Shown here: positions 1 to 64,000 of the stretch, piece after piece | Layout: each line of letters starts with the position of its first letter | Position numbering within the stretch: the stretch's first letter is position 1 | Source: Clostridia bacterium | GTDB lineage: Bacteria; Bacillota; Clostridia; Christensenellales; UBA1242 | Length of the DNA: 64,000 nucleotides | Direction of reading: 5' to 3' | NCBI GenBank assembly: GCA_045655005.1 | Contig: JAZOOJ010000006.1 | Location: forward strand, 70,130 to 134,129 | Notes under the pieces: model-generated | Told to the model about the DNA's origin: nothing | The model's input: the letters and a program-made list of their open reading frames with translations, nothing else | The model's database searches: none | Position numbers and translations under genes: made by a program

Positions 1-1
1 T

Positions 2-484
2 TACAAACTTGCAAGGGATGGCAAAGAATTTGATATAAAACCAAAAGACGTTGAAATTTATGGCTTAACGGCAAGTAGCATTGCTGGCGACAACTTATAT
101 GGTTTAAAAATATGGTGCTCTGCTGGTACATATATTAGAAGTTTAGGTTGCGATATTTTTAGGGCATTAAACACAAGAGCTACCATGACAAAACTGGTTA
201 GAACAAGGTCAGGTTCCTTTAAAATTTCCAATTCAATGACTATTGAAGAGATTTCAACAGAACCACAAAGTGCGTTAATCAGCATAGAAGACGCCTTAGA
301 AAATGTAGATGTAATTAGTTTAAACGAAGTAGAGTTTACAAAAATCAAAAATGGTGTTGTTATAAAAACAAACATTAAAGACGGCATATATTTAGCAAAA
401 TATTTAGACAAGATTATTGCTTTGGTAAATATAGCCAATGGACATATGAAAAGCGAAATTAATTTAATTGAGGGGAACAACTAA
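2..484 (+). CDS. truB: tRNA pseudouridine(55) synthase TruB, C-terminal part (5' end upstream of window)
   Basis: Frame 2 is open from base 2 to the TAA at 482-484. The translation contains the TruB-like motif CSAGTYIRSLGCDI...LVRTRSGSF. ORF-track entry 185..484 is only the internal-Met tail of this gene. Confidence 0.75.
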   Translation, partial: YKLARDGKEFDIKPKDVEIYGLTASSIAGDNLYGLKIWCSAGTYIRSLGCDIFRALNTRATMTKLVRTRSGSFKISNSMTIEEISTEPQSALISIEDALENVDVISLNEVEFTKIKNGVVIKTNIKDGIYLAKYLDKIIALVNIANGHMKSEINLIEGNN

Positions 485-1326
485 TGATTAAATTTGGGAC
501 ATCTGGTGTGTCGGATTCTATGAAAGAGGATAATCTAAACTATAATCAGGTCGCAAAGAGATTAAAAGAATTAGGACTTGACTGTTTTGAGTATCCATTT
601 ACATACGGAACAAATATAAGTGATGAAAAATGCAAAGAGATAGGGGATGCGTTTTTAAACGAAGGAGTGAGTTTGTCTGTTCATGCTCCTTACTATATTA
701 ATTTAGCGTCGGGAGATGAAGAATCAGTACTGAAAAGTTTTGGCCATATTTATAATTCTATGAAAAAAGCAAAAGTAATGGGTGCTGATAGAGTGATTTT
801 TCATCCGGGAAGTCTTACAAAGCAGACAAGAGAAGTAGCATTCAATAATGTACTTTCAAACTTAAAGAGGTTCGTTGAATCAATTACAGGAGATGAACTT
901 GTTGAGGGAGTATTATTGTGCCCTGAAACTATGGGTAAGCACGGACAAATTGGAACTCCCGATGAAGTTGTAGAAATGTGTAAACTTTCAAGTATACTAA
1001 TTCCAACAATTGACTTTGGTCATATCAATGCATTTAGTGGTGGGGGATTAATTTCAAAAGAAAGTTTTGCAAGTATCATTGAAAAATTTGTATTAGGTCT
1101 TGGCAAGAAAGAAATGCATATTCATTTTAGTAAAATTGAATATGGCGGAAAGGGTGAAATAAAGCATTTAACTTTTGAAACCGACCCAGGGTTTGGGCCT
1201 GATGAAAAATTGATGATTCAAGCACTTGTTGACTATGATGCAAATTTTAGAATTATATCTGAATCGGCGGGTACACAAGATAAAGATTCAAAAATTATGT
1301 TAGATTATTACAAAAAAGGGTTTTAA
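484..1326 (+). CDS. Endonuclease IV (Nfo)-like TIM-barrel protein
   Basis: 280 aa with metal-ligand-like motifs in Nfo order: [42 protein letters not shown]. Its start overlaps the truB stop (TAATG). Confidence 0.55.
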
Positions 1327-1379
1327 TTTTAATAAATCTATGTTATTATATTATAGACACATATTATAGGAGGGAGAAA

Positions 1380-1937
1380 ATGATTACTGCTGGAGAATTT
1401 AGAAAAGGCGTAACTTTTGAATTAGAAGGGAAAGTATATGTCGTGGTAGATTTTTTGCACGTTAAGCCAGGTAAAGGTTCTGCGTTTGTAAGAACAAAAA
1501 TCAAAAATGTAGTAACTGGTCAAGTAATAGAAAAGACATTTAACCCAACAGAGCGTTTTGAAAAGGCTCATATTGAAAGAAAAGAAATGTCTTATCTTTA
1601 TGAAGATGGTGGCTTGTATTATTTTATGGATAATAATACTTATGAACAAATTCCATTAAATAAAGATCAAGTTGAAGATGCATTAAACTATGTAACAGAA
1701 AATATGACTTGCACTATTCAATTCTATAAAGGCGAAGCATTCTCTGTTGAACCACCACTATTTGTTGAGTTGAACATTGTTGAATGCGAACCTGGTATTC
1801 AAGGTGATACATCAAAGGCTGGTTACAAGCCTGCAACTCTAGAAACTGGTCTTGTACTTCAAGTGCCATTATTTGTAAACAATGGTGAAAGAATCAGGAT
1901 TGATACAAGAACTGGAACATATATGGAAAGAGTTTAA
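1380..1937 (+). CDS. efp: Elongation factor P
   Basis: 185 aa. The N-terminus [43 protein letters not shown] is canonical EF-P. A GGAGGGAG RBS lies upstream. Confidence 0.95.
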
Positions 1938-1951
1938 TTTTATTATAAAAA

Positions 1952-1981
1952 ATGTCAGCAATATTTGCCGACATTTTTTTT
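1952..1981 (+). terminator. Rho-independent terminator after efp
   Basis: Stem ATGTCAGCA / TGCCGACAT (one mismatch) followed by a T8 run. Confidence 0.7.
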
Positions 1982-2040
1982 ATTGTAAAAATTTCATAGA
2001 ACGTGAATAGTTAAAATATGCTTTTAGTGGGAGAATGTAT

Positions 2041-2949
2041 ATGTTGGCAAAAATTATTCCTGCAGAATTACTAAATATGATAACAGCAAATTATGATTTA
2101 GAGTTTATATATGAAATACGAATAAGGCGAAATATGCCAATATGTATAAATGTTGCTGGAAAATATTTTGAGTTAAGAAGTCAAAGAGATAAAAAAATTG
2201 TATTTGCCGACAAACGCTTAATTGATTATATCTTGTTAAAAGCCACTGATTCGTCATTGTATTGTTATAACAATCAATTAAAGAATTGCTTTATTGCAAG
2301 TGTTGGGGGATTAAGGATTGGCGTATGTGGTGAGGTCGTGTATGATGACAACAAAAGTATAAAAACAATCAAGAATATATCTTCATTAAATATTAGGATT
2401 CCGCACGAAGTCGTAAATTGTTCAAAACCCATACAAAAATTTATTATGAATGAAAATGGTATAAATAATTGTTTAATTATTTCTCCGCCTTGCTGTGGAA
2501 AAACAACATTTATTAGAGATATTGCAAGAATTATTGGCTCGTCTGGTAAAGTTTTAAATACCTTAATTATTGATGAGAGATTTGAGATATGTGCGGGAAA
2601 CAATGGTGAACAATCTCTAAATGTGGGGTTATATGCTGATTGTATGTCTGGAAGTTCTAAGAATCTTGCCTTTACAGAAGGGGTTCGGTCGCTAAGACCT
2701 GATGTGATTATATGTGATGAACTTGCAAAGAAAGAAGATGTAGATGCGGTAAAACTTGCTATAAATTCGGGTGTTAAAGTCATTGCTACTGCTCACAGTG
2801 ACAGTTTTATGAATTTTAGGAGACGCACATATTTTAAAGAGTTGATAAATGAACAATATATAGATTTTTATATTTTTCTATCTATGAGAAATGGAGCAGG
2901 AACTATTGATGCAGTCTTTAATAAAGAATTAAGACCGGTGTGGGGGTGA
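2041..2949 (+). CDS. spoIIIAA: Stage III sporulation protein AA (ATPase)
   Basis: Walker A SPPCCGKTT and Walker B-like VIICDE. It is the first gene of an eight-gene spoIIIA-like operon. ATG 2041 has better spacing to the GGGAGA RBS than the track start 2035. Confidence 0.85.
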   Translation: MLAKIIPAELLNMITANYDLEFIYEIRIRRNMPICINVAGKYFELRSQRDKKIVFADKRLIDYILLKATDSSLYCYNNQLKNCFIASVGGLRIGVCGEVVYDDNKSIKTIKNISSLNIRIPHEVVNCSKPIQKFIMNENGINNCLIISPPCCGKTTFIRDIARIIGSSGKVLNTLIIDERFEICAGNNGEQSLNVGLYADCMSGSSKNLAFTEGVRSLRPDVIICDELAKKEDVDAVKLAINSGVKVIATAHSDSFMNFRRRTYFKELINEQYIDFYIFLSMRNGAGTIDAVFNKELRPVWG

Positions 2950-2954
2950 ATACT

Positions 2955-3434
2955 ATGAAATATTTATTATGTGTGGGCGTTATTGCTGGGTTTGGTTATA
3001 TTGGGCTGTGTGTTAGAAATCATTTATCAAAAAGAGTTCAATTTTATGCAGAACTTATTGATTTTTTAAACAAATTTATTATAAATATAAATTTTTTACA
3101 AGTTAATTTTATTGACTATTTAAATGAAGAAATTGCTAAGAACAATGAACTTGCAAAAGCATTAAGACAATTTAAACAAAATTATATAGATAATATATCA
3201 TCAGAGAATATAAAACATCTTTATTTAAGTGATAATGAATTAAATATTGTGTTTGAGTGTTTGAATTCGATAGGTTCAACAGATAGTGAAAATCAAATCG
3301 CATTACTTAATGGATATAAGGTGGAGTTTGAACAATTGCTTATAGAAAGCAGTGAGAAAATGAAAAAATACTCAGGTCTTGCAGTCAAGATGTCTATCAT
3401 AGTAGGTTGTTTAATTGTTTTGATTTTTATTTAG
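2955..3434 (+). CDS. spoIIIAB: Stage III sporulation protein AB
   Basis: Position in the operon, an N- and C-terminal TM segment, and a size of about 160 aa. ATG 2955 follows a GGGGGTGA RBS; the track start 2940 is a GTG inside spoIIIAA. Confidence 0.65.
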   Translation: MKYLLCVGVIAGFGYIGLCVRNHLSKRVQFYAELIDFLNKFIININFLQVNFIDYLNEEIAKNNELAKALRQFKQNYIDNISSENIKHLYLSDNELNIVFECLNSIGSTDSENQIALLNGYKVEFEQLLIESSEKMKKYSGLAVKMSIIVGCLIVLIFI

Positions 3435-3449
3435 GAGTAAAAGAAGTGT

Positions 3450-3647
3450 ATGGGGGTTGAAATAATTTTTAAAATAGGAGCGATTGGCATATTGACTGCC
3501 GTTATAAGTCAGGTCCTTGGACAAGCTGGGAAGAGCGAGATTGCAACTTTATCAACTCTTGCAGGCGTGGTAATTGTATTAGTTATGGTAATTGATATGA
3601 TTTCAGAATTGTTTACAAGTATAAAGAGTTTATTTGGGTTGGGGTAG
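3450..3647 (+). CDS. spoIIIAC: Stage III sporulation protein AC
   Basis: 65-aa two-TM hydrophobic protein at the expected operon position. Confidence 0.8.
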   Translation: MGVEIIFKIGAIGILTAVISQVLGQAGKSEIATLSTLAGVVIVLVMVIDMISELFTSIKSLFGLG

Positions 3648-4028
3648 ATGATTTTAACAATTGTCGGCATTGGAATTCTAGGCGTTTCGGCAACTTTAAT
3701 TTTAAAAGAAATTAAGCCGTCAATGGCACTTTTTGTTTCTCTTGCAACTTGTGTAGTTATTTCATTTTTGGTTATAGCCAGATTTCAAGGGTTAGCATCG
3801 ACCATAGGTGAGTTTATGACAAAATTGTCATTAGATGATGGAATTTTAAAGACAGCATTAAAAGTTGTTGGAGTTGGATATTTAATTGAATTTGCTTCGG
3901 ATATAGCCGAGGAAAGTGGATTGCAGTCAATTTCTCACAAAATTACGCTTGCAGGTAAAATTATCATCGCTTCTATTTGTTTGCCATATTTATTCGAATT
4001 GTTTGATATGGTATTAGGTTTGGTATGA
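3648..4028 (+). CDS. spoIIIAD: Stage III sporulation protein AD
   Basis: 126-aa polytopic membrane protein that abuts the spoIIIAC stop, at the expected position. Confidence 0.8.
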   Translation: MILTIVGIGILGVSATLILKEIKPSMALFVSLATCVVISFLVIARFQGLASTIGEFMTKLSLDDGILKTALKVVGVGYLIEFASDIAEESGLQSISHKITLAGKIIIASICLPYLFELFDMVLGLV

Positions 4029-5206
4029 AAAAATTAATGACATTATTTTTGTTTCTTTTGTTTATGAGTTCAATACTTAATTTTAAAAATTTAATGCCGG
4101 TTTATGCAACAACAGAAAACGAGGAAGATTTAGAAGAACTGTTGAGTGAAAGTATAAATTTACAACTTGAATCGCTTGATTTGGAGCCAATAGAAGATAT
4201 CTATAATAAGTATGTGACTCATGAAGAAGCTTCATTTTATGACATATTGACCGACATCTTAAATGGAGAAAATGTATTTTCATTTAATTCAGTATTAAAT
4301 TTGTTGTGTGGCGGGATAGTCAATACCATAAAGTCTAATTACAAATTACTTTTAACGATTTTAGCAATAGCTTTTTTATCGGCGCTAATATCTAATTTTG
4401 CAATATCTAAAACATCATCAGACTTTTTGTCATCTATTTCATTTGTGTTCGTTGCTATTGTTGCAGGTTTGATTAGTTATAGTGTGCTAGAGCTAATAAC
4501 AGATACATCCTTAACTCTTTCAAATATAAATAAACTAACAGAGACAATATCTCCAATTTTATTAGCATTAATGGTATCGATTGGAGCAGTGTCTTCAAGC
4601 GCATTGTATCAGCCGGCAATTTCAGCGATGTCAACTATAATAATTGATATATTTACAAACTTTTTGTTTGGATTGATAGTTTTTATGCTAGTTATTACAA
4701 TATTAGGTTCGTTGGTAGACGGGTTTAATCTTGGAAGGCTTAATCAATTTTGTTCGTCGCTTTTTAAGTGGGTTATAAGTATTGTGTTTACCTTATTTAT
4801 TGGGTATTTGTCTTTACAAGGAGTCACAGCTAGCGGATATGATGGATTATCTATCAAAACTGCAAAGTATGCGATAAGAAGTTATATTCCAATAGTTGGG
4901 GGATATCTATCTGATGGTTTTGAAATCTTTCGTGGTGGGAGTATTCTTATTAAGAATAGTCTTGGATTTATTGGGGTTATAATTTTAATTTTTGTAATAC
5001 TATCTCCGTTAGTAAAACTTATTGCTCTTAATTTAACATTTAAACTTGCTAGTTCTTTTACTGAGATTGTAGGGGCAAAAAAGATATCAAATTTACTGTC
5101 GGGTGTAACAAAGATTTTTAGTTATTTAATAGCAATTATTTTTGCAGTTTTTATGATGTGTTTTATATTATTTATTTTGATTATAATGACTGCAAATGTG
5201 GTGTAA
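4025..5206 (+). CDS. spoIIIAE: Stage III sporulation protein AE
   Basis: 393 aa with a signal-like N-terminus followed by a multi-TM body. It overlaps spoIIIAD by 4 nt. Confidence 0.8.
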   Translation: MKKLMTLFLFLLFMSSILNFKNLMPVYATTENEEDLEELLSESINLQLESLDLEPIEDIYNKYVTHEEASFYDILTDILNGENVFSFNSVLNLLCGGIVNTIKSNYKLLLTILAIAFLSALISNFAISKTSSDFLSSISFVFVAIVAGLISYSVLELITDTSLTLSNINKLTETISPILLALMVSIGAVSSSALYQPAISAMSTIIIDIFTNFLFGLIVFMLVITILGSLVDGFNLGRLNQFCSSLFKWVISIVFTLFIGYLSLQGVTASGYDGLSIKTAKYAIRSYIPIVGGYLSDGFEIFRGGSILIKNSLGFIGVIILIFVILSPLVKLIALNLTFKLASSFTEIVGAKKISNLLSGVTKIFSYLIAIIFAVFMMCFILFILIIMTANVV

Positions 5207-5208
5207 AA

Positions 5209-5646
5209 GTGAAAGAGTTATTAAGCGTAATTATTTCAATTCTTATTTTAATTATATTTTTTGAAATGTTTTGTTCTAACACACGGTTATCGAGTTTTAT
5301 AAGGTTTGTATTTTCAAGTTTAATTGTGTTTATTGCAATGTCTTTTTTATCAGAATGTATTGTGGGGTTGTCTAATTTGGATAATATTGAAAGTGAAGCA
5401 ATAGAAAACTCAATAGCTATTGCAGAGGGTCAAATTGCATATTTGGAAAATATAATAGAGAATCGGTTAGAAATTGAACATAATGTAATAAGCAGTATAA
5501 AGATTGGCTATGAAATTGATGAGAAAAATATTTTGCGATATTTAATGGTTGATGTTTATATAAGTGAAAAAGGTGAAATATCAACCGAAGAAGTTAAAAA
5601 GATAGTCCAAGAATATTTAGATTGTCAGGTGAATGTCTATGATTAA
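5209..5646 (+). CDS. spoIIIAF: Stage III sporulation protein AF
   Basis: Operon position, two N-terminal TM segments and a soluble C-terminal domain. GTG 5209 lies just after the spoIIIAE stop; the track start 5158 lies inside spoIIIAE. Confidence 0.55.
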   Translation: MKELLSVIISILILIIFFEMFCSNTRLSSFIRFVFSSLIVFIAMSFLSECIVGLSNLDNIESEAIENSIAIAEGQIAYLENIIENRLEIEHNVISSIKIGYEIDEKNILRYLMVDVYISEKGEISTEEVKKIVQEYLDCQVNVYD

Positions 5647-6166
5647 ATTATTCAAATCGAAAATATTATCAAATAAAAAAGTCCAACTGGCGGTAGCGGT
5701 TGTTTTAAGTTTTGTCTTATTGTTAATATGTTTCAACACTAGCGAAAGTGCTTCAACTAATAGTGAAATCAATGAAGTATTGGAGAGTAACATGGCAATG
5801 TCTGAAAATTATGAAGTTGGTGTTGAAGGCCGAATAGTAAACATTGTAAATTCTATAAATGGGATAAGTGATGCAAAAGCATTTGTTTACACGAAAGGTT
5901 CAATTGAGATAATATATGCCGAAGATAAAGAAATCAAGACGTCGGGTGGGGAAAACGGGAATTCAACAGAATTAGAATCAATTGTGTTTAGTAAAGACGG
6001 GACAAAGACTGCTGCTGTAGTTATAAAGAAAAATTATCCTAAAATTGAGGGTGTATTAGTCGTTGCAAAGGGTGCAGATGACGAAAAAAAGCGTATTATG
6101 ATAATTAATGCTCTTGCAACAGTTTTAGATATAAATATTACAGATATTGAAGTTCTAGCGGGTTAA
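5633..6166 (+). CDS. spoIIIAG: Stage III sporulation protein AG
   Basis: N-terminal TM segment and the C-terminal motif EGVLVVAKGADD typical of SpoIIIAG, at the expected operon position. Confidence 0.65.
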   Translation: MSMIKLFKSKILSNKKVQLAVAVVLSFVLLLICFNTSESASTNSEINEVLESNMAMSENYEVGVEGRIVNIVNSINGISDAKAFVYTKGSIEIIYAEDKEIKTSGGENGNSTELESIVFSKDGTKTAAVVIKKNYPKIEGVLVVAKGADDEKKRIMIINALATVLDINITDIEVLAG

Positions 6167-6201
6167 TTACAAGCATAAAATTTACTATGTGAGGTGAAAA
6201 A

Positions 6202-6714
6202 ATGAAATTTGTATTTTTTAGGAAAACAAAACAATTTATTAAAAACAAAAAGAAAGCATTGATAATTTGTGGAATGGCTTTGCTTTTGGTGGTGACAGGG
6301 GTTATAAATTATAAATTAAACACATCAGTCGGTCTTGATGATACAACTCCAACAAATGCTGTAACGGCAAATTTCTTTGATGCATATAAGCAAGATAGAG
6401 ATGCATCAAGAGAATCCCAACTTGAATTATTAAATGAAATTTCCAACAATGCCTATGCTACTGAAATTGAAAGGTCTACAGCTTTGCAAAATAAAGCAGA
6501 ACTACAAAAAAAGATGGAGAAAGAATTGATTTTAGAGGGGCTTATCAAGGCTAAGGGATTTGAAGACGCCGTTGTAACAATAGGCTCTGAATATTATAAT
6601 GTAATTGTAAAGGGTGGACAATTAACGCAAGATCAAGCGACACAAATACTTGGGGTTATTACAAATGAAACAAAGACCAGTCCGTCAAATGTAAAGATTA
6701 TTCCAGTTGAATAA
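6202..6714 (+). CDS. spoIIIAH: Stage III sporulation protein AH
   Basis: Last gene of the operon. N-terminal TM segment, 170 aa, C-terminal YscJ/FliF-like region by position. Confidence 0.55.
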   Translation: MKFVFFRKTKQFIKNKKKALIICGMALLLVVTGVINYKLNTSVGLDDTTPTNAVTANFFDAYKQDRDASRESQLELLNEISNNAYATEIERSTALQNKAELQKKMEKELILEGLIKAKGFEDAVVTIGSEYYNVIVKGGQLTQDQATQILGVITNETKTSPSNVKIIPVE

Positions 6715-6727
6715 TTGTATAAAATTA

Positions 6728-6756
6728 TTGCAAAAGCGAAACACTTGTGATATAAT
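6728..6756 (+). promoter_or_regulatory. Sigma-A type promoter with extended -10
   Basis: TTGCAA, 17-nt spacer, TGaTATAAT, located 31 nt upstream of the asp23-family ATG. Confidence 0.55.
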
Positions 6757-6786
6757 GCAATTAGTCTAATTGGGTGGTATAGAATT

Positions 6787-7167
6787 ATGGCACAAAAATC
6801 AGCAAAGTTTAAAAGAAAAAAAAGTTCAGACTTCTCATATAAAAAGGAAGTAGTAGTTCAAATTATTGAACTTGCCGCAAAAGAAATTTCTGGCGTAACT
6901 TCATTAAGTTCTACATTTGGTCTTCATTTCAGAAGTTTGTTTTCAAGGAAGTTGAAAAAAGGCGTAGCTATTGCATTTACAGACAGTGGATTAGTTATTG
7001 ATGTTTATGTTGATATGTTGTTTGGACATTCTGTAAACGACGTTGCATTTAGAGTACAAGAAAACATTAAAAGAAGTGTTGAAAGTATGACAGAGTTTAA
7101 AGTGAAAAGAGTTAACGTTCATGTGTATGGAGTAGCATTTCAACAAGACGAAAGCATTTATATATAA
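6787..7167 (+). CDS. Asp23/Gls24 family envelope-stress protein (YqhY-like)
   Basis: 126 aa. Asp23-type pattern (VVQIIELAAKEISGV ... VNVHVYGV). Sits before nusB as in Bacillus. Confidence 0.7.
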   Translation: MAQKSAKFKRKKSSDFSYKKEVVVQIIELAAKEISGVTSLSSTFGLHFRSLFSRKLKKGVAIAFTDSGLVIDVYVDMLFGHSVNDVAFRVQENIKRSVESMTEFKVKRVNVHVYGVAFQQDESIYI

Positions 7168-7174
7168 TACTATT

Positions 7175-7208
7175 CAAACCCTATTATAAAATAGGGTTTG
7201 TTTGTATT
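7175..7208 (+). terminator. Rho-independent terminator
   Basis: 11-bp stem CAAACCCTATT / AATAGGGTTTG followed by TTTGTATT. Confidence 0.7.
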
Positions 7209-7219
7209 GAGGGATAATT

Positions 7220-8092
7220 ATGACAAATCAAATGAAAAAGATATTGATGGTCTGCTTAATTTTGTCGTATGCTAATTTTTTAGGATTGTCAATAGTGTTG
7301 CTTGCATCAGGCTTTGTATATAAATATGTATTTAGTTATATATTTTTAGCTGTAAGTGCGGTATTGTGTGTTTATTTTCAATATTTGGAATCTCTTATAA
7401 TGAAACAAGATAAAGAACTTGCAGAACAGATTTTTTATGCAAAAAAATTGCTTGAATTAAGAGAGTTCGCAAAATTAAGATTTTATAAAAGCAGAGGATT
7501 AAATCCTCAATATAATGAAGATGGAACCGTAATGGAACCTGATAAATTTATTGGAATTTTAACTAAATTAGACGAGGAAGGTAAACTTGAAAAATCCATA
7601 TATGAAATATTGGGTGTTGAACCAGTTTTTGATAAAAATGGTAAAGAAGTTCCAGCAATATTAGTATTAAAACACTTGATGAAAAAACCAAGAACTTCTA
7701 AGTTTGAAGATATTAAAGGTTTGTCAAAGAAAATGGTTGCAAAGGGAACTCAAAATATTGCAAAAAAAGAAGAAAAGAAAAAAGAAGAAAAAAAAGCTGT
7801 TCAAAGTGCTCCATCAAAAGATGCAAAAAAGAAAGCAGAACAAGCTGTTGTCTATGCAAAGTATTACAAAGAAAAGGGCAAGTTGAAAAAAGCGAAGGAG
7901 AAATCTGACGAAAAGAAAAATCCTGGGTCTGCAAAGAAAGAAAAGTCTGAACAGATCAATCGAACAGCTAACAATGTTCCTGAGAACAACAAAAGAGAAA
8001 ATTTTGTAAAAGAATATATAATAAACAAAGAGAATTTAAACGGTAAAGATAATAGTAGTGAACAACATTATGATCCTGCCGTTTTAGAATAA
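7220..8092 (+). CDS. Hypothetical membrane protein with a Lys/Glu-rich low-complexity tail
   Basis: 290 aa. Two N-terminal TM helices, a central globular region, and a KKEEKKKEEKK-type tail. No family recognised. Confidence 0.5.
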   Translation: MTNQMKKILMVCLILSYANFLGLSIVLLASGFVYKYVFSYIFLAVSAVLCVYFQYLESLIMKQDKELAEQIFYAKKLLELREFAKLRFYKSRGLNPQYNEDGTVMEPDKFIGILTKLDEEGKLEKSIYEILGVEPVFDKNGKEVPAILVLKHLMKKPRTSKFEDIKGLSKKMVAKGTQNIAKKEEKKKEEKKAVQSAPSKDAKKKAEQAVVYAKYYKEKGKLKKAKEKSDEKKNPGSAKKEKSEQINRTANNVPENNKRENFVKEYIINKENLNGKDNSSEQHYDPAVLE

Positions 8093-8106
8093 TTAAGAGG
8101 GGAAAA

Positions 8107-8508
8107 ATGAGTAGAGTAATTTCAAGAGAAGAAACATTTAAATTAATTTTTGAATTTTGTGCAACAGGCGAAGCGAATGATTTTTCAGTCAATGAAGTAA
8201 TCGAAACTAACAAAGATGTTGAACCTGAATATGTAAACAAAGTGTATTATGGTGTTGTTGAGCATTTTGAAGAATTGAAAGATGCAATTGCAGGCACTAC
8301 AAAATCATTTTCTGTGGAAAGAATCTTTAAGGTAGATTTTGCACTTTTACTTTTGGCGTTGTATGAAATTAAGTATATAGAAGAAATTCCTAACGCAGTT
8401 AGCGTGAACGAGGTACTTAATTTATCGAAAAGATATTCAACAGAGAAAAGCTTTTCATATATTAATGGTATTCTTGCAAATTTTGTAAAGGTTGAAAACG
8501 ATGACTAA
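8107..8508 (+). CDS. nusB: Transcription antitermination factor NusB
   Basis: 133 aa. NusB-like sequence (REETFKLIFEF ... VSVNEVLNLSKRYS) and conserved position upstream of xseA. Confidence 0.85.
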   Translation: MSRVISREETFKLIFEFCATGEANDFSVNEVIETNKDVEPEYVNKVYYGVVEHFEELKDAIAGTTKSFSVERIFKVDFALLLLALYEIKYIEEIPNAVSVNEVLNLSKRYSTEKSFSYINGILANFVKVENDD

Positions 8509-9691
8509 GTTAACTCTTTCGGTAACACAAATAAGTACATACATAAAAAACATTTTTGACAATGAAGAATTGTTGATAGGTGTTAGTGTTTATGGAGAAA
8601 TAACTAATTTAAAACCGTCTGCACGAGCAATTTATTTTGATATAAAGGATAGCGATTCAGCACTTCCTTGCGTGTGCTTTGATCAGTATTTGATGAAAGA
8701 TTTTAAGTTTGGTGATAAAGTTACTGTTGTTGGTAAATTAAACTACTATGCAAAAACTGGCAAACTTAGTTTTATTGTATCCAAGATTGAAAAATTTGGT
8801 GTAGGGAATTTATATAAGCAATTTATTGAATTAAAAGACCGCCTTGAAAAAGAGGGGGTGTTTGATGAACGATATAAAAAGGATTTGCCTAAATATGCTA
8901 AACGAATAGGTGTTGTAACAAGCGAAACAGGTGCGGTGATTAGAGATATCGTAAGAGTCGCAAGAAAGAAAAATAGGTCAACCGACATTGTTTTATACCC
9001 GGTTAAGGTTCAGGGCGTGGGCTCAGATCTCGACATTATAAAAGGAATTAAATTCTTAGATAATTACAATGTCGATTTAATTATTGTTGCAAGAGGTGGT
9101 GGGTCGTTTGAAGATTATCAGCCGTTTAATACTGAACAAGTTGTTAGAGCCGTGTTTGAGTGCAAGAAACCGGTAATAAGTGCAATTGGTCACGAAAATG
9201 ATTGGTCTTTAATTGATTTTGTCGCCGATGTTAGGGCTAGTACTCCAAGTGTTGCAAGTGAAATAGCGTTCTTTGATGAAAAGCAATATTTGGAAAATCT
9301 TTATAATATTTTAAAGTATTCTATTTTAAAGTTGGAGGAATCCAATAGGAATAGTAAGGGAATATTGGACAACTTAGGTGAAATGCTTACTTTAAACTAT
9401 GAAAGCATTGTAAAAGACAAAAAGAATCGCATTGATGAATTATCTAACAAGTTGGCGGTTTTGATGGATAAAAATTTGGATAATTTCACAAATTTATTGG
9501 ATAAATTGTCAATAAGAATAAGTAGTTCAAATCCAGTTGAAATTATTAAGAGAGGTTTCACTCAAACTAAAAATAGTAAAGGTTTAGTTTTGAATTCGAT
9601 TGCAGATTTGAAAGTCGGAGAAGAGGTAGAAACTTTGTTTATTGATGGAAGCATATATTCCGAAATAAAAACTATTAAGGAGAAAAAGTGA
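8501..9691 (+). CDS. xseA: Exodeoxyribonuclease VII large subunit
   Basis: N-terminal OB-fold (LSVTQISTYIKNIF) and catalytic core (GVVTSETGAVIRDI, VARGGGSFEDY, GHENDWSLIDFVAD). ATG 8501 preferred over the track TTG 8492. Confidence 0.9.
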   Translation: MTKLTLSVTQISTYIKNIFDNEELLIGVSVYGEITNLKPSARAIYFDIKDSDSALPCVCFDQYLMKDFKFGDKVTVVGKLNYYAKTGKLSFIVSKIEKFGVGNLYKQFIELKDRLEKEGVFDERYKKDLPKYAKRIGVVTSETGAVIRDIVRVARKKNRSTDIVLYPVKVQGVGSDLDIIKGIKFLDNYNVDLIIVARGGGSFEDYQPFNTEQVVRAVFECKKPVISAIGHENDWSLIDFVADVRASTPSVASEIAFFDEKQYLENLYNILKYSILKLEESNRNSKGILDNLGEMLTLNYESIVKDKKNRIDELSNKLAVLMDKNLDNFTNLLDKLSIRISSSNPVEIIKRGFTQTKNSKGLVLNSIADLKVGEEVETLFIDGSIYSEIKTIKEKK

Positions 9692-9915
9692 TGAGTAATG
9701 AAGAATCTATTAAAAGATTAGAGGAAATAGCGGGTGAATTAGCAACACAAAATATTGATATTGAATTAGCAACGAAATTATTTGAAGAAGGTGTTACTAT
9801 TATAAAGGAGAATTATAATCAACTAAAGTCGGCATCTGCAAGAGTAGTGGTTTTAAAGAAGGAATTAGAAGAATATGCTGAAATTAATTTTGATTGTCTT
9901 GACGAAGATAAATAA
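9688..9915 (+). CDS. xseB: Exodeoxyribonuclease VII small subunit
   Basis: 75-aa helical protein (SIKRLEEIAGEL ... LFEEG) that overlaps the xseA stop. Confidence 0.85.
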   Translation: MMSNEESIKRLEEIAGELATQNIDIELATKLFEEGVTIIKENYNQLKSASARVVVLKKELEEYAEINFDCLDEDK

Positions 9916-9959
9916 TTCGACAAAATAAATAGAATATTAAAATTTTAATAAAAGAAACT

Positions 9960-9987
9960 ATCCTTATACATTGTATAAGGATTTTTT
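9960..9987 (+). terminator. Rho-independent terminator abutting the spoIVB start codon
   Basis: 10-bp stem ATCCTTATAC / GTATAAGGAT, 3-nt loop, T6 run. The 3' arm contains the only SD-like AAGGA for spoIVB. Confidence 0.65.
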
Positions 9988-11106
9988 ATGTTTAAAAGAC
10001 TAAAATTTTTTATTGTAAATTTTTTAATTGTCGCAATCGTGGGATTATTGCCGGTAATAAACACGTCAAATTTTAATGTGGTTATGAGCGGTAATATTTG
10101 CCCATCTAATATAATAGATAAAATTTTTCAGTTGGTAAAACCTGACTCAAAGATTAAAGAAACAGAAGTTATTGAAAGATTTAAGGTGCACGTTAGCGGA
10201 AGGCCTATCGGTTTTTCAATTGATGCGGATGGAGTTGTGGTTGTTTCTATGGGAGAAATTAAAACATCTTCTGGATTTATTAATTCCCCATGTGAAGTGT
10301 CTGGTATTAAACCGGGAGATATTATTAAAAGAGTGAATGGTGTGGAAATTACAAGCGGAGAAAGGCTGATCGATGTAGTAAATTCAAAGCCGGGCGAGGT
10401 ATGTAATATAGAACTAAATAGGAAAGGAGAAACGATGTATGTTGATGTCTGCCCGATTTACGATGAATTTGCACTTTCTTATAGGTTGGGTGTGTGGGTA
10501 AGAGATAATTCGGTTGGGGTTGGCACAGTTACTTACGTAACACAAGACAATTGTTTTAGTGCGTTAGGTCATCCAGTGACGGATGCAGACACTTCAACAA
10601 TTTTGCCTGTTGGCGTAGGAAGAACATTTAAATGTTCGATAGTAGGGGTAAAAAAAGGCATTAAGGGTGAACCGGGAGAACTAAAAGGTCTATTTTTAAA
10701 AACATCAAATGAAGTCGGTAGTATTCTAAGCAATACAACGACTGGAATAAGAGGACAATTTGTGTCCAGTGAAACAAGCGAAATGTTCAAAGATTTAGAA
10801 CTTACTGAGGTCGCATTGAGAAAAGAGGTAAGCGTTGGTGATGCTTCTATTTATACTACAATAGATGGCAATACACCAAAGCTTTACAATATTGAAATTA
10901 TTAAAACTAATCATATCAACAGTTATGGGAATAAGTGTATGGTCATTAGAATTACAGATAAAGAACTTTTAACTAAAACAGGTGGCATTGTTCAAGGAAT
11001 GAGTGGTAGTCCAATCTTGCAAAATGGTAAACTTATTGGATGTGTAACACACGTTTTCATTAATGACCCTAGTAAAGGGTTTGCGGATTTTATTGATTTA
11101 AAATAA
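9988..11106 (+). CDS. spoIVB: SpoIVB peptidase (S55 family)
   Basis: N-terminal TM segment, PDZ-like GIKPGDIIKRVNGVEI, and the catalytic-Ser region GIVQGMSGSPILQNGKLIGCVTHVF. Confidence 0.9.
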   Translation: MFKRLKFFIVNFLIVAIVGLLPVINTSNFNVVMSGNICPSNIIDKIFQLVKPDSKIKETEVIERFKVHVSGRPIGFSIDADGVVVVSMGEIKTSSGFINSPCEVSGIKPGDIIKRVNGVEITSGERLIDVVNSKPGEVCNIELNRKGETMYVDVCPIYDEFALSYRLGVWVRDNSVGVGTVTYVTQDNCFSALGHPVTDADTSTILPVGVGRTFKCSIVGVKKGIKGEPGELKGLFLKTSNEVGSILSNTTTGIRGQFVSSETSEMFKDLELTEVALRKEVSVGDASIYTTIDGNTPKLYNIEIIKTNHINSYGNKCMVIRITDKELLTKTGGIVQGMSGSPILQNGKLIGCVTHVFINDPSKGFADFIDLK

Positions 11107-11123
11107 TAAAAAAACATTTATAT

Positions 11124-11183
11124 TATTCAAAAATATTCAAAAATAATAAAAGATATTCAAAAATATTCAAAAATAATATAAAA
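11124..11183 (+). repeat. Tandem 30-bp duplication carrying four phased TATTCAAAAA decamers
   Basis: TATTCAAAAA occurs at 11124, 11134, 11154 and 11164. The two 30-mers differ at 2 positions. The repeat ends 3 nt before the -35 of the downstream promoter. Confidence 0.85.
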
Positions 11184-11186
11184 TTG

Positions 11187-11216
11187 TTGGACATTTTAGC
11201 TTATCTCTGTTATACT
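11187..11216 (+). promoter_or_regulatory. Sigma-A-like promoter of the Spo0A_C-domain gene
   Basis: TTGGAC, 18-nt spacer, TATACT, 32 nt upstream of ATG 11248. Confidence 0.45.
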
Positions 11217-11247
11217 GATATTTATTATAGTAGGAAAAGGAGTTATA

Positions 11248-11640
11248 ATGCTTGAAGATTCACAAAAAGAATATAAATATGTTGTAAATAAATTTTTAAT
11301 GGACTACCCATTTAACACTTCTCAGGTTGGGTACGATTACTTAGTAGATTCTATTGCAATGGTTTTAGAATCAGAAAGAAATAAAAGGTTAAGATTAGGT
11401 AAGGATATATATTCAGAACTAGCTAGTAAGGCAAGGGTGAATTTAAAATATTATGAAAAAGCCGTAAGGCAGGCATTACAAACAGTTTCTACAAATTGCA
11501 GATTTAATCAAGATGTTGAATATCCAAATGATGCTGTGAGGTTGGCGTTTAAAGCACCTACAGCAAAAAGTTTTATTTATACTATTGGAATGCAGATTAT
11601 GCTAGAGAGAGATGAAAAGTTTTTTAAATTAAGCAAATAA
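11248..11640 (+). CDS. Stand-alone Spo0A C-terminal (DNA-binding effector) domain protein with no receiver domain
   Basis: 130 aa. By eye it aligns with the B. subtilis Spo0A C-terminal domain: VGYDYLVDSIAMV vs KGYLYLREAISMV; EKAVRQALQTV vs ERAIRHAIEVA; APTAKSFIYTIGMQIMLE vs KPTNSEFIAMVADKLRLE. It lies directly after spoIVB, where spo0A normally sits. Confidence 0.6.
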   Translation: MLEDSQKEYKYVVNKFLMDYPFNTSQVGYDYLVDSIAMVLESERNKRLRLGKDIYSELASKARVNLKYYEKAVRQALQTVSTNCRFNQDVEYPNDAVRLAFKAPTAKSFIYTIGMQIMLERDEKFFKLSK

Positions 11641-11713
11641 TTAAAATAGTTGTGTTAATGCTTTTTATGTGCTAAAATTAATTGGTAAAATTGTTAATTT
11701 TAGGAGTATTATT

Positions 11714-14011
11714 TTGGCTAGTATAGTAGATAATTTAAATAATGAACAAAGGCTCCCAGCGCTTCATACAGAGGGTCCTGTGTTGGTGACTGCTGGGGCT
11801 GGTAGTGGAAAAACAAGGCTTTTAACTCATAGGATTGCACATCTAATTCAAGATATGGGAGTGGCTCCTTCAAATATACTTGCAATTACTTTCACAAATA
11901 AAGCAGCAAATGAAATGAAAGAGAGGTTGTCAAAACTTCTCTCTTTTGGTGTACAAGGAATGTGGATTTTTACTTTCCACTCTATGTGTTCAAGAATTTT
12001 AAGGATGAATGGCGATAGGGTTGGTCTTGATAAAAATTTTTCAATTTATGGAGATAGTGAAAAAGATAGGCTTATAAAAAGAGTTCTTCAAAACAATCCA
12101 GAATTTGTGAAGCTTGAAAAAAACAAATTAAAACCAGAGTCTGTTGCCTGGCACATTTCAAATGCAAAAAATGAATTACTGTCACCAGATATGTATGCTA
12201 TAAAAATTAAAAGAGATATTTATGCAAATATAATTATCAAAGCATATGAAGACTATCAAAGGGAATTGTTAATAGCAAACGCTGTTGATTTTGATGATAT
12301 GCTATGTAAGACCTATGAACTACTTATAAACAATAATGACGTAAGAGAATTTTACCAAGATAAGTTTAAATATATTCACGTTGACGAGTTTCAAGACACT
12401 AATGTTGTTCAATATGAACTTGTTAGAATGTTAGGAGCAAAGCACAATAATGTATTTGCCGTCGGAGATGAAGACCAGTGCATATATTCTTGGCGAGGTG
12501 CGAAGTTTACAAACGTTCAAAAATTTATAGACGATAATAAGGATATTGCTATATTTAAGTTGGAACAAAACTATCGCTCTACTTCAAAAATATTAGATGC
12601 TGCAAATAGGATTATAAAAAACAACTCTAACAGATTAGAAAAAAATCTTTGGACAGAGAATGATGAAGGTAGTGATATTAAATTTTATACTGGATACAGC
12701 GATCACGAAGAGGCAGAATTTGTTGCGTCAAAGATAAAGAAAATGGTAATGGAAGACGGAAAACATTTTTCAGATTTTGCTGTTTTAATGCGTGTGAATG
12801 CCTTATCAAGGGTATTTGAAGAAAAGTTTTTAAACTATCAGATACCTTATCAAGTATATGGTGGATTCAAATTTTTTGAAAGAAAAGAAGTAAAAGATAC
12901 TTTGGCTTATTTAAAACTTGTATCAAATCCAAAAGATAACGACAGTTTTGTAAGAGTTCTGGCTTTCCCTAAAAAAGGAATAGGTGAAGCAACGGTAAAG
13001 AAGCTATTGGATACAAGTAGCGTTTATGGACTAAGTGCGTATGAAATTGCAAGGACAGGAATGGGTATAGATGAGTCAACCATAAAAAAACTTGCACCGG
13101 TAGTAAACTTAATTCAGTCATATATTGAACAAAAAGCGGTATTGTCAATTTCTCTATTAACAAACAAAGTTGTCGATGAGTGTTGTTTAAAGACTGCCTA
13201 TTCAAGAGAGATTGAAGAAGAATTGTCAAAAATTCAAAACATTGAGATGTTACAAAAGTCAGTTCTTGAATACGAAGAAGCAAATGAAGACCCAACGCTT
13301 GAAGATTATTTGCAATCGGTTACGCTTTCAAGAGATATTGATGAAATGAAAGATGAAGATAATAATGTGTCAATTATGACCATACACTCTGCAAAAGGAT
13401 TAGAATTTCCAATTGTTTTTGTTGTTGGTTTAGTTGAGGGGGTTTTACCAACTTCAAGGTCTTTGTATTCAAGCAATCCAAATGATTTAGAAGAAGAGCG
13501 TAGGCTAATGTATGTTGCAACAACAAGAGCAAAAGAAGAATTAATATATACAAGACCTACAACAAGATTTAGTTTTGAAACAAAAAGGACAGAATCAACA
13601 ACTGCTTCAAGATTTTTGAAAGAGTCGGGCATAAAAGCAATTGAAACGTCGCCACGTAAAGAATATGGAGCAGATTATACATCAGAAAGAGATTATTTTC
13701 ACTCTTCATCAAATTATAGGACAAGAAGCGATAGTTTTAGTTCTGGTGCTAGGTATATGTCGTCAAATGTGGGATTTGATGACAGAAGTGATGTTATTGC
13801 AGAAGAGAAACCAAAGTTAACAGCAGAAAAAGTTAATGAATATAAAAAATTCAAAGTAGGAACATTTGTATCACATAAAAGTTTTGGTAGGGGTGTGGTA
13901 ACAGTCGCTGTAACTGATCCAAGTTCGGGTTTTGTTACTATTAAGTTTGACAATGTAGGCATAAAAACATTATCATTAAAATTTGCACCATTAACAATTT
14001 TGGAGGAATAA
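11714..14011 (+). CDS. pcrA: ATP-dependent DNA helicase PcrA/UvrD
   Basis: UvrD motifs AGAGSGKT, VDEFQDTN, QNYRS, TIHSAKGLEF, VATTRAKE. TTG 11714 lies 7 nt after AGGAG; the track start is GTG 11669. Confidence 0.9.
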   Translation: MASIVDNLNNEQRLPALHTEGPVLVTAGAGSGKTRLLTHRIAHLIQDMGVAPSNILAITFTNKAANEMKERLSKLLSFGVQGMWIFTFHSMCSRILRMNGDRVGLDKNFSIYGDSEKDRLIKRVLQNNPEFVKLEKNKLKPESVAWHISNAKNELLSPDMYAIKIKRDIYANIIIKAYEDYQRELLIANAVDFDDMLCKTYELLINNNDVREFYQDKFKYIHVDEFQDTNVVQYELVRMLGAKHNNVFAVGDEDQCIYSWRGAKFTNVQKFIDDNKDIAIFKLEQNYRSTSKILDAANRIIKNNSNRLEKNLWTENDEGSDIKFYTGYSDHEEAEFVASKIKKMVMEDGKHFSDFAVLMRVNALSRVFEEKFLNYQIPYQVYGGFKFFERKEVKDTLAYLKLVSNPKDNDSFVRVLAFPKKGIGEATVKKLLDTSSVYGLSAYEIARTGMGIDESTIKKLAPVVNLIQSYIEQKAVLSISLLTNKVVDECCLKTAYSREIEEELSKIQNIEMLQKSVLEYEEANEDPTLEDYLQSVTLSRDIDEMKDEDNNVSIMTIHSAKGLEFPIVFVVGLVEGVLPTSRSLYSSNPNDLEEERRLMYVATTRAKEELIYTRPTTRFSFETKRTESTTASRFLKESGIKAIETSPRKEYGADYTSERDYFHSSSNYRTRSDSFSSGARYMSSNVGFDDRSDVIAEEKPKLTAEKVNEYKKFKVGTFVSHKSFGRGVVTVAVTDPSSGFVTIKFDNVGIKTLSLKFAPLTILEE

Positions 14012-14012
14012 A

Positions 14013-15986
14013 ATGGCAGAGCAAAAGCAAGACAGAATGAAATTTTTAATTGATGAGATAAATAAGCATAATTACAATTACTATACTTTGCTAAATCCAA
14101 CAATCTCAGACCAAGAATATGATAAACTTTATTATGAGCTGGTTGACCTAGAAGAAGAGTTAGGGGTCATTGAGCCAAATTCTCCAACTCAACGTGTTGG
14201 AGGAGATGTTCAATCGAACTTTGAAAAACATACTCACTCGGTAAGACTATATTCACTAAATAAAGTCCGCTCATCAGAAGAACTTTCATCTTGGGTTCAA
14301 GAAATGAAGAGATTCTCGCCAAATACTGCAATATCATTAGAATATAAATTTGATGGTTTACAACTTGTTTTAGAGTATAATGATGGAAAGTTTGTTCGTG
14401 CGACAACAAGAGGTAATGGCCGTATTGGCGAAGATGTAACAAATCAAGTAAAAACAATAAAGTCTGTGCCATTATCTATAAATTATCAAGGTCATTTAAT
14501 AGTTCAAGGTGAAGGAATGATGACGCAAAGTAATTTAAAATTATATAACGAAAGTGCTGATATTGCACTTAAAAATGCACGGAATGGGGTTGCGGGTGCT
14601 ATCCGGAATTTAGACCCAAAAGAAACGGCAAAAAGACGTTTAGATTACTTTTGTTACTCTATATTAGAGTGCGAAAAAACTTTTACATCACAAGAAGAAA
14701 TGCATCTATTTTTGCAAGACAACTATTTTAAAACGGGTGACTTTTTTAAATTATGCAACACAGAGGAAGAACTTTTAAAGGAAATTAATGAAGTAGATAA
14801 AGTCAAAGAAAAACTTGATGTGATGATTGATGGGGTTGTTTTAAAAATAAACGATGTATCTGTTCGTGAAGATATCGGGTACACCAACAAATTCCCCAAA
14901 TGGGCAATGGCATTTAAATTTGAGGCACAAGAAGTTTCAACCGTTTTAGAAGATGTAATTTGGCAAGTAGGAAGAAGCGGAAAGGTTACGCCAATTGCGA
15001 TACTTGAACCGACCGAGCTTGCAGGTGCAACAATCCAAAGAGCGACATTAAATAACTTTGATGATATTACAAAGAAAAGGGTAATGATAAACAGTAAGGT
15101 GTTAATAAGACGTAGCAATGAAGTAATACCAGAAGTATTGGGATTGCTGGAGAAGTTTGAAAATTCAATAGAAATAAAAGAACCGGAATCTTGTCCATGT
15201 TGCGGAAGCAAACTTATTAAAAAAGGTCCATTGCTATATTGCACAAACAGAGATGGTTGCTATGAACAGATGGTTGACAGAATTTCACATTTTGCATCAA
15301 GAGATGCCATGAATATTGATGGTTTATCAATAAAAACCATTGAACAGTTATGTAAGGAACTTTCACTCTCAGAACCTGCCGATTTGTATTCCATTACAAA
15401 AGAACAATTACTTTCGTTAGATAAAGTGAAAGAAAAGAAAGCAACAAATATTCTAAATGCTATTGAAAAGTCGAAAAAAGTGAGTTTGGATAAATTTATT
15501 TATGCAATAGGTATTCCAGAAGTTGGCGATAAAACAGCAAGAGATTTGGCAAGACGATTTAAAACATTGGAAAATTTAAAATCTGCTACAATCGATGACT
15601 TTTTAAAGGTAAAAGATATTGGAGATGTTATTGCAAATAATATTTTGCAGTTTTTTGCAGATGAGCAAAATTTGAAAGAAATTAATGATTTAATTGCTTG
15701 TGGAGTTAAAATACTATCGACTGAAAATGCTCCACATATTGAAAGCGAATTAACAGGTAAAAAGATTGTACTAACTGGTGGGCTTGAAAGATATTCAAGA
15801 AATGAAGCAAGTGATATAATAAGAAAACTTGGAGGAGAATGTGTTTCGTCGGTGTCAAAGAATACCGATTTGGTAGTTGCAGGAAGCGATGCAGGAAGCA
15901 AATTGGACAAGGCAAAATCATTAAATATTAAAGTAATAAATGAAGATGATTTTATTAAAATAATTGAAAAATACGAAATAGTTTGA
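14013..15986 (+). CDS. ligA: NAD-dependent DNA ligase
   Basis: Adenylation motif EYKFDGL, Zn-finger CPCCGSKL...C, HhH repeats and a C-terminal BRCT (GKKIVLTGGL). Confidence 0.95.
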   Translation: MAEQKQDRMKFLIDEINKHNYNYYTLLNPTISDQEYDKLYYELVDLEEELGVIEPNSPTQRVGGDVQSNFEKHTHSVRLYSLNKVRSSEELSSWVQEMKRFSPNTAISLEYKFDGLQLVLEYNDGKFVRATTRGNGRIGEDVTNQVKTIKSVPLSINYQGHLIVQGEGMMTQSNLKLYNESADIALKNARNGVAGAIRNLDPKETAKRRLDYFCYSILECEKTFTSQEEMHLFLQDNYFKTGDFFKLCNTEEELLKEINEVDKVKEKLDVMIDGVVLKINDVSVREDIGYTNKFPKWAMAFKFEAQEVSTVLEDVIWQVGRSGKVTPIAILEPTELAGATIQRATLNNFDDITKKRVMINSKVLIRRSNEVIPEVLGLLEKFENSIEIKEPESCPCCGSKLIKKGPLLYCTNRDGCYEQMVDRISHFASRDAMNIDGLSIKTIEQLCKELSLSEPADLYSITKEQLLSLDKVKEKKATNILNAIEKSKKVSLDKFIYAIGIPEVGDKTARDLARRFKTLENLKSATIDDFLKVKDIGDVIANNILQFFADEQNLKEINDLIACGVKILSTENAPHIESELTGKKIVLTGGLERYSRNEASDIIRKLGGECVSSVSKNTDLVVAGSDAGSKLDKAKSLNIKVINEDDFIKIIEKYEIV

Positions 15987-16015
15987 TATACTAGACTAGA
16001 TATTTATAGGGGTAA

Positions 16016-16309
16016 ATGAATATGGAAAAAAATATTATCGAAATAAGTGACGTAGAACACGTTGCAAAACTTTCAAGACTTGAATTTTCAGATGAAGAAT
16101 TAATAAAAATTCAAAAAGACTTGGCAGGAATTGTTGAACATTTTTCAGTTCTTTCTTCTGTTGATACATCAAGTGTCTCAGAGATTAATGATGAAGTTGG
16201 TGCACAAAGGGCAGATATTGAATGCGAAGGATTAACAAAAGATGAAGTGATTAAAAACGCCCCACTTCATAATAATTCGGCATTTATAGTTCCAAGAGTT
16301 GTAGAATAA
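16016..16309 (+). CDS. gatC: Asp/Glu-tRNA amidotransferase subunit C
   Basis: 97 aa, VEHVAKLSRLEFSDEE, followed by gatA and gatB. ATG 16022 is an alternative start. Confidence 0.85.
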   Translation: MNMEKNIIEISDVEHVAKLSRLEFSDEELIKIQKDLAGIVEHFSVLSSVDTSSVSEINDEVGAQRADIECEGLTKDEVIKNAPLHNNSAFIVPRVVE

Positions 16310-16323
16310 AAGGAAGAAATAGT

Positions 16324-17763
16324 ATGAGAAAATTAACAGATTATACATTGGTTGAAATAATTGAAAAATTAAAGAACAAAAAAGTTTCAAGTGTTGAAGT
16401 TGTGAAAGCTTCAATTGATAGAATAAAAGAAACACAAAACTTAAATGCAATTTTATATTTTGATGAAGAGAAGGCTTTGGCTGATGCCCAAAAATCTGAT
16501 GAAAGAATTGCAAATGGAAGTGCAGGAGTACTTGAAGGTGTTCCTATTGTTGTAAAGGATAACATTGCGACAACTGATTATGTTACGAGTTGTGCATCTA
16601 AGTTTTTGGAAGGATATATATCTCCTTATGACGCAACTGTTGTAAAAAAACTTCGTGATGCGGGTGCAGTTATTATTGGTAAAGCTAATATGGATGAATT
16701 TGCAATGGGAAGTTCAGGTGAAAACAGTGCTTTTGGCAGAGCTTTAAATCCAATAGACAATGATTATGTTGCTGGCGGTTCATCAAGTGGAAGTGCTGTA
16801 AGCGTTGCCGCAAATCAATGTTATGCTTCGCTTGGAACCGATACTGGTGGATCAGTGCGTCAACCTGCTGGCTTTTGTGGTGTTGTTGGAATTAAACCTA
16901 CATATGGCAGAGTTTCAAGATATGGAGTGGTTGCGTTTGGTTCATCGTTCGACCAGGTTGGACCTTTTTCAAGAACTGTTAAAGACAATGCTTTAATGCT
17001 TGATGTATTAAAAGGACAAGACGATTTCGATAGAACAAGTGTTGCAAGAGATGATAAACCATTTAGTGAGTCTTTTGTGGATTCAATCAAAGGAATGAGA
17101 ATTGGTGTTGCAAAAGAAATGTTTGGTTTAACTATGGATCAAGAAGTAAAATCTGCAATGGACGAAACAATAAAATTCTATAAAGACAATGGTGCGGAAA
17201 TTGTTGATATTTCTTTACCAAATATAGATAAATGCTTGGCAGTTTATTACATTCTTTCATCAGCAGAAGCTGCAAGCAATTTATCAAGATTTGATGGGGT
17301 TAGATATACAACAAGGGCTAAGGATTTTGATGGTGTTGTTGATTTGTATTATAAAAGCAGAACAGAAGGTTTTGGAGATGAAGTAAAACGCAGAATAATG
17401 ATGGGGAATTATGTGCTTAGTGCAAGTTATTATGATGCATATTACAGAAAGGCGTCAAAGGTAAGGTCACTATTAAAAGATGAATTTAATAAGGCTTTTG
17501 AAAAAGTTGATGCTATAATTTCACCAGTAAGTCCAACACCTGCCTTTAAGTGTGGAGAAAAGGCAACGCCTATTGAAATGTACCTTGCAGATATTTTTAC
17601 AATTCCTGTGAATACTGTTGGTGTTCCTGCGATTTCGTTCCCTGTTGCAAAAAGCAAAATTGGTTTGCCAATTGCTTGTCAATTAATTGCAAATAGGTGG
17701 GAAGAAGGTAAATTATATGCTCTTGCTGAATATTACGAAAGAAATAAAGGGGGTAATGCGTAG
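16324..17763 (+). CDS. gatA: Asp/Glu-tRNA amidotransferase subunit A
   Basis: Amidase signature GGSSSGSAVSVAA...GTDTGGSVRQPA. Confidence 0.95.
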   Translation: MRKLTDYTLVEIIEKLKNKKVSSVEVVKASIDRIKETQNLNAILYFDEEKALADAQKSDERIANGSAGVLEGVPIVVKDNIATTDYVTSCASKFLEGYISPYDATVVKKLRDAGAVIIGKANMDEFAMGSSGENSAFGRALNPIDNDYVAGGSSSGSAVSVAANQCYASLGTDTGGSVRQPAGFCGVVGIKPTYGRVSRYGVVAFGSSFDQVGPFSRTVKDNALMLDVLKGQDDFDRTSVARDDKPFSESFVDSIKGMRIGVAKEMFGLTMDQEVKSAMDETIKFYKDNGAEIVDISLPNIDKCLAVYYILSSAEAASNLSRFDGVRYTTRAKDFDGVVDLYYKSRTEGFGDEVKRRIMMGNYVLSASYYDAYYRKASKVRSLLKDEFNKAFEKVDAIISPVSPTPAFKCGEKATPIEMYLADIFTIPVNTVGVPAISFPVAKSKIGLPIACQLIANRWEEGKLYALAEYYERNKGGNA

Positions 17764-17765
17764 AG

Positions 17766-19193
17766 ATGGAATATGATGTAGTAATTGGTCTTGAAACCCA
17801 TATAGAATTAAATACAAGGTCAAAGGTATTTTGTGGTTGTGTCAATGAGTTTGGTGGTGAGCCAAACACCCATTGTTGTCCTGTTTGTGTTGGACTTCCT
17901 GGGGCTCTTCCTATGGTGAATGCAGACGCTATTAAGAAAACAATCACAATGGGGCTTGTAACAAATTGTGATATTTCAAGAAAATTTGGCTTTGACAGAA
18001 AGCATTATTTCTACCCAGACACTCCAAAGTCTTATCAAATTACACAAGACAGAACTCCAATTTGCACGAACGGCTATTTGGAAGTAACAGGCAAAGATGG
18101 AAATCCAAAGAAGATAAGAATTCATCAAATTCATTTAGAAGATGATGCAGGTAAATTAATACATTCAAACTCAGGTGAAACATATATTGATTTTAACAGA
18201 TGTGGCGTTCCATTGATTGAGATAGTGTCAGAACCTGATATGTCAAGTGTTGAAGAGGCAATAGAATATGTAAAAACGTTAAAAGAACTTGCAAAGTTTT
18301 CAGGTGTTTCAGATGTTAAAATGGAACAAGGTTCCTTGCGTTGTGATGTAAATGTTTCGCTAAAGCCAGCAGGTTCTAGTGAGTTTAGTGTTAAAGTAGA
18401 AATGAAGAATATAAATTCATTTAAGGCAATTGAAAGGGCTATTCAGTACGAAATTAACAGACAAACTTATTTGCTAAAAACTGGTGGTGAAATAGTTCAA
18501 GAAACAAGGCGTTGGGACGATTCTGTTGGTGAAAACTTTCCAATGAGAAGTAAAGAGGGCGCAAAAGATTACAGATATATGCCAGAACCTGATATTTTAC
18601 CAGTGGTTGTAACAGATGCAGAAATTGAAGAAATTAAAAATAATATCCCAATGTTGCCAAAAGAAATTAAATCCAAACTTATTAATGAATACGGGCTTGG
18701 GGATTATGATGCAAACTTAATTTCAAAAGAAGGAGAAATCTCTAAATTTTTCTTTGAAGCAACCAAGTATTATGCAAATGCAAAGAAAGTTGCCAACTGG
18801 ATAACTTCTGAAATTAACAAGCGAATAAATAATGAATTTATGGAAGAAGTAATCGTTCCAATTAATCCACAAGAGTTTGCAAAAATGCTTAATATGTTAG
18901 ATGCAGGTGAACTTAGCCAGCAGGGAGCAAGAACTATTTTGAATGAACTTTGGGGTAATAGTGAAACAACAGATGATATTGTAAACAGATTACAATTAAA
19001 AATGGAAAGCAATGATGAAGAACTTGAAGAAATCATAAAGAAAATTATTTCTGAAAATGAAAAGGGTGTTGCTGATTATAAGGGTGGCAATCAAAAGGCA
19101 TTTGCTTTCTTTGTTGGTCAGGTTATGAAAGCAACAAAAGGTCAGGCTAATGCAGGAAAGGTTAATGAGTTGTTAAGGAAGCACTTATCATAG
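17766..19193 (+). CDS. gatB: Asp/Glu-tRNA amidotransferase subunit B
   Basis: GLETHIELNT...KVFCGC, HYFYPD, RCDVNVS and a YqeY-like C-terminal domain. Confidence 0.95.
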   Translation: MEYDVVIGLETHIELNTRSKVFCGCVNEFGGEPNTHCCPVCVGLPGALPMVNADAIKKTITMGLVTNCDISRKFGFDRKHYFYPDTPKSYQITQDRTPICTNGYLEVTGKDGNPKKIRIHQIHLEDDAGKLIHSNSGETYIDFNRCGVPLIEIVSEPDMSSVEEAIEYVKTLKELAKFSGVSDVKMEQGSLRCDVNVSLKPAGSSEFSVKVEMKNINSFKAIERAIQYEINRQTYLLKTGGEIVQETRRWDDSVGENFPMRSKEGAKDYRYMPEPDILPVVVTDAEIEEIKNNIPMLPKEIKSKLINEYGLGDYDANLISKEGEISKFFFEATKYYANAKKVANWITSEINKRINNEFMEEVIVPINPQEFAKMLNMLDAGELSQQGARTILNELWGNSETTDDIVNRLQLKMESNDEELEEIIKKIISENEKGVADYKGGNQKAFAFFVGQVMKATKGQANAGKVNELLRKHLS

Positions 19194-19216
19194 GCTTTTT
19201 GTAAGGGGTGAATTAT

Positions 19217-20092
19217 ATGAATAGTATGACAGGTTTTGGGCACGGAGAAGTTGAGTGTAATGGAAATAAAGTTTCTGTTGATATTAAAAGCGTCAATGGC
19301 AGATTTTTAGATATTACAGCAAAGATGCCAAAAAGTTTTTTATGCTTAGAAGAACAAATTAAAAATCAAATCAAAGGAGTTCTTGCAAGGGGCACAGTTG
19401 ATGTTTTTATAACAATAACCAAAGCCGAAGATGAAGATGTTGAGGTGATGTTAAATAAGAGCCTTTGTGAGAAAATTTATTCAGAGGCAGAAAGTTTATC
19501 AAAAGAAACAGACGTTCCTAATGGATTATCACTAAAAGAGTTGATACGAGTCGAGGGGGTTTTGAAACTACAACAAAAAGATGTAGATGTTTCCATTTTC
19601 TCTTCATTGATTCAAGAAGCGACGCAAAAGGCGCTAAATTGTCTAATTGAGATGAGAAGGCAAGAAGGCGGAAGTTTGAAAAAAGATTTGCGAGGGAAGT
19701 TTACTGCGTTAAAAAATGTTGTTGATAAAATTTCACACGAAGTGCCAATTTCAATAAATGAGTACAGGGCAAAATTACAAAATCGTATAACCGAAGCATT
19801 GAACAATATTGAAATTGACGAAGCGAAACTTGTTAATGAAGTGGCGTTTTTTGTGGACAAATCAGATGTCAATGAAGAAATTTCAAGACTCTATTCACAC
19901 CTAAATCAAGTTGCAGGACTATTTAATGCAAATCTTCCAGTTGGGAAACAGCTTGAATTTATTTCACAAGAAATTACAAGAGAAATAAACACATTAGGGT
20001 CTAAGTCTGCTTCAATTAATATTACAAATTTGGTTCTTGAAGCAAAAACCATTAATGAAAGCATTAAAGAGCAAATAAGAAATATAGAGTAA
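19217..20092 (+). CDS. yicC: YicC/YloC family stress-induced protein (endoribonuclease)
   Basis: MNSMTGFG N-terminus and the C-terminal EEISRL...EINTLGSK motif. ATG 19217 follows an AAGGGGTG RBS. Confidence 0.8.
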   Translation: MNSMTGFGHGEVECNGNKVSVDIKSVNGRFLDITAKMPKSFLCLEEQIKNQIKGVLARGTVDVFITITKAEDEDVEVMLNKSLCEKIYSEAESLSKETDVPNGLSLKELIRVEGVLKLQQKDVDVSIFSSLIQEATQKALNCLIEMRRQEGGSLKKDLRGKFTALKNVVDKISHEVPISINEYRAKLQNRITEALNNIEIDEAKLVNEVAFFVDKSDVNEEISRLYSHLNQVAGLFNANLPVGKQLEFISQEITREINTLGSKSASINITNLVLEAKTINESIKEQIRNIE

Positions 20093-20192
20093 TGTGTTTA
20101 AAAAATAATTTGAATTTATAATAAAATATCACAAAAAGTATTTGTATGTGAAAATCTATGTGTGTTATAATAATGTATAAGAGGAGATAATT

Positions 20193-20390
20193 ATGTCATT
20201 AAATGAACCACCAGTAGATAAATTAATTGATAAATTGGGCAACAAATATGCACTTTCGGTGTTAGTTGCTAAAAGAGCTAAAGAAATTTCTATTTCAAGA
20301 TCAGAATTTTTTAATGAGAATAGACGTGTAAAGCCTGTAAGTGTTGCGTCTAGTGAATTTTTTGACGGAGTGGTAAAGAAGCCAGAATAA
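20193..20390 (+). CDS. rpoZ: DNA-directed RNA polymerase subunit omega
   Basis: 65 aa, NKYALSVLVAKRAKEI, in the conserved position before priA. Confidence 0.8.
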   Translation: MSLNEPPVDKLIDKLGNKYALSVLVAKRAKEISISRSEFFNENRRVKPVSVASSEFFDGVVKKPE

Positions 20391-20423
20391 CTCTGGGATT
20401 TGATTTTACTAAAAATTTATTTT

Positions 20424-20458
20424 CGGTTGGTGTAAAATTACTCCAACCGTTTATTTTT
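20424..20458 (+). terminator. Rho-independent terminator after rpoZ
   Basis: Stem CGGTTGG / CCAACCG followed by TTTATTTTT. Confidence 0.55.
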
Positions 20459-20477
20459 AAAAGGAGAGAACTATAAG

Positions 20478-22691
20478 GTGTATGCTCAGGTAATAGTTGA
20501 TATTGCAAGTTCAAATATAGATAAGATATTTGATTATGCGATAACAGAAGATGAAGTATGGCAAGTTGGTTCAAGGGTCTTGGTTCCGTTCGGGAACAGG
20601 CGAATTGAAGGCTTTATTATATCAAAATCTGAAACAACAAGCTATGATGAAAGTAAAGTAAAGTCGGTCATCGAAGTATTGGACCCTATGCCAGTTATAA
20701 CAAAAGAGCAATTAAGTCTTTCAGAATTTATGAAAGAAAGGTTTCATATTGGTTACGCAGATTGTTTTCGGCTTTTTTTACCTCCAGAACTTAGAAGTGG
20801 AAAAGTTGGTGATATTTTCAAATACATTATTAAAATCGCCAATATTAATGAAATCTCTCAATATAAAAATAATTTAAAGAAAAATGCGACAGCGCAAATT
20901 GCATTAATCGATTTTTTGATAGATAATCCAGACGGAGTTGAAAGAGTTTTTTTAAATAAGAGGTTTGGGAACTCTGCTTTACAAAAATTAAAAAAACTTG
21001 GTTTAGTAGTTGAGCGTGCTGAGCAAGTAAAGCGTATTCCATACAGTGATTTAGACGGAATAGAAAAAAAAGAAATCACATTAACAAAGTTGCAACAATC
21101 GGCGGTTGATACAATTCTTGCAGATACCAACCAAAGTTATTTATTGCACGGAATTACAGGAAGCGGAAAAACCGAAGTTTATATGAATGTAATTAAAGAT
21201 GTACTAAAAAATGGTAAATCCGCACTAATGCTTGTACCTGAGATTTCTCTTACTCCGCAAGTGCTTCAAAATTTCAAATCAAGATTTGGAGATAGTATTG
21301 CACTTATTCATAGTGGGCTTTCAGCAGGCGAACGATTTGATGAGTGGAAAAGAATATTGCTAGGAGAAGCAAAAATTGTAATTGGAGCAAGGTCTGCAAT
21401 ATTTACGCCAATTCAAAACCTTGGTGTGATTATTATTGATGAAGAACACGAGCAAACCTATAACAGTGAAAGCCACCCACGGTATACAACAAGCGAAGTC
21501 GCTGAATTTAGAAGACTATTTAATGATTGTATTTTAGTATTAGGAAGTGCAACACCATCGATGGTTTCTTATCATAAAGCAATGACAAAAGATTATAAGT
21601 TAATAGAAATGTTAGAGCGTGTTAATGGTAAGAAATTACCGCCTATTGAAATTGTTGATATGGGCAGAGAAGTAAGGCTTGGGAATTCGGGTATATTTTC
21701 CAATCTCTTAATAAGTGAACTTGAAAAAACAGTCGAGAATGGCAATCAAGCTATTATATTCATAAATAGACGTGGATATGCTTCTTTTATTCAGTGTAGA
21801 GAATGTGGCTGGGTCGCAAAGTGTCCCGATTGCGATGTATCGCTAGCTTATCATAAATCTGAAAGCACACTTAAATGTCACTATTGTGGAAATCGTTTTA
21901 AGGTATTCAGTGAATGCCCAGAATGTCATAGCGAAAGCATAAGATATGGCTCTATCGGCACGGAAAGGGTTGTAAGTGAATTGCAAAGCCTTTTCCCTGA
22001 CGTGAAAATTTTACGAATGGATAACGATGTGACAAGAACAAAAGATGCACATTTAAAGATTTTGCAGAAGTTTAGGAATAAAGACGCTCAAATTCTTGTT
22101 GGAACACAAATGGTCGCAAAAGGACATGATTTTCCAAGTGTAACTTTGGTGGGTATTATTGAGCCAGATATAACTCTTTATCAAAACAGTTATCTAGCGA
22201 CAGAAAAAACTTTTGCATTGGTGACTCAGGTCGCAGGAAGAGCAGGAAGAGCGTTGGCAGACGGTCAAGTGGTTTTACAGTCCTTTTCGCCAAATCACTA
22301 TGTTTATAAATTGGCGTCAAGTTACGATTATATGGCTTTCTATAACAAAGAGATAAATATAAGAGAGGTAACAAAATTTCCGCCATATTCAACAATTGTA
22401 AGAATTTTATTTACAAGTGAAGACGAAGCACTTGCAATTGAGCAATTAAAAGTGTATTATAATAAGGTAAATCAAATAAAGGCGTCTTCACCAGATAGCT
22501 CGTTCATATATTTAAACAAGATGAAATCTCCATTAAATATGATTATGAAAAAATATAGGTTTCAAATCATTATGAGATTGTCAAAAGAATATGAACAAAC
22601 AATAATTACAAAACTCTTTGAAATAGATAGGGAATATAAATCAAAAAATGTTCAGACGTTTATTGAGATAAACGCATCTGATTTGAGGTAA
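20478..22691 (+). CDS. priA: Primosomal replication restart protein N' (PriA)
   Basis: GITGSGKTEVY, IIIDEEHE, Cys-rich zinc region CRECGW..CPDCD...CHYCG..CPEC, and helicase C-terminal motifs. GTG start. Confidence 0.9.
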   Translation: MYAQVIVDIASSNIDKIFDYAITEDEVWQVGSRVLVPFGNRRIEGFIISKSETTSYDESKVKSVIEVLDPMPVITKEQLSLSEFMKERFHIGYADCFRLFLPPELRSGKVGDIFKYIIKIANINEISQYKNNLKKNATAQIALIDFLIDNPDGVERVFLNKRFGNSALQKLKKLGLVVERAEQVKRIPYSDLDGIEKKEITLTKLQQSAVDTILADTNQSYLLHGITGSGKTEVYMNVIKDVLKNGKSALMLVPEISLTPQVLQNFKSRFGDSIALIHSGLSAGERFDEWKRILLGEAKIVIGARSAIFTPIQNLGVIIIDEEHEQTYNSESHPRYTTSEVAEFRRLFNDCILVLGSATPSMVSYHKAMTKDYKLIEMLERVNGKKLPPIEIVDMGREVRLGNSGIFSNLLISELEKTVENGNQAIIFINRRGYASFIQCRECGWVAKCPDCDVSLAYHKSESTLKCHYCGNRFKVFSECPECHSESIRYGSIGTERVVSELQSLFPDVKILRMDNDVTRTKDAHLKILQKFRNKDAQILVGTQMVAKGHDFPSVTLVGIIEPDITLYQNSYLATEKTFALVTQVAGRAGRALADGQVVLQSFSPNHYVYKLASSYDYMAFYNKEINIREVTKFPPYSTIVRILFTSEDEALAIEQLKVYYNKVNQIKASSPDSSFIYLNKMKSPLNMIMKKYRFQIIMRLSKEYEQTIITKLFEIDREYKSKNVQTFIEINASDLR

Positions 22692-22697
22692 TAAAGA

Positions 22698-23174
22698 ATG
22701 GCAATAAGAAGAATTTTAAAAATTGATAATAAAGAAGATTTGGAGTTTTTAAGGAAAAAATCGAAACCAGTTGAAAATTTTGATGCAAGACTAAAAACAC
22801 TACTTGAAGATATGAAAGAAACTGTAAGACGTGCAGATGGTGCGGGATTATCGGCTGTGCAAATTGGGGTTTTAAAAAGAGTATTTATTATAATTGATGA
22901 TAATGATGAAGTTGTTGAATTTATTAATCCAGAGATTATAGAATCAAGTGGAAGTTGTCCAATACTTGAAGAAGGGTGTTTAAGTGTCCCAAAAAGTTAT
23001 GGCAAAGTAAAAAGACCTAATATAGTAATTGTTAAAGCCTGTGACAGAGACGGGAAGGAGTTTAAAAAACAATTTGTTGGATTTTCTGCCAAGGCAGTTT
23101 GTCATGAAAGCGACCATTTAGACGGTGTATTATTCATAGATAAAACGATAGATGATATTCAAAAAATAAAGTAA
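22698..23174 (+). CDS. def: Peptide deformylase
   Basis: GAGLSAVQIG, EGCLSVP and HESDHLDG motifs. Confidence 0.95.
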   Translation: MAIRRILKIDNKEDLEFLRKKSKPVENFDARLKTLLEDMKETVRRADGAGLSAVQIGVLKRVFIIIDDNDEVVEFINPEIIESSGSCPILEEGCLSVPKSYGKVKRPNIVIVKACDRDGKEFKKQFVGFSAKAVCHESDHLDGVLFIDKTIDDIQKIK

Positions 23175-23186
23175 GGAAAAAAGTAA

Positions 23187-24218
23187 ATGAGAATTATATT
23201 TTTAGGAACGCCAGAGTTTTCAATACCAACATTAAAAGCTATATATGAGAGCAAACACGAAGTAATTGCTATTATCTCTCAACCTGACAGAGTTCAAGAT
23301 AGGGGCAGAAAGATTGTCTTTTCCCCAGTTAAAGAGTTTGCACTAGAACATAATATACCAATATATCAATTTGAAAAGATATCAAGAGATGGGGTGGAAA
23401 TTATAAAGGAATTAGATCCTGATATTATGGTAACTGCGAGCTATGGTCAAATAATATCACAAGAAATAATTAATTTGCCTAAGTATGGGATAATTAATGT
23501 ACATGCGTCACTTTTGCCAGAGTTTCGTGGGGCTTCTCCAATTCAAACTGCAATAATGAAAGGTTGCGAAAAAACAGGTGTTACTATTATGAAAACCGAG
23601 GCAGGGCTTGATACGGGTGATATAATTTTAACAGGAGAATTGAATATTGGAGAAAATGAAACAGCAGGCGAATTATCAAAACGCTTGGCTGTATTGGGTG
23701 CGGGCTTATTGTTAACAGCCCTTGAAAAAATTGAAAGCGGTGATGTCGAATACATAAAACAGTCCCACGTAGATGCAACGATCACAAGAAGAATAAGCAA
23801 AGAAGAGGGGAGAATTGTTTGGGAAAAATCTGCCTATCAATTGAAGTGTCAAATACTAGGTCAAAACCCATCGCCAATTGCTTACACATTTTTAAATGAT
23901 ACTTGCGTGAAAATTTATAGGGCTAAAATTGCAGAGGGTGAAGATATAAAAGAAACTCACGAAACAGTTGGTGCGGTTATTGCTCCAACCAGTGCAAAAA
24001 GAGGCTTATTTGTTCAATGTGGAAAGGGCGTTTTAGAAATAGAACAATTACAATTTCCAGGAGGCAAGGTGTTAAAAGGTTCTGAAGCTATAAATGGTCG
24101 AAAGGTAAAGTTGGGAGATGTTTTTGAATATAATAGTGAAATTCAACAAAACAACGCATTAAAACTAAAAGTAAGTGGTGAAAAAACCGAAGTTAATAAT
24201 TCAATAAAAAGTGAATAG
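23187..24218 (+). CDS. fmt: Methionyl-tRNA formyltransferase
   Basis: MRIIFLGTPEFS, NVHASLLPEFRGASPIQ. It carries a non-conserved C-terminal tail of about 30 aa. Confidence 0.9.
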   Translation: MRIIFLGTPEFSIPTLKAIYESKHEVIAIISQPDRVQDRGRKIVFSPVKEFALEHNIPIYQFEKISRDGVEIIKELDPDIMVTASYGQIISQEIINLPKYGIINVHASLLPEFRGASPIQTAIMKGCEKTGVTIMKTEAGLDTGDIILTGELNIGENETAGELSKRLAVLGAGLLLTALEKIESGDVEYIKQSHVDATITRRISKEEGRIVWEKSAYQLKCQILGQNPSPIAYTFLNDTCVKIYRAKIAEGEDIKETHETVGAVIAPTSAKRGLFVQCGKGVLEIEQLQFPGGKVLKGSEAINGRKVKLGDVFEYNSEIQQNNALKLKVSGEKTEVNNSIKSE

Positions 24219-24232
24219 GCAAGGAATGAAAT

Positions 24233-25276
24233 ATGAAAGAAAAATTATTAGATTACTCTCTTGATGAGTTAAGAGAAAGATTTGTAGAATTAGGATTTAA
24301 AAAATATAGAGCAACACAAGTTTACGAATGGTTGACAAGTTATATTCCTTTTGAGGAGATGTCAAATTTAAGCAAAGAAGACAGGGCAAAACTAAGAGAA
24401 AATTTTGTTGACTTACCACTAGTAATAGAACAATGTTTTGACAGTAACCAAGACGGAACCAAAAAGTTTTTGTACAGATTAACAGAAACAGGTGATCTGA
24501 TTGAGGGTGTTCTATTGAAGTATAAATATGGATATACTTTATGTGTATCAACGCAAGTTGGTTGTAGAATGGGTTGTAAGTTTTGTGCCAGTGGTCTTGA
24601 TGGGCTTAAAAGAAATTTAACACCGGCTGAAATTTTATCTCAGGTGTTGGCAGTTAATAAGTACATAGGCGGAACAAATACAGACAGGTTAGTTACAAAT
24701 GTTGTATTAATGGGGAGTGGTGAGCCTTTTGATAACTATGATAATGTAATCAAGTTTATACGTTTAGTTCAATCTCCAAACAGTTTAAATATTAGTCCAA
24801 GAAAGATTACAATTTCAACATCGGGGCTAGTAGATAAAATTTATGAAATCACAAATCTAGACTTGAAAATGACTTTAACAGTTTCCTTACACGCAACAAC
24901 AGATTTTGTAAGAAAAAAGATAATGAAAGTTGCGAACGCTTATAGTATTGACGAACTTTTAAAATCTTTAAAGTTCTATTATGAAAAGACTAATAAGAGA
25001 ATTGCTTTTGAATACATTTTATTAGATATAAATACAACCGACCAAGATGTGAAAAATATCATTGAAATCAGTCATATGTTTGATTGCCATTTCAATTTTA
25101 TTAGATATAATTATGTAAAGGAAAGTGGGTTGACTGGACTGGGCGAAGATGAAATACAAAGATTCTTTAACAAAGTTAAATCTGGTGGTGTTTCTTGTAC
25201 TGTAAGAAGAACTCTTGGAAGCGATGTTGAGGGGGCTTGCGGTCAACTTAGAAGAAGATATATAAATAAAGACTAA
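24233..25276 (+). CDS. rlmN: 23S rRNA/tRNA (adenine-C2)-methyltransferase RlmN (radical SAM)
   Basis: CxxxCxxC radical-SAM motif GCRMGCKFCASG, MGSGEP, and C-terminal ACGQL. Confidence 0.9.
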   Translation: MKEKLLDYSLDELRERFVELGFKKYRATQVYEWLTSYIPFEEMSNLSKEDRAKLRENFVDLPLVIEQCFDSNQDGTKKFLYRLTETGDLIEGVLLKYKYGYTLCVSTQVGCRMGCKFCASGLDGLKRNLTPAEILSQVLAVNKYIGGTNTDRLVTNVVLMGSGEPFDNYDNVIKFIRLVQSPNSLNISPRKITISTSGLVDKIYEITNLDLKMTLTVSLHATTDFVRKKIMKVANAYSIDELLKSLKFYYEKTNKRIAFEYILLDINTTDQDVKNIIEISHMFDCHFNFIRYNYVKESGLTGLGEDEIQRFFNKVKSGGVSCTVRRTLGSDVEGACGQLRRRYINKD

Positions 25277-25289
25277 TGGAGAAATATAA

Positions 25290-25952
25290 ATGTTTAAATT
25301 TGTAAAAATTTCGCCAAGCATTATTGCAATAGATTATAACAACGAAGAAGTTTTGTCTGAAAATATTAGTAAATTACAAAATTCTCTTGCGAAATTTATT
25401 CACTTAGACGTAATGGATGGAAAATTTGTAAAGAATACAACATTTAATCACACTTTCGTAGAAAAAGTTAGAGATAAAACAGATTTGCTTTTAGATGTCC
25501 ATTTAATGGTAGAAAATCCTGACGATGTTATTTTGGATTATATAAATGCTGGGGCAGATATTTTAACTGTTCACTTTGAAGCATGCAGAAATATTGAGAA
25601 GACTTTAAAAACAATAAGAGATAATGGTTGTTTGGCTGGGGTTTCAATAAGTCCCAAAACCGAAGTTTCTGAGATAGAACACTTGGTTGTGAATGGCTTA
25701 GTGGACTTAGTTCTTGTTATGAGTGTAGAACCAGGGGCGTGTGGGCAACAATTTATACCAGAAACAGCATTAAAAGTGTCTGAATTAAGAGATATGGATA
25801 AGTCCGTTGAGATAGAAGTCGATGGCGGAATTAACGTTAAGAATGCTAAGATGCTAAGAAAATTAGGAGCAACAATTCTTGTTTCAGGAGCAACAATTTT
25901 TAATTCATCAGACATTAATCAAATAATTAATCAGTTAAGAGGAAAAGAATAG
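25290..25952 (+). CDS. rpe: Ribulose-phosphate 3-epimerase
   Basis: SPSIIAIDY, HLDVMDG, VHLMV, VMSVEPG and EVDGGIN motifs. Confidence 0.9.
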   Translation: MFKFVKISPSIIAIDYNNEEVLSENISKLQNSLAKFIHLDVMDGKFVKNTTFNHTFVEKVRDKTDLLLDVHLMVENPDDVILDYINAGADILTVHFEACRNIEKTLKTIRDNGCLAGVSISPKTEVSEIEHLVVNGLVDLVLVMSVEPGACGQQFIPETALKVSELRDMDKSVEIEVDGGINVKNAKMLRKLGATILVSGATIFNSSDINQIINQLRGKE

Positions 25953-26002
25953 TTTTGACGATAAAAAATTAACAGCATATATTGAAATATGGGAGGGGAG
26001 AT

Positions 26003-26101
26003 ATGACAATATGCTGTATTAAGGCGCCAAAGGCAATCGGCGCAATATTAAAAGTTTTTGTTAAGACAAATAAGGATAGGACAAGGGTTGAAAACAAATA
26101 A
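26003..26101 (+). CDS. spoVM: SpoVM-like small sporulation protein (32 aa; below the ORF-track size cutoff)
   Basis: A GGGAGGGGAG RBS precedes the ATG. The peptide is MTICCIKAPKAIGAILKVFVKTNKDRTRVENK. Its core IKxPKxxGxI matches B. subtilis SpoVM as I recall it (MKFYTIKLPKFLGGIVRAML...). It sits between rpe and a convergent rpmB, as in Bacillus, and the terminator follows directly. Confidence 0.7.
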   Translation: MTICCIKAPKAIGAILKVFVKTNKDRTRVENK

Positions 26102-26104
26102 AAC

Positions 26105-26145
26105 AAAAGCACTATTTTGTAAATCAAAATAGTGCTTTTTATTTT
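26105..26145. terminator. Bidirectional terminator between spoVM-like ORF and rpmB
   Basis: 14-bp stem AAAAGCACTATTTT / AAAATAGTGCTTTT flanked by A-runs and T-runs on both sides. Confidence 0.8.
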
Positions 26146-26154
26146 AATTTGATG

Positions 26155-26337
26155 TTAGTTATTTTTTGTGCCTTTCATACACTTTGTGCATACATAGGCT
26201 TTTTGAACTTTTCCATCAACTTCCACTTGAACTTTTTGGATGTTTGGGTTGGTTACTCTTTTTGTTTTTACATTTGAGTGGCTAACATTGTTTCCAGTCA
26301 TTTTACCTTTACCACAAATAGAACAAACTCTGCTCAT
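26155..26337 (-). CDS. rpmB: 50S ribosomal protein L28
   Basis: [22 protein letters not shown].. is canonical L28. ATG 26337 lies 7 nt after GGAGG; the track start 26352 is a TTG inside the RBS. Confidence 0.95.
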
Positions 26338-26546
26338 TACTTTTCCTCCCAACTTTAATTTTCACAATGGGTATATTACCATATTTATTATATTTTTGCA
26401 ACACTTTTTTATAAAATTTATATAAATTTTCGATATTTGGCATATAATTATTAAAAATATCCTTGATATTTAAGTTAAGATGTTGTAAAATAGTAGTTGA
26501 TTTAATAGGTGTGTGCCTATTAAAAATTTTTGTTAGGAGAGATTTT

Positions 26547-26897
26547 GTGGCAGTTTCAACAGAAAATTCAAATGGTGTAATAAGTATAACTGATGAATCT
26601 ATTGCTCTTGTTGTTGGACATACAACTCTTGAATGTTATGGAGTTGTTGATTTAGTTGCAAGGACTTTATTGGAAAATTTACTTGAACTTTTCAAGAAGC
26701 GTTCAAAATCTCGTGGCATTAAGATTTTGACAATTGGCGACAGGATTCATATTGATTTAGATATTATATTAAAATATGGCGTTTCAATTAATGCAGTTGC
26801 TGAATCTGTACGTCGTTCAGTTAAGTATAATGTAGAACAATTTACCGGAATGCTTGTTGATAGTATTAATATCAACGTGGTTGGCGTTAAGGTATAA
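26547..26897 (+). CDS. Asp23/Gls24 family protein (YloU-like)
   Basis: ISITDESIALVVGHTTLECYGVV... is Asp23-like. GTG 26547 follows AGGAGAG. Conserved partner of the following DAK2 gene. Confidence 0.75.
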   Translation: MAVSTENSNGVISITDESIALVVGHTTLECYGVVDLVARTLLENLLELFKKRSKSRGIKILTIGDRIHIDLDIILKYGVSINAVAESVRRSVKYNVEQFTGMLVDSININVVGVKV

Positions 26898-26922
26898 TTG
26901 AGAGAGATACAGGAGATTTAAA

Positions 26923-28569
26923 ATGGCTAAAACAATTTCAGGTGCTGCATTTAGAAAAATGATTATAAGCGGTGCCAATTATTTGGAAAAGAACAAAGAA
27001 TATGTTGACTCGTTAAACGTTTTTCCAGTCCCAGACGGTGACACAGGAACAAATATGTCTTTAACAATGCGTTCAGCAATTAAAGAACTTAATTTGGTAA
27101 CAAGTAACGATATTGAACAACTTGCAAGTGCAGTTGCTAAGGGCGCTTTAAAAGGAGCAAGAGGTAACTCAGGAGTTATCCTATCTCAAATCTTAAAAGG
27201 TTTTACAACAGTATTAGCTCATGAAAAGAATATTACATCAAAAGCATTTGCAAAAGCTTTAAAAGAAGGTTCTTCTGTTGCGTATGATGCGGTTACAAAA
27301 CCTAAGGAAGGAACAATTTTAACAGTTATCAGAATGATGTCCGAAGAGTCTGTTGATATTGCAAAAAAATATTCCGACCTTGCAGAGTTTTTACAACATA
27401 CCTTAGAAGCTGGCGAGGAAGTATTAAAGCAGACACCAGAGATGTTACCGGTATTAAAGAAAGCTGGTGTTGTAGACGCTGGTGGCAGAGGACTACTTGT
27501 TATTCTTTCAGGATTCTATCAAATGCTTGCTGGAAATGAAGTTGAAATTGCTCTTGATTTTGAGGGCGATAAGGTAGAAAGTGCAGATGCTGCATTTGAA
27601 AATATAAACGTAGATTATAATGACTTGGCTGAGATTGAATTTGCGTATTGTACCGAATTTTGGATTATTAATCTAAATGGCAAAACAACATCAGCTGATA
27701 TTGATAGACTTCGTGAAGAATTAATGGAACTTGGTGACAGTGTTATATGTATCGGCGACTTAAACGGGGTTCACGTTCACGTTCACACAAACTCACCGGG
27801 TGTTGCTTTAACAAAAGCACTTGCTCTTGGAGAAGTTGACACAATAAAAATTGAAAATATGCTTGAACAATTCCGTTCATTAAAGGGACGTCAACAAGTT
27901 CAAGAAGAATTAAAACCTATTGGAATGGTTGCGATTTGTGCCGGTGAAGGCTTAGCTACAATATTTAAAGATTTGAATGTTGACTATGTGATTGAGGGCG
28001 GTCAAACAATGAACCCGAGCGCCGAAGACATTGCAGCAGCGGTTGAAAAAGTGAAGGCGGAAACAGTATTTGTTCTTCCAAATAACAAAAACATTATTTT
28101 GGCAGCTGAACTTGCAAAAGACCTTTCAAGAAGAAATTTGGTAGTTGTTCCAACAACATCTGTACCGCAAGGAATTACAGCGGCAATTAATTTAAATCCA
28201 GACGATAGTGTCGAAACCAATCTTGCTAATATGGCAACATCAATTGACACTGTGGTAACAGGTTCTGTAACATATGCAGTTCGTGCAACGCATATTGATG
28301 GATTTAAGTTAAAAGAAGGCGATATTATTGGTCTTGACAATAAGAATATTATTGCAAAGGGTGAAGATGTGAGTGCCGTAACCGAGGAAGTAGTAGAAAA
28401 ATTAATTAACCCAGATATTATGTCAATAACATTATTCTATGGACAAGATGTTCAACAAGCAGAAGCAGAAGTTTTAGCTGAAAAAATTGCAAGTAAACAT
28501 CCAGATATTGAAGTTGATTTCCACTACGGTGGACAACCATTATATTACTATATGGTATCACTTGAATAA
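26923..28569 (+). CDS. fakA: DAK2-domain protein of the YloV/FakA (fatty-acid kinase) family
   Basis: 548 aa. Dak2 motif LNVFPVPDGDTGTNM. Conserved position between yloU and recG. Confidence 0.8.
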   Translation: MAKTISGAAFRKMIISGANYLEKNKEYVDSLNVFPVPDGDTGTNMSLTMRSAIKELNLVTSNDIEQLASAVAKGALKGARGNSGVILSQILKGFTTVLAHEKNITSKAFAKALKEGSSVAYDAVTKPKEGTILTVIRMMSEESVDIAKKYSDLAEFLQHTLEAGEEVLKQTPEMLPVLKKAGVVDAGGRGLLVILSGFYQMLAGNEVEIALDFEGDKVESADAAFENINVDYNDLAEIEFAYCTEFWIINLNGKTTSADIDRLREELMELGDSVICIGDLNGVHVHVHTNSPGVALTKALALGEVDTIKIENMLEQFRSLKGRQQVQEELKPIGMVAICAGEGLATIFKDLNVDYVIEGGQTMNPSAEDIAAAVEKVKAETVFVLPNNKNIILAAELAKDLSRRNLVVVPTTSVPQGITAAINLNPDDSVETNLANMATSIDTVVTGSVTYAVRATHIDGFKLKEGDIIGLDNKNIIAKGEDVSAVTEEVVEKLINPDIMSITLFYGQDVQQAEAEVLAEKIASKHPDIEVDFHYGGQPLYYYMVSLE

Positions 28570-28577
28570 ATTACTAA

Positions 28578-28610
28578 AAGAACAATTCGTAAAAAGAATT
28601 GTTCTTTTTT
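28578..28610 (+). terminator. Rho-independent terminator
   Basis: 11-bp stem AAGAACAATTC / GAATTGTTCTT followed by a T-run. Confidence 0.75.
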
Positions 28611-28647
28611 ATTGTAAAAAATAAAATTTATATGATAATATATTAAT

Positions 28648-30633
28648 ATGGAGTTATACGATATAAACGGTTTAGGCAAAAAACGCATAGAATCCTTAAA
28701 TTTACAAGGAATAAATTCTTGTGAAGATTTCTTAGATTATCAGCCCTATAAATATTATGATTTCACATCAATAGATAAGTTTGATGCAACTGCAACAAAC
28801 AGTCTTTTGGTGCGTGCATCAAATATTTCTGAAGCTAAGAGTGTATTTTTTAAAGGTCTAAATTATGTAATTTCAGAATTTCAAGAAATAGAAACTAATA
28901 AAAAATTTAAAGCGGTTTGGTATAACCAGCCATTTATGAAAAACAACCTAAGTGTTGGTGAAGAGTATTTTTTGTATGGCAAACCTAATTCAAAAAAACA
29001 ACTGGTTATTCAGAAATACTTTGAAGCAAGCAAAGAAGATGGGCATATTTTACCTTGTTATAAGCCAATGGAAGGAATATCTTCTGGCATAATAAAAAAA
29101 TCGATAGCACAAATTTTAGAACAAATTAAAAACAGTGATGATTTTATCAAGGAAGAACAGTCGATATTGGGTTTAATGCCTATACTTGAAGCATACAAAA
29201 TGTTACATTCCCCAAGGTGCTTAGATGACATCGAGAAAGCCAAACTAAGAATAAACTTAGACAAATTATTACTATTCGTTGCACTTGAAAGCATTATTGA
29301 AAACAATAGAGAACAAAAGAGTTTTAGTTATAAAAAAATAACAATTAACGATTTTGAAAATTTGTTGCCATATAGGCTTACAAATGGGCAAAATGAAGCA
29401 GTTAAGGCTGTTTTTGAGGATATGGATAAAAGTATAGTAATGAACAGATTGGTTCTTGGAGATGTTGGTTCGGGGAAAACTATGGTTGCATTTGCAAGCA
29501 TCTTTAAAGCGATAATTTCCGGTTTCCAAGCGGTTATGTTATGTCCAACAGAAGTGCTTGCTAGTCAGCATTTTGAAAACTCCAAGAAGATATTTAAAGA
29601 TTATAACGTAGTTTTTTTACACTCGAGCATATCACATTCAGACAAAAAAGCGATATTAGAAAATATTGAAAGCGGAACAGCGCAAATTGTAATTGCAACG
29701 CATTCGGTTTTAAGTGATAATGTAAAATTTAAAAATTTATCATTAGTCATAACCGATGAACAGCATAGATTTGGTGTGGAACAGCGTGCTAATCTATCTA
29801 AAAAACAAACAGTTGACCAAATTGTAATGAGTGCAACACCAATTCCAAGAAGTCTAGCACTTGTTCTTTATGGGGGACTTGATGTAAGTGAAATTAATGA
29901 CAGACCTGGTGGAGAAAGTAAAATCAAGACAAATATACTATCTTCCAAAAAAGTCGATGATATGTGGCATTTTATAGCAAACGAATTAAAAACTAAGAAC
30001 AAAAAATGCTTTGTAATTGTTCCAAGAGTTTTTGATGGAGATGGAGATTTAAAGTCAATTACAGAAATAGAGAAAGAAATTCAAAACCTTGGACTGTTTA
30101 ACAAAGACGAAATATGTTGCGTTCACGGCAAGATGAAGTCAGCGGAAAGTGATAAAATCTTACAAGAGTTTCGTGACGGAAGTGGTAAAGTGCTAATTGC
30201 AACGACTATTGTTGAAGTGGGTATTGATATAAAACAAGCAAACATAATGGTTGTATATAATGCTGAGCGTTTTGGACTTAGCACCTTACATCAATTGCGT
30301 GGCAGGGTTGGAAGAGATGGCTCAGAAGGGTTCTGTTTCTGTGTTAGCGATGAGATAAATGAAATATCTCAAAAAAGGCTAAAAATATTTAAAGAAAATA
30401 ACAATGGATTAAAAATTGCCGAAGAAGATTTAAAATTGCGTGGCTCTGGTACAATATATGGAACCAAGCAACACGGAGTAAATGAGATATTTAATGAAAT
30501 TGGATTTACAGTGAGTGGATTTGAAAAAGCTAAGGAAATTTGGCGGGATTTAGATTTTATAGTTCAAGAGAACTTAAAAAAACAAGCCTTGCAAAAATAT
30601 GGTGAACTTTATAAAAAAATAGTAATAAATTAA
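28648..30633 (+). CDS. recG: ATP-dependent DNA helicase RecG
   Basis: GDVGSGKT, ITDEQHRFGV, MSATPIPR, LHQLRGRVGRDG. Confidence 0.9.
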   Translation: MELYDINGLGKKRIESLNLQGINSCEDFLDYQPYKYYDFTSIDKFDATATNSLLVRASNISEAKSVFFKGLNYVISEFQEIETNKKFKAVWYNQPFMKNNLSVGEEYFLYGKPNSKKQLVIQKYFEASKEDGHILPCYKPMEGISSGIIKKSIAQILEQIKNSDDFIKEEQSILGLMPILEAYKMLHSPRCLDDIEKAKLRINLDKLLLFVALESIIENNREQKSFSYKKITINDFENLLPYRLTNGQNEAVKAVFEDMDKSIVMNRLVLGDVGSGKTMVAFASIFKAIISGFQAVMLCPTEVLASQHFENSKKIFKDYNVVFLHSSISHSDKKAILENIESGTAQIVIATHSVLSDNVKFKNLSLVITDEQHRFGVEQRANLSKKQTVDQIVMSATPIPRSLALVLYGGLDVSEINDRPGGESKIKTNILSSKKVDDMWHFIANELKTKNKKCFVIVPRVFDGDGDLKSITEIEKEIQNLGLFNKDEICCVHGKMKSAESDKILQEFRDGSGKVLIATTIVEVGIDIKQANIMVVYNAERFGLSTLHQLRGRVGRDGSEGFCFCVSDEINEISQKRLKIFKENNNGLKIAEEDLKLRGSGTIYGTKQHGVNEIFNEIGFTVSGFEKAKEIWRDLDFIVQENLKKQALQKYGELYKKIVIN

Positions 30634-30669
30634 AAAATAAAAAAATTTTTAAAAATTTGAAAAATATGC

Positions 30670-30698
30670 TTGATTATTTTTAAAAGATGTGGTAGACT
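30670..30698 (+). promoter_or_regulatory. Sigma-A-like promoter for tRNA-Gly
   Basis: TTGATT, 17-nt spacer, TGgTAGACT, 45 nt upstream of the tRNA 5' end. Confidence 0.45.
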
Positions 30699-30742
30699 AA
30701 CTATTGTGTTTGAGAGATAACACAAAAAATTAGTCTATTTAT

Positions 30743-30817
30743 GCGGGAGTGGCTCAGTGGTAGAGCGTTGCCTTGCCAAGGCAAATGTCGCGAGTTCGAA
30801 TCTCGTCTTCCGCTCCA
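30743..30817 (+). tRNA. tRNA-Gly (anticodon GCC), CCA encoded
   Basis: Manual cloverleaf: acceptor GCGGGAG/CTTCCGC, D-arm GCTC-AGTGGTA-GAGC, anticodon arm TTGCC-TTGCCAA-GGCAA, T-arm GCGAG-TTCGAAT-CTCGT, discriminator U, CCA. Confidence 0.95.
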
Positions 30818-30820
30818 TAA

Positions 30821-30852
30821 AAACCTTAGGAATTTCCTAAGGTTTATTTTTT
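30821..30852 (+). terminator. Rho-independent terminator after tRNA-Gly
   Basis: 10-bp stem AAACCTTAGG / CCTAAGGTTT followed by ATTTTTT. Confidence 0.8.
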
Positions 30853-30858
30853 ATGCTA

Positions 30859-30887
30859 TTGAAATTTTAAAGTGATTATGATATTCT
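30859..30887 (+). promoter_or_regulatory. Sigma-A type promoter of the orphan three-gene operon
   Basis: TTGAAA, 17-nt spacer, TGaTATTCT, 26 nt upstream of ATG 30913. Confidence 0.5.
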
Positions 30888-30912
30888 TAGTTTATAAATA
30901 TAGGGGGTATAT

Positions 30913-31998
30913 ATGAGTAAAACCGAACAAGAAATATATCAAGAAGTCGTTAATTATATAAATGGTCGAAATCACAAAAGACCTTGCACATTACAAACTA
31001 TTAAAAAAGAACTTAGAAGCCCAAGAATTGTAGAGTTGATTTTTTTAAATCCTAGAGTTTTTAATCTTGATGCAGAAATTTTACACGTTCCTAAAGAATT
31101 AAGAACTGAAGAATTATTGATGAGTTTTATACTTGAAGATCCTAAAAGATTAGAAAGTTTGCCAGAAGATGAGCAGAGTTTACCTTTACTAATAGCATAC
31201 GAATTTTCAAAACGACGTTATGAGTTTGCGTCTGCAAGAATGTGGGGTGTATGGAGAGAAAAGCTCGGATATTTAGGCAAGGCAAAAGAATATCGTGAAA
31301 GTGTAGTGCAAATTGCAGATCAGATTGAAAAGACTTGCAAGTGGGCGTATAAAGAAACAAGCGATTTTGAACTAATAGAAATGATAAAATCATATTGTGC
31401 CGTTAATGAAATCTCTTTAGAAAAACCAGAGGTTTATATTCCAAAGTATCGCAATGTAAATTTCGATTTAGATAAAAGATTAGTGATTTTGGTATCTGGG
31501 CATCCAGATTCTGGTAAAACATATTTTTCGAACCTTTTAGCGAATACGATATCTGGGGCATTTTGTTTTGATTCTGATATGCTTGATGAAAGAACTTATA
31601 AAATGCCATTTACAGAGTTAACTAGGAGAAGTGAAGTTGTTGTATTTTCAGATCCCGATGCTGATAGGTTCTTTGACGATGAGGAATTGAAGGGTAGTTA
31701 TGTAATAAATATTTATGTAAATCCTATTTCGATTGAAGAAATGTACAGACACTCAAAATATATGCGTGGAATACCGCAAGACGAATATGTAAAGCATTAT
31801 TCAATTGAAAGGAAGCCAAGCCCAGAAAGGTTTAAAGATGCGATTCAAGTTACTAATAATTATACGAGTGCAATTTATCAAGAAATAGATATGGTTATAG
31901 ATGAGATTACTCGAAGATTAAATCTATTTATAAAAGAGAAGATTACAAGAGAAGATATTGTCCCAGGCTATGATTTTTCACAACTTAAAAGCGAATAA
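30913..31998 (+). CDS. Orphan operon protein A: unknown N-terminal half plus C-terminal P-loop kinase-like domain
   Basis: 361 aa. Walker A GHPDSGKT (res 196-203), then FCFDSD, VVVFSD, and YVINIYVNPISIEEMYRH. This order resembles shikimate/gluconate/NMP-kinase-fold proteins. Residues 1-185 are not recognised. Confidence 0.6.
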   Translation: MSKTEQEIYQEVVNYINGRNHKRPCTLQTIKKELRSPRIVELIFLNPRVFNLDAEILHVPKELRTEELLMSFILEDPKRLESLPEDEQSLPLLIAYEFSKRRYEFASARMWGVWREKLGYLGKAKEYRESVVQIADQIEKTCKWAYKETSDFELIEMIKSYCAVNEISLEKPEVYIPKYRNVNFDLDKRLVILVSGHPDSGKTYFSNLLANTISGAFCFDSDMLDERTYKMPFTELTRRSEVVVFSDPDADRFFDDEELKGSYVINIYVNPISIEEMYRHSKYMRGIPQDEYVKHYSIERKPSPERFKDAIQVTNNYTSAIYQEIDMVIDEITRRLNLFIKEKITREDIVPGYDFSQLKSE

Positions 31999-32012
31999 AA
32001 GGGGGATAAAAA

Positions 32013-32768
32013 ATGTATTGGTGGCATTTATACGAAGATAAAAGGAATGAAGAATGGGAAACTGAACATTCTTCTTTGGGGCAAAAAAATGCCTATGCTA
32101 AATATTATAGGTGCAGAAAATATGTGTGTATGGACATTTCTCAAAAAACTTGGTGCGACATTCCGCAAGGCTGTGGTATTTTTGAGATTCCAAAAGGGAC
32201 AGAATGGCACTTCATTGGGAGAGTAGATACAACTGGTTGGGCAGGAAGTAATCCAGACTATTATTTTAGAGATTTTGAGAATAGAGAATTTGTAGGGTTT
32301 AGTACTATCAGTAATAAAAATATTTCAAGATATATGAAGACAGGGGCATTTTTTATTTACAACATAATGCCCGATGATATTGCACATATTTTTCCTATGG
32401 ATAGTGATACAAAAAAGCATGTTGAAGTTGAAAGTGAATTGTCGGGGCTTCCAAGTCTATGGTTAACATTAGATGAATTAGAGGCTATTAAAAACAAAAT
32501 TGGTTGCTATGATCAAATTACTTGCAGAACTAAAAGGAATGGCAAAATTATAAAACCCGTAGCAGTAGTTGCTTATGATAATGTAAGCGAAGAAATTGAA
32601 GAAATTGCATATGCTTTTGGGGTTCCAATCCTACTTACTCATCCAGATGAAAATGTAATTAATTTTAGTGGTGATATGTTGCGTCAAAGATATATGCTAA
32701 CGAGAGCATCAAAAGTTTTTAAAAAACCATATGACATCAATGTTGAATGTATGGAGTATTTTGATTAG
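32013..32768 (+). CDS. Orphan operon protein B: hypothetical, Trp/Cys-rich N-terminus
   Basis: 251 aa, 14 nt after protein A with a GGGGGA RBS. Cys pattern CX4C-X8-CX5C (res 34-54). No family recognised. Confidence 0.55.
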   Translation: MYWWHLYEDKRNEEWETEHSSLGQKNAYAKYYRCRKYVCMDISQKTWCDIPQGCGIFEIPKGTEWHFIGRVDTTGWAGSNPDYYFRDFENREFVGFSTISNKNISRYMKTGAFFIYNIMPDDIAHIFPMDSDTKKHVEVESELSGLPSLWLTLDELEAIKNKIGCYDQITCRTKRNGKIIKPVAVVAYDNVSEEIEEIAYAFGVPILLTHPDENVINFSGDMLRQRYMLTRASKVFKKPYDINVECMEYFD

Positions 32769-32798
32769 TTTAAAATAAAGATTGTAAGGGTGATAATT

Positions 32799-34703
32799 AT
32801 GGATCTAAATCAATTTTATAATCTAAGTGAAAATGAATTATTGACAGTTTTAATGAAACTTAAAGATGAGATGGGTGAAAATTTTAATAAACATATAGAA
32901 AAGCTTATTCACGAAAAATTAAGAGATTACCAAAACATCTTAAATTTTTATTATGATGTTGGCTATGGCGAAGGAAGTAATGAAGATTATATGTATTTCA
33001 AAAATCAACTTGAAAATGTCTTGCCGAACTTATTAAAACTTATTAATGTTGCAAGCAAGGTTGGTGTTTTTGTTGGCGACATTTTTGAAGAATTGGTAGA
33101 CAATGAGCTTTCATTTGAGGAATCACTAAATATTGATTTTAAGAAGAAATCAGTATTAAGTAAGGAACTATATAATAAATTTAAAGAGGTTGCACAACAG
33201 GTAAAAAATCCAAACGCATTATATTCGCTATATTTTATGACTGGCGACATCGATTACTTGCATAAATGTATTGACGTTTGTTCATTTGAGCAGTTGATTA
33301 AATTATTTGGTTTATTCAAAGAAGGCAAAGGCGAAAATGAGGTTATTATTACCAACAAGCCTAATAGGGCATCAAACAGATTAACAATTTCAGACTATCC
33401 TCTCTATGTACTAGAAGGCAGAAACTTTGATGATATGTATGAGTTATTAATAAGACGAATGGTACAAAATGCAAGTAAAGAAGAATTACAAAAATATTAT
33501 AGGTATGATTCAAGTCTAGATTTTAATATATTTGATATTTTAGTTGATGCTTGGAGAATTGGAGTTTTTAACAACGCAGATGAGTTCGCAAGATATGCTC
33601 TTGATAAACACTATTATCCAATAATTTTTGCCAAAGAGATGCAAGAAGAAGAGCTTTTCTTGGATTTTACAAGCGATGAAATATTGCTGGAAATTCTAGA
33701 ATTAATTAATACTGATAAAGAAAAGTGTTTAACAGAAAATGATAGTCAAGGTTTATTTTATTTAATAGAGCAAGAAATACAAGCGTTCTTAGCATTAGAC
33801 AATCCAAACATTAAGGGTGCTGATGTAGTGCTATCTAGGTTTAATACAAAGAAGCATTTATATTCTTGGATGCCAATAGCAAAAAGGTTGCTTGATTGCG
33901 AAAATGTAAACGCAGAGTTGTTTAAGTCTTGGGTGCAGGAATTTTTCAAAAATGATGAATTTTTCAAGAAATATTCTTTCGTAGGGAAGGAAGATTTTTG
34001 GGATTTCATCGCAAAAATTCCAGAAACTTTGCAAGAAGAAAAACAAGCGTTACAAATGTGGCGTTATTGTAGAGATAATTTACCAACACAAATACAACAT
34101 TATAAAAACACATTACATCGTGAGATGGCATTTTATAATAAAACAGGATATCTTAAAACCCGTATAATAGTATATCAAATTGGAGAGGAATATCTTTTGC
34201 AAGGTAATGATGGAATACGACGTAGATACAGAGATATATGTGGTGTAAGATTTCCAGTCGAAATTTCTAGTGGGTTGCCTTGGAGCGAAAGTGATTTTCA
34301 TGAGATGGAAGATTTACACCATTGGCATTGCGAAGTAGATGGTAATACACGTCATATGGAAGATTTTACGATATATGTTTGGTGTGTTGAAAATAAAGAT
34401 GGAACAATGGAGGCTGTTCATAAAGTCGGTCTAAATAACAGTCAAGGGGAAGCACATTCAATTGATCAACTTTATAGAGAGTTTAATGACGAGTATGTAA
34501 TTTATCTTAACAAGTTTATAGAAAGAGCAAACGATTTAACTAATGCTTTTAATCAAATTGTGTCAAGTTACTTATTAAATGCTCAGTATGATAGAAATTT
34601 ATTGCAAAAATTTGAAGAATTAAGAAAGCGTTTGTTTATTTGTGAGGCTAAACTTAAAGGTCAAAATATTGAAAATACAGAGCAGACAAGTGGAGAAAAT
34701 TAA
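32799..34703 (+). CDS. Orphan operon protein C: large hypothetical protein (helical N-terminal two-thirds, His/Cys/acidic beta-rich module, C-terminal coiled coil)
   Basis: 634 aa from ATG 32799 (the track uses GTG 32790). No family recognised. The segment HEMEDLHHWHCEVDGNTRHMEDFTIYVWCVENK lies at 34299-34397. Confidence 0.55.
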   Translation: MDLNQFYNLSENELLTVLMKLKDEMGENFNKHIEKLIHEKLRDYQNILNFYYDVGYGEGSNEDYMYFKNQLENVLPNLLKLINVASKVGVFVGDIFEELVDNELSFEESLNIDFKKKSVLSKELYNKFKEVAQQVKNPNALYSLYFMTGDIDYLHKCIDVCSFEQLIKLFGLFKEGKGENEVIITNKPNRASNRLTISDYPLYVLEGRNFDDMYELLIRRMVQNASKEELQKYYRYDSSLDFNIFDILVDAWRIGVFNNADEFARYALDKHYYPIIFAKEMQEEELFLDFTSDEILLEILELINTDKEKCLTENDSQGLFYLIEQEIQAFLALDNPNIKGADVVLSRFNTKKHLYSWMPIAKRLLDCENVNAELFKSWVQEFFKNDEFFKKYSFVGKEDFWDFIAKIPETLQEEKQALQMWRYCRDNLPTQIQHYKNTLHREMAFYNKTGYLKTRIIVYQIGEEYLLQGNDGIRRRYRDICGVRFPVEISSGLPWSESDFHEMEDLHHWHCEVDGNTRHMEDFTIYVWCVENKDGTMEAVHKVGLNNSQGEAHSIDQLYREFNDEYVIYLNKFIERANDLTNAFNQIVSSYLLNAQYDRNLLQKFEELRKRLFICEAKLKGQNIENTEQTSGEN

Positions 34704-34721
34704 AAAACAAAATAAGAATTA

Positions 34722-34750
34722 TTGACTTTAGTTGAACAATAGTATATACT
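34722..34750 (+). promoter_or_regulatory. Sigma-A promoter of the trpS leader
   Basis: TTGACT, 17-nt spacer, TATACT. The predicted transcription start is about 23 nt before the leader-peptide ATG. Confidence 0.6.
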
Positions 34751-34779
34751 AAAATCAATAATAGGAAAGGAGAGATTAT

Positions 34780-34812
34780 ATGTTTAATTCATTTATGTGG
34801 TGGCGTAGATAA
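34780..34812 (+). CDS. Putative trpS leader peptide MFNSFMWWRR with tandem Trp codons
   Basis: AAAGGAGAG SD ends 7 nt before the ATG. Ten codons including UGG-UGG at 34798-34803, then UAA. Lies 167 nt upstream of trpS and is immediately followed by alternative hairpins. Confidence 0.6.
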   Translation: MFNSFMWWRR

Positions 34813-34815
34813 TTT

Positions 34816-34858
34816 AGCGTTCGCAAAAGACTAATATGTTTTGTGAATGCTTTTTATT
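34816..34858 (+). terminator. Leader hairpin 1 (X1:Y1) with U-tract: pause or terminator element
   Basis: 13-bp stem 34816-34828 / 34839-34851 (two G-U pairs) followed by TTTTTATT. Confidence 0.45.
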
Positions 34859-34910
34859 GCGTCGCAAAACATATAAATGGATTAAATATTTTTAATATGA
34901 ATAAAATCTA

Positions 34911-34964
34911 AAACCCGTTGGTATGTTTTGTTTAATCAAACTTTCAACGGGTTTATTATATTTT
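34911..34964 (+). terminator. Leader hairpin 2 (T2), the probable attenuator terminator before trpS
   Basis: 10-bp stem AAACCCGTTG / CAACGGGTTT (34911-34920 / 34945-34954), with an apical 4-bp helix 34930-34933 / 34938-34941, then ATTATATTTT. Confidence 0.5.
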
Positions 34965-34978
34965 AGGAGATTTTAAGT

Positions 34979-35968
34979 ATGAAAAAAACTATGCTAACTG
35001 GTGTAAGACCAAGTGGGAACTTAACATTGGGAAATTATTTAGGGGCAATTAAAAATTTTGTTGATAAGCAAGATGAGTATGATAGTTACATTTTTCTTGC
35101 GGATTTGCACGCAATTACAAGTTATATTGAACCTCAAAAATTAAAAGATTCAGTATATAAATCTATTGCTATGTATTTGGCTTGTGGAGTAAATCCAGAA
35201 AAAACTATTATTTTTAAACAAAGCGATGTTTTAGAACATGGAACGCTGGGGTTTATAATGACATTTCAAACAAAAATGGGCGAACTGTCAAGAATGACGC
35301 AATTTAAGTCTAAGGCAAATAACAGTGGCAAAGAGGGGGTTGATACTGGGCTGTTTGTATATCCAACATTGATGGTCGCAGATATTTTATTGTATAACAC
35401 ATCAATTGTGCCTGTTGGAAAAGACCAACAGCAACACGTTGAATTAACACGTGATTTGGCTGAACGATTTAATAAAAGGTACGGAGAAACTTTTGTGATG
35501 CCAGACGTATACGTGGCACCTGTCGGCAATAAAATTTTAAATCTGCAAAACCCATCAGAAAAAATGAACAAATCCGATAGTGGAGATAATAAGGGAACGA
35601 TATTTTTATTAGACGATATTGAAGTTGCAAAGAAGAAAATAATGTCAGCAAAAACAGATTGCTTTAATAGGGTTCGCTTTGATGAAGAAAATCAACCAGG
35701 CATATCAAACCTTATGAGTATATTAAGCAAAATAACTAATGAAAGTTTTGAAAGTATTGAAAAAAGGTATGAAAATAAAGGCTATGGTGAATTTAAAAAA
35801 GAAGTTGCAGAAGTTGTCGCAAATTTGCTAACCGGTATTCAAAATAAATATCATAAATATGACGATAAGGAAATATTAAATAGTATATTAAGCAAAGGAG
35901 CAAAAGATGCTCAGTGTGTTGCCAATAAAACCTTACAAAGGGCGACAAAAGCCTTGGGACTAAATTAA
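34979..35968 (+). CDS. trpS: Tryptophan--tRNA ligase
   Basis: Class I motifs: HIGH-equivalent at the N-terminus (TGVRPSGNLTLGNYLG) and KMSKS-equivalent KMNKS. Confidence 0.95.
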   Translation: MKKTMLTGVRPSGNLTLGNYLGAIKNFVDKQDEYDSYIFLADLHAITSYIEPQKLKDSVYKSIAMYLACGVNPEKTIIFKQSDVLEHGTLGFIMTFQTKMGELSRMTQFKSKANNSGKEGVDTGLFVYPTLMVADILLYNTSIVPVGKDQQQHVELTRDLAERFNKRYGETFVMPDVYVAPVGNKILNLQNPSEKMNKSDSGDNKGTIFLLDDIEVAKKKIMSAKTDCFNRVRFDEENQPGISNLMSILSKITNESFESIEKRYENKGYGEFKKEVAEVVANLLTGIQNKYHKYDDKEILNSILSKGAKDAQCVANKTLQRATKALGLN

Positions 35969-35983
35969 TATTTATAAATAAAA

Positions 35984-36014
35984 ACAGTATTATGCAAACT
36001 TTGTATAATACTGT
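35984..36014. terminator. Hairpin between convergent trpS and the M16 peptidase gene
   Basis: 10-bp stem ACAGTATTAT / ATAATACTGT. The A/T-rich flanks fit the minus-strand gene best. Confidence 0.5.
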
Positions 36015-36022
36015 AAATAATT

Positions 36023-37324
36023 TTAAAATTCGAATTTAAAAATGTTAGATATTGTTTCATAAGTAGGTAGTTGTTCTTCGTTAACATCTCCCATAATTAC
36101 CACGTAAGGGAGATTATTTGAATTAAATATTGTTTTTGCATAGTCTTGCAATTCTTGTTTTTTAATCTTTTTAATCATTTTAATTGTCTTTTTTGATGTC
36201 ATTGTTTTTGATAATGATTGATACGTTAAAAAGTGGTTTAAGTTAAACTTTGCACGATTATATTTCATAGAACCATGCATCTCGTCGTGTGCATAAATTT
36301 CAGAGTTTTTGCTGTTTTTAAAGTCATCGTCAGGTATATCGTTCTTAATTATCGAATCAATACAAGATTTTAATACTTCAAAGCATCTTTGAATTTTATC
36401 TTGACTTGTTGAAATGCTGAAGCCAAATATCGCATCTTTATCGTCAAAGACTGGTATAAATGAGGAAGAGTTGTAAACTAAACCTTCATTTCTAAGTTTA
36501 TTGTAGAATTGATTTGTACCATAGTTAAAGTAGTTTGCAAGAATTGTGTCAAGTAATGTTTGTTTTTTATTTTCTTCGTCAAACTCATATTTAAAACCAA
36601 TTAATACTCGTGCTTGATTATTCTCGTTGTGGTGAATTATAATGGAGGGTTCTTTGGTTATCTTTATTGGGTAGAAGTTGTTTTTTAAGCTTTCATTTTT
36701 TTGTAAATTAGGAATAAAATACTTATCAACATACTTTTTTAATTTCCTAAACGAAAAATTACCGCAATACGATAAAATAAAATTATCTATACAAAAATTT
36801 TTGTCTTTGTAATTTATGAGTGTATTTGCGTCAATATTTGCAAGGTCGTCAACAGTACCCAACCTTTGTTCCAGGGTTAGAGTGTTTGTAAAATGTTTTC
36901 CAAATTGTTGTCCGATTTCGTGGTGTAAGTTGTCTATTGCTCTTTTATATTCTTCGGAAATCACGCTTTTTTCATTTTCTATTAACTCATCATCGCATAC
37001 AGAGTTTAATAAAATATCTGATGTGACGCTCATTGCTTTATCAAATAATCTGTTTGATTGAGAAAAGTCAATTGCGATTAAATTTGTACTTGTGTATGCG
37101 TTTAAAGAAGTGATTATACTACGCTCTTTATTTATTTCATCAAGCGTTAAGTTTTTTGTTTTTGTAAACATAGTATGCTCAACAAAGTGTGCAACTCCAT
37201 TTTGTTCATTTTTTATTGAACCACATAAGAAGCCTGCAATAACCGCAGAGTAATTAAGGCGTTTGTCTTTTTGATAAATTAAAGTTGCTCCATTTGAGTA
37301 TTTATATATTATTTTTCTTTTCAT
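36023..37324 (-). CDS. M16 (pitrilysin/insulinase) family zinc peptidase
   Basis: 433 aa. Inverted zincin motif HFVEH (GVAHFVEHTMF) near the N-terminus. Confidence 0.8.
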   Translation of the reverse strand: MKRKIIYKYSNGATLIYQKDKRLNYSAVIAGFLCGSIKNEQNGVAHFVEHTMFTKTKNLTLDEINKERSIITSLNAYTSTNLIAIDFSQSNRLFDKAMSVTSDILLNSVCDDELIENEKSVISEEYKRAIDNLHHEIGQQFGKHFTNTLTLEQRLGTVDDLANIDANTLINYKDKNFCIDNFILSYCGNFSFRKLKKYVDKYFIPNLQKNESLKNNFYPIKITKEPSIIIHHNENNQARVLIGFKYEFDEENKKQTLLDTILANYFNYGTNQFYNKLRNEGLVYNSSSFIPVFDDKDAIFGFSISTSQDKIQRCFEVLKSCIDSIIKNDIPDDDFKNSKNSEIYAHDEMHGSMKYNRAKFNLNHFLTYQSLSKTMTSKKTIKMIKKIKKQELQDYAKTIFNSNNLPYVVIMGDVNEEQLPTYETISNIFKFEF

Positions 37325-37477
37325 TTATTTTCTCCTATATGTACATTATAAAGTGTACCATTAGGGTAAAGTCAATAGGAAAAAGAAAAATAAAATAAAC
37401 GCTTGCTAAAAATATTAACTGTGATATAATTAAAACGTTGGTAGAAATAATAGATTTTCAATTTTTAGGTAAATAAA

Positions 37478-38095
37478 ATGGAAGAAATACAAAAGAGGAT
37501 TGATTACATTATAAATTACGTCATACAAAAAGAGTTGAAGACGGGGAAATTATTAGAAGATGCTAAACGTAAATATACCCACGGCTATTGTATGAGCCTT
37601 GCGACATTAATCAAAGCACAATTCTTAGATAATGAAAATGTACGTATGTTTGAGTTTGGAAGAACTTATCGAAAGATTGAAACGTCCTGTCAATACAAAT
37701 GGAAAGGTCAAGTTTGGCATATCTGTATTGTTGTTGGAGATGTCGATGAACTTGGCAGGCCCGTTTCAGATGCTATAGTCTTTGATATAAATGGAGCAAA
37801 ACTATTTAAAGATATGCCTGAGTATTTAACCGAACAATATCCAAATCCATTTGACTGTAACTACACTGAGGATAATGTGTTTGCGCTAGATCACAAAAAG
37901 TATGTAATAGAAGATAGTGTTGAACCAGCAGAGATGAAAAAGTACGAAATTTTAAGGGAAGAAGAAGGCGTCATTGAAGAATGTTATTATGAGTTTTTAG
38001 ATGAGATAAGAAGAGATGAAACGCATAAACCCACACCATTTTTTGCTTTACTTTCTGAACAATCGCAAGTACAAGAATGTGGAGAAATTGAATGA
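37478..38095 (+). CDS. Hypothetical protein (possible papain/transglutaminase-like Cys-His-Asp fold)
   Basis: 205 aa. Contains HGYCMSLA (C38), VWHICIVVG (H81) and VFDING (D103). Its stop overlaps the next gene's start (ATGA). Confidence 0.45.
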   Translation: MEEIQKRIDYIINYVIQKELKTGKLLEDAKRKYTHGYCMSLATLIKAQFLDNENVRMFEFGRTYRKIETSCQYKWKGQVWHICIVVGDVDELGRPVSDAIVFDINGAKLFKDMPEYLTEQYPNPFDCNYTEDNVFALDHKKYVIEDSVEPAEMKKYEILREEEGVIEECYYEFLDEIRRDETHKPTPFFALLSEQSQVQECGEIE

Positions 38096-38535
38096 GAATT
38101 TTAGTTTTAAGTGATAGCCACGGAAGAGTTGGTTTAATCCAAGATTTAATTGAGAAGGAGAATTTTGATAAGGCAATTTTTCTTGGAGATGGATTAAAAG
38201 ATTTTGAATATATTGATGACGAAAGGTTCATCAAACTTGCGGGGAATTGTGATTGGTTCTCTGATGAGTCAAAAGAATTTCAGTTAAATCTTGACAAGGT
38301 GAAAGTTTTTGCGACTCACGGACATTTGTATAAAGTAAAACTAGGGCTTGGAAGCTTATTGAAATATGCGAAAGATAAAAATTTCAATTTAGTGTTGTAT
38401 GGGCATACGCATACTCAAAAGGAAGAAGTGATAGATAAAATCTGTTTTGTAAATCCTGGAAGTATTGCAAATGGTAAATACGCAATGATTGAAATAGTGG
38501 ATAATGAAATAAAAATTAAACTTAAATCTATTTAA
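38092..38535 (+). CDS. YfcE/MJ0936-family metallophosphoesterase
   Basis: MRILVLSDSHG, FLGDG, THGH, GHTH and NPGS motifs in canonical order. Confidence 0.85.
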   Translation: MRILVLSDSHGRVGLIQDLIEKENFDKAIFLGDGLKDFEYIDDERFIKLAGNCDWFSDESKEFQLNLDKVKVFATHGHLYKVKLGLGSLLKYAKDKNFNLVLYGHTHTQKEEVIDKICFVNPGSIANGKYAMIEIVDNEIKIKLKSI

Positions 38536-38617
38536 TATAATGAAAAATTAAAATATATGTTTGATTTTGGTTTAAATAGTGTTATAATATGAAAAACAAT
38601 TGAAGAAAAGGTGTTTT

Positions 38618-40420
38618 ATGAAGGGATTTAATAGTGTACATGAATATTTAAGCGATGCAATTAAAAGTTCGCTAAGGTTTTGTAGTTTTGAAGTTGATAA
38701 TATGAATTTGGTGTCAAATTCGGCACGTCCAGAAATTGCTGATTTTCAAAGCAATATTTGTTTTGCGTTAGCAAAAAAATGCGGAGTGCCTCCAATGGAA
38801 GTCGCAGATAAAGTTGTAAACAATATAAGGGGTGACGTGAAGAAATTTTTTGATATTGAAATTGTAACCCCTGCGTTTATTAATTTTAAGTTTACAGAAG
38901 AAGGGTTAATTGAAATTGCAAACAATCTTTTGTCTGATCCTAATTATGGAATAGATACAGCAAAGGGTGTTAATAAGACCATAGTGCTTGATTATGGTGG
39001 GGCAAACGTTGCGAAGGAACTTCATATGGGGCATTTAAGGTCGCCAATTATAGGTGAAGCAATCAGAAGGCTTTATAAATTATTTGGTTACCATACAGTT
39101 GGGGATGTCCACTTGGGGGATTGGGGTCTTCAGATGGGTTTAGTAATGGCAATGCTTGAAGAAAAAGGCATGACAGATTATTATATTGGCAAAAGCAATG
39201 TTAAACCTGAAATAACCCTAGAATTTTTGAATGAGAATTATCCATTTGCAAGTAAAAGAAGTAAAACTGATGCTGAATTTAAAGAAAAGGCTGAAACTTT
39301 AACTTTAAAACTTCAAAGACTTGAAGAGCCTTATTTTACAATTTGGAAAGATATTAGAGATGTTTCGGTTGAAGCGATTAAAAGAAATTATGAAAGACTT
39401 AATTGCACATTTGATTTGTGGTATGGTGAAAGTGACGCTCAAAAATATATAGACAGAACAGTTAATAGGTTTATTGAACAAGGTTTAACAAAGGAAAGCG
39501 ATGGGGCAACAATTGTTGAGGTAAAACGTGAAGGCGAGCATATACCAATTCCAAAGAAAAATCCCGACGATCCGAACGAACGTCAATTGTATAAAAATCC
39601 AATGCCTCCTGTAATAATTAAAAAGCACAATGGCGGAGATTTGTATGCAACAACAGACATTGCAACCATTATGCAAAGGGTAGAAGACTTTGAAAATTTA
39701 GAAGAAATTATTTATATTGTTGACAAGCGTCAGGCAGGTCACTTTGAAGGTGTGTTTAGGGCGTCTAAGATGTCAGGGATTGCACCAGAGAATTTAAAAC
39801 TTACACATATTGGCTATGGAACAATGAATGGTAAAGACGGAAAACCATTTAAAACTCGTGATGGTGGTTCAATTAAACTTGAAGACATTATTAATCTAGT
39901 AAGGTCAAAAGCAGAAGAAAAACTAAAGCAAAATGGAACAGAAATGGCGGGTCAAGATATTGCTTTACAAATTGGTGTTTCCGCAATGAAGTTTGGAGAT
40001 TTATCAAATGAAGTTTCAAGAGATTATATTTTTGACCTTGACAATTTCTTATCTTTTGAGGGTAAAACTGGTCCATATCTTCAATACACCGCAGTAAGAA
40101 TACAATCTATTTTAAATAAAGTTGATGAATTTGATGCAAAAATTTGCACATCGTCTGACCTTGAAAAGAATATAATCCTTGAAATTTTGAAATTAATAAA
40201 TTCATATGCTACGGCTTTAAAAGAGTTGTCGCCAAGTGTTGTTTGTAATGCTCTTTATAATTTGGCAAGTTCATATGCAACATTTTATAATAATACAAAA
40301 ATATTAAGCGAAATGGATAATAATAAAAGAAATAGTTATTTAGCATTGTCCAAACTAGTTCTTGATAAATTAAAACAAGGTTTAGAGATTTTGGCAATTG
40401 ATGTGCCAGAAAAAATGTAG
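38618..40420 (+). CDS. argS: Arginine--tRNA ligase
   Basis: HIGH-type motif KELHMGHLRS and the overall ArgS layout including an anticodon-binding C-terminus. ATG 38618 preferred over track TTG 38600. Confidence 0.9.
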   Translation: MKGFNSVHEYLSDAIKSSLRFCSFEVDNMNLVSNSARPEIADFQSNICFALAKKCGVPPMEVADKVVNNIRGDVKKFFDIEIVTPAFINFKFTEEGLIEIANNLLSDPNYGIDTAKGVNKTIVLDYGGANVAKELHMGHLRSPIIGEAIRRLYKLFGYHTVGDVHLGDWGLQMGLVMAMLEEKGMTDYYIGKSNVKPEITLEFLNENYPFASKRSKTDAEFKEKAETLTLKLQRLEEPYFTIWKDIRDVSVEAIKRNYERLNCTFDLWYGESDAQKYIDRTVNRFIEQGLTKESDGATIVEVKREGEHIPIPKKNPDDPNERQLYKNPMPPVIIKKHNGGDLYATTDIATIMQRVEDFENLEEIIYIVDKRQAGHFEGVFRASKMSGIAPENLKLTHIGYGTMNGKDGKPFKTRDGGSIKLEDIINLVRSKAEEKLKQNGTEMAGQDIALQIGVSAMKFGDLSNEVSRDYIFDLDNFLSFEGKTGPYLQYTAVRIQSILNKVDEFDAKICTSSDLEKNIILEILKLINSYATALKELSPSVVCNALYNLASSYATFYNNTKILSEMDNNKRNSYLALSKLVLDKLKQGLEILAIDVPEKM

Positions 40421-40432
40421 GTGGGAAAAATA

Positions 40433-40978
40433 ATGCAAAAACAGAGATTATTATTGCATTGTTGTTGTGCTCCTTGTGCATCAAGTGTGGTTGAGCGTCT
40501 TTTAAAAGAAAATAAATACGAAATAACGATGTATTTTTCGAACTCTAACATATTACCACAAGAGGAATATGAGAAACGCAAGGCTGAGATGATAAGACTT
40601 AATCAAGAGATTTTCACCGACACAAAACTTATTATTGAAGAATATTGTCCAAACGATTATTTTGATGCAATAAAAGGTCTTGAAAGCCTTGGAGAAGGTA
40701 GCGTTCGGTGTGATGCATGTATTGGGTACCGAATGAAAAACACGGCAAGATACGCAAAGGAAAATCATTTTGATTTATTTGCAACAACATTGACAGTCAG
40801 TCCTCACAAAAATGCAAAAAAAATCAATGAAATAGGTGAGTCCTTATCACAAGAATTTGATGTTGAATATATGCCATCGGATTTTAAAAAACAAAATGGT
40901 TTTTTGCGTTCGATTGAACTCTGTAAGGAGTATGATATTTATAGACAAAAGTATTGTGGATGCGGGTTAGACTTATGA
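40433..40978 (+). CDS. queH: Epoxyqueuosine reductase QueH (DUF208)
   Basis: LLLHCCCAPCAS N-terminal Cys motif and C-terminal YCGCG. ATG 40433. Confidence 0.8.
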   Translation: MQKQRLLLHCCCAPCASSVVERLLKENKYEITMYFSNSNILPQEEYEKRKAEMIRLNQEIFTDTKLIIEEYCPNDYFDAIKGLESLGEGSVRCDACIGYRMKNTARYAKENHFDLFATTLTVSPHKNAKKINEIGESLSQEFDVEYMPSDFKKQNGFLRSIELCKEYDIYRQKYCGCGLDL

Positions 40979-41409
40979 AGTTTAAAGCAAAAAGAGATTT
41001 AATTTATTATTCATTGTATTTATTTAACTTGGTGCTAGGATTTGGTATAATTATTGGACTTCTGCTATTAGATGTAAATTTTATGGCAATACTTATAAGT
41101 GTATTGCTGGGCGTTGAAATTATTTTAATATCAATATTGTTTTATAATTGTTATTACATTATAAACCAAAACGAGATTAAATTAATTATTGGATTTGTAT
41201 CACTAAATGTAAAATTATGTGATATCCAAAGTTTGACAATTTGTAAAAACTTAGTGTTTTCTTTTGCTCTTGCAAGAAATAGGATAGAGTTATCTTGGGG
41301 AAAAAACAGAAATAAAAAAAGAAATAGAGTTTATGTTTCTCCTAAAAATTCCGAAGAATTTGTTGAGTTAATAAGCAGAAGGAGTGGCTTAAAGAATGAA
41401 ATTAAATAA
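40975..41409 (+). CDS. Small membrane protein (two TM helices plus a possible bacterial PH-like C-terminal domain)
   Basis: MKFKAKRDLIYY..., two hydrophobic helices, and a beta-rich tail ending VYVSPKNSEEFVELI. Its start overlaps the queH stop. Confidence 0.45.
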   Translation: MKFKAKRDLIYYSLYLFNLVLGFGIIIGLLLLDVNFMAILISVLLGVEIILISILFYNCYYIINQNEIKLIIGFVSLNVKLCDIQSLTICKNLVFSFALARNRIELSWGKNRNKKRNRVYVSPKNSEEFVELISRRSGLKNEIK

Positions 41410-42052
41410 AACCTTTACCATATTTTGTTCTTTGTTGTTGATTTGTATGACAGCATTACTTTCGGCTTGTAAAAACGGCAAACCAACCGATTTTAATATT
41501 GAAAATGCAACAAGTATAATTACAAAATTAGAAACAGAAGATGATGTGTTTTTCAATGCAATATCTAATAAGTATAAAAATAATGCCAATTCACAAAAAT
41601 TGGAGAATTTAATTATTACAATTGGAGAAATAAATGAAAGCATAAAGATTGTTGTATCAAACTTTACAACTTATAAGACAACGCTAAGTTCTGCTGAATA
41701 TGCTGATATGTTTAGTTTTGATGAAAATTTTTTTAAATATGAAAAAGACGATCAAATCATAGATATTACATTTTCAAAAGGCGAATGGATTTCGGTAAAG
41801 ACACTTAATGCAAATACAGTTTGTTACATTGAGATAAAAAAGATTCAGAGTGGTAATTATGTGTCAAGATGCTTCATTAAAAATAGTGGATCAGATTACG
41901 GTGAAGAAATTTTATATTATTTTAATGGAAGTACGGGTAGGATAAGGTCTTTATCTTGCATAGAAACAAAATCTAAGTCTATTTTTGATTATGAAGATTT
42001 GTCAACAACATTTGCCCAAGATGAGGGCAGTGGCTATTACTTTTTTACTTAG
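41396..42052 (+). CDS. Lipoprotein, function unknown
   Basis: Signal peptide with lipobox LLSAC (Cys25). Confidence 0.65.
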   Translation: MKLNKTFTIFCSLLLICMTALLSACKNGKPTDFNIENATSIITKLETEDDVFFNAISNKYKNNANSQKLENLIITIGEINESIKIVVSNFTTYKTTLSSAEYADMFSFDENFFKYEKDDQIIDITFSKGEWISVKTLNANTVCYIEIKKIQSGNYVSRCFIKNSGSDYGEEILYYFNGSTGRIRSLSCIETKSKSIFDYEDLSTTFAQDEGSGYYFFT

Positions 42053-42061
42053 GAGAAAATT

Positions 42062-42664
42062 ATGTTATTTGAATTAAAAATTATTGAATGGTTGCAATCA
42101 TTCTCTTGTACTGCATTAGACATTCTAACATCGCTAGCTTCTTATTTTTTTGATTATGCAATAATAATTGCAGTATTTTTCTTGTTTTACCTTAATAACA
42201 AAAAAGCATATGCATGGTTTTATGTTATAATCCAAGGCGTTGGAGCGATTGTGCAAAAGTTTGCAAAAATGGCATTTATGCGACCAAGACCACACGTCGC
42301 ATCAGATACTATTGTTAGTATTTTAACATCGGAGGGGAGTGCTTTCCCAAGTGGCCATAGCGTTGCTGCAATGGGTGTGTTTATGTTTGTTATGTTTTTC
42401 ATTTATAGCGAAAACAGAAACAAAAATGAAAGAATTACTTTTACGGTTTTAGGTGCTTTTTATCTTTTGTTAAATATGTTCAATAGAATGTACTTGGGAC
42501 AACATTATTTAACAGATATACTTGGCGGTTATCTTTTGATGATAGCTATATGTTCAATAAGTTATTTATTATACAAACCATATTTAAAGAGCTATAATTT
42601 TGTTATGGCAAATTGTGAAAAGAGGTTGATAAAAAAGAAAGTAAGTGAGTCGAAAGAAAAGTAA
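42062..42664 (+). CDS. PAP2-family phosphatase (undecaprenyl-diphosphate/phosphatidate phosphatase-like)
   Basis: PAP2 motifs KMAFMRPRP, PSGHS and NRMYLGQHYLTD in a polytopic membrane protein. Confidence 0.85.
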   Translation: MLFELKIIEWLQSFSCTALDILTSLASYFFDYAIIIAVFFLFYLNNKKAYAWFYVIIQGVGAIVQKFAKMAFMRPRPHVASDTIVSILTSEGSAFPSGHSVAAMGVFMFVMFFIYSENRNKNERITFTVLGAFYLLLNMFNRMYLGQHYLTDILGGYLLMIAICSISYLLYKPYLKSYNFVMANCEKRLIKKKVSESKEK

Positions 42665-43259
42665 TCCATTTATTAAATTCTTATTTTTAGTTTTATTTGT
42701 TTTGTTGTTGCCACTGCTAATTTTAGAAATGATAATTAGCGGAATTATTAAGCGTGCAAAATATAATAGTTGGAAGAAGAAAAAATACTCAGCACAAGAT
42801 TTTATAAACTCAGCAGAGATTGAATTTGTTGATGTTATGGAAGGCTATGTGTTTGAGCAATTTTTAAAGACTTTATTTTTCTATTTAGGGTATGATGCTC
42901 TTGTTACCAAAAAATCGGGAGACTATGGTGCCGATGTCGTTCTGAAGAAAGACGGAAAGAAAATAGTTGTTCAGGCAAAAAGATATAATAAAAATGTAGG
43001 GTCTAAGGCAGTGCAAGAAATAGTTGTTGCAAAGAACCATTACAACGCAGATGAAGCTATGGTTGTTACAAATAGTTATTTCACTAAGCAGGCTGAAGAA
43101 ATAGCAGATGAAAATAGTGTTATATTAATAGATAGAAATGAACTAAAATCTTTAATGAATGAAGCAAAATATAATATAGAAACTAATTATAATGTTGTGT
43201 CAGAAGAAAGTGATAATATAAATGAGAATTTTGACAGCAAGTATAAATTTAGAATTTAG
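42645..43259 (+). CDS. Membrane-anchored Mrr_cat (PD-(D/E)xK restriction-endonuclease-like) domain protein
   Basis: N-terminal TM helix, then GYVFEQFL...SGDYGADVVLKKDGKKIVVQAKRY (a D...QxK core). GTG start overlaps the PAP2 gene by 20 nt. Confidence 0.7.
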   Translation: MSRKKSNPFIKFLFLVLFVLLLPLLILEMIISGIIKRAKYNSWKKKKYSAQDFINSAEIEFVDVMEGYVFEQFLKTLFFYLGYDALVTKKSGDYGADVVLKKDGKKIVVQAKRYNKNVGSKAVQEIVVAKNHYNADEAMVVTNSYFTKQAEEIADENSVILIDRNELKSLMNEAKYNIETNYNVVSEESDNINENFDSKYKFRI

Positions 43260-43303
43260 ATTAGTATTTTTCAGATTAAAATTCATACACTAAAATAAGA
43301 GGT

Positions 43304-44059
43304 ATGAATTTTTTTATGAATGATTTTTGTATAATTTTTTCTAAACAAGATAATGATATATTTTTACATTTTTGGAAGAAGTTTGAGCAAGTTGCTGATA
43401 GGCTAAAAAGTGTTAACATAAGGAATGAAGAAGATTGCATAAAATTGTGTTTTTCTATTAAAAAATCGACCAAGGGCATTTTAGATCAAATTAAAACAAA
43501 CCTTGCTGAAACTATCGTATTAAACTATAAGTATAAGTATATGACATCAAATTTGCAACTCCCAGATTCTTTTAAACAATATAAAGATGCTCTTTGTAAA
43601 TCGCTTGCTGTATTTGACAGGGCCTCAGATATTTTAGAAGTTGAGTCGCTTTTAAACTTTACATCTTCGATTAACATAGATTCTTTCTATATTTTTAAGC
43701 TGTCTACATTGCGTGCAAAATGGAAAGAGGTAACAGATTTATTTTTAGAAAATATGGCAAATATTTTATACTCTAATAGTTATATTGAATTAATACGTTA
43801 TTTAATTATGACGACAGAAAGCGATGGAGTAGAGGTGTTTGTGTATAAATATAATAATATAATTTATTTAAGAAACAAAGATGGTGCAGACTTGTCAGAG
43901 CCTATTGAAGTTAATGAAAACTATTTACCAGAGGTTGTAAGCGAATTAATTATGCTTGCACCAATGAACATTTATTTAAAATACGATAGCAACAAGACAA
44001 AAGAATTGACTGAATTAATAATTGATTTATTTGCAGAAAAAGTAGTTGTGAATACTTGA
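43304..44059 (+). CDS. ytxC: YtxC-like putative sporulation protein
   Basis: 251 aa lying immediately upstream of thrS, as ytxC does in Bacillus. The assignment rests mainly on synteny and size. Confidence 0.45.
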   Translation: MNFFMNDFCIIFSKQDNDIFLHFWKKFEQVADRLKSVNIRNEEDCIKLCFSIKKSTKGILDQIKTNLAETIVLNYKYKYMTSNLQLPDSFKQYKDALCKSLAVFDRASDILEVESLLNFTSSINIDSFYIFKLSTLRAKWKEVTDLFLENMANILYSNSYIELIRYLIMTTESDGVEVFVYKYNNIIYLRNKDGADLSEPIEVNENYLPEVVSELIMLAPMNIYLKYDSNKTKELTELIIDLFAEKVVVNT

Positions 44060-44191
44060 CAAATAATTTCAGCCTAGTGTAAACTTAACTAAAAGGTTTT
44101 TGCGTAAAAATTACATAAGAAGGGATAAGTTTAATTTATTAACTTATGTAATTTTCATATTAAAAAAGCATTTGTTTTAGCAGGAGTAAAT

Positions 44192-46126
44192 ATGAAAATT
44201 GCTATAAAAGACAATATTGTGGCGGAGGTCGAAAAGGGAACGACCGTGGGTTCAGTTGCTGAATCTATTTCAAAGACTCTTGCAAAAAATATAATATGTG
44301 GGAAAATTAACGACAAGCTAGTTGATCTTGATGATAGTATTGGTAAAAATTGTAAACTTGAACTAATAACAATAAAAGATGATGAGGCAATAAATATTTT
44401 AAATGAATCAGCCAGTCATATTTTAGCACAAGCAGTGAAGACAATTTATCCATCTGCAAAATTGGGGTTTGGCGGAGTTGATGATAATGGATTTTATTAT
44501 GATTTCGAATTTAAGACAGAGATAACAGAAAGCGACTTGCCGACAATTGAAGACGAAATAAAAAGAATTGTAAAAGCTGGGTTTAAATTAACAAACAAAA
44601 AAATGACGGTTGAAGACGCTATTATTGCAATGTCAAATTCCGAAGAACATTACAAAATTGAGAAGTTAGAGGCAATTACAACAGATACAGTAGGCGTGTT
44701 TACGCAAGGGGATTTTATAGATTTCTGTGATCAACCACACATAAAATCTACGTCAATGCTTAAATATTTTAAGTTGACAGCAATTGAAGAGGTGTTTTAT
44801 AAAGGGAAACTTAGCAATGATAAGTTGACTAGGATTTATGGATTTGCTTGTTTTAAGGCGAATCAATTTGAATTTAAACTAAAAACGCTTGATGAAATAA
44901 AGAAAAGAGACCATTTAAAACTTGGTCAAGATATGGAATTATTTTTATTTAATAATGTGAGTAAAGGCTGTCCGTTTTGGCTTCCAAATGGTTGGACTCT
45001 ATATAATACACTATTAAATTATTGCAGAGAGTTAAATGCGTTTTATGGATATGACGAAGTCAGTTCTCCGACATTAAATGACAATCAATTAGCTATTGAT
45101 AGTGGTCATTATTCATATCGCACAAGTGATATTTTTGAATTAAAGAATAAGAGTGGCGAGAATGATTACTCATTAAAAACGGCAAATTGTCCAAATTCAA
45201 TGTTGATTTACAAATCAAAAGAAAGAAACTTTAAAGATTTTCCGTTAAAATTTTTAGATTTTGGAATGTTGCATAGAAATATTGACGATTCAAAATTAAA
45301 TGGGCTTTTTAATGTTAGAAGTATGTGTCAAGATGACGCTCATATTTTTGCAACAAAAAGTCAAATAGAACAAGAGTTTTTAAATATTTTTGAGATGTGT
45401 GATAAGTTTTATAAGACTTTTGGAATTAAGTACGGCGTGGAATTATCAACTAGGCCAGATAATCATTTAGGAGATAATTTGGTTTGGGATTCTGCAGAGA
45501 GTATTTTAAAGTCAATATTGGATAACAGATTTGGTGATAATAAGTATAAAATAAACGAGGGGGATGGGTCTTTTTTTGGCCCAAGAATTGATATTGTTGT
45601 AAAGGATTCTTTGGGGCGTTCATGGAGAACTGGAACCTTTCAACTTGATATGCAACTACCGGAAAGGTTTGGACTAAGTTATATAGATGAAAAAGGGGAA
45701 AGACAAGTCCCAGTTTTAATACATCGAACAATTTTAGGAAGTATTGAAAGATTTATAGCGCTATTAATTGAACATTTTGAAGGTAAATTTCCGTTCTGGA
45801 TTTCTCCAATTCAGACAATCATTGTAACTAAAATGCCGGAGAGCGATAGTATAATAAAGAAATTAAAATTAGCATTGCAATCTATGGGTGTTAGGTGTAA
45901 AATTGTAAATGGGGAGTTTGGAATTGAGTTAAATAAAGAATTATTTCAAACCACAAAAGTGCCATATATCCTATCTGTTGACTCAAATCTTGTGAAAAAG
46001 CATAAGATTTTAGTTGAAGTACGAGGAGAAAAGCAAATTATATATGAAGCAACAATTAAGGACGTGCTTGAAAAAATCAACAAACAAAATAAATCAAGAG
46101 CATTGAATTTAATAAAAGAATTTTAA
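44192..46126 (+). CDS. thrS: Threonine--tRNA ligase
   Basis: TGS-like N-terminus, editing-domain region, class II core (FRNIDDSKLNGLFNVRSMCQDDAHIF, GSIERF) and an anticodon-binding C-terminus. Confidence 0.95.
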   Translation: MKIAIKDNIVAEVEKGTTVGSVAESISKTLAKNIICGKINDKLVDLDDSIGKNCKLELITIKDDEAINILNESASHILAQAVKTIYPSAKLGFGGVDDNGFYYDFEFKTEITESDLPTIEDEIKRIVKAGFKLTNKKMTVEDAIIAMSNSEEHYKIEKLEAITTDTVGVFTQGDFIDFCDQPHIKSTSMLKYFKLTAIEEVFYKGKLSNDKLTRIYGFACFKANQFEFKLKTLDEIKKRDHLKLGQDMELFLFNNVSKGCPFWLPNGWTLYNTLLNYCRELNAFYGYDEVSSPTLNDNQLAIDSGHYSYRTSDIFELKNKSGENDYSLKTANCPNSMLIYKSKERNFKDFPLKFLDFGMLHRNIDDSKLNGLFNVRSMCQDDAHIFATKSQIEQEFLNIFEMCDKFYKTFGIKYGVELSTRPDNHLGDNLVWDSAESILKSILDNRFGDNKYKINEGDGSFFGPRIDIVVKDSLGRSWRTGTFQLDMQLPERFGLSYIDEKGERQVPVLIHRTILGSIERFIALLIEHFEGKFPFWISPIQTIIVTKMPESDSIIKKLKLALQSMGVRCKIVNGEFGIELNKELFQTTKVPYILSVDSNLVKKHKILVEVRGEKQIIYEATIKDVLEKINKQNKSRALNLIKEF

Positions 46127-46153
46127 ATACAAAAGAAAAGGGGATTTTAAATT

Positions 46154-46687
46154 ATGTCAAATGGTAAAATTATGCTAGATGCAGTTAGAGCAACTTTTCC
46201 AATTGTGGATAAATTATGTATAGCAAGTGCAGACGAGTGCGAAAATTTGTTGCAAACTTTTGAATTGTTGCCAGAAAAAGCAATTCAAAGAATTGTAAAA
46301 GATGGGCGAATTAAGTTAGATGGTGATACTGAGCAAACCGCAGGGGATATAACCGCAATTATAGTAGGACCAGAAAGCGATTTACTTTCAAGGAAAGGAA
46401 CGATGAAAATTGCAATCAGAGGAAAGTTGTTTGGTGTGAAAAGTGATAATTCTCTCCATATTTATTGCGATAACAGACCTATACCGGGGGCGGAGTATGA
46501 AGTTTTGCATTATTCAACCTCATGCACAGAGCCTGGACAAGGGTTAAAGTATAGTCATAGGAATATTTACTTAAATGTGGGAAAAGATGGTTTGTTATCT
46601 GTGCGCGAAGAAGTTACAGGCGATGTTAAAATGAGAGGGTTCACAAGAAGTGAGTATAGAAATAAGAACGCAGAAGAAAATGAATAA
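46154..46687 (+). CDS. Hypothetical soluble protein
   Basis: 177 aa, GGGGA RBS, no recognised motif. Confidence 0.45.
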   Translation: MSNGKIMLDAVRATFPIVDKLCIASADECENLLQTFELLPEKAIQRIVKDGRIKLDGDTEQTAGDITAIIVGPESDLLSRKGTMKIAIRGKLFGVKSDNSLHIYCDNRPIPGAEYEVLHYSTSCTEPGQGLKYSHRNIYLNVGKDGLLSVREEVTGDVKMRGFTRSEYRNKNAEENE

Positions 46688-46701
46688 TTTTTATAAAACG
46701 C

Positions 46702-46730
46702 TTGACAAAGTATAAAAAAAGTATTATTAT
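46702..46730 (+). promoter_or_regulatory. Sigma-A promoter of the infC-rpmI-rplT operon
   Basis: TTGACA, 17-nt spacer, TATTAT. Confidence 0.6.
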
Positions 46731-46736
46731 ATAACA

Positions 46737-46886
46737 CGTGAAAACAAGTAGAAGTTTCTTCTCGCCAACCGAATGAAAGATTTTTGTTGGTCAATATGAT
46801 TCCTTTTCAACTAATATACGGTTGAAATTTGATTGTGTTGAATTATGCGGAGTGAAACTTTTGGGTTTCACTCTAATTTATTTTTT
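46737..46886 (+). promoter_or_regulatory. L20-leader-like attenuator of the infC operon
   Basis: About 150 nt of structured leader: helices CCAAC/GTTGG and TTTCAAC/GTTGAAA, ending in terminator GAGTGAAAC/GTTTCACTC (46850-46873) plus a U-rich tract. Its position matches the Firmicutes L20 leader. Confidence 0.55.
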
Positions 46887-46897
46887 GGAGGGATTTA

Positions 46898-47419
46898 ATT
46901 ATCGCTAAAATAGAAACTGAAATCAATCACGATATTCAAGACAAAGAAGTTCGAGTAATTGGTCCAGACGGTGAACAACTTGGGATTATGAGCAGTATTG
47001 AAGCAAACAGACTTGCTGAACAACATGAATTAGACCTTGTTAAAATTTCACCAAACGCTGTTCCACCAGTATGCAGAATTATGGATTATGGTAAGTATCG
47101 TTTTGATCAAGCAAAAAAATTAAAAGAAATCAAGAAAAGCCAAAAGATTATTGAAGTTAAAGAAATTCAACTTTCAATGACAATCGAAATGCACGATATG
47201 GAAGTTAAGGCTAAACACGCTCAAAGATTTTTACAAAATGAAGATAAAGTAAGAGTCGTTTTAAGAATGCGTGGACGTCAACAAGCATATGCAAGCAAAG
47301 GTATTGAAATCGTTAATCAATTTTGTGGATTGGTTAGTGAATTTGGCGATAAAGAAAAAGAACCAAAAGTTGAAGGCAGAAATGTTGTAACAACACTTGT
47401 GCCAAAGAAAAAGAAATAG
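46898..47419 (+). CDS. infC: Translation initiation factor IF-3 (ATT start codon)
   Basis: The frame is open back to 46877. ATT 46898 lies 5 nt after GGAGGG. The added N-terminus IIAKIETEINHDIQDKEVRVIGPDGEQLGI is the conserved IF-3 N-domain. Track ATG 46988 is internal. Confidence 0.85.
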   Translation: MIAKIETEINHDIQDKEVRVIGPDGEQLGIMSSIEANRLAEQHELDLVKISPNAVPPVCRIMDYGKYRFDQAKKLKEIKKSQKIIEVKEIQLSMTIEMHDMEVKAKHAQRFLQNEDKVRVVLRMRGRQQAYASKGIEIVNQFCGLVSEFGDKEKEPKVEGRNVVTTLVPKKKK

Positions 47420-47438
47420 TTAAAAGGAGAACAAAATT

Positions 47439-47639
47439 ATGCCAAAGCAAAAAAATAACAGTGCAGCAAAGAAAAGATTTACAATTTTGAAATCTGGAAA
47501 AATCAAAAGAGCTAAGCAAAACAAGGCTCACATCTTAACAAAGAAAGAAACTTGCAGAACAAGAAAGTTGAGAAAGGGTGGATATGTTAGCGATGCTAAC
47601 AAGAAAACCGTTCAAAAATTAGTAGGACACCAAGGCTAA
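47439..47639 (+). CDS. rpmI: 50S ribosomal protein L35
   Basis: 66-aa basic protein MPKQKNNSAAKKRF.., between infC and rplT. Confidence 0.95.
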   Translation: MPKQKNNSAAKKRFTILKSGKIKRAKQNKAHILTKKETCRTRKLRKGGYVSDANKKTVQKLVGHQG

Positions 47640-47656
47640 GAAGGGGGTAAAAGGTA

Positions 47657-48013
47657 ATGAGAATTAAAAGAGGCGTTAACGCACACAAGAAAAGAATTAA
47701 AGTTTTCAAAGCTGCTAAGGGCTACAGAGGCTCAAAGAGCAAATTATACACACTTGCTAAACAACAACTAATGAAGTCTGGTGTTTATGCATATGTTGGA
47801 AGAAAGAACAAGAAAAGAGATTTCAGAACTCTATGGATTGCAAGAATCAATGCAGAAGCAAGAGTTAATGGCTTAAGTTACAGCAAGTTCATTGACGGCG
47901 TTAAGAAGGCTGGTATTGAACTTGACAGAAAGTCACTTGCTGAAATCGCTGTTTCAGACAAGGCTACATTCGCTTCACTTTGCGACAACGCAAAGAAAGC
48001 ACTTGCTAAGTAA
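47657..48013 (+). CDS. rplT: 50S ribosomal protein L20
   Basis: [25 protein letters not shown].. is canonical L20. Confidence 0.95.
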
Positions 48014-48039
48014 TTTGAAATTTATTCAAAGGGAAAATA

Positions 48040-48807
48040 ATGAAAATTATTGAAAGTACAAATAATGCTTTAATAAAAAAATTTCGTTCGCTCTCGGTAA
48101 AGAAATACCGAGAGCAATTCTCTTTATTTATAATAGAGGGTGAAAAAGTAGTGAAAGAAAGTCTTCACTATCCCGAACTATTAGAAACTCTTGTTGTAAA
48201 TATAGAATTTAGAGAAAAATATGTAAATATAATTGAAAAATTTGACAGCAAGGTAGTATTGGTATCTAACGAGGTATATAAAAGCTTATCTAACACTGTT
48301 GAACCTCAAAACATTATGGCTATATGCAAATTTAAAAATGTAGATATAAGTCAATTTAATGCTGATAAAGTATTAGTATTGGATAAACTACAAGATCCAG
48401 GAAATCTTGGAACAATTATAAGGTCTGCGGTTGCAAGTGGCTTTAATGATGTTATTTTAATAGATAGCGTTGATCCTTATAATGATAAAACTATAAGAAG
48501 TGCAAGTGGAACAATATTTTTCCCTAAATTTTATAAACTTTCAACAAACGAATTTATTAAGTTTACAAAAGAAAATGACTGTGATATAATTGTTGCCGAG
48601 GCTGGAAAACAATCAATATTTGATGCTGAATTACAAATACCAAATAAGTTTGCATTGGTTATTGGAAACGAAGGGAATGGCGTTTCGGAAACAGTATTGA
48701 ATGCCAAAACTATGTCAATTTCAATTCCGATGGATAAAAGAGTAGAGTCGCTAAACGCAGGCGTAAGTGCAAGTATATTGATGTTTTTACTCGCAAATAA
48801 AAAATAA
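48040..48807 (+). CDS. TrmH/SpoU-family RNA 2'-O-methyltransferase
   Basis: SpoU motifs LDKLQDPGNLGTIIRSA, LVIGNEGNGVS and SLNAGVSASI. Confidence 0.8.
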   Translation: MKIIESTNNALIKKFRSLSVKKYREQFSLFIIEGEKVVKESLHYPELLETLVVNIEFREKYVNIIEKFDSKVVLVSNEVYKSLSNTVEPQNIMAICKFKNVDISQFNADKVLVLDKLQDPGNLGTIIRSAVASGFNDVILIDSVDPYNDKTIRSASGTIFFPKFYKLSTNEFIKFTKENDCDIIVAEAGKQSIFDAELQIPNKFALVIGNEGNGVSETVLNAKTMSISIPMDKRVESLNAGVSASILMFLLANKK

Positions 48808-48840
48808 GGAGGGAAAGCCCGAAACATAAGACAAGGGCAA

Positions 48841-49572
48841 ATGCAAAAGATGAGCGGACATTCAAAGTTTCATAATATTAAAAAGACAAAAGATAAAGCA
48901 GATGCAGCAAGGGCAAAGATTTTTACCAAGATTGGAAGAGAAATTGCTGTGGCTGTTAAGTTGGGTGGACCTGACCCGAATACAAATTCAAAACTTGCTG
49001 ATATTATAAGCAAGGCAAAATCTAATAATATGCCAAATGATAACATTCAAAGAAGTATTAAAAAGGCCTCTGGTGAAACCAATATGGTTGATTATACAGA
49101 TATGGTATATGAAGGCTATGGACCAGCAGGGGTTGCATTTATTGTTGAATGCTTAACAGATAATAAAAACAGAACTGCGGGCGATGTAAGACATCTTTTT
49201 GATAAGTCTGGCGGAAGTCTTGGAACAACAGGAAGCGTTTCATTTATGTTTAGCAGAAAAGGCGTGATTATAATTGAAAAACAAAATGGTCTTGAAGAAG
49301 ACAGAGTATTTGAAATTGCAATTGAAAGTGGAGCAGATGATGTTGTTACTGATGAAGATTGCTTTACAGTTTACACACCTACACAAAATTTAAACGACGT
49401 ACAAAAGGCATTCGTTGATGCAGGTATTGAAGTAGCACATGCAGAAAGCGAGATGGTTCCATCAAACTACATCGTTCCAACCGAAGACCAAATTTCTTCA
49501 ATTGAAAAACTTATTGATGGACTTGAAGAACTTGACGATGTTCAAAATGTTTATCACAACGCTGATTTTTAA
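48841..49572 (+). CDS. yebC: YebC/PmpR family transcriptional regulator
   Basis: MSGHSKFHNIKKTKDKADAARAKIFTK... is canonical. ATG 48850 is an alternative start. Confidence 0.9.
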   Translation: MQKMSGHSKFHNIKKTKDKADAARAKIFTKIGREIAVAVKLGGPDPNTNSKLADIISKAKSNNMPNDNIQRSIKKASGETNMVDYTDMVYEGYGPAGVAFIVECLTDNKNRTAGDVRHLFDKSGGSLGTTGSVSFMFSRKGVIIIEKQNGLEEDRVFEIAIESGADDVVTDEDCFTVYTPTQNLNDVQKAFVDAGIEVAHAESEMVPSNYIVPTEDQISSIEKLIDGLEELDDVQNVYHNADF

Positions 49573-49585
49573 ATATATAACATAT

Positions 49586-49617
49586 AAAACGAGTGAAAAT
49601 TTTCACTCGTTTTTTTC
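49586..49617 (+). terminator. Rho-independent terminator after yebC
   Basis: Stem AAAACGAGTGAA / TTCACTCGTTTT followed by a T-run. Confidence 0.8.
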
Positions 49618-49639
49618 TTTATTTCAATGATGGCAAAAA

Positions 49640-49778
49640 TTATACGTTTATATGTATATTAGACGAATAAATTTTTTGATTTTTTTAAAACAATTTTTGA
49701 TTTTTTTTGCTTTTTATTTGATTATTTTCTGCAAAAAGTGATAAAATATATACATCTATTATACATATAAACGTATAA
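49640..49778. repeat. Perfect 19-bp inverted repeat bracketing a 101-bp promoter-containing segment (candidate invertible switch)
   Basis: TTATACGTTTATATGTATA at 49640-49658 and its exact reverse complement TATACATATAAACGTATAA at 49760-49778. Confidence 0.8.
49718..49747 (+). promoter_or_regulatory. Sigma-A-like promoter inside the IR-bounded segment
   Basis: TTGATT, 18-nt spacer, TGaTAAAAT. Two further TTTGATT motifs lie exactly 21 and 42 bp upstream (49697, 49676) within T-tracts. Confidence 0.45.
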
Positions 49779-49798
49779 AATTTTCAAAGGAGAAAATA

Positions 49799-51457
49799 AT
49801 GAGTAAAAATTGTAAAAACGCAAAAGAAAACAATAAAAAGATTTCATTTAAACTATTAAGCAAAAAGGCACTTGCTGTTGCGATGAGTGTCGCCATTATT
49901 GGTTCGTCAGCAAGCCTTTTAACTGCTTGTGGTAGTGATGGAACAGATGGTGCGAATGGTAAAAGTGCATATGAACTTGCAGTTGAAAACGGTTATACAG
50001 GCACACTTGAAGAATGGTTAAATTCACTAGTTGGAGTAAAAGGCGAAAAGGGTGATGCTGGTGCAGTTGGCCCACAAGGAGCCACCGGAGAAACCGGTAA
50101 GGCAGGGGTGGATGTTGGAACGCTAGACAATATGAATTTTATGCATATTTCATTTGATGATGTTGAAAAATGTTTTACAAATCTTAAAAATAATTCATAC
50201 GACAGTCTTTATGACGAACCTTTCTTTGCTTGGCTAAAATCTTTACACGATACCTATGGAGCAAAATTTAGTTTATATGCTTACAACAACGCACTAACAA
50301 GCGTTCCAAACACTTATGCTGATGAATTTTTGTCGGCCAAAGATTGGTTGAAAATAGGATTACACGCAGATAGTTCAAGTTCTAACTTTGCTAGTTCCAC
50401 TTATGAACAAGGGAAAACCGCTTGGAATACATTTGTAAATAATGTTGTTAGAATTACTGGTTCATATTTAAGTGTTGATAGAATGCCAAGGCTTCATACT
50501 TTTGCAGGTAGCGAAGAGGCCCTAAAAGGTATGAGAGATGCTAGCTACGGAGCAATAGGTTTCTTGTCTGCTGATGATGCTAGGAATTCATACTACTTTG
50601 ACCAAGATACAACCGATTATCTTTATTATAACGATCATATTACTGACCACGAGAACGGACTACTATTTGTAGCAACTGATTTAAGAGCAGATTGGTTTGA
50701 AGGCACAAGTGCAAGTAATGAATATAGAGAGCCAACAAAAACATCAGTCTATGAAGAACTTGTAGAAAGATATACAAATGTTGAATATGCAAATTCAATA
50801 AGTTCATATATTTTCTTTGGACACGAATGGTTGATTTATAACGGAACTACACTTGATAGTGGCAAACAATATTTTGAAGATGTTTGTAAATTTGCACAAG
50901 ACTATGATATAGCTTTTGATTATTCTCAAAATAAAGCATTTAATCCAACATCAAACGACCTTTACCCAGAAGGAACAGCAACTGGGGGAGGAGATCAAGG
51001 ACAAGATCCTGCAGTAACAACCGTAATGTATCATAATACCGAAATGGAAGTTGTTGATAGCATTAGCGAAATGACATTTGATGGCAACTATGCACCACCA
51101 GGATCTGCGTCGGATGACTTTAAGCCAGCGACAGTTGACGGTAGAGCAACTTGTATTACATCAGTCCTTGCGGTTGATGGTGGGGAAACAATAGATTTTG
51201 TTTCTAATCTAGAAGAAGTATTTGGTTCAACAAGCTTATCTTTTGCAGTATTAGAATTTTCTTCTGCACCATTATCTCCAACAACTTTAAGTGCTTCATC
51301 AAATAATGCAGCATCAGCTAAAGCTTGGCTAACCGAAGCACATAGTTTACAAACTAATACAAGGTATGTAATTATTGCATTCAAAAATGGCGATGGCAGT
51401 GTTGACTTTAGTGCTGAACAACTAGAAAAATTGTCTCAATGTTTAATAATATCGTAA
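49799..51457 (+). CDS. Surface lipoprotein with a short collagen-like (G-X-Y)8 repeat and a large uncharacterised C-terminal region
   Basis: Lipobox LLTAC. GKSAYELAVENGYTGTLEEWLNSL is followed by GVKGEKGDAGAVGPQGATGETGKAG. The remainder (HISFDD...) is not recognised. Confidence 0.65.
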   Translation: MSKNCKNAKENNKKISFKLLSKKALAVAMSVAIIGSSASLLTACGSDGTDGANGKSAYELAVENGYTGTLEEWLNSLVGVKGEKGDAGAVGPQGATGETGKAGVDVGTLDNMNFMHISFDDVEKCFTNLKNNSYDSLYDEPFFAWLKSLHDTYGAKFSLYAYNNALTSVPNTYADEFLSAKDWLKIGLHADSSSSNFASSTYEQGKTAWNTFVNNVVRITGSYLSVDRMPRLHTFAGSEEALKGMRDASYGAIGFLSADDARNSYYFDQDTTDYLYYNDHITDHENGLLFVATDLRADWFEGTSASNEYREPTKTSVYEELVERYTNVEYANSISSYIFFGHEWLIYNGTTLDSGKQYFEDVCKFAQDYDIAFDYSQNKAFNPTSNDLYPEGTATGGGDQGQDPAVTTVMYHNTEMEVVDSISEMTFDGNYAPPGSASDDFKPATVDGRATCITSVLAVDGGETIDFVSNLEEVFGSTSLSFAVLEFSSAPLSPTTLSASSNNAASAKAWLTEAHSLQTNTRYVIIAFKNGDGSVDFSAEQLEKLSQCLIIS

Positions 51458-51470
51458 TATTAATAATTAG

Positions 51471-51500
51471 AAGGGTTGGTACTATGTCCAACCCTTTTTT
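51471..51500 (+). terminator. Rho-independent terminator
   Basis: Stem AAGGGTTGG / CCAACCCTT followed by a T-run. Confidence 0.8.
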
Positions 51501-51567
51501 GTAATTACTTTTTTCTAATTGACATTGTGAACTATAATTGCTAAAATTAAAACATAAGGAGTATATA

Positions 51568-52113
51568 ATGGTTATTCTTGGCATTGACCCAGGTTATGCA
51601 ATTGTGGGTTTTGGTGTAATTGAAAAAGATGAAAGGGGAAGACTTAAAGTTATTGATTATGGAACTATTGAAACCCCAAAAGAAGAGGCTTTTCCAGTGC
51701 GTCTTGCTATAATTGCAGATGGAATGAAAAGACTGATTGATAAATATAAGCCCGATGAGATTGCTATCGAAGAATTGTTTTTTAATAACAATATTACCAC
51801 AGGTATTCAAGTTGCCGAAGCAAGAGGGGTTTTATTGTGTACAGCCGTTCAAGAGTGTGGAGCTTTATATGAATATACTCCACTACAAATCAAGCAGGCA
51901 ATAACTGGGAATGGAAGGGCTGAAAAAAAACAAGTTCAGTATATGACGGTCGCAATTCTCGGGCTTAAATCAATTCCAAAACCAGATGATGCAGCAGATG
52001 CGTTGGCGGCAGCATTATGTCATGCACAAACCAACAAATTTATGGCAGGAAGTGCTATGGACACATTAACTACGGGTAATTGGACAAATAGGAAATATAG
52101 TCCAATGCATTAA
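51568..52113 (+). CDS. ruvC: Crossover junction endodeoxyribonuclease RuvC
   Basis: MVILGIDPGYAIVGFG.., EELFFNNN and ADALAAALCH motifs. ATG 51568 follows an AAGGAG RBS. Confidence 0.9.
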   Translation: MVILGIDPGYAIVGFGVIEKDERGRLKVIDYGTIETPKEEAFPVRLAIIADGMKRLIDKYKPDEIAIEELFFNNNITTGIQVAEARGVLLCTAVQECGALYEYTPLQIKQAITGNGRAEKKQVQYMTVAILGLKSIPKPDDAADALAAALCHAQTNKFMAGSAMDTLTTGNWTNRKYSPMH

Positions 52114-52129
52114 ATTTTAAGGAGAAAAC

Positions 52130-52729
52130 ATGTTAGCGTTTATTAAAGGAAAAATTGCAGAATATAACGAAAATTATTTGGTGGTAGAAGCAGGCGGTGT
52201 TGGGTATGAAATGACAGCAACAGCAAATGCGGTTTTTAAATTTTCGCCAGAAACAGAAGTTGTAACAGTGCCAACTTATATGGCTGTGCGTGAAGACGCT
52301 GTTACATTATTTGCTTTTGCAGACAACAATGAAAAATCTATGTTTTTAAAATTAATTACAGTTTCAGGTGTTGGACCAAAACTTGCAATTACAGTATTGT
52401 CAAGTATATCAAGCGAAGATTTGTGTATTGCAATTGCAACATCGGATTTAGGCTCATTAAGTAAGATTAAAGGACTAGGAAAGAAGACTGCTGAAAAGAT
52501 TGTTGTTGAGCTTAGAGAAAAAATTGGCAAAATTGAGAAAGGTCAAGTTAAAGGAATTGAAAGCAATACTCTTCAAATAGACGGTCAAGCGGTGGAAGAC
52601 GCCTGCATTGCACTTTCAACTCTTGGGCTTAGTAATGCAGATGCACTTAAACTTGTGCAAAAAGTTGCTGAACCAAATATGACGGCAGAAGATATTATTA
52701 AAAAGTGCTTAAAAGATATGGCGAGATAG
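52130..52729 (+). CDS. ruvA: Holliday junction helicase subunit RuvA
   Basis: MLAFIKGKI... plus HhH motifs VSGVGPKLA and IKGLGKKTAEKI. Confidence 0.9.
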   Translation: MLAFIKGKIAEYNENYLVVEAGGVGYEMTATANAVFKFSPETEVVTVPTYMAVREDAVTLFAFADNNEKSMFLKLITVSGVGPKLAITVLSSISSEDLCIAIATSDLGSLSKIKGLGKKTAEKIVVELREKIGKIEKGQVKGIESNTLQIDGQAVEDACIALSTLGLSNADALKLVQKVAEPNMTAEDIIKKCLKDMAR

Positions 52730-52741
52730 AAAGGAGATAAT

Positions 52742-53773
52742 ATGAGAGATTTTGAAGACGCAGAAAGATTTATATCAAGCAATATGATTTCAGAAGACAT
52801 CGACACCGAAGTAAGTCTTCGACCAAAGACAATGGCAGAATATGTTGGGCAAGAAAAAGTTAAAGAAAATTTAAATGTCTACATTACAGCAGCAAAGAAA
52901 CGAAAAGAAAGTCTTGACCACGTATTGCTTTATGGACCTCCTGGACTTGGGAAAACTACACTTAGTAATGTTATAGCAAACGAACTTGGTGTGCAACTTA
53001 GATTAACATCAGGTCCGGCTATTGAAAAGGCAAGTGATTTGGCAGCATTACTAACTAATTTGAATGAAAACGATGTTTTGTTTATTGATGAAATTCACAG
53101 ACTTAACCATTCGGTGGAAGAAATTTTATATCCTGCGATGGAAGACTTTGCGTTAGATTTTATTATTGGTAAAGGACCAAGCGCAAGAAGTATGCGACTT
53201 AATTTGCCGCACTTTACTCTTATTGGTGCAACAACAAAAGCTGGAATGCTAACAAATCCATTAAGAGATAGATTTGGGGTAATGTGCAGGCTTGAATTGT
53301 ATTCAACTGAAGAGCTTGCAACGATTGTAAAAAGGTCTGCAAATTTATTAAATATTAAAATTAATGAAGATGCAGCCAAAGAAATTGCAAGCAGAAGTAG
53401 AGGAACTCCAAGAATTGCAAACAGAGTATTAAAAAGGGTTAGAGATTTTGCGGAAGTTCAAGGTTCAGATGTAATCACAAAAGAACTCGCTGATCATGCT
53501 CTTTCAAAAATGGAAATTGATGACCTTGGGTTAGACTTTGTTGATAGGCGTGTTCTTGATACAATCATTAACAAATTTAATGGGGGCCCAGTGGGCTTAG
53601 AAACACTTGCTGCAATTACTGGTGAAGAGGCTGCGACGATTGAAGATTGCTATGAGCCATTTTTAATGCAGATTGGCTTTATTGCAAGAACACCACGGGG
53701 AAGAATTGCATTGGAACCTGCATATCAACATATGGGAGTAAAATTTAATCCACCAGCACCAAACAATAAGTAA
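52742..53773 (+). CDS. ruvB: Holliday junction helicase subunit RuvB
   Basis: [38 protein letters not shown]. Confidence 0.95.
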
Positions 53774-53781
53774 AATAAAAG

Positions 53782-53815
53782 CTCTTGTGATATAAAAAAT
53801 CGCAAGAGTTTTATT
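53782..53815 (+). terminator. Rho-independent terminator after ruvB
   Basis: Stem CTCTTGTGA / TCGCAAGAG followed by TTTTATT. Confidence 0.65.
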
Positions 53816-53873
53816 GATTTATTTACAGTTGTAGTGTATAATACAAAAGCACGAATTAAAGGAAGAAAAAGAA

Positions 53874-56043
<2,170 letters not shown>

Positions 56044-56122
56044 ATATTTTCACAGAAATTTCATTGCATTGTATAGTTCAATTATGGTACAATAAAAATA
56101 GTTTTATAAGGAGAATGAAAAA

Positions 56123-56593
56123 ATGTATAATTTGCTATTAAATGAAGGTGGTCAAGGTTCATCAATTATAATGCTTGTTGTTTTAGGCTTATTAATTGTT
56201 TTAATGCTTGTGCTTCCTACAATTAATCAAAACAAAAGGGTTAAAGCTTATCAAGAAATGCAAAGCGGTTTAAAAGCTGGCGACAAAGTACAAACTGTTG
56301 GTGGCATAATTGGTCGTATCGTTAGAATTAACGAAAAAGACGGAATGAAAACTTTTGTTCTTGAAACTGGCGATAAAAACAATAAGATGTATATAGAATT
56401 TAATCTTGATGCAATCGCTGGTGTTGTGACTGGTGGTCCAACAGCAATTGCAAAATCTACAAATTCATTAGAAGCTGAAACATTGGAAGAAATTAACAGT
56501 GAAAAAAGTGAGCCTACAATTGTTGATGTAGAAGATTCAGTGGAAGAAGAAAAATCCGAAGAAAAAAAGCAATCAAAAAAGAAAGATAAATAA
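56123..56593 (+). CDS. yajC: Preprotein translocase subunit YajC with an acidic/Lys-rich C-terminal extension
   Basis: TM helix plus LKAGDKVQTVGGIIGRIV core. Follows tgt as in many Firmicutes. Confidence 0.8.
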   Translation: MYNLLLNEGGQGSSIIMLVVLGLLIVLMLVLPTINQNKRVKAYQEMQSGLKAGDKVQTVGGIIGRIVRINEKDGMKTFVLETGDKNNKMYIEFNLDAIAGVVTGGPTAIAKSTNSLEAETLEEINSEKSEPTIVDVEDSVEEEKSEEKKQSKKKDK

Positions 56594-56595
56594 TA

Positions 56596-56625
56596 AAAGA
56601 GTGTACATTATCTGTACACTCTTTT
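56596..56625 (+). terminator. Rho-independent terminator
   Basis: 12-bp stem AAAGAGTGTACA / TGTACACTCTTT followed by a short T-run. Confidence 0.75.
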
Positions 56626-56699
56626 CATTATAATTAATCATATTTATTAAAACTTAAATCATATACATTAGTATATTATGTTTAAAGTGTGAGGGGTTT

Positions 56700-57098
56700 A
56701 TGGCGAAGTTCGCAAGTTATACAGAAGACAAAAATAACAAGGCATGGTTAAGTCTTACTATTGGGGCTATGGCATCAATTATTGTATCACTTGCATTAAT
56801 ATTGATTTTTGCGCTTTTAATAAAATGGTTTAATTTAAGTGATTCAGTAATTATGCCTGCTAATATTATAATAAAAATAGTTAGTATTGCAATAGGTGTG
56901 CTTTTTGTTTGTAAAGACGGTAGTCGTGGGGCGTTAAAAGGGGCAACACTTGGGGTAATATACATTTTACTTTGCTTTTGTGTGTTCTCACTATTGAATG
57001 GTGCGTTTGTGTTTACAATGTCGTTAGTATATGATAGTTTTCTTGGTTTTATTTCTGGTGCAGTTCTTGGAGTGATAGTGGTAAATTTAAAAAGATAA
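56700..57098 (+). CDS. Small polytopic membrane protein (YrzE/TIGR04086-like by position)
   Basis: 132 aa with four predicted TM helices, located after yajC. Confidence 0.4.
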   Translation: MAKFASYTEDKNNKAWLSLTIGAMASIIVSLALILIFALLIKWFNLSDSVIMPANIIIKIVSIAIGVLFVCKDGSRGALKGATLGVIYILLCFCVFSLLNGAFVFTMSLVYDSFLGFISGAVLGVIVVNLKR

Positions 57099-57112
57099 TA
57101 ACATTTTTTGCA

Positions 57113-57148
57113 ATAGTCTGAGTAAATAATTGGCTCAGGCTATTTTTT
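57113..57148 (+). terminator. Rho-independent terminator
   Basis: Stem ATAGTCTGAG / CTCAGGCTAT (one G-U pair) followed by a T6 run. Confidence 0.7.
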
Positions 57149-57237
57149 ATTTTGGGAAAACTAAAATTAATCGTTTGCTAGTTTTATTTGTGATATGGTA
57201 AAATGATATTAGTATTTAAAATGGGGGTTATCTATTA

Positions 57238-58665
57238 ATGAATTTTGATTATGCAATAATCGGAGGCGGAGTTGTTGGCTCCGCCATATTAAACAAATTA
57301 ACTAGGCTTGGCAAATCTTGTGTCTTAATTGAAAAAGAAAGTGATGTAGGATTTGGTTCCAGTAAAGCAAATAGTGCAATTATACATACGGGTTTTGATT
57401 GCACCCCAGGAACATTAAAAGCAAAACTTAATGTCCGTGGTGCAGAAATGTTCCCAGAAATTGCCAAGAGGCTTGGCGTTAAAATTGTTAATAACGGACA
57501 TTTAGTCGTAGGGAATGATGTTGACCGGCTTAACGAGTTAAAAGAAAAAGGAGAGAAAAACGGGGTTAAAGGACTTGAAGTAATTGATTTTGAAAGATTG
57601 CACGAAATGGAACCAATGCTTTCAAATGATATTAGGTATGCTCTTTTTGCTCCAACTGGCTGTATCGTTCCGTCTTATGAATTGGCTGTGGCGTTTGCGG
57701 AAGAGGCTGTTGTCAATGGTGCTGTTGTAAAGCTTGGCTTTGACACAAAAGAAGTAACTAATAAAAACGGTATATATGTTATTTCCAATGGTAATGAAGA
57801 AGTCTTCGCAAAGGTAATTATAAATGCTTGCGGAAGTGGATATAATGACATTGCAAAATTAATTGGAAGCGAAAGTTATCCTTTACAATTTAGGAGAGGT
57901 GAATATTATATTTTAGATAAAAATCACTCCAATGTTTGCACGCATACTATTTTCCCATTGCCAACAAAAGAATCGAAAGGCATTTTAATTACCAATACTG
58001 TTGCTGGAAATATATTAGTCGGACCTACATCTTATGAGTGTGATGCAAGTACCAAAACAACGACAGCTGGACTAAATGAAGTAAAAGAAAAAGCGTTGTC
58101 AGAAATGCCAAGTTTACCATTGCGTGGTAATATTAGGGTGTTTAGTGGCGTAAGGAATATTTCTGGGAATGACTTTATAATTGAAAAAAGTAAACGAAAA
58201 GAAAACGTTATAAATCTTGCGGGCATTTGCTCTCCAGGGCTTTCGTCAGCCCCTGCAATTGCTGAAATGGTTGCAGAATTATTAGGATTAAATCCAAACG
58301 AAGAAGTTAAAGATTTGAAATGTTTACAAAAGAAAATCATAATGGCAGATTTATCTCTTGAAGAACAAAACGAAATTATAGACAAAAATCCAAGTTATGG
58401 CAAAGTCGTTTGCAAGTGTGAAAATATATCACTTGGCGAAATTGTAGATGCAGTTAACTCTCCAATTCCAGCACGAACAGTTGATGCGGTAAAACGCAGA
58501 ACAAGGGCAGGTATGGGAAGGTGTCAAGGCGGTTTCTGTATTTTTTCTGTTATGGAAGAAATTGCAAAAGCTCAAGAAATATCCTTTGATGAAGTAGAAA
58601 AAGATGCTCTAGGCTCAAAGATTATTCAAAGTGAAATTAAACCTAGTGGAGGTATGGCAGAATGA
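57238..58665 (+). CDS. FAD-dependent oxidoreductase (GlpA-type glycerol-3-phosphate dehydrogenase-like) with a BFD-like [2Fe-2S] domain
   Basis: DYAIIGGGVVGSA dinucleotide fold. The C-terminal CKCENISLGEI...RAGMGRCQGGFC is a BFD-like motif. Confidence 0.75.
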   Translation: MNFDYAIIGGGVVGSAILNKLTRLGKSCVLIEKESDVGFGSSKANSAIIHTGFDCTPGTLKAKLNVRGAEMFPEIAKRLGVKIVNNGHLVVGNDVDRLNELKEKGEKNGVKGLEVIDFERLHEMEPMLSNDIRYALFAPTGCIVPSYELAVAFAEEAVVNGAVVKLGFDTKEVTNKNGIYVISNGNEEVFAKVIINACGSGYNDIAKLIGSESYPLQFRRGEYYILDKNHSNVCTHTIFPLPTKESKGILITNTVAGNILVGPTSYECDASTKTTTAGLNEVKEKALSEMPSLPLRGNIRVFSGVRNISGNDFIIEKSKRKENVINLAGICSPGLSSAPAIAEMVAELLGLNPNEEVKDLKCLQKKIIMADLSLEEQNEIIDKNPSYGKVVCKCENISLGEIVDAVNSPIPARTVDAVKRRTRAGMGRCQGGFCIFSVMEEIAKAQEISFDEVEKDALGSKIIQSEIKPSGGMAE

Positions 58666-59894
58666 TTAAAGAACTTTATTTCGATGTTGTCGTTTTGGGT
58701 GGTGGTCCAAGCGGAATGGCTGCTGCATTGGAAGCCGAAAAAAATGGTTCGTCAGTTGCAATTGTTGAGCGTGAAGATAAACTTGGCGGAATCTTAAAAC
58801 AGTGTATCCATTCTGGATTTGGGCTTCATCATTTTGGTGAAGAAATGACAGGTCCTGAATATGCTCATCGTTTCGTAGAACAAGTTAACGAAAGTAACTT
58901 AACTCTTTTCCTTTCTAGTTTTGTAGAAAAAGTAGAAACTGGATTGGTAATAATAAAAAATTGTGATGGCATTATCAACTTAAAATGTAAAGCGGTTGTT
59001 GTTGCAGTTGGTTGCAGAGAACGTACCGCTGGTGCAATCGCAATGGCAGGAGAAAGACCAAATGGAGTTTGGACGGCTGGACAAGTACAAAAGTGGGTTA
59101 ATATTTATGGTAAACTTCCATGTAAAAATCCAATAATTTTAGGAAGTGGTGATATCGGTTTGGTAATGGCGAGGCGTTTGACGTTAGAAGGAGCAAAGCC
59201 TCAAATGGTACTTGAAGTTCAAAAAACCACAAGTGGATTAAAACGAAACATCGCTCAATGTTTGAATGATTTTGATATACCATTACACCTCTCAACAACT
59301 GTAGCAGAGGTTGTAGGTTACCCAAATATTGAAGGTGTTTATATCGCAAAGGTGGACGATAATATGAAAATAATTGACGCCACTAAGGAGTACTATCCTT
59401 GTGACGGTTTAGTACTCTCAGTGGGGCTAATTCCTGAAAATGGGCTAATTAAGGACGCAAAAATGAACAATAAGACAAATAGCTTTGTTGTAAATGAGTA
59501 TAATGAGACCTCAATCAATGGAATTTTTGCTTGTGGAAATGTGCTTCACGTACACGATCTTGTAGACTTTGTTACAGCCGAATCTATGAAGACTGGAAGG
59601 TTTGCAAGTGAGTATGCGAAAGGCAATTTGCATTATGGAGTTTCTCACGAAATTAAAGCTGGAAATGGAGTGCGATATACAATGCCAAATTCTTTCTTTG
59701 AAGGTTCAGGGGAGATTGAAATTTTATTCAGAGTTTTAACTAAGTATGTGAAAACAAACATCTTAGTTAAAGATACAGATGGAAATATACTTGCAAAAAA
59801 ATTTGTTATTTCTGCAAATGCTGGTGAGATGCAATCAATTAAATTTAAGAAAGATAATGCTTCTTCGGATATCGTAGTAGAGATGGAGGGATAA
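58662..59894 (+). CDS. FAD/NAD(P)-binding pyridine nucleotide-disulfide oxidoreductase family protein
   Basis: DVVVLGGGPSGMAAA and a second GSGDIGLVMA fold. Overlaps the preceding gene by 4 nt. Confidence 0.75.
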   Translation: MIKELYFDVVVLGGGPSGMAAALEAEKNGSSVAIVEREDKLGGILKQCIHSGFGLHHFGEEMTGPEYAHRFVEQVNESNLTLFLSSFVEKVETGLVIIKNCDGIINLKCKAVVVAVGCRERTAGAIAMAGERPNGVWTAGQVQKWVNIYGKLPCKNPIILGSGDIGLVMARRLTLEGAKPQMVLEVQKTTSGLKRNIAQCLNDFDIPLHLSTTVAEVVGYPNIEGVYIAKVDDNMKIIDATKEYYPCDGLVLSVGLIPENGLIKDAKMNNKTNSFVVNEYNETSINGIFACGNVLHVHDLVDFVTAESMKTGRFASEYAKGNLHYGVSHEIKAGNGVRYTMPNSFFEGSGEIEILFRVLTKYVKTNILVKDTDGNILAKKFVISANAGEMQSIKFKKDNASSDIVVEMEG

Positions 59895-59897
59895 AAA

Positions 59898-60233
59898 ATG
59901 GAAAAAGTTTTTAACTGTATTATGTGTCCACTTGGGTGTGAACTTACTGTTTTGAAAGATGGCGATGAAATAAAGGTGTCAGGGAATACTTGCATACGTG
60001 GTGAAGTTTACGCAAAGAATGAATTAACAAATCCTCAAAGAAGTGTTTCATCTCTTGTTAAGTATAATGGAGGAGTCGTGCCTGTTAAGACAAATGGCAC
60101 AATCCCAAAAGACAAAATTGATGATTGCATGGGTGAACTTGCAAAAATAAAGTTAGATAAAAAGCCCAACTTTCACGATGTAATTATTTCTAATGTTTGT
60201 GGCACTGGAATTGATATTATAGTTTGTGGGTAA
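59898..60233 (+). CDS. DUF1667-like small Cys-motif protein (third member of the clostridial GlpA-like trio)
   Basis: 111 aa. CIMCPLGCEL N-terminal motif and conserved three-gene context. Confidence 0.65.
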   Translation: MEKVFNCIMCPLGCELTVLKDGDEIKVSGNTCIRGEVYAKNELTNPQRSVSSLVKYNGGVVPVKTNGTIPKDKIDDCMGELAKIKLDKKPNFHDVIISNVCGTGIDIIVCG

Positions 60234-60379
60234 ATAAAGTTTAAATAAACTTGACAATATATTAATTAGGGTGTTACACTAGTAATTGGTCGAAGATTAT
60301 TGATGTTATCAATGATATATATTTGGCATTGTTTAATATGCCATTTTACGAACAATAAAAATTTAATATGGAGGTAAAA

Positions 60380-61939
60380 ATGACCATACTTGGTGTAATA
60401 ATCAGTATTATTGCTTTGGGTGTTGGTGTTGCAGGTGGAATATATGGTTCTAAAATATACAACACAAAAAAGTTAGAAGATGCGAAACAAAAGTCAAAGC
60501 AAATTATTGAAGAAGCTGAGAACTCTGTCAAGGTTTTAAAGAAAGAAGCGATGATTGAAGCAAAAGAAGAAGCTTTAAAACTAAAAAACGAAGCAGAGGA
60601 AGAATTGAAAGAAAGACGTGTAGAAGTTACAAAACTTGAAAATCGTCTAAGACAGAAAGAAGAAACACTAGATAAAAAAGAAGAAATACTAGATAAAAAA
60701 TCGCTTTCTATTGACGAGCAGAAAGAAGCGATAGAAAAGAAGGTAAAAGAATTAGAAAATGCTCAAAGTGAGCTTGCAAAAAGAAGCGAAGAAATAGAAA
60801 AAGAACTTTCAAGAGTAGCAGGTTTAACAAAAGAAGATGCAAAATCTGAGTTGGTTAAATCAATTGAAGAAGATGCAAGAAGAGAAGCAGGAACTATCGT
60901 AAAAAGACTTGAACAAGAGGCCCGTGATAATGCTGAACGTGAAGCAAAAGAAATTGTTATGCAAGCAATTCAAAAATGTGCAACTGACCATACAGCCGAA
61001 GTTACTGTATCAGCAGTTACTCTGCCAAATGATGAAATGAAGGGAAGAATCATTGGAAGAGAGGGAAGAAATATTAGAACTATTGAACAAGCGACAGGTG
61101 TAGACCTAATTGTTGATGATACCCCAGAAGCCGTTATCATTAGTTGCTTTGATCCAATAAGACGTGAAGTTGCAAGACAAACTATTGAAAAATTAATTTC
61201 TGACGGAAGAATACATCCGGGCAGAATTGAAGAAATTGTTGAAAAGGTTAAAAAGGATCTTGAAAAGACGATTGCAGAAGCAGGTGAGAACGCAACATTT
61301 GATGCAGGTGTATTTGGATTAAGTCCTGAACTTGTGAAGATTTTCGGAAGACTTAAATACAGAACTAGTTATGGACAAAATTGCTTACAGCACTCTCTTG
61401 AAACCAGTTACATTGCAGGGCTAATAGCCGGAGAACTTGGTGCAGATGTTACAGTGTGTAAGCGTGCTGGACTTTTGCACGATATTGGTAAAGCGATGGA
61501 CTTTGAAGTTGAAGGGACCCATGTATCGATTGGTGTTGACCTAGCAAAGAAGTATAAAGAAAACGAAGCAGTTATTCATGCAATCGAAGCACATCACGGA
61601 GATGTTGAATATAAAACACTTGAAGCAATGATTGTCCAAGTCGCTGACGCAATATCTTCTTCAAGGCCGGGTGCCAGACGTGAATCTTTGGAAAACTACA
61701 TTAAAAGACTTGAAAAACTTGAATCAATTGCAAATGAATTTAAAGGCGTTCAAAGTTGTTATGCAATTCAAGCTGGACGTGAAATTCGTGTTGCAGTTAA
61801 ACCAGAAGAAGTTAATGATGATGGTATTGTAATTTTAGCAAAAGAAATTGCAAGAAAAATTGAATCTGAACTTGAATATCCAGGTCAAATCAAAGTTAAT
61901 ATTATTCGTGAAACAAGAAGTGTTGACTACGCAACCTAA
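60380..61939 (+). CDS. rny: Ribonuclease Y
   Basis: N-terminal TM helix, long coiled coil, KH domain ([12 protein letters not shown]) and HD domain (LLHDIGKA...HH). ATG 60380 follows GGAGG. Confidence 0.95.
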
Positions 61940-61944
61940 AAAAG

Positions 61945-61978
61945 AAAGGAAGACAAATATGCGTCTTCCTTTTTATTT
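61945..61978 (+). terminator. Rho-independent terminator after rny
   Basis: 10-bp stem AAAGGAAGAC / GTCTTCCTTT followed by TTATTT. Confidence 0.8.
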
Positions 61979-61989
61979 CGAATTTAATA

Positions 61990-62018
61990 TTGTAATATAC
62001 AGTTCAGTATGATATAAT
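61990..62018 (+). promoter_or_regulatory. Sigma-A promoter of orphan paralogue 1
   Basis: TTGTAA, 17-nt spacer, TGaTATAAT. It is bracketed by the 7-bp inverted repeat TACAGTT/AACTGTA (61998-62004 / 62022-62028). Confidence 0.55.
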
Positions 62019-62051
62019 AGAAACTGTAGATCAGTAAAGGGGTGGATATAT

Positions 62052-62624
62052 ATGATATACGCAACTATCAAGCATAGAAAAGAAGATGAGTCAGCAATGT
62101 ACCCAGCAAGAAATTTTGCAAAAGTTGTTTTTTATGGGGGAAGTAAAGATTGTGAATTGTTAAATCAGTTAATTCAATTTGTGGACAATCATTTACAACA
62201 AATGTATCAAGATGAGTTGGTATGTATTAAGTCAAGAAAAGAACAAATAAAAGAAGAAACTAAAATGGCCATCAATAATAAAAATAGTATGTTTCTACTT
62301 AAAGAGTTGTTTTGTGAAGAAAGGGAATTGCGTTCAAGGAAAGATATCCTTAAAAGAAGTCAAAAAGACGATTCTTCGTTTAGAGTTCATATGTATTTAA
62401 ATATATTTGCATTACTTCAATTCTCTCCAAATTATCAATTAATAGATGAAGACGGAACAGCAATAAGAAACTTTCAGTTGGACATAGATTCGGCAGATTT
62501 AAGCGATCGTGTTGAATTAATGAAAAAAAGTTTAATTGAGGCTAGCAATGAAGAGCGACAAACATGGCGCACAATATATAATTGCGAACCTTCGATGTTG
62601 CAGGTGGATGAAGACGTACAATAA
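62052..62624 (+). CDS. Orphan protein, paralogue 1 of a tandem pair
   Basis: 190 aa with an AGGGGTGG RBS. It shares MIYAT..R.E.E..M....NF..V.F.G, a central YLN.F motif, and the tail (E/K)R(Q/R)xW(R/E)xxYxC with the next gene. Confidence 0.55.
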   Translation: MIYATIKHRKEDESAMYPARNFAKVVFYGGSKDCELLNQLIQFVDNHLQQMYQDELVCIKSRKEQIKEETKMAINNKNSMFLLKELFCEERELRSRKDILKRSQKDDSSFRVHMYLNIFALLQFSPNYQLIDEDGTAIRNFQLDIDSADLSDRVELMKKSLIEASNEERQTWRTIYNCEPSMLQVDEDVQ

Positions 62625-62627
62625 CAT

Positions 62628-62655
62628 AAAAAGACTGTGATTCCAGTCTTTTTAT
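62628..62655 (+). terminator. Rho-independent terminator
   Basis: Stem AAAAGACTG / CAGTCTTTT followed by a T-run. Confidence 0.75.
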
Positions 62656-62687
62656 TTATTAACTTATAAAATACTAATTTACATATG

Positions 62688-62716
62688 TTGCAATAGAGCA
62701 AATAATATGATATAAT
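62688..62716 (+). promoter_or_regulatory. Sigma-A promoter of orphan paralogue 2
   Basis: TTGCAA, 17-nt spacer, TGaTATAAT. Confidence 0.55.
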
Positions 62717-62748
62717 CACACAGGTTTTTGATTTAAGGAGAAATGATT

Positions 62749-63306
62749 ATGATTTATGCAACATTACAAAATAGACAAGAAGCGGAATTTGGGATGATTA
62801 CATCTGATAATTTTACAAGTGTAATATTTAATGGTAAAGATATTGTTGCTTGTAAGATGCTTGATGAATTTATCAAAGACATAGATGAAATATTAATCAG
62901 TAATTATAAAGCAGAATTGGCATATATTGATGAAAAAATTAAATTATTACAAGGTATAAAAGTGTCATTTTTGAATAAGGCAGTTTTACTTTATGAGAGA
63001 TTAAAATTAAGAGCAGAGAGAAATAGAGTTGAAGAACTTTTAAACGACAGTTCTGAAGAACGGGAAGTTCAATATTTAAACGCTTTTAGACATTTAGGGT
63101 TTGAAAGATGTAAAATGTATGAATACCCAGATGGAACAATGGTGCAAGAATTTCAATCAAATGCTGATGTAAAAACATTAGAATTTGGCATCGAAGAATT
63201 AAAAACAGCATTTAAGATTGCTATTCAAAACAAACGACGAATTTGGGAGAAAAAATATAGTTGTGCAATGTTAGGAGCGTTAGAGATATCTGACCAATCT
63301 GAATAA
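62749..63306 (+). CDS. Orphan protein, paralogue 2 of a tandem pair
   Basis: 185 aa from ATG 62749, which lies 8 nt after AAGGAG and gives MIYATLQ.., matching paralogue 1. Track start is 62743. Confidence 0.55.
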   Translation: MIYATLQNRQEAEFGMITSDNFTSVIFNGKDIVACKMLDEFIKDIDEILISNYKAELAYIDEKIKLLQGIKVSFLNKAVLLYERLKLRAERNRVEELLNDSSEEREVQYLNAFRHLGFERCKMYEYPDGTMVQEFQSNADVKTLEFGIEELKTAFKIAIQNKRRIWEKKYSCAMLGALEISDQSE

Positions 63307-63338
63307 GAAGACGATGATGCTCGCCTTCTTATTTTCTT
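63302..63338 (+). terminator. Rho-independent terminator
   Basis: Stem ATAAGAAG..CG / CG..CTTCTTAT followed by TTTCTT. Confidence 0.6.
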
Positions 63339-63445
63339 AAATATGATATTGAAATTTAGTGACAAATTTCACTAACCCCCTAGTAATTTTTTAAAAAATG
63401 TGGTATAATTTATAAAACCGAAAAAAAAGGGGGATTTTTTTGGTA

Positions 63446-64000
63446 ATGAATAAAACAGATAAAAAAGATAAAAGAAAACTTTTGTGTATTTGGCTTTTTA
63501 TTGCAGTGGTTATGGTGTCTTCATTGTTTATATTCGCAGTGGGTATTGGGACATTTTATTATGGCAATAATGCAAAAGTAAATTATTTAAATGCAGAAGT
63601 GAACAATATTGACAACGAGCAAGACGATGTTGTGGAATATGTTGCTAAATTAAATGCAAAGCTTAAAAATAACGAAATAAGTTTAGATGAAGGCTATAAC
63701 TTAATCAACAACTTATTTAAGATAGATAGTACTTTATTGGATATGAAATATGTTGACAACTTAAACACGGGCTGGGTTAAAGTTGAAAATAATTCAGTAG
63801 ATGAATACACATTTTATTTTAATAATTGTATGGTGTCAAGGATTAGATATGTTGAATACGTTGATGAAAATCAAAATATTTTAGACACAGAATATGCAAA
63901 TTCAAGCAATGTAATTAAAACTTATAAGTACGAAGAAGAGTATAGGATTGTTGGTGAAAATGGTTTATCCTATACAGAAAATCAAACTTATAACACAATT
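63446..64000 (+). CDS. Membrane-anchored hypothetical protein, N-terminal part (runs off the window end)
   Basis: GGGGGA RBS. MNKTDKKDKRKLLCIWLFIAVVMVSSLFIFAVGIG.. has one TM helix. The frame is open for 185 codons to base 64000. Absent from the ORF track because no stop is reached. Confidence 0.6.
   Translation, partial: MNKTDKKDKRKLLCIWLFIAVVMVSSLFIFAVGIGTFYYGNNAKVNYLNAEVNNIDNEQDDVVEYVAKLNAKLKNNEISLDEGYNLINNLFKIDSTLLDMKYVDNLNTGWVKVENNSVDEYTFYFNNCMVSRIRYVEYVDENQNILDTEYANSSNVIKTYKYEEEYRIVGENGLSYTENQTYNTI

Follow-up and report, generated by a model that had tools for sequence, protein, structure and literature searches.

The 130-aa gene that directly follows spoIVB in the window—the whole stretch of 64,000 nucleotides analyzed here—encodes a stand-alone, receiver-less Spo0A effector domain, and the same genome encodes a separate, full-length Spo0A at an unlinked locus. 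It is reasonably probable that the small gene is a decayed ancestral spoIVB-linked spo0A, whose product would by now bind DNA in the manner of Spo0A, independently of phosphorylation and in an accessory role beside the unlinked full-length copy, the presumed master regulator. The observations behind this reading are the domain and its predicted fold, the second full-length copy, synteny, a family-wide decay series, and purifying selection on the small gene.

The small gene is an ATG-start open reading frame at 11248–11640 on the forward strand, whose product comprises six predicted helices and the whole effector domain without a receiver. On the same strand, it is preceded by spoIVB (9988–11106, 372 aa), the conserved neighbor upstream of spo0A and the sole S55 peptidase gene of the genome, which matches TIGR02860 with 324.6 bits—above the cut-off—and PF05580 with 250.3 bits. 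From the stop of spoIVB to the ATG of the small gene, there are exactly 141 nt (11107–11247). Profile searches match the 130-aa protein to Pfam Spo0A_C (PF08769) with 37.5 bits and an E-value of 2.5e-9 at a gathering cut-off of 25 bits, aligning residues 14–114 to profile positions 2–101 of 104. A Response_reg match is absent from this protein even at E ≤ 1, and both receiver domains of the genome lie away from the small gene. Hence, the preliminary description of this locus, which had read from the letters a 130-aa ORF directly after spoIVB, a by-eye likeness to the Spo0A DNA-binding domain, and a gap of 141 nt that leaves no room for a receiver, is borne out on all of these points.

The likeness extends to the level of structure. 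HMMER pairs YEKAVRQALQ of the small protein with VERAIRHAIE of PDB 1LQ1/1FC3, and a profile of the eight orthologues of the genus matches 1LQ1 at E 3.3e-5. An AlphaFold prediction that drew on 11 orthologues shows six helices with a pLDDT of 90.2. When this predicted structure is compared with the PDB by Foldseek, ranks 1–7 are all taken by Spo0A C-domain chains of 1FC3/1LQ1 with a probability of 1.00 and TM-scores of 0.55–0.68 (query-normalized) or 0.66–0.81 (target-normalized), and the probability falls to 0.33 at the rank that follows them.

On the level of motifs, the small protein departs from canonical Spo0A. It scores 20.7 bits on TIGR02875, below the curated cut-off of 200, and its recognition helix is KYYEKAVRQALQTVS instead of the canonical SRVERAIRHAIEVAW that reads TGTCGAA. 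The residues of this helix that last across the genus are E213 (invariant), K/R214, and R/K217, with Arg214 being replaced by Lys in six of the eight orthologues. PAHIKGY of canonical Spo0A has become PFNxSQVGY in the small proteins, and the LYP block, the AW.RG block, and the sigma-activating helix are all altered as well. In B. subtilis Spo0A, the sigma-A-activating helix comprises residues about 227–240; the matching region of the small protein is noncanonical, yet it is conserved within the genus as NC.N..(D/N)..YP...IK.AF, with P93 invariant. Given these altered canonical DNA-contact motifs, DNA binding or its specificity may be changed or lost.

Searching the genome (1.25 Mb, 20 contigs, 95.8% complete) with PF08769 and TIGR02875 reveals a second spo0A gene on contig C9 (G000:C9:119404-120147), whose 247-aa product bears both a receiver and Spo0A_C. 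This protein reaches 228.9 bits on TIGR02875 (cut-off 200), 69.9 on Response_reg, and 134.8–136.7 on Spo0A_C, and carries the canonical recognition helix SKVERAIRHAIEVAW. As residue ruler, we use the B. subtilis Spo0A sequence, on which D56 is the phospho-acceptor. On this ruler, the C9 protein keeps D10, N11, D56, S86, and K108—the active-site pattern D-N-D-S-K—and, thus, its phospho-acceptor and switch residues are intact. A perfect 0A box, TTCGACA, is located about 45 nt ahead of its start codon. Contamination as the source of the C9 gene is ruled out by the composition of the contig, whose GC content matches the genome and whose tetranucleotide profile agrees with r = 0.998, and by the full-length copies that six of the other seven genus species were found to carry, near-closed assemblies of three and four contigs among them; in G007 (92% complete), no receiver domain was found. 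The preliminary description had suggested that the organism runs sporulation entry on a receiver-less Spo0A, and had named a full-length spo0A at another locus, together with clustering of the small gene among mobile-element paralogues, as observations that would speak against it. With 228.9 bits on TIGR02875, the C9 gene is such a copy, and the suggestion is contradicted.

Within the genus, all eight species carry the Spo0A_C-only form with 126–146 aa, at 26–57% identity to the protein of the window. Downstream of the small gene, pcrA is found in eight of eight species, an adjacency shared by all genus members checked and absent from the other genera sampled. Directly upstream, spoIVB is found in seven of eight; the contig of G007 reaches only 113 nt past the small gene on this side, which leaves the position of spoIVB outside the contig. 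A search for related loci with the single 130-aa protein as query yielded no relatives in the genome contigs; the genus loci were reached through pcrA.

The family as a whole comprises gut Clostridia with genomes of ~1 Mb in more than 70 genera, of which 61 genomes were sampled. All 61 match Spo0A_C. Almost all of them have one highly conserved copy with about 130–146 bits in a frame of about 250–300 aa, and this conserved copy never adjoins spoIVB in the loci fetched. This unlinked full-length paralogue, in which all canonical motifs are conserved at about 140 bits throughout the family, readily suggests itself by its sequence as the master regulator. In addition to the conserved copy, most family genomes bear one to three divergent Spo0A_C copies, and at least 23 of the 40 that were fetched with their context lie directly after spoIVB. 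These spoIVB-linked copies are mostly 229–277 aa long. Their N-terminal halves give no Response_reg match in any of nine tested; the acidic pair is kept in none of 22 and Lys108 is lost in 16 of 22, while the Asp56 position is often still Asp. Judged by these residues, the N-terminal halves are pseudo-receivers.

Two side observations concern the unlinked copies of the family. Among the unlinked Spo0A proteins—the C9 gene and the family loci L020–L048—D56, S/T86, and K108 are kept and D11, the second acidic residue of the receiver pocket, varies between D, N, E, T, and C; such variation is uncommon in response regulators whose phosphotransfer requires Mg2+. And in one family genus, a divergent 251-aa paralogue (L027, G014:C36) is positioned in tandem right after the conserved full-length copy and not behind spoIVB, the coordinates of this locus being 1075–1830 and 2047–2802.

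In other families of the order, it is common to find spoIVB-linked and unlinked full-length copies that both have good receivers; the genomes that represent these families in the sample yielded seven full-length copies linked to spoIVB. Judged by gene content and tree, the order, hence, shows a duplication of spo0A: a classical orthologue behind spoIVB and an unlinked copy that forms a clade of its own. The Spo0A_C-only form also occurs outside the genus, directly after spoIVB in each case: as a 157-aa gene in another genus of the family (L153, G071:C1, 3846–4319) and as a 111-aa gene in another family of the order (L178, G036:C3, 3048–3383). Together with the genus of the window, these two cases make receiver loss at the ancestral spo0A slot a recurrent process.

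Phylogenetic trees of the C-domain were calculated in a broad version with 130 rows and a careful one with 96 rows, both on about 115 columns and with many long branches. In the 130-row tree, a single clade with 100% SH-aLRT unites the unlinked copies of family and order; of the seven spoIVB-linked copies from other families, five group with Spo0A of other orders of the class, and the remaining two are unresolved nearer the base. In the 96-row tree, the small proteins of the genus form a clade (100/98), which is nested in a set of spoIVB-linked paralogues of the family (99/90). Forcing the small proteins into the unlinked clade worsens lnL by 37.6 with an AU p of 0.142 on this 115-column domain with its long branches, so that descent from the ancestral gene rests on synteny and the best tree together rather than on the tree by itself. 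Taking synteny and phylogeny together, the small gene is most likely a descendant of the ancestral spoIVB-linked spo0A. This agrees with its earlier placement at the canonical spo0A position, as a spo0A-type gene fills the same slot across family and order; grouping with mobile-element paralogues, which had been considered at the same time, was not found.

The small gene is the fastest-evolving of its neighborhood, with 53–68% amino acid identity compared to 63–85% in the neighbors. Nevertheless, in three pairs that include metagenomic orthologues, pN lies far below pS with omega values of 0.11, 0.13, and 0.15—rough values, since dS is saturated (1.2–3.0)—next to 0.09 for spoIVB, 0.17 for xseB, and 0.04–0.06 for pcrA. 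In metagenomes, 32 clusters of 115–147 aa, all without a name, keep frame and length, as do eight of eight species of the genus, and the columns P21, A59, E70, P93, K107, and F109 are invariant in eleven aligned orthologues. Measured by these substitution patterns, the small gene is under purifying selection.

Its expression signals can be read from the sequence as well. A Shine-Dalgarno motif, AAGGAG (11237–11242, forward strand), is positioned 5 nt ahead of the ATG, and a strong GGAGG-type RBS is found at the equivalent place in three orthologues (L218, L219, and L008). Further upstream on the forward strand, a putative sigma-70-type promoter (11188–11216) consists of TGGACA, a spacer of 17 nt, and TATACT with a TG before the -10 element; as a mere consensus match, it agrees at 10 of 12 positions and is the best promoter-like site of the region. 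The TTGGACAT and (G/T)TATA(C/T)T blocks are kept in the same three orthologues.

Just upstream of the -35 element, four identical TATTCAAAAA decamers start at 11124, 11134, 11154, and 11164 (11124–11173, forward strand), which amounts to a duplicated 30-bp unit. Their core TTCAAAA agrees with the reverse 0A box TTCGACA at five of seven positions and corresponds to the G2T/C4T variant of the 0A box TGTCGAA. In the nearest orthologues, two or three TTCAAAA cores with an exact spacing of 10 bp occupy the same place upstream, and more distant members of the genus have perfect TTCGACA 0A boxes in place of TTCAAAA. Across the upstream regions of nine orthologues, the combined motif TTC[GA]A[CA]A is counted 21 times versus 1.9 times in shuffles, and at 13 per kb versus 1.7 per kb genome-wide—an enrichment that is overstated by these figures because the motif was defined post hoc and the upstream regions are related. 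For C. difficile Spo0A-DBD, the G2T/C4T change in PabrB lowers binding roughly 10-fold (PMC3485338). The TTCAAAA boxes might also be plain A-tract or UP-like DNA. Speculatively, box (TTCAAAA) and helix (Arg214 to Lys) might have changed jointly in this sub-lineage.

The TATTCAAAAA array is the only cluster of its kind in the whole genome; a search for further TTCAAAA arrays as signs of a possible regulon returned no other cluster. The canonical TTCGACA box is not enriched in noncoding DNA genome-wide, with 11 of 94 boxes versus a non-ORF fraction of 12.3%, and none was found upstream of spoIIE, spoIIA, and the sigG-like gene. Hence, a regulon cannot be drawn from these boxes. One of the only 11 TTCGACA boxes in the noncoding DNA of the genome is located within the window at 9916–9922, between the stop of xseB (9915) and the start of spoIVB (9988).

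Downstream of the small gene follows pcrA (11669–14011, forward strand), a UvrD-family helicase gene with 306.9 bits on Pfam UvrD-helicase. Translation of pcrA probably begins with the TTG at 11714, which follows AGGAG (11702–11706), and not with the GTG at 11669. A terminator-like site is not predicted between the small gene and pcrA, and the two may therefore be co-transcribed.

The sporulation genes had been described as intact in the window, and this holds beyond it: besides spoIVB, the genome contains spoIIE, spoIIAB-sigF, and sigG/E/K-like genes, and the sporulation gene set looks intact. Regarding phosphate input, the genome has two receiver domains only—Spo0A and one OmpR-type regulator—and a single histidine kinase of 484 aa, which adjoins the OmpR-type regulator (G000:C9:89225-91277). 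A Spo0F-like single receiver was not found in the genome. Two further HATPase_c matches were discarded as orphan kinases: a weak one on C15 is a MORC/Hsp90-like ATPase, and one of 167 aa is SpoIIAB. Each member of the genus has zero or one histidine kinase, and in G004 (97% complete, 3 contigs) no HATPase_c sensor kinase was detected, with full-length Spo0A being kept. The proposal of the preliminary description that there is no phosphorelay input is, thus, met halfway: the one histidine kinase is paired with its own regulator and a Spo0F-like receiver is absent from the genome, but a full-length Spo0A of the phosphorylatable type is present. This near-absence of histidine kinases raises the question of how the full-length Spo0A gets activated.

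Taken together, we propose the following course of events. In this order of gut Clostridia, spo0A would have been duplicated long ago, giving rise to a second, unlinked full-length Spo0A. In the family with ~1-Mb genomes, this unlinked copy would be the conserved and phosphorylatable one and presumably the master regulator, while the spoIVB-linked copy would have lost its phospho-acceptor pocket first and turned into a pseudo-receiver protein. In the genus of the window, the pseudo-receiver would then have been lost entirely, leaving a complete effector domain on its own. In Spo0A, the effector domain is kept inhibited by the receiver as long as the latter is unphosphorylated. Without a receiver there would be no phosphorylation control, and the activity of the small protein would be set only by the amount made. 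The isolated DNA-binding domain of Spo0A binds legitimate targets without phosphorylation (PMC3485338). With its complete effector domain and the conserved helix core E-(K/R)-x-x-(R/K), the small protein is, by its sequence, most likely a phosphorylation-independent DNA binder. What we infer beyond this concerns its DNA binding, its target sites, and the division of labor between the two copies: the small protein would most likely bind DNA of the 0A-box type, perhaps also at the four phased TTCAAAA boxes before its own promoter, and modulate Spo0A-type targets as an accessory activator or a competitor.

Several other explanations have to be weighed against this accessory binder. If the receiver-less protein were the organism's Spo0A and sporulation entry proceeded without phosphorylation input, this would fit the canonical spo0A position, the missing receiver, and a genome whose one histidine kinase is paired with an OmpR-type regulator and in which a Spo0F-like receiver is missing—all the more as G004 has no detected kinase. 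We nevertheless regard it as quite improbable: a full-length Spo0A above the TIGR02875 cut-off is encoded here and was also found in six of the other seven genus members, the C9 copy has the canonical recognition helix and D56/S86/K108, and the small protein reaches 20.7 bits on the same model and evolves fast, down to 26–57% identity in the genus. As the sole Spo0A, the small protein is ruled out by the full-length gene on C9. It is less improbable, although still unlikely, that the ancestral spo0A has become a constitutively active DNA-binding domain whose transcription via the phased 0A-like boxes decides sporulation, with a full-length paralogue that receives little or no kinase input. The basis for assuming so little input is the one paired kinase here and none detected in the 97%-complete relative. 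If this were true, sporulation entry would be governed by the transcriptional dosage of a receiver-less Spo0A and not by a phosphorelay. A further possibility, which we entertain tentatively, is that the small protein works as a competitor or anti-activator: it would occupy 0A-type boxes or titrate a Spo0A partner, such as sigma or a DNA-bound dimer interface, and thereby dampen or delay the action of the full-length Spo0A instead of activating transcription on its own. The sigma-A-helix region, noncanonical but conserved in the genus with its invariant P93, the retained core of the recognition helix, and boxes in its own promoter that would fit a negative feedback are in line with such a role; yet activation and competition do not separate at the sequence level.

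The small gene could also be a functionless remnant, whose ORF persists as promoter or DNA for pcrA-ligA or whose decay is incomplete. The fastest amino acid change of the neighborhood, the lack of a predicted terminator ahead of pcrA, and the progressive decay in the parent lineage point in this direction. However, eight of eight species and 32 metagenomic clusters have an intact frame of constant length, pN stays far below pS at omega values similar to those of the neighboring real genes, and a strong conserved RBS, invariant columns in the genus, and a confident predicted fold come on top of this, which makes a remnant improbable. The possibility of a mobile-element or phage Spo0A_C gene that came to lie beside spoIVB by chance is brought up by the enrichment of PF08769 on gut mobile elements (PMC6907783) and a weak match of 26.7 bits to phage family phrog_24603. 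On the contrary, the flanks are core genes with nusB-xseA-xseB-spoIVB upstream and pcrA-ligA downstream, tblastn yields 0 matches in 50,697 phage and 72,556 plasmid records, a spo0A-type gene occupies this slot throughout family and order, and the tree groups the gene with chromosomal spoIVB-linked copies. Such an origin is extremely improbable, and by its core-gene flanks and the absent phage and plasmid matches, we consider it ruled out.

Endospore formation is treated as being under one universal master regulator, Spo0A, which is gated by phosphorylation. In the present case, two Spo0A lineages run through a whole order of abundant, uncultured gut Clostridia, and in the family with ~1-Mb genomes, the gene at the textbook locus has been stripped stepwise of its phosphorylation machinery, being under selection throughout. 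For gut metagenome annotation and the prediction of sporulation, this means that the gene after spoIVB is not safely taken as a functional spo0A. At the same time, these copies form a natural series for asking what role a phosphorylation-independent Spo0A domain plays beside a full-length one.

Compared with Spo0A of Bacillus and Clostridium (TIGR02875; PF00072 plus PF08769; 1FC3 and 1LQ1), the small protein shares the six-helix effector fold, as predicted here, and the helix core E-(K/R)-x-x-(R/K), and its gene shares the slot behind spoIVB and 0A-type boxes in the promoter region, as at spo0A. It differs in having no receiver, in its 20.7 bits on TIGR02875, in the altered PAHIKGY, LYP, and AW.RG blocks, and in the separate full-length Spo0A that is encoded in the same genome. 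The sad67-type deletions of B. subtilis are receiver-less Spo0A mutants. With such receiver-less laboratory forms of Spo0A—the sad67 type and C. difficile Spo0A-DBD (PMC3485338)—the small protein has in common that the effector domain stands alone, and by analogy, phosphorylation-free binding would be expected. Those forms are truncated master regulators of canonical sequence, whereas the small gene is natural, diverged, and coexists with a full-length copy.

The single-domain architecture is also shared with Spo0A_C proteins of mobile elements and phages (PMC6907783; phrog_24603), from which the small gene differs by its core chromosomal slot, its vertical inheritance in the genus, and its lack of phage or plasmid relatives in tblastn. 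Among 1.84 billion representative proteins, a profile search finds 1728 matches at E ≤ 0.001, and the best 150 of these include dozens of single-domain proteins of 110–170 aa; hence, the stand-alone Spo0A_C architecture is common. The metagenomic proteins P0041, P0042, P0045, and P0057 bear three to six tandem Spo0A_C domains in 394–959 aa with 240–322 bits summed; they could be genuine proteins with several DNA-binding domains or result from fused gene calls.

Genomes with several spo0A-type genes are likewise known among Clostridia: according to a survey, two spo0A genes occur in 10 of 118 Spo0A-encoding Firmicutes genomes and three in one (bioRxiv 10.1101/2022.02.25.481979). The passages of the survey that deal with paralogues count them, and a split into linked and unlinked copies, pseudo-receivers, or receiver loss is not described in these passages. 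What appears to be new in the present case is that the ancestral locus shows an ordered series, from an intact receiver via a pseudo-receiver to no receiver, beside a conserved unlinked paralogue.

Follow-up and report, generated by a model that had tools for sequence, protein, structure and literature searches.

In the genome of a Clostridia bacterium (GCA_045655005.1 JAZOOJ010000006.1:70130-134129), three adjoining genes, here named A, B and C, stand between a tRNA-Gly gene and trpS. A sequence-only reading of this DNA had taken them for a candidate conflict or defence locus, made of an NTP-using enzyme, a small protein with a Cys cluster and a large protein with a His/Cys/acidic module. The question raised by the locus is whether A, B and C constitute one coherent system, or are genes with separate histories that share a place in the chromosome. 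The analysis covered the whole stretch of 64,000 nucleotides in which the genes lie (the window), and all positions are counted from its first letter.

Layout and regulatory signals of the locus

Between the tRNA gene and trpS there are no sizeable ORFs other than A, B and C, the few others being of 60-83 aa and antisense inside these three. The following features define the cluster.

30743..30817, + strand: tRNA-Gly (GCC), found by ARAGORN (Rfam 70.8 bits), the upstream neighbour of gene A
30821..30853, + strand: intrinsic terminator of the tRNA-Gly gene, an 11-bp stem at 30821-30845 with a T-run
30859..30887, + strand: candidate sigma-70-type promoter of A-B-C, TTGAAA-17-(TG)ATATTCT, predicted from sequence
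30913..31998, + strand: gene A, an ORF of 361 aa with an all-alpha N-domain and a P-loop kinase-like C-domain
32013..32768, + strand: gene B, 251 aa, of a conserved alpha/beta family
32799..34703, + strand: gene C, 634 aa from ATG, a soluble, acidic ORFan
34722..34750, + strand: trpS promoter, TTGACT-17-TATACT, 18 nt past the C stop, the downstream boundary of the cluster

Mapping of ORFs and sites confirmed the arrangement as first described, namely three co-oriented ORFs separated by 14 and 30 nt, with a predicted promoter of their own after the tRNA-Gly terminator, and a site search likewise confirmed that the cluster ends 18 nt before the trpS promoter, with no terminator-like site from the C stop (34703) to that promoter. 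The locus is flanked by housekeeping genes, for FakA/YloV, RecG, TrpS, an M16 peptidase, ArgS and QueH. Each of A, B and C is preceded by a ribosome-binding site (RBS) of the GGGGG/GGGTG type. In the genome of a sister species (L001), the tRNA-Gly sequence is identical, the stem of its terminator carries one compensatory change, and the A-B-C promoter is kept in both its -35 and its extended -10 element, as TTGAAT-17-TGTTATAAT; across the region as a whole, promoter-like sites are not enriched (22 found, 26.9 expected). The sole terminator-like site inside A-B-C is a 5-bp stem at 32163-32176, which is within chance, as three such sites were found where 1.7 were expected. The cluster has the layout of an operon (genes on one strand, closely spaced, behind a single promoter and with no terminator between them), and this layout together with the conserved promoter fits co-transcription. 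A, B and C would then probably be transcribed together from the one sigma-70-type promoter downstream of tRNA-Gly, and the transcript would probably read through into the trpS leader.

The trpS leader itself resembles a classical Trp leader-peptide attenuator and is a candidate for one. According to a comparative study, control of aminoacyl-tRNA synthetases of the Trp leader-peptide type was not known in Firmicutes, where T-boxes dominate (PMC1262725).

Selection, composition and annotation

The dN/dS ratios were 0.15-0.27 for A, 0.076 for B and 0.17-0.36 for C, with recG (0.065) and trpS (0.056) for scale. With values of 0.08-0.36, A, B and C are therefore real genes, all under purifying selection, and B evolves as slowly as recG. 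The GC content, GC3 and synonymous-codon distance of all three lie inside the range of the window's other 49 genes; a foreign composition was thus not borne out by comparison with the flanks, and the genes are native.

Searches of Pfam, NCBIfam, PHROGs and PADLOC gave no match above a curated cut-off for any of the three proteins, which agrees with their having been called orphans with respect to annotation, and public records name A and B only as 'hypothetical protein [Clostridia bacterium]'. In PADLOC, A matches mad8 (E 0.0039) and Csx3 (E 0.0066), both over the P-loop, and B and C have no match; when 31 members of the B family were searched against the same profiles, two gave one singleton weak match each, none of them consistent. 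The three proteins are aromatic-rich, and no signal peptides or transmembrane segments were found in them.

Gene A, a putative P-loop kinase

The C-terminal domain of A (residues ~185-340) is P-loop kinase-like with a five-stranded alpha/beta core, and is preceded by an all-alpha N-terminal domain (residues ~1-165), which in the nine-sequence alignment is the part richest in invariant columns. The protein ends ~20 residues beyond the P-loop domain, and its structural model (pLDDT 83) has a disordered tail at residues 343-361. The nucleotide-binding motif is as follows.

31495..31521, + strand: Walker A of A, SGHPDSGKT (S195-T203), with invariant columns

In the nine sequences G196, P198, S200, G201, K202 and T203 are invariant, in keeping with GxxxxGK[ST], and invariant D220-S-D222 and F245-S-D247 follow downstream. 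A generic P-loop kinase fold had been recognised in the C-terminal half of A, and this was upheld by sequence-profile matches to AdkA-like and UPF0200 kinases as well as by a Foldseek search of the PDB, in which 49 of the 50 best matches are P-loop kinases (shikimate, gluconate, uridine-cytidine, APS and guanylate). These matches have a probability of 0.96-1.00, but E-values of 3e-4 to 6e-3 and a TM of target of 0.2-0.55, and because such scores are weak, the assignment holds at the level of the superfamily only. No Pfam kinase family (SKI, AAA_18, AAA_33, Zeta_toxin and others) reaches its gathering score with A; AAA_18, for example, gives 12.6 bits with a cut-off of 29.4.

Kinases of the NMP/shikimate/gluconate-kinase-like class have an acceptor-activating or Mg-binding Asp after strand 2. 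Given the Walker A with K202 and the invariant D220-x-D222 after strand 2, we infer that A may be an ATP-dependent kinase of this P-loop class, and its strongly conserved helical N-domain would select the substrate or the partner.

Gene B, a putative enzyme family with a natural core deletion

B belongs to a family of 59 homologs (clusters at 90% identity), found only in metagenome-assembled genomes (MAGs) of uncultured gut Clostridia and Bacilli. Among sequences 36-78% identical, 18 columns are invariant, many of them polar (S20, C34, R70, T73, N103, S105, H125, D130, Y166, Q168 and T170). The Cys cluster that had been read from the single sequence is not conserved as a cluster, C34 alone being invariant and C39 at least 90% conserved. 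The structural model of B (pLDDT 93.6) found no counterpart in the PDB; in it, N-terminal helices (3-25) and C-terminal helices (226-247) lie apart from the alpha/beta core in sequence. From the alignment and the model, B appears to be an enzyme-like family.

In the closest relatives of the window's locus (L030 and L031, from two metagenome samples), B carries an in-frame deletion that leaves a 60-aa remnant, mini-B, while A and C are intact. The missing part corresponds in the window to the following segment.

32101..32671, + strand: segment of B absent from L030 and L031, about residues 30-220, the entire conserved core

Mini-B keeps the frame, the RBS, the spacing and the conserved N-terminal EWExxHSSL motif of the family. 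The two remnants differ in seven synonymous and three non-synonymous codons, a comparison that rests on 10 codons in loci 99.4% identical overall. The conservation of mini-B is a hint that some portion of B may still be relevant to A or C.

Gene C, a clade-restricted ORFan

Among 1.84 billion representatives, the relatives of C amount to two orthologs, one fragment and a protein with weak similarity at the N-terminus. It was seen only directly downstream of A, in four of four C-bearing loci, all from one narrow clade. Over all windows along the gene, omega is 0.02-0.50 and nowhere above 1, and C changes faster than its neighbours, with an ortholog 45% identical where recG is 73%. Two parts of the gene are set apart as follows.

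32979..33248, + strand: most constrained part of C (residues ~61-150), omega ~0.02
34287..34367, + strand: His/Cys/acidic stretch of C (residues ~497-523), not conserved

The constrained part lies inside residues 2-156, the only region of C with a remote relative (P0072). The His/Cys/acidic stretch, which had been read as a module, is not retained in P0070, the ortholog with 45% identity, where it is substituted or deleted. No repeats were detected in C. Most likely C would be specific to its clade and would work through residues ~60-150, either as a partner of A or by presenting a substrate to A. An alternative start, GTG at 32790, would give a protein of 637 aa.

Synteny, independence and mobility

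The sister species (L001) has the order recG-tRNA-Gly-A-B-C as in the window, but its trio is not followed by trpS; only in the sub-lineage of the window, therefore, does A-B-C adjoin trpS. In L030, the sequence opens partway through the tRNA, and A, mini-B, C and trpS follow.

Beyond this clade the genes part. The phyletic ranges differ, with 59 homologs for B, eight for A and two orthologs for C. B is solitary, with neither A nor C beside it, in 20 of 21 loci of species-representative genomes, and also at L002 and L003, and no neighbour of B recurs among 23 loci. The remote homologs of A are without B and C; five independent gene contexts of A were compared, and at L026, L028 and L029 no B or C adjoins and the neighbours are unrelated. 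Thus A, B and C occur independently across genomes, as scored by locus adjacency, so that A and B could still co-occur unlinked in the same MAGs. This is the pattern that the sequence-only reading had itself named as speaking against its proposal, and one coherent A-B-C system is not supported.

An empty tRNA-Gly junction was not seen among three related genomes, and in L001 the site is occupied. The ORF survey found no integrase between the tRNA and trpS, no att-like repeat or duplicated tRNA 3' end occurs within 30600-35100, and A, B and C have no viral relatives in IMG/VR. A mobile or tRNA-linked island was rejected on the native codons, the lack of integrase and att repeat, and the occupied site in L001.

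Discussion

Based on these findings, we propose, as the probable though by no means certain explanation, that the locus is a native cluster, vertically inherited and restricted to its lineage, whose three protein-coding genes are evolutionarily independent and lie in the core chromosome of an uncultured, low-GC gut Clostridia bacterium, and that it is neither a mobile island nor a three-component defence system. B would be a cytosolic enzyme, self-sufficient and acting alone, from a family not yet described; its place between A and C would be an accident of gene order, and it would be dispensable there. As a counterpoint, the tight spacing, the shared promoter and the order kept in C-bearing genomes also have the look of a functional module.

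This look could mean that A and C form a two-gene module of a kinase with a fast-evolving, clade-specific partner or sensor, in which B is an adaptor that needs its terminal helices only, and the in-frame 60-aa mini-B is kept as a bridge, or as a means of translational coupling, between A and C. We consider this rather unlikely. It accords with the position of C downstream of A in all four C loci, with what mini-B retains (frame, RBS, spacing and EWExxHSSL), with the excess of synonymous differences between the mini-B alleles (seven to three), and with the separation in sequence of the retained terminal helices from the modelled alpha/beta core; but four loci from one narrow clade could show A-C linkage as plain synteny, the remote A homologs have unrelated neighbours, and the statistics of mini-B come down to 10 codons in two nearly identical loci. 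That B might both found a previously undescribed enzyme family, whose fold is absent from the PDB, and serve in this clade as an A-C adaptor through its terminal helices seems to us quite improbable; if true, it would explain how a constrained mini-B survived deletion of the catalytic core, and A, (mini-)B and C would make up a novel module for regulation or conflict, built around a kinase.

Proteins of sporulation and cell differentiation in spore-forming Clostridia are typically taxonomically restricted and unannotated, and A, B and C could be lineage-specific proteins of this kind, for instance enzymes associated with spores, or structural proteins. The restriction of the B family to MAGs of uncultured gut Clostridia and Bacilli, the presence of YabP, YabQ, SpoIIID and SpoVT genes near B loci in other genomes, and the aromatic-rich proteins with no known domains would suit this idea; it is nevertheless very unlikely, as the conserved promoter resembles vegetative sigma-70 with an extended -10, the sporulation genes near B elsewhere are not recurrent neighbours, signal peptides and transmembrane segments were not found, and no feature of the window links A, B and C with sporulation. 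A slimmer chance still is left to the idea that the three genes beside the tRNA encode a conflict or anti-phage defence system not described before, in which an NTPase would work with a small effector and a large sensor. The adjoining tRNA gene, the fast evolution of C (45% against 73% for recG), the weak mad8 and Csx3 matches of A (E ~0.004-0.007), the sub-threshold nSTAND3 matches in eight of nine A-family members, one of which reaches 29.0 bits with a cut-off of 27.2, and three proteins with no known function all point that way. Against it, the components occur independently and the core of B was lost while A and C were kept; the B family has no consistent PADLOC match; the nSTAND3 similarity spans only profile positions ~5-45 of 155, the strand-loop-helix of Walker A, and in structure the A model resembles kinases rather than STAND or AAA+ proteins; dN/dS exceeds 1 in none of the windows along C, and the His/Cys module of C is not conserved; codons are native, and neither integrase, att repeat nor viral relative was found at a site that is occupied in L001. 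A conflict or defence locus is thus not supported, on the independence of the genes, their native composition, the missing mobile signature and the sequence cues that proved not to be conserved.

With the candidate defence system failing, follow-up effort is spared, and the most interesting pieces of the locus are the B family and, separately, the candidate trpS attenuator. B is an enzyme-like family, as judged from alignment and model, with no Pfam, NCBIfam, PHROGs or PADLOC relative; as a well-populated family with a confident predicted fold that has no PDB counterpart, it has more to offer than the usual hypothetical protein. Structural genomics could reasonably take up this family, as could work to annotate protein functions in uncultured gut Clostridia, and the natural in-frame deletion of its core is a ready-made genetic contrast for the function of B.

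Comparison with known systems

The closest likeness of A is to the NMP-kinase-like P-loop kinases (SKI PF01202, gluconate kinase, AAA_18/AAA_33 and AdkA-like/UPF0200), with which it shares a GxPxSGKT-type Walker A, a D-S-D straight after strand 2 (E. coli AroK has FYDSDQEIE at the matching position) and the five-stranded alpha/beta core, its best PDB matches being kinases. However, on inspection of the alignment, the GGG motif with which shikimate kinase binds shikimate is missing from A, and A differs from the whole group by its ~170-residue all-alpha N-domain, which has no detectable relative.

With the STAND NTPases (nSTAND3, PF20720), eight of the nine A-family members share a weak P-loop similarity, and A adjoins the large helical C, which could be imagined as a detached sensor. 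The window's A, however, scores 14.6 against 27.2 bits, over profile positions 5-41 of 155, and P0003, the only member that passes, does so over positions 10-49; A lacks a C-terminal helical or repeat sensor, and C has no detectable repeats. This partial coverage, together with the matches to kinase, not STAND or AAA+, folds, speaks against A as a STAND NTPase.

Like tRNA-linked and defence islands, A-B-C is unannotated and starts 42 nt after a tRNA gene, but it differs from them in having no integrase, duplicated tRNA 3' end, foreign codons or empty site, nor any viral relative or PADLOC match passing the cut-off. The cluster also resembles the ORFan and hypothetical families of uncultured gut Firmicutes: C is such a case, with its two orthologs in 1.84 billion, and A, B and C likewise are under purifying selection in the core chromosome, whereas B, unlike ORFan genes, is a well-populated family with a confident predicted fold.

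Results

Genes A, B and C form a co-oriented series between tRNA-Gly and trpS, with intergenic gaps of 14 nt (A/B) and 30 nt (B/C), as the sequence-only reading had described, and a G-rich ribosome-binding site lies ahead of each. The flanks consist of housekeeping genes, namely fmt, rlmN, rpe, fakA/yloV and recG upstream, and trpS, an M16 peptidase gene, argS and queH downstream.

Features of the A-B-C locus
30743-30817, tRNA-Gly(GCC), upstream of A; sequence identical in the sister genome (locus L001)
30821-30845, terminator with an 11-bp stem, 3′ of tRNA-Gly; one compensatory stem change in L001
30859-30887, promoter-like site TTGAAA-17-TATTCT with an upstream TG, ahead of A
30913-31998, + strand, gene A, ORF of 361 aa
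32013-32768, + strand, gene B, ORF of 251 aa
32799-34703, + strand, gene C, ORF of 634 aa with an ATG start; starting at the GTG at 32790 would make it three residues longer
34722-34750, trpS promoter, beginning 18 nt after the C stop

The trio had also been assigned a promoter of its own just 3′ of the tRNA-Gly terminator, and a candidate site is present there. Since sites of this kind are no more frequent than expected in this AT-rich region (22 found vs 26.9 expected), the site alone is little proof; both its -35 and -10 elements are kept in L001 (TTGAAT-17-TGTTATAAT). The trio ends as close to the trpS promoter as had been claimed and lacks a terminator of its own, no terminator-like site being found between that promoter and the C stop. 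It is predicted that A, B and C are probably co-transcribed from a vegetative promoter.

All three are real genes under purifying selection, with dN/dS values against orthologs (Nei-Gojobori) of 0.15-0.27 (A), 0.076 (B) and 0.17-0.36 (C); recG (0.065) and trpS (0.056) give the scale. In 60-codon windows along C, omega ranges from 0.02 to 0.50 and is lowest at residues ~61-150, so that C is fast-evolving yet under purifying selection throughout; positive selection was rejected, as no window has dN/dS >1.

As to annotation, the three genes are orphans as proposed: Pfam, NCBIfam, PHROGs and PADLOC scans gave nothing significant for A, B or C, and A had P-loop-level matches only. The proteins are named 'hypothetical protein [Clostridia bacterium]' in the public record, no literature was found under the accession numbers, and a search for contigs encoding exactly the B protein of the window returned none on record. 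Homolog clusters number 59 for B, 8 for A and 3 for C. When 1.84 billion representative proteins were searched exhaustively by HMMER using the C profile, the only matches were two orthologs, a 40-aa fragment and the weak relative P0072, which resembles the N-terminal 155 residues of C (E 2e-6). P0072 (352 aa; metagenome contig L032, 472-3228) is encoded amid four small paralogous ORFs of 128-143 aa (pairwise E 1e-6 to 1e-10, without Pfam domains) and adjoins acpS; A and B are absent from this locus.

The three genes occur independently of one another across genomes, an outcome that the sequence-only reading had itself named as refuting its claim of one system: B is solitary nearly everywhere, remote A homologs are found without B or C, and the core of B is deleted beside intact A and C. 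Among 185,579 species, each represented by a single genome, B was present at 21 loci, all from uncultured gut Clostridia or Bacilli MAGs, and A and C stand beside it in just one of these, the sister genome (L001/L005; identity to the window: B 78%, A 65%, C 45%, recG 73%). Profile HMMs of A and C run over the B loci found nothing beyond that genome; a weak A-profile match near B in L016 proved to be the housekeeping dephospho-CoA kinase CoaE. When 379 ORFs from 23 loci with B were clustered all against all, no neighbour of B recurred, and on the long contigs L002 and L003 a solitary B lies among unrelated genes. The remote A homologs (49% and 35% identity; L026, L029, L028) likewise have unrelated genes on either side, including unknown ORFs of 409, 238 and 935 aa; these neighbours are without Pfam domains, and hmmsearch, phmmer and hhalign detected no B or C analogue among them. 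C was observed nowhere except downstream of A. In L003, L010, L014 and L017, which belong to one sub-clade, a tmRNA gene is found 4-6 kb upstream of B, and this proximity is probably plain synteny within the sub-clade.

In the closest relatives, the metagenome contigs L030 and L031, the gene order is A, a 60-aa ORF, C and trpS, with A 97% and C 82% identical to the window. The 60-aa ORF, here termed mini-B, is what is left of B once window positions 32101-32671 have been deleted in frame:

L030 1233-1415 and L031 247-429, mini-B, equal to window 32013-32100 joined to 32672-32768

Mini-B retains the first ~29 and last ~31 residues of B and has lost every invariant core residue. Because A and C are intact in both contigs, the predicted catalytic body of B is dispensable for whatever role A and C play. 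Nucleotide identity between the window (30789-38600) and L030 is 95% upstream of the deletion, over most of A, and 82% downstream, over C, trpS and beyond; dS in the closest-relative comparison is 0.07 for A, 0.54 for C and 0.84 for trpS. This jump in identity, together with the dS contrast, suggests that related lineages recently underwent homologous recombination, with a putative breakpoint at B.

Farther downstream, trpS and the divergently oriented M16 peptidase gene (window 34979-37324) lie between C and orf205, a conserved unknown gene of 205 aa without a Pfam match (window 37478-38095), and the same holds in L030, where its ortholog has 197 aa. In L001 (5963-6210) trpS and the M16 peptidase gene are absent from this position, and C is followed directly by the orf205 ortholog (173 aa, 33% identical), a Metallophos gene, argS and queH.

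The trpS gene itself is preceded by a structured leader:

34704-34978, trpS leader, 276 nt, promoter TTGACT-17-TATACT
34780-34812, leader ORF MFNSFMWWRR*, 10 codons, with tandem Trp (TGG) codons and a strong ribosome-binding site ahead
~34911-34964, long hairpin and intrinsic terminator, 3′ of the leader ORF

The leader RNA folds at -63 kcal/mol (z = -7.6 vs shuffled controls), and identity across the window, L030 and L031 is 98% for the leader, against ~82% for the flanking genes. Rfam found no T-box in it, and judged by its sequence it looks like a classical ribosome-mediated Trp attenuator of an aminoacyl-tRNA synthetase (aaRS) gene. In a comparative study, Firmicutes aaRS genes were found to use T-boxes, and none classical attenuation (PMC1262725).

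A role in conflict, as the sequence-only reading had suggested, found no support at the locus, and neither did a foreign origin. The trio is native: in GC, GC3 and synonymous-codon distance its genes do not depart from the range of the window's other 49 genes, neither an integrase nor a repeat of the tRNA 3′ end was found at the locus, and the recG-tRNA-Gly site in L001 is occupied by the trio, not an empty junction. No viral relative turned up in IMG/VR with any of the three profiles; PADLOC gave no consistent match across 31 aligned B members, and weak-match consensus scans likewise gave no signal for B. In the JGI metagenome scan the A profile had a single match, to a kinase domain, 25% identical. 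Adjacency to a tRNA gene was rejected as a family trait, since a tRNA precedes some A/B homologs (L029, L007, L002) and not most.

The generic P-loop kinase fold recognized earlier in the C-terminal half of A was supported. In a nine-sequence alignment, the N-terminal residues ~1-120 are strongly conserved, and the Walker A motif S195-GHPDSGK202-T is followed by invariant D220-S-D222 and F245-S-D247; the DSD motif after strand 2 resembles the DxD of shikimate, gluconate and polynucleotide kinases. The AlphaFold model (pLDDT 83) comprises an all-alpha N-domain and an alpha/beta C-domain, and P-loop kinases make up 49 of its best 50 Foldseek matches in the PDB (E 3e-4 to 6e-3, TM of target ~0.5), among them shikimate, gluconate, uridine-cytidine, APS, guanylate, adenylate, dephospho-CoA and PPK2 kinases. 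A PDB sequence-profile search matched AdkA-like and UPF0200 kinases around the P-loop, and whole-family weak-match scans gave P-loop-level signals only. Sub-threshold nSTAND3 matches occur in 8 of the 9 family members; they span the Walker A strand-loop-helix alone (profile positions ~5-45 of 155), and as the fold matches are kinases only, membership in the STAND NTPases was rejected.

An alignment of 31 sequences, with 36-78% identity to the B of the window, has 18 invariant columns, and the many polar ones (S20, C34, R70, T73, N103, S105, H125, D130, Y166, Q168, T170) suggest an enzyme-like protein. The Cys cluster once ascribed to B is not conserved, C34 alone being invariant and C39 nearly so. 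B is predicted to be structurally well defined (pLDDT 93.6, pTM 0.91) and its model is without a PDB counterpart, a new fold being at most a candidate on these PDB and BFVD comparisons: Foldseek found no PDB match (best E ~2, TM ~0.1) and nothing significant in the viral structure library BFVD (best E 0.018, TM 0.36), where the best matches are phage proteins unnamed or without assigned function. An R...STx...QxT pattern seen by eye raised the candidate of an ADP-ribosyltransferase, which was rejected as the PDB search returned neither this nor any other fold. PDB sequence-profile searches gave chance-level matches for B and none for C. C is soluble and acidic with no transmembrane segment, and its supposed His/Cys/acidic module (residues ~497-523) is substituted or deleted in the 45%-identical ortholog P0070.

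Discussion

Based on these findings, we consider it fairly probable that A, B and C are three independent genes in a native cluster restricted to this lineage, with probable co-transcription from a vegetative promoter. The independence, the native origin, the purifying selection and the deletion in B are shown by the data, and the roles of kinase, partner and enzyme are inferred. A would be an ATP-dependent kinase of the NMP-kinase-like class, with its conserved N-domain picking the substrate or partner. C, seen only downstream of A, probably serves A as a clade-specific partner or substrate. B, which stands alone at nearly all its loci and evolves as slowly as recG, may be a self-sufficient enzyme of an undescribed family.

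An A-C functional module in which mini-B acts as an adaptor is unlikely, yet it draws on real features of the remnant, which is found in two metagenome samples and keeps the frame, the ribosome-binding site and the conserved EWExxHSSL motif of B. L030 and L031 differ in mini-B by 7 synonymous and 3 non-synonymous codons, which speaks in favour of such a module; however, the two contigs are 99.4% identical overall (16 mismatches, concentrated in mini-B), so the sample is tiny. That the trio are lineage-specific sporulation proteins is highly improbable, since the spore genes that lie near B in other loci are not its recurrent neighbours and the A-B-C promoter looks vegetative. A three-component defence system seems slightly less credible still, given the native composition, the occupied site in the sister genome and the lack of integrase, att, IMG/VR or PADLOC support. 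Rather than an established A-B-C 'system', the cluster of independent genes favoured here is a new instance of a familiar case: genes without annotation and with a narrow taxonomic range in an uncultured gut Firmicute.

Follow-up and report, generated by a model that had tools for sequence, protein, structure and literature searches.

Architecture of the trpS leader

The gene trpS lies at 34979-35968 and is preceded by a Shine-Dalgarno (SD) sequence, AGGAG, at 34965-69; all features described here are on the forward strand, and coordinates count from the first letter of the 64-kb stretch of DNA that was analysed (the window). The trpS product was identified with both Pfam (tRNA-synt_1b, E = 8.5e-68) and NCBIfam (TIGR00233 trpS, 344 bits; cut-off, 177), and trpS is the putative regulated gene of the leader that precedes it. 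A phage origin of the window was considered and rejected, as a megablast search against phage records was empty and the neighbouring genes are housekeeping (FakA, RecG, ArgRS and ThrRS).

The leader begins with a sigma-70-type promoter, found by promoter scan (TTGACT at 34722-34727, a 17-nt spacer and TATACT at 34745-34750). Reading the sequence further, an SD (AAGGAG, 34767-34772) stands 7 nt 5′ of the start codon of a short open reading frame (ORF), which runs from ATG 34780 to TAA 34812 and encodes MFNSFMWWRR, with the tandem Trp codons UGG UGG at 34798-34803. As RNA, this ORF is the first of six interacting segments, A to F. Segment A (34780-34808) is the 5′ strand of a long-range helix with segment D, in which its partners are 34857-34865 and 34870-34889; this 29-bp helix A:D encloses the hairpin B:C and dominates the minimum free energy (MFE) fold. 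The Trp codons sit within helix A:D, and their conservation is partly structural. Segment B (34816-34828), which holds the element X1 (34822-34828), is the 5′ arm of hairpin B:C (34816-28/34839-51; 13 bp, -15.7 kcal/mol). Segment C (34834-34851), which holds Y1 (34835-34844), can pair with B through 34839-51 or with D through 34834-46, the latter forming helix C:D (34834-46/34862-74; 13 bp). Directly 3′ of hairpin B:C is a U-rich tract, UUUUUAUU (34852-34859), a candidate RNA polymerase pause site or weak terminator.

Segment D (34857-34889), which holds X2 (34863-34869), is the central switch strand, with A, C or E as its partner. Segment E (34911-34931) combines the 5′ arm of a terminator (34911-20) with the Y2 element (34921-31), where the Y2 repeat copy itself is read from the sequence at 34922-34931. 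As the antiterminator partner of D 34864-34882, segment E forms 16 pairs: the core of helix D:E (34864-74/34921-31) has 9 Watson-Crick and 2 G-U pairs, and is prolonged by 34876-34880/34915-34919, which reaches into the terminator 5′ arm. Between D and E is a weak local hairpin, H (34878-83/34905-10, spanning 34878-34910; -3.6 kcal/mol). Segment F (34945-34964) consists of the terminator 3′ arm, CAACGGGUUU (34945-54), and a U-rich tail, which in the window itself is interrupted (UUUAUUAUAUUUU). Together, E and F form a GC-rich 10-bp stem (34911-20/34945-54; -16 kcal/mol) that is predicted to terminate transcription, although a simple terminator scan passed over it because its loop is 24 nt long. 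Structure in the 234-nt leader is far above chance, with a folding energy of -65.4 kcal/mol versus -37.8 ± 3.7 for shuffled sequences (z = -7.4).

An earlier note on this DNA had described the promoter, the SD, the ORF with its UGG-UGG, and the elements X1, X2, Y1 and Y2, and all of these coordinates proved exact. The pair list likewise returned its three helices (X1:Y1, Y1:X2 and X2:Y2) and its terminator-like hairpin at the positions and with the pair counts given there. That inventory was correct as far as it went, but lacked helix A:D, the extension of X2:Y2 into the terminator arm and the weak hairpin at 34878-83/34905-10.

Conservation and covariation across trpS leaders

Among low-GC gut Clostridia, about 35 genomes, distinct at the species level, have a homologous leader upstream of trpS, and their tryptophanyl-tRNA synthetases (TrpRS) are 71-88% identical. 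All host organisms of the compared leaders are uncultured and represented by metagenome-assembled genomes (MAGs); they are small-genome gut Clostridia, and one MAG belongs to Ca. Caccovivens (GTDB Christensenellales, family UBA1242; PMC8035907). A -35/-10 pair is present at a matching distance in 34 of 36 homologous leaders, with the -10 box ending 18-38 nt 5′ of the leader ATG, and a GGAG-type SD occurs in 34/35 homologues. Every trpS leader (35/35) has an ORF of 10-12 codons with an invariant ATG, an in-frame stop and two or more Trp codons, with a third Trp codon in 11 of them. The position of the stop and the last codons of the ORF vary among homologues, and in L029 the peptide is rearranged (LWIW) with two Trp codons retained; a distant subfamily (L044, L058 and L061) has a single Trp codon. 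The TGG at window positions 34801-34803 never varies, in contrast to the bases it pairs with, and wherever pairs involving Trp codons differ between leaders, the variation is always on the D side, with UGG never altered. These patterns indicate that a coding constraint acts on the Trp codons in addition to RNA structure. Spacing is also regular, as B begins 4 nt 3′ of the stop codon in 23/35 leaders, and the first base of Trp codon 1 lies 19-22 nt from the start of B in 34/35 (17 nt in L029).

Conservation at the nucleotide level is very strong across segments B-E, where 35 columns are invariant, and each of the alternative helices shows compensatory changes. In helix A:D, 88% of alignment cells are paired in the lower part and 80% in the upper part, with double-sided changes in 10 pairs. 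The corresponding values are 97.5% for B:C (compensatory changes in 5 pairs), 92% for C:D (3 pairs), 96.6% for D:E (one pair, CG to UA) and 90% for E:F (7/10 pairs), and these covariation values were reached by 0/500 shuffles. A three-way covariation is seen in L026, L035 and L047, where C to U in D is accompanied by G to A in Y2, while the G of Y1 is kept as a G-U pair. RNAalifold independently predicted A:D, B:C and the terminator, with 16/36 pairs compensatory, and in L016, L020 and L012 compensatory changes preserve hairpin H. The earlier note had proposed such an alignment as a check, and in it the WW peptide and the X/Y complementarity are conserved, with compensatory changes, across about 35 species. 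This comparative evidence makes a Trp attenuator of trpS, in place of a T-box, a well supported prediction.

Ribosome position and the proposed mechanism

Full-length equilibrium folding proved uninformative as a test of the switch, because the terminator is the MFE structure in every ribosome state once its 3′ arm is present. Since this is so, read-through must depend on the antiterminator folding ahead of the terminator, in the manner of textbook attenuators. Prefixes of the nascent transcript were used instead, with ribosome-covered bases masked and the MFE structure calculated for 35 species. In this mask folding, D:E forms in 34/35 species with Trp codon 1 in the A site and in 33/35 with Trp codon 2, but in only 3/35 with the stop codon in the A site and in 5/35 without a ribosome. 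The scheme sketched in the earlier note, where a stall at Trp is ON and a ribosome at the stop codon is OFF, is thereby reproduced in 33-34 of the 35 species. In the model, D:E results from stalls at other codons too, as late as two before the stop, such that the Trp codons are not singled out.

We consider it probable that the trpS leader is a classical ribosome-mediated transcription attenuator, one that would raise trpS transcription when charged tRNA-Trp is scarce. Features expected of such an element are found in the prediction, namely an ORF with its own SD, cognate codons, a predicted terminator, a mutually exclusive antiterminator and, in silico only, a dependence on ribosome position. 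Transcription would start about 7 nt past the -10 box, and a ribosome would load on the 10-codon leader ORF while polymerase transcribes the six segments. When Trp-tRNA is scarce, the ribosome would stall with UGG 34798 or 34801 in the A site, covering A and leaving about 3-6 nt between its leading edge and B. Formation of hairpin B:C would then deprive D of C as well as A, and the emerging E (34913-31) would pair with D (34864-82), occupying the terminator 5′ arm and allowing read-through into trpS. When Trp-tRNA is plentiful, the ribosome would proceed to the UAA at 34810 and cover the first 6-7 nt of B, which frees C to pair with D; with C:D formed, E:F would fold as an intrinsic terminator. 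If the ribosome is absent or has departed, the ORF would pair with D in the 29-bp helix around B:C, and E:F would terminate again. In this scheme the ORF would act as a sixth segment, whose pairing with D provides a state in which no ribosome also means OFF. We infer translation of the ORF, stalling at the Trp codons, termination at E:F and the kinetic win of the antiterminator, and the U-tract after B:C would serve as a pause site that synchronises polymerase and ribosome.

The earlier note had held that the polarity could not be decided from the sequence, a view that no longer stands. The conserved helix D:E is formable only with B:C formed and the ORF covered, and therefore the stalled ribosome corresponds to the antitermination state. 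By this logic the polarity, with the stalled ribosome as ON, appears settled, and D:E and A:D are the features of the model that decide it.

The same scaffold before other genes

The scaffold search with model R1 gave about 60 members in the sequences examined, and the copies before the genes named next score 107-165 bits. The scaffold precedes trpB-trpS in L024 and L030 and trpB in L084 and L091, where the peptides contain WW. It is also found upstream of an ArgE/DapE-like gene of the M20 kind, where the leaders mix Trp and His codons, and upstream of a GNAT acetyltransferase gene, where the ORF has three Cys codons and no Trp. The peptides of these GNAT-linked leaders are MF[NS]LCICLCIK in L098 and L105 and MFNLVFCLCCI in L108-110, and stalls at their Cys codons give D:E in the mask model, except at the third Cys codon of L098. 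From these sequences, the leader codons appear to track the regulated gene. A metagenome pattern scan gave 24 matches, 10 of which were unrelated repeats or chance and had no model R1 match.

A paralogous copy in L031 carries His codons (MVYSFVLLHHHR*) and lies upstream of a SLOG/TIGR00725-like gene. In three other contigs, no such leader was found in front of homologues of this gene, and the mask model gives no antiterminator when the ribosome stalls at the L031 His codons; a His sensor is accordingly not claimed for L031.

These observations invite the tentative proposal, which falls somewhat short of our favour, that the leader is a portable cassette that spread within low-GC gut Clostridia genomes, displaced the trpS T-box, and was re-programmed by exchanging two or three leader codons together with compensating changes on the partner strand. 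Its versions would be Trp (trpS, trpB-trpS and the ArgE/DapE-like hydrolase), Cys (GNAT) and possibly His. If true, the leader would represent a natural, modular and "codon-programmable" RNA switch, and would suggest Trp- and Cys-related roles for an unannotated hydrolase and an unannotated acetyltransferase. Judged by their leaders, the ArgE/DapE-like hydrolase and stand-alone trpB look like Trp-salvage genes, and the GNAT protein may act in cysteine metabolism. The presence of Trp or Cys codons according to the downstream gene, on one scaffold, offers a handle for function prediction.

Alternative explanations

The U-tract that follows B:C allows the leader to be read with reverse polarity, where B:C and the U-tract form the regulated terminator, a ribosome at the stop codon melts B:C, and general translation rather than Trp is sensed. 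Hairpin B:C, with its 13 bp and -15.7 kcal/mol, is of a suitable kind, and conservation of the tract behind it is 90% or higher in the alignment; efficient termination at B:C would turn the stalled state OFF. However, a ribosome at the stop codon gives C:D, and E:F folds in 32/35 species, so that both branches would be OFF. The conserved and covarying helix D:E would be left without a role, Trp and Cys codons that track the regulated gene would go unexplained, and the U-tract is degenerate in some members (L012, L028 and L033, for example). B:C with its U-tract is thus judged unlikely to be the regulated terminator.

Strong conservation of segments B-E and the participation of the ORF sequence itself in a helix would also suit an effector other than the ribosome, with the leader acting as a small-molecule riboswitch or protein-binding RNA and the short ORF being incidental. 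Such an incidental ORF is difficult to reconcile with an SD, ATG, frame and stop codon that are conserved despite the varying stop position and last codons, with a UGG that remains constant while its pairing partners change, and with the replacement of Trp by Cys codons in precisely those leaders whose downstream gene has no link to Trp. The alternative pairings account for the conserved bases, and neither a multi-helix junction nor a conserved pocket of unpaired bases is obvious. A binding site for TRAP, defined by nine to eleven (G/U)AG triplets spaced 2-3 nt apart, is not apparent, as the leader has seven scattered triplets and no run of four or more. Neither the Rfam Trp_leader (RF00513) nor other Rfam amino-acid leaders match at E<=10 in 34650-35050, and the only Rfam matches in this interval are four chance-level ones to unrelated families (E = 0.1-1). 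We regard an effector of this kind as very unlikely.

Peptides of 7-10 residues can arrest ribosomes, as in the Erm leaders, and this precedent raises the further alternative of nascent-peptide arrest of the Erm, Cat or TnaC type, in which MFNSF(I)WWR would stall on a drug or on free tryptophan. The N-terminal MFN(S/L)F is retained even in the Cys variant, but the pairing partner of this part of the ORF is the conserved 3′ half of D, which accounts for its retention, and L016, L019 and L020 carry compensatory changes. The variable part of the peptide comprises exactly the amino-acid-specific codons, and trpS and trpB need induction at low rather than high Trp, making peptide arrest highly improbable.

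In Firmicutes, T-boxes are the usual regulators of trpS, and a T-box (RF00230) does precede trpS in the more distant relatives L041 and L060 (110.7 and 102.6 bits). Against this working positive control, RF00230 has no match that reaches the gathering score in the 64-kb window and, in 34650-35050, none even at E<=10. The leader also has no T-box core sequence; it is an element of about 200 nt whose helices are all accounted for and whose ORF looks translated. A T-box too divergent for the Rfam model, or another kind of leader that senses tRNA, is therefore effectively refuted here. Together, the Rfam scans and the triplet and core searches rule out a T-box, a proteobacterial Trp leader and a TRAP site, and the first of these outcomes is as the earlier note had expected.

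Relation to known systems

The predicted ribosome-mediated attenuator follows a textbook mechanism. An attenuator of trpRS1 in Streptomyces was reportedly described by Vecchione and Sello. Leader-peptide attenuators have also been predicted or tested for Streptomyces trpS and leuS (PMC1262725), and the E. coli pheST leader (pheM) similarly places an aminoacyl-tRNA synthetase gene under a leader peptide rich in cognate codons. Unlike the leader described here, the pheM and Streptomyces trpS/leuS attenuators belong to other phyla, and they are without sequence similarity to it. Within Firmicutes, Naville and Gautheret (2010; PMC2965389) predicted His leader peptides in bacilli, where they lie upstream of hisZ and of a hisS paralogue. 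These are likewise "regular" leader-peptide attenuators predicted to replace a T-box before a gene of the aminoacyl-tRNA synthetase family, but they concern His, the Bacillus lineage and an unrelated RNA, and no scaffold shared between amino acids is described there. The reading of the earlier note, that a leader peptide stands in for the T-box at an aminoacyl-tRNA synthetase gene, has comparative support, but the rarity it had attached to this arrangement in Firmicutes should be toned down in view of these predicted hisS-paralogue leaders (PMC2965389).

In the literature searched, the coverage of which was incomplete, no description of a Trp leader before trpS in Clostridia was found. The locus would add a well-supported case, from comparative sequence analysis and folding models, of leader-peptide attenuation at an aminoacyl-tRNA synthetase gene in Firmicutes, and the RNA family is absent from Rfam, to which it could be added. 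A T-box before trpS shares the regulatory position and, by prediction, the tRNA-Trp charging signal and the antitermination output; in contrast, uncharged tRNA is sensed directly by the T-box, which lacks an ORF, and the window's leader is without T-box features. Among related genomes, a T-box and a leader peptide thus appear to be exchanged at one gene, trpS.

With E. coli trpL (RF00513), the leader has in common the tandem UGG near the end of a short ORF, a mutually exclusive terminator and antiterminator and, by prediction, read-through at low charged tRNA-Trp. It differs in having six segments rather than four; trpL also controls biosynthetic genes rather than trpS and is proteobacterial, and Rfam gives the window's leader no match to that family at E<=10. 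The his operon leader, hisL, of Salmonella and E. coli is a six-segment relay attenuator. Here too, a leader ORF carries the regulatory codons, a chain of hairpins (B:C with D:E versus C:D with E:F) would relay the ribosome position to a distant terminator, and a third state, that of no translation, would also terminate. The sequences of hisL and the present leader are unrelated, and the latter has Trp instead of His codons, two or three of them as opposed to seven in hisL. In addition, its ORF pairs with D across B:C and not with B, its target is an aminoacyl-tRNA synthetase, and its host belongs to the Clostridia. With its six segments, this compact relay could be a starting design for synthetic sensors of amino acids.

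Architecture of the Trp-codon leader

The leader of trpS is, judged from its sequence and from folding models, likely to be a Trp-sensing, ribosome-mediated transcription attenuator that would be ON when the ribosome stalls at the Trp codons. The gene downstream (34979-35968) is trpS by its Pfam tRNA-synt_1b match and its TIGR00233 score (344 bits, cut-off 177). A promoter scan places TTGACT from 34722 and, after a 17-nt spacer, TATACT ending at 34750, followed on the same plus strand by the Shine-Dalgarno AAGGAG (34767-34772) and the leader ORF MFNSFMWWRR (ATG 34780 to TAA 34812), where UGG UGG occupies 34798-34803. Re-reading the sequence returned each of these features as the earlier note had placed them, along with the two copies of CGCAAAA (X1, X2) and of TATGTTTTGT (Y1, Y2), and a pair listing agreed with its base-pair counts for four helices. 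The 234-nt leader folds at -65.4 kcal/mol versus -37.8 +/- 3.7 for shuffled sequences (z = -7.4). In this fold X1:Y1 is enclosed by a helix that had been overlooked, 29 bp long with interruptions, in which the leader ORF itself (34780-34808) forms one strand and 34857-34889 the other. Pair inspection extends X2:Y2 beyond one A-G mismatch (34876-34880 with 34915-34919), so that this helix invades the terminator 5′ arm. We therefore refer to six segments: A, the leader ORF; B, the X1 arm; C, the Y1 arm; D, X2 plus its 3′ extension; E, the terminator 5′ arm with Y2; and F, the terminator 3′ arm. D:E is the predicted antiterminator and E:F the predicted terminator.

Conservation and covariation

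A TrpRS protein search of species-representative genomes gave about 40 MAGs with 71-88% identity, labelled Clostridia or Bacilli and originating from human, ruminant, rabbit and chicken guts. One of them, Ca. Caccovivens, is placed by GTDB in Christensenellales, family UBA1242 (PMC8035907). A homologous leader lies immediately 5′ of trpS in 35 of these genomes, where the WW peptide and the X/Y complementarity described in the earlier note are both kept. Of 36 leaders, 34 keep the promoter in register; the ORF has 10-12 codons with an invariant ATG in 35/35, and a GGAG-type Shine-Dalgarno is present in 34/35. All 35 contain at least two Trp codons, including the rearranged peptide of L029 (MVNSFILWIWRL then stop; L-numbers denote homologous contigs or loci from other genomes), and 11 end with a third one (WWRW or WWLW before the stop). 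Both the type and the position of the stop codon vary. In L039 (1729-3618), trpS is broken after about codon 111 by an insert of about 900 nt carrying a 244-aa lipoprotein-like ORF, explained by an insertion or pseudogene or else by an assembly error.

Covariation was counted on the 35-sequence alignment for three structures, with 500 column shuffles each, and every proposed helix is supported by it. The fraction of paired cells is 88% for the lower part of A:D (7 pairs changed on both sides), 80% for its upper part (3 pairs), 97.5% for B:C (5 pairs), 92% for C:D (3 pairs), 96.6% for D:E (1 pair) and 90% for E:F (7 of 10 pairs). In each structure, none of the 500 shuffles matched the observed paired fraction, number of double-sided pairs or covariation score, and sliding the partner strand by 1-3 columns lowers pairing to about 40-57%. 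RNAalifold, supplied with no structure, predicted A:D, B:C and E:F, with 16 of 36 pairs compensatory. In L026, L035 and L047, CAC in D has become CAU and UUG in Y2 has become UUA, while the G of Y1 is retained and pairs as G-U; the change in D is thus matched in its antiterminator partner. Among pairs made by the Trp codons themselves, all variation is on the D side and UGG is never altered, a sign that these bases are constrained beyond pairing.

Predicted switch behaviour and polarity

We modelled the growing transcript by folding it at a series of lengths with the ribosome-covered positions masked; the footprint was assumed to extend 12 nt upstream and 15 nt downstream of the first base in the P site. 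The distance from the first base of Trp codon 1 to the start of B is 19-22 nt in 34/35 leaders (17 nt in L029), and B follows the stop codon by 4 nt in 23/35 (range -1 to 5 nt). Under this footprint a ribosome awaiting Trp-tRNA leaves B free, while one at the stop codon covers 6-7 nt of it. In the window's leader, the ribosome-free transcript folds into A:D, B:C and the terminator, and at no length into D:E. A stall at either of the two Trp codons leads to B:C, with D:E (16 pairs) as the minimum free energy (MFE) structure after E and before F emerges. A ribosome at the stop codon gives C:D and the terminator, again with no D:E at any length. Across species, D:E is the MFE structure in 34/35 when the A site holds Trp codon 1, in 33/35 when it holds Trp codon 2, in 3/35 when it holds the stop codon and in 5/35 with no ribosome, reproducing the switch that the earlier note had proposed. 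Scanning the A site along the ORF puts the switch point between the second-to-last and last sense codons, although in this mask model a stall at any earlier codon likewise gives ON. In the complete leader, thermodynamics always favours the terminator, and hence read-through needs the antiterminator to form first, as in textbook attenuators.

The earlier note considered polarity undecidable from sequence owing to the U-tract after B:C (34852-34859), but comparative logic decides it: a ribosome stalled at the Trp codons would be the ON state, because the conserved, covarying D:E needs C held by B and A covered. The opposite polarity, in which B:C and its own U-tract form the regulated terminator, is unlikely, since both branches would then terminate and D:E would be left purposeless. 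This U-tract would then more probably act as a pause site that gives the ribosome time to close the gap, or as a terminator that leaks. Bacillus has NusA- and NusG-dependent pause sites of the hairpin plus T-rich type. The doubts about the attenuator reading include the role of this U-tract and the place of the Trp codons within a helix, which confounds coding with structural conservation.

Cys-codon version upstream of a GNAT acetyltransferase

A covariance model built from the alignment found further leader copies, including some (107-122 bits) that precede a GNAT gene of 175-178 aa and have three Cys codons instead of Trp. Relatives were found by searching for GNAT homologues and inspecting their contigs. 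The peptides, each ending at a stop, are MFNLCICLCIK in L098 (1024-1214, minus strand), MFSLCICLCIK in L105 (2300-2490; GNAT 82% identical) and MFNLVFCLCCI in L108-L110 (2301-2492; 64% identical), while L106, a higher-GC GNAT homologue, is without such a leader. In L098, Cys codons stand where the Trp codons stood and B, C, D, E and F are almost unaltered. Mask folding of the Cys version yields the antiterminator when the ribosome stalls at a Cys codon, the third one of L098 excepted, but not in the stop-codon and no-ribosome states. When putative regulatory codons vary with the downstream gene while the scaffold otherwise stays the same, this is the hallmark of attenuation by the ribosome, and an RNA that binds a ligand, protein or tRNA would not readily explain such a swap. 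These copies hint at one scaffold re-programmed between amino acids.

Other genes under related leaders

The leader also precedes trpB (TIGR00263, 562 bits), which overlaps trpS in L030 (1575-3981) and L024 (10-2417), and it precedes trpB in L091 and L084 too, all with WW-containing peptides. The leader-linked trpB stands alone, and where it overlaps trpS no trpA is visible between the two. This suggests that indole salvage is co-regulated with TrpRS. A different trpS type (43-49% identical) follows leaders with a single Trp codon in L044, L058 and L061 (MFRMYGWRK, MFKFFGWRA and MIKFFGWRI), which are divergent versions of the same layout. An ArgE/DapE-like M20 hydrolase (deacylase) follows the leader in L046, L085, L090, L099, L101 and L102, with peptides MFNSFVMWHLHK, MFNSFNMWHWHN and MFNSLVLWHS; these peptides mix Trp and His codons, and in L046 the M20 gene is split in two ORFs. 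L031 carries, divergently oriented and adjoining its trpS leader, a second copy (2229-2416, minus strand; 75 bits; MVYSFVLLHHHR then stop) before a SLOG cluster4/TIGR00725-like gene. This is a single instance; three other contigs with homologous genes showed no such leader, and its His codons lie where, in the mask model, a stall should not work.

Comparison with known systems

Conservation, covariation and mask folding support and extend the earlier interpretation of a Trp-codon leader-peptide attenuator. The nearest relay topology is that of the textbook his leader (B:C + D:E versus C:D + E:F, plus an untranslated OFF state), while the sensor codons are those of the E. coli trp leader and the target class is shared with E. 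coli pheST and with Streptomyces trpS and leuS, for which attenuators have been predicted (PMC1262725). The earlier note named T-box riboswitches as the general regulators of trpS in Firmicutes. According to a 2005 paper, no aminoacyl-tRNA synthetase gene of Firmicutes was known to use classical attenuation (PMC1262725), but there is a predicted precedent in bacilli, where Naville and Gautheret described His leader peptides before hisS paralogues (PMC2965389). The trpS leader is a new RNA family of a known kind, and its mechanism is not new; it is absent from Rfam 15, and the literature searched gave no published description. The mechanism is textbook, but the lineage and gene are unexpected, and the comparative support is unusually clean.

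At gathering score, tRNA was the sole Rfam match in the window, with no T-box even though thrS, argS and trpS all lie within it, and nothing credible appeared in the leader at E<=10; the earlier note had expected no T-box hit. Canonical T-boxes (RF00230) lie directly 5′ of trpS in L041 (766-955, 110.7 bits; TrpRS 51% identical) and L060 (2542-2730, 102.6 bits), from MAGs labelled Erysipelotrichaceae and, for L060, Izemoplasmatales. Thus, trpS is under a T-box in some more distant relatives and under a leader peptide in this clade.

Genomic setting

Searching phage records with the window gave no match; it is bacterial chromosome with 32% GC and almost all genes on one strand, and FakA, RecG, ArgRS and ThrRS are encoded nearby. 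The roughly 130-nt thrS leader (44057-44191) lacks a T-box; it contains a TTGACA resembling a promoter element and, at 44107-44155, a hairpin of 13 bp with UUUU behind it, and its fold z-score is only -1.9. Just 5′ of the trpS leader are three consecutive ORFs of 361, 251 and 637 aa (30913-34703) with no Pfam match, the second starting MYWWHLYEDKRNEEW. Between the convergent trpS and M16-family peptidase genes (the latter at 36023-37324, minus strand), a perfect 14-bp hairpin (35984-36014) is probably a bidirectional terminator.

Follow-up and report, generated by a model that had tools for sequence, protein, structure and literature searches.

A putative invertible promoter with composite 12-7-12 sites upstream of a surface lipoprotein gene in uncultured Clostridia

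Introduction

Invertible promoters are a major means of surface variation in gut bacteria, and large surveys have identified very many invertons, Firmicutes included (PMC11602134, PMC5903667). Most of the catalogued invertons stem from surveys based on read mapping, and usually neither the enzyme nor the precise sequence that it recombines is known. In the stretch of DNA analyzed here (64,000 nucleotides, hereafter called the window), a perfect inverted repeat surrounds the predicted promoter of a gene for a putative surface lipoprotein. Could this repeat be part of a promoter switch, which enzyme would act on it, and in which state was it assembled?

Results

The inverted repeat and its surroundings

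The sequence TTATACGTTTATATGTATA is located at positions 49640-49658 and recurs as a perfect reverse complement at 49760-49778, with 101 bp in between. This 19-bp pair is the longest perfect inverted repeat (spacer up to 300 bp) in the 64-kb window, and the runners-up, of 15 and 14 bp, are both terminator hairpins. When up to three mismatches were allowed, the arm was found at two places only in the window, while shuffled sequences gave an expectation of 0.06. The GC content of the window is 32% and that of the intergenic region holding the repeat is 18%. A chance origin of the repeat, and of the sites described below, is excluded. An Rfam search of this region gave no match.

The gene order is infC-rpmI-rplT, a SpoU methylase gene and yebC, followed by a terminator, the repeat, an ORF of 552 aa and ruvC-ruvA-ruvB. 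A preliminary description of this DNA had reported the perfect repeat around 101 bp, placed its left arm behind the yebC terminator and its right arm 20 nt before the start codon, and recognized between the arms the only good promoter of the gene. All of this was confirmed: the hairpin at 49586-49613 precedes 49640, the ATG lies at 49799, and TTGATT-18-TGaTAAAAT is present inside the segment on the plus strand, directed toward the gene, as the sole plus-strand call between the yebC terminator and the ATG, promoters here being consensus matches in DNA of 18% GC. Between the end of the terminator (49613) and the left site (49640) no promoter-like site was found on the plus strand, and the 20 nt from the right site to the start codon hold the ribosome binding site (RBS) and leave no space for a promoter. 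The features of the locus are as follows.

49586-49613, flagged on both strands: yebC terminator hairpin
49640-49670, plus strand: left composite site (12-7-12), rank 2 of 63,970 with 17.0 bits in a model without window sequence
49640-49651, 49652-49658 and 49659-49670: outer half TTATACGTTTAT, centre ATGTATA and inner half TTAGACGAATAA of the left site
49671-49747, plus strand: interior between the sites, 77 bp (101 bp with the inner half-sites), candidate flipping DNA
49718-49747, plus strand: predicted promoter TTGATT-18-TGaTAAAAT with extended -10, facing the gene (ON)
49748-49778, plus strand: right composite site (12-7-12), rank 1 of 63,970 with 20.0 bits
49748-49759, 49760-49766 and 49767-49778: inner half ATATACATCTAT, centre TATACAT and outer half ATAAACGTATAA of the right site
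49786-49792, plus strand: RBS AAAGGAG
49799-51457, plus strand: lipoprotein gene, 552 aa, with lipobox LLTAC, short G-X-Y tracts, a predicted central CE4/NodB-like fold and a predicted C-terminal beta domain
51473-51501, plus strand: terminator of the lipoprotein gene, GGGTTGG...CCAACCC followed by a T-run, read from the sequence
49578-51537, plus strand: lineage-specific cassette of terminator, putative switch, gene and terminator

The arms belong to a family of composite sites

The nearest homologs of the window lipoprotein (65-82% identity) are encoded in MAGs of uncultured Clostridia, including some from goat and sheep colon, in unrelated genomic contexts. The regions upstream of these homologs fall into two classes, with either G9-G12 tracts or paired long inverted repeats. 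To the second class belong the loci L005 and L030, where the long inverted-repeat pair surrounds ∼106-118 bp, and L027, a fragment at a contig end whose contig begins within such a repeat. Each arm of this class is a near-palindrome of the form 12-7-12, as in the right site of L030, ACATACATCTAA-TAAGAAA-TTAGATGTATGT. Two such sites each could be identified at L005, L030 and at two further loci, L052 and L053, with centres 137-149 bp apart compared to 108 bp in the window. At all four loci the pair is immediately followed by an RBS and a lipoprotein gene with a window-type leader; across the related loci the distance from the right site to the ATG is 17-21 nt and the outer flank is constant.

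Each 19-bp arm of the window corresponds to the outer half and the 7-bp centre of such a 31-bp composite site. The repeats that the preliminary description had taken as switch elements are thus real, but the functional unit appears to be the 31-bp site, as the arms extend inward as degenerate half-sites. The window half-sites have diverged from the consensus, the outer half scoring just 6.3 bits, while outer half and centre are identical between the two sites at 19/19 positions. The centres ATGTATA (left) and TATACAT (right) are reverse complements of each other, and the same relation between left and right centres was found at 5/5 loci (window, L005, L030, L052 and L053). All other fetched loci were devoid of a 12-7-12 pair with reverse-complemented centres.

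Tyrosine-recombinase core sites such as loxP, FRT, dif and those of lambda consist of two inverted binding elements around an asymmetric crossover region of 6-8 bp, and two of them in opposite orientation lead to inversion of the DNA in between. Judged by their sequence, the window arms have the layout of such core sites arranged for inversion.

A weight matrix was built from 17 half-sites of L005, L027, L030, L052 and L053 only, the window being left out against circularity. When the window was scanned for 12-7-12 composites, its two sites ranked first and second among 63,970 positions, with 20.0 and 17.0 bits, and the third position scored 6.2. Among 200 sequences of 64 kb simulated with a first-order Markov model, the best score was 9.5 on average and 18.8 at most, so that 0/200 reached 20.0, and none of the simulations yielded a pair with reverse-complemented centres. 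With an earlier model from nine half-sites, the window sites had been at ranks 1 and 4.

The terminal inverted repeats bound a short non-coding segment, and one might ask whether a MITE or insertion-sequence remnant, a 139-bp element, simply landed upstream of the gene. The outermost bases T-TA...TA-A make a TA target duplication formally possible, and the surrounding cassette is itself an indel (see below). However, the window holds no further copy of the arm at up to three mismatches, and no paired copy was found in metagenome contigs, where a scan for both window arms with free interior gave 0 matches. Scans of viral contigs with the arm and with the L030/L052 site core gave no pair and only three single chance matches. 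Moreover, elements that share the half-site motif but differ in their arms precede the ATG of related genes by 17-21 nt at unrelated genomic positions, three of them adjoin a recombinase gene, and the window segment carries the only promoter of its gene. An origin as such an element is considered extremely improbable. A metagenome scan with the consensus ACATACATCTAA-N7-TTARATGT resulted in 21 loci, all in unrelated coding sequences and each with a single site that had neither a partner nor a recombinase or lipoprotein gene beside it.

Two further homologs were observed outside this site family. The homolog at L026 (326-616, 71% identity) has a divergent gene for a 67-aa XRE-type HTH protein upstream, and neither 12-7-12 sites nor any inverted-repeat pair could be found upstream of it; L026 may be a conventionally regulated member of the family. 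In L018, a Christensenella MAG, a homolog of the lipoprotein domain (5929-7017) is preceded at ∼1.9 kb by a recombinase homolog of 35% identity (3083-4024). This lipoprotein-domain homolog carries a C13 tract within its coding part, close to the 5' end, and the locus yielded no 12-7-12 sites.

The sites are linked to genes for Xer-like recombinases

At L030, L052 and L053 a gene for a tyrosine recombinase (PF00589) ends at or inside the left site, and at L030 the 3' end of the gene overlaps this site. It was via relatives of the L030 recombinase, at 76% and 69% identity, that L052 and L053 were reached. The order at both is recombinase gene, left site, 107-118 bp, right site, RBS and the gene for a surface protein of 1046 or 1109 aa. 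The linked recombinases are Xer-like, scoring 56-91 bits on XerC/XerD models with cut-offs of 220-335 bits, and match the FimB/FimE-type model of NCBIfam weakly (E 7e-4, 19 bits compared to a cut-off of 222). A housekeeping XerC/XerD-dif system was rejected, as the scores stay below these cut-offs and the sites are inverted pairs upstream of surface-protein genes.

In the window itself, an HMM of 110 members of the recombinase family gave no match among the 321 six-frame ORFs at E≤10, while its positive controls reached 265-451 bits. With tblastn of the L030 recombinase against the window the best E value was 8.5. Pfam assigned the ten window ORFs of recombinase size to sporulation or housekeeping genes or gave no match, and no recombinase was among them. 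A Hin serine-invertase probe, for which the fetched loci offered no positive control, had no match in the window either. That the window contains no recombinase gene, as noted in the preliminary description, therefore holds for the tyrosine-recombinase family in all six frames, and the enzyme would have to act in trans from elsewhere in the genome. The sites of L005 likewise have no adjacent recombinase gene and form a second orphan switch.

The absence of a recombinase gene from the 64 kb also fits a switch that is a relic or locked. Its sites would derive from a working inverton brought in with the cassette, but a cognate recombinase would be missing from this genome or the diverged half-sites would be left unbound, and the promoter would be fixed in ON for constitutive expression. 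The cassette, an indel relative to a sister lineage, carries no recombinase of its own, and the window sites score lower than those at the recombinase-linked loci (17-20 vs. 19-36 bits). However, decay would not keep outer half and centre identical at 19/19 positions, only 64 kb of the genome were viewed, and recombinases acting in trans are documented, RecV not being encoded near cwpV (PMC2784873, PMC5903667), with the orphan sites of L005 as a further case. A locked state is considered unlikely.

Most of the recombinase homologs P0123-P0134 are found on very short contigs of 1.3-3.8 kb, barely longer than the gene. This could reflect assembly breaks at adjacent repeats or mixed orientations, and equally low coverage.

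The promoter cassette lies at opposite ends of the segment in different loci

With its -10 element reaching to 49747, the window promoter directly adjoins the gene-proximal site, whose inner half starts at 49748 (gap 0), and it reads into the gene. Transcription is predicted to start at about 49754, within this inner half-site. At L053 the corresponding TTGTAT-18-TGaTAAAAT adjoins the inner half of the left site on the minus strand and is directed outward; its -35 matches at only 3/6 positions, and it went uncalled by the promoter tool and was found by own scoring that counts the extended -10. At L052, TTGTAA-18-TGtTAGAAT adjoins the inner-left half-site and is also directed outward, and it is the only promoter-like site called by the tool in that region. 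The 30 nt before the inner-right half-site of the window match the gene-distal end of L053, read outward, at 19/30 positions, and none of the 866 30-mers taken from either strand of the four interiors matches better. L030 has a weak equivalent, TTGCAT-17-TGtTAACCT (gap 2), plus a competing plus-strand site, and its orientation is ambiguous. L005 shows a 17/30 match at the proximal end, and its interior aligns forward with that of the window via a T-rich block (z 4.65); it is more probably co-oriented with the window. This forward alignment speaks against all four relatives mirroring the window. Alignment of the interiors as a general way to read orientation was rejected, because they are too diverged and only those of L052 and L053 align with each other.

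The promoter cassette thus faces the gene in the window and probably at L005, and is directed away from it at L053 and L052 and perhaps also at L030. Since it faces the gene at some loci and points away at others, inversion between the sites is the simplest explanation.

These results also bear on a two-site operator, named in the preliminary description as the contrary reading, in which a dimeric repressor on two sites with centres 108 bp apart would loop the promoter and no DNA would be rearranged. Each site is indeed partly palindromic, the sites bracket the promoter, and L026 has the gene for an XRE-type HTH protein divergently upstream. However, L026 is exactly the locus that has neither 12-7-12 sites nor an inverted-repeat pair, and at three loci the site family is linked to a tyrosine recombinase, not to a regulator. 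The asymmetric 7-bp centres are always reverse-complemented, which matters for recombination but not for the binding of a repressor, and the end of the segment that carries the promoter cassette differs between loci. The operator reading is disfavoured and regarded as highly improbable.

For promoter inversion, transcripts of the OFF state would leave the segment leftward. Just outside the left site an intrinsic terminator on the minus strand was identified at L030, L052 and L053, and in the window the yebC terminator is found there; this position would be suited to stop such transcripts. An invertible terminator in the 5' UTR, as in cwpV, was rejected for the window, where the promoter lies inside the segment and the ON-state 5' UTR folds no better than shuffled sequences (z -1.2 and -0.6), so that a role for RNA structure was rejected as well.

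The right sites at L030 (1450-1482) and L052 (5083-5113) were observed to be near-perfect palindromes followed by a T-run and resemble terminators; as RNA the L030 site folds strongly (-17.7 kcal/mol, z -4.5) compared to the weak fold of the window right site (z -1.2). Such a stem could keep transcription that runs on from the recombinase gene out of the surface-protein gene, and ON transcripts starting inside the stem could escape. In the window, a minus-strand site TTGAAA-18-TATAAT (49758-49787, 11/12 matches) overlaps the right site and points leftward into the segment; inversion would slightly change its -10 to TATATT. It may have arisen by chance in TA-rich DNA or be a divergent or antisense promoter.

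The lipoprotein and its cassette

The preliminary description had called the product of the gene a collagen-like surface lipoprotein. The lipobox LLTAC and two short G-X-Y runs were indeed found in the 552-aa protein, but its match to the Pfam collagen model is below threshold (18.1 bits compared to a cut-off of 27.2). Pfam gave no function, and a sequence search of the PDB identified no relative. The AlphaFold model has a mean pLDDT of 73, with most of the core (residues 112-390) above 80, and this core matches the fold of CE4/NodB polysaccharide deacetylases (E 8e-6 to 1e-3, 8-12% identity). Residues 405-552 are predicted to form a beta-rich domain. The motif SFDD (residues 118-121) is invariant and resembles motif 1 of CE4 enzymes, "TFDD". 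The predicted fold gives only a hint of a role in modifying or binding surface carbohydrates.

The leader shared by the related genes starts with a lysine-rich part, followed by a hydrophobic segment, the lipobox L-x-G-C and G-X-Y triplets. In the L052 (5131-8271) and L053 (5153-8482) genes, a leader like that at 49799-49940 of the window precedes bodies with a metallophosphatase and Flg_new or Big_2, compared to the CE4-like body in the window. Comparison of these genes suggests that the putative switch and the leader travel together as a module.

In the nearest relatives by YebC (92-93% identity), the cassette is missing and yebC is directly followed by ruvC. When aligned with the sister lineage, which has ∼81-83% nucleotide identity, 1.96 kb of the window (49578-51537) replace 70 nt (L054:2814-2883), and the indel has no obvious flanking repeats. 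As 1.96 kb stand against 70 nt between yebC and ruvC, switch and gene thus appear to behave as a cassette. Exact-protein look-ups with the window lipoprotein and YebC gave no match, no second assembly of the switch locus was found, and at no locus were both orientations seen. The yebC ORF as listed (48841-49572) encodes 243 aa beginning with MQKMSGHS, while nearly all homologs have 240 aa; its start is probably the second ATG at 48850, which gives 240 aa. The listed start probably explains why the look-up with YebC gave no match.

Elsewhere the window encodes SpoIIIAE and SpoIVB (4025-5206 and 9988-11106), and the organism therefore probably forms spores. The only tRNA gene (30743-30814) is followed by an ORF of 361 aa that has no Pfam match and is not an integrase.

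Poly-G tracts in the same lipoprotein family

In the closest homologs of the lipoprotein gene, G9-G12 tracts were found 10-60 nt before the start codon, at the following positions.

L001: 2920-2945
L002: 2918-2945
L004: 1-25
L006: 5934-5943
L007: 5189-5198
L008: 5346-5354

A TTGACA hexamer precedes the tract at L001 and L002. In two assemblies that are identical in all other respects, the tract is G11 in one and G12 plus T in the other. These tracts suggest that the lipoprotein family also undergoes slipped-strand phase variation, with an assembly error in the homopolymer as a further possible source of the difference. For the window, slipped-strand switching was rejected, as there is no G/C run of at least 7 and no A/T run of at least 11. 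By its sequences, the family appears prone to phase variation. The contigs L003 and L004 were seen to break at or near the tract.

Discussion

Combining these results, it is proposed that the window contains an inverton, an invertible promoter operated by an Xer-like tyrosine recombinase and currently ON, and we consider this reading probable. The candidate switch put forward in the preliminary description is supported by a site family linked to recombinases, by the reverse-complemented centres, and by the promoter cassette, which changes ends of the segment between loci.

In the proposed mechanism, the two inverted 31-bp core sites (49640-49670 and 49748-49778) would each offer 12-bp half-sites for binding of the recombinase around the 7-bp crossover centre. 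Strand exchange in the identical centres ATGTATA/TATACAT would flip the 101 bp in between, which carry the sole predicted promoter of the downstream lipoprotein gene. In the ON state, as assembled, the promoter would adjoin the gene-proximal site and read into the gene. Inversion (OFF) would bring it next to the gene-distal site, directed at the yebC terminator, and deprive the gene of its promoter. The recombinase would act in trans and be encoded elsewhere in the genome. The sequences show how the sites are built, that they belong to a family linked to recombinases, where the promoter lies, and that related loci have the cassette in opposite states; from this we infer flipping at the window locus, activity of the promoter, the position of the crossover and the presence of the recombinase in the genome.

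Comparison alone thus defines the target site (31 bp), points to a candidate family of recombinases, predicts where the crossover would occur and distinguishes ON and OFF states. The host belongs to an uncultured, probably spore-forming lineage of Clostridia from animal guts, and the compact system could be tested in E. coli. One family of surface lipoproteins would be switched by DNA inversion or by poly-G slippage at different loci, and of two sister lineages one has the cassette of switch plus gene between yebC and ruvC and the other lacks it; both observations are relevant to the spread of phase-variable genes.

More tentatively, these loci, with the window element as one node, may represent an undescribed portable system of phase variation in uncultured gut Clostridia. 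A conserved module of switch plus lipoprotein leader would be fused to varied bodies of surface proteins and move as a cassette from one chromosomal site to another. A dedicated Xer-like recombinase would act on the 12-7-12 sites, in cis as well as in trans where the switch is an orphan; at other loci poly-G slippage would take its place. This is a possibility that we put forward with some doubt. If true, two independent stochastic ON/OFF mechanisms would have replaced each other during the evolution of one protein family. A literature search of incomplete coverage found no description of the 12-7-12 site family, its recombinase clade or inversion-controlled collagen-like lipoproteins in such Clostridia.

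The mechanism of promoter inversion itself is already known, and functionally the proposed switch is a classic promoter inverton. The closest parallel is the mpl (P35) family of Mycoplasma penetrans: dispersed genes for surface lipoproteins are each proposed to be switched ON and OFF, independently of one another, by a short invertible promoter of their own beside the gene, and Xer-like tyrosine recombinase genes near some mpl genes are suggested as mediators (PMC2268961, citing Horino et al. 2003). Lipoprotein genes with individual invertible promoters and Xer-like recombinases would be common to both. However, M. penetrans belongs to a different phylum-level lineage, the proteins and site sequences are unrelated, and here 31-bp 12-7-12 sites are found and many of the paralogs have poly-G tracts.

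The fimS switch of E. coli spans 314 bp, has repeats of 9 bp and depends on IHF and Lrp. Here, in contrast, the segment has ∼100-140 bp and the sites have 31 bp, and in the window no recombinase gene is adjacent. The fimS switch, on which FimB/FimE act, resembles the present loci in that a short invertible segment with the promoter in it precedes a gene for a surface structure, in the tyrosine recombinases encoded beside the switch, as at L030, L052 and L053, and in an OFF state that reads toward the recombinase side (PMC2784873).

In Clostridioides difficile, which is also of the class Clostridia, short intergenic invertible segments lie upstream of surface-protein genes as well, and a distant tyrosine recombinase, RecV, serves several switches including cwpV and flgB (PMC2784873, PMC5903667). 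The preliminary description had named both fimS and the cwpV switch as models. The internal promoter of fimS agrees with this, but cwpV differs: its 21-bp imperfect repeats surround 195 bp, the promoter is outside the invertible segment and the OFF transcript forms a terminator (PMC2784873). In the window, by comparison, the promoter is inside the segment.

Mpi of Bacteroides fragilis is a serine recombinase. In this species promoter inversion controls surface molecules, with tyrosine recombinases of the Tsr family acting locally on invertons for outer surface proteins and Mpi acting globally in trans on polysaccharide promoters (PMC2268961, PMC5903667, PMC11602134). B. fragilis belongs to a different phylum and has different repeat motifs; it shares with the loci described here that a tyrosine recombinase is encoded next to some of the switches, while the rest depend on an enzyme acting in trans.
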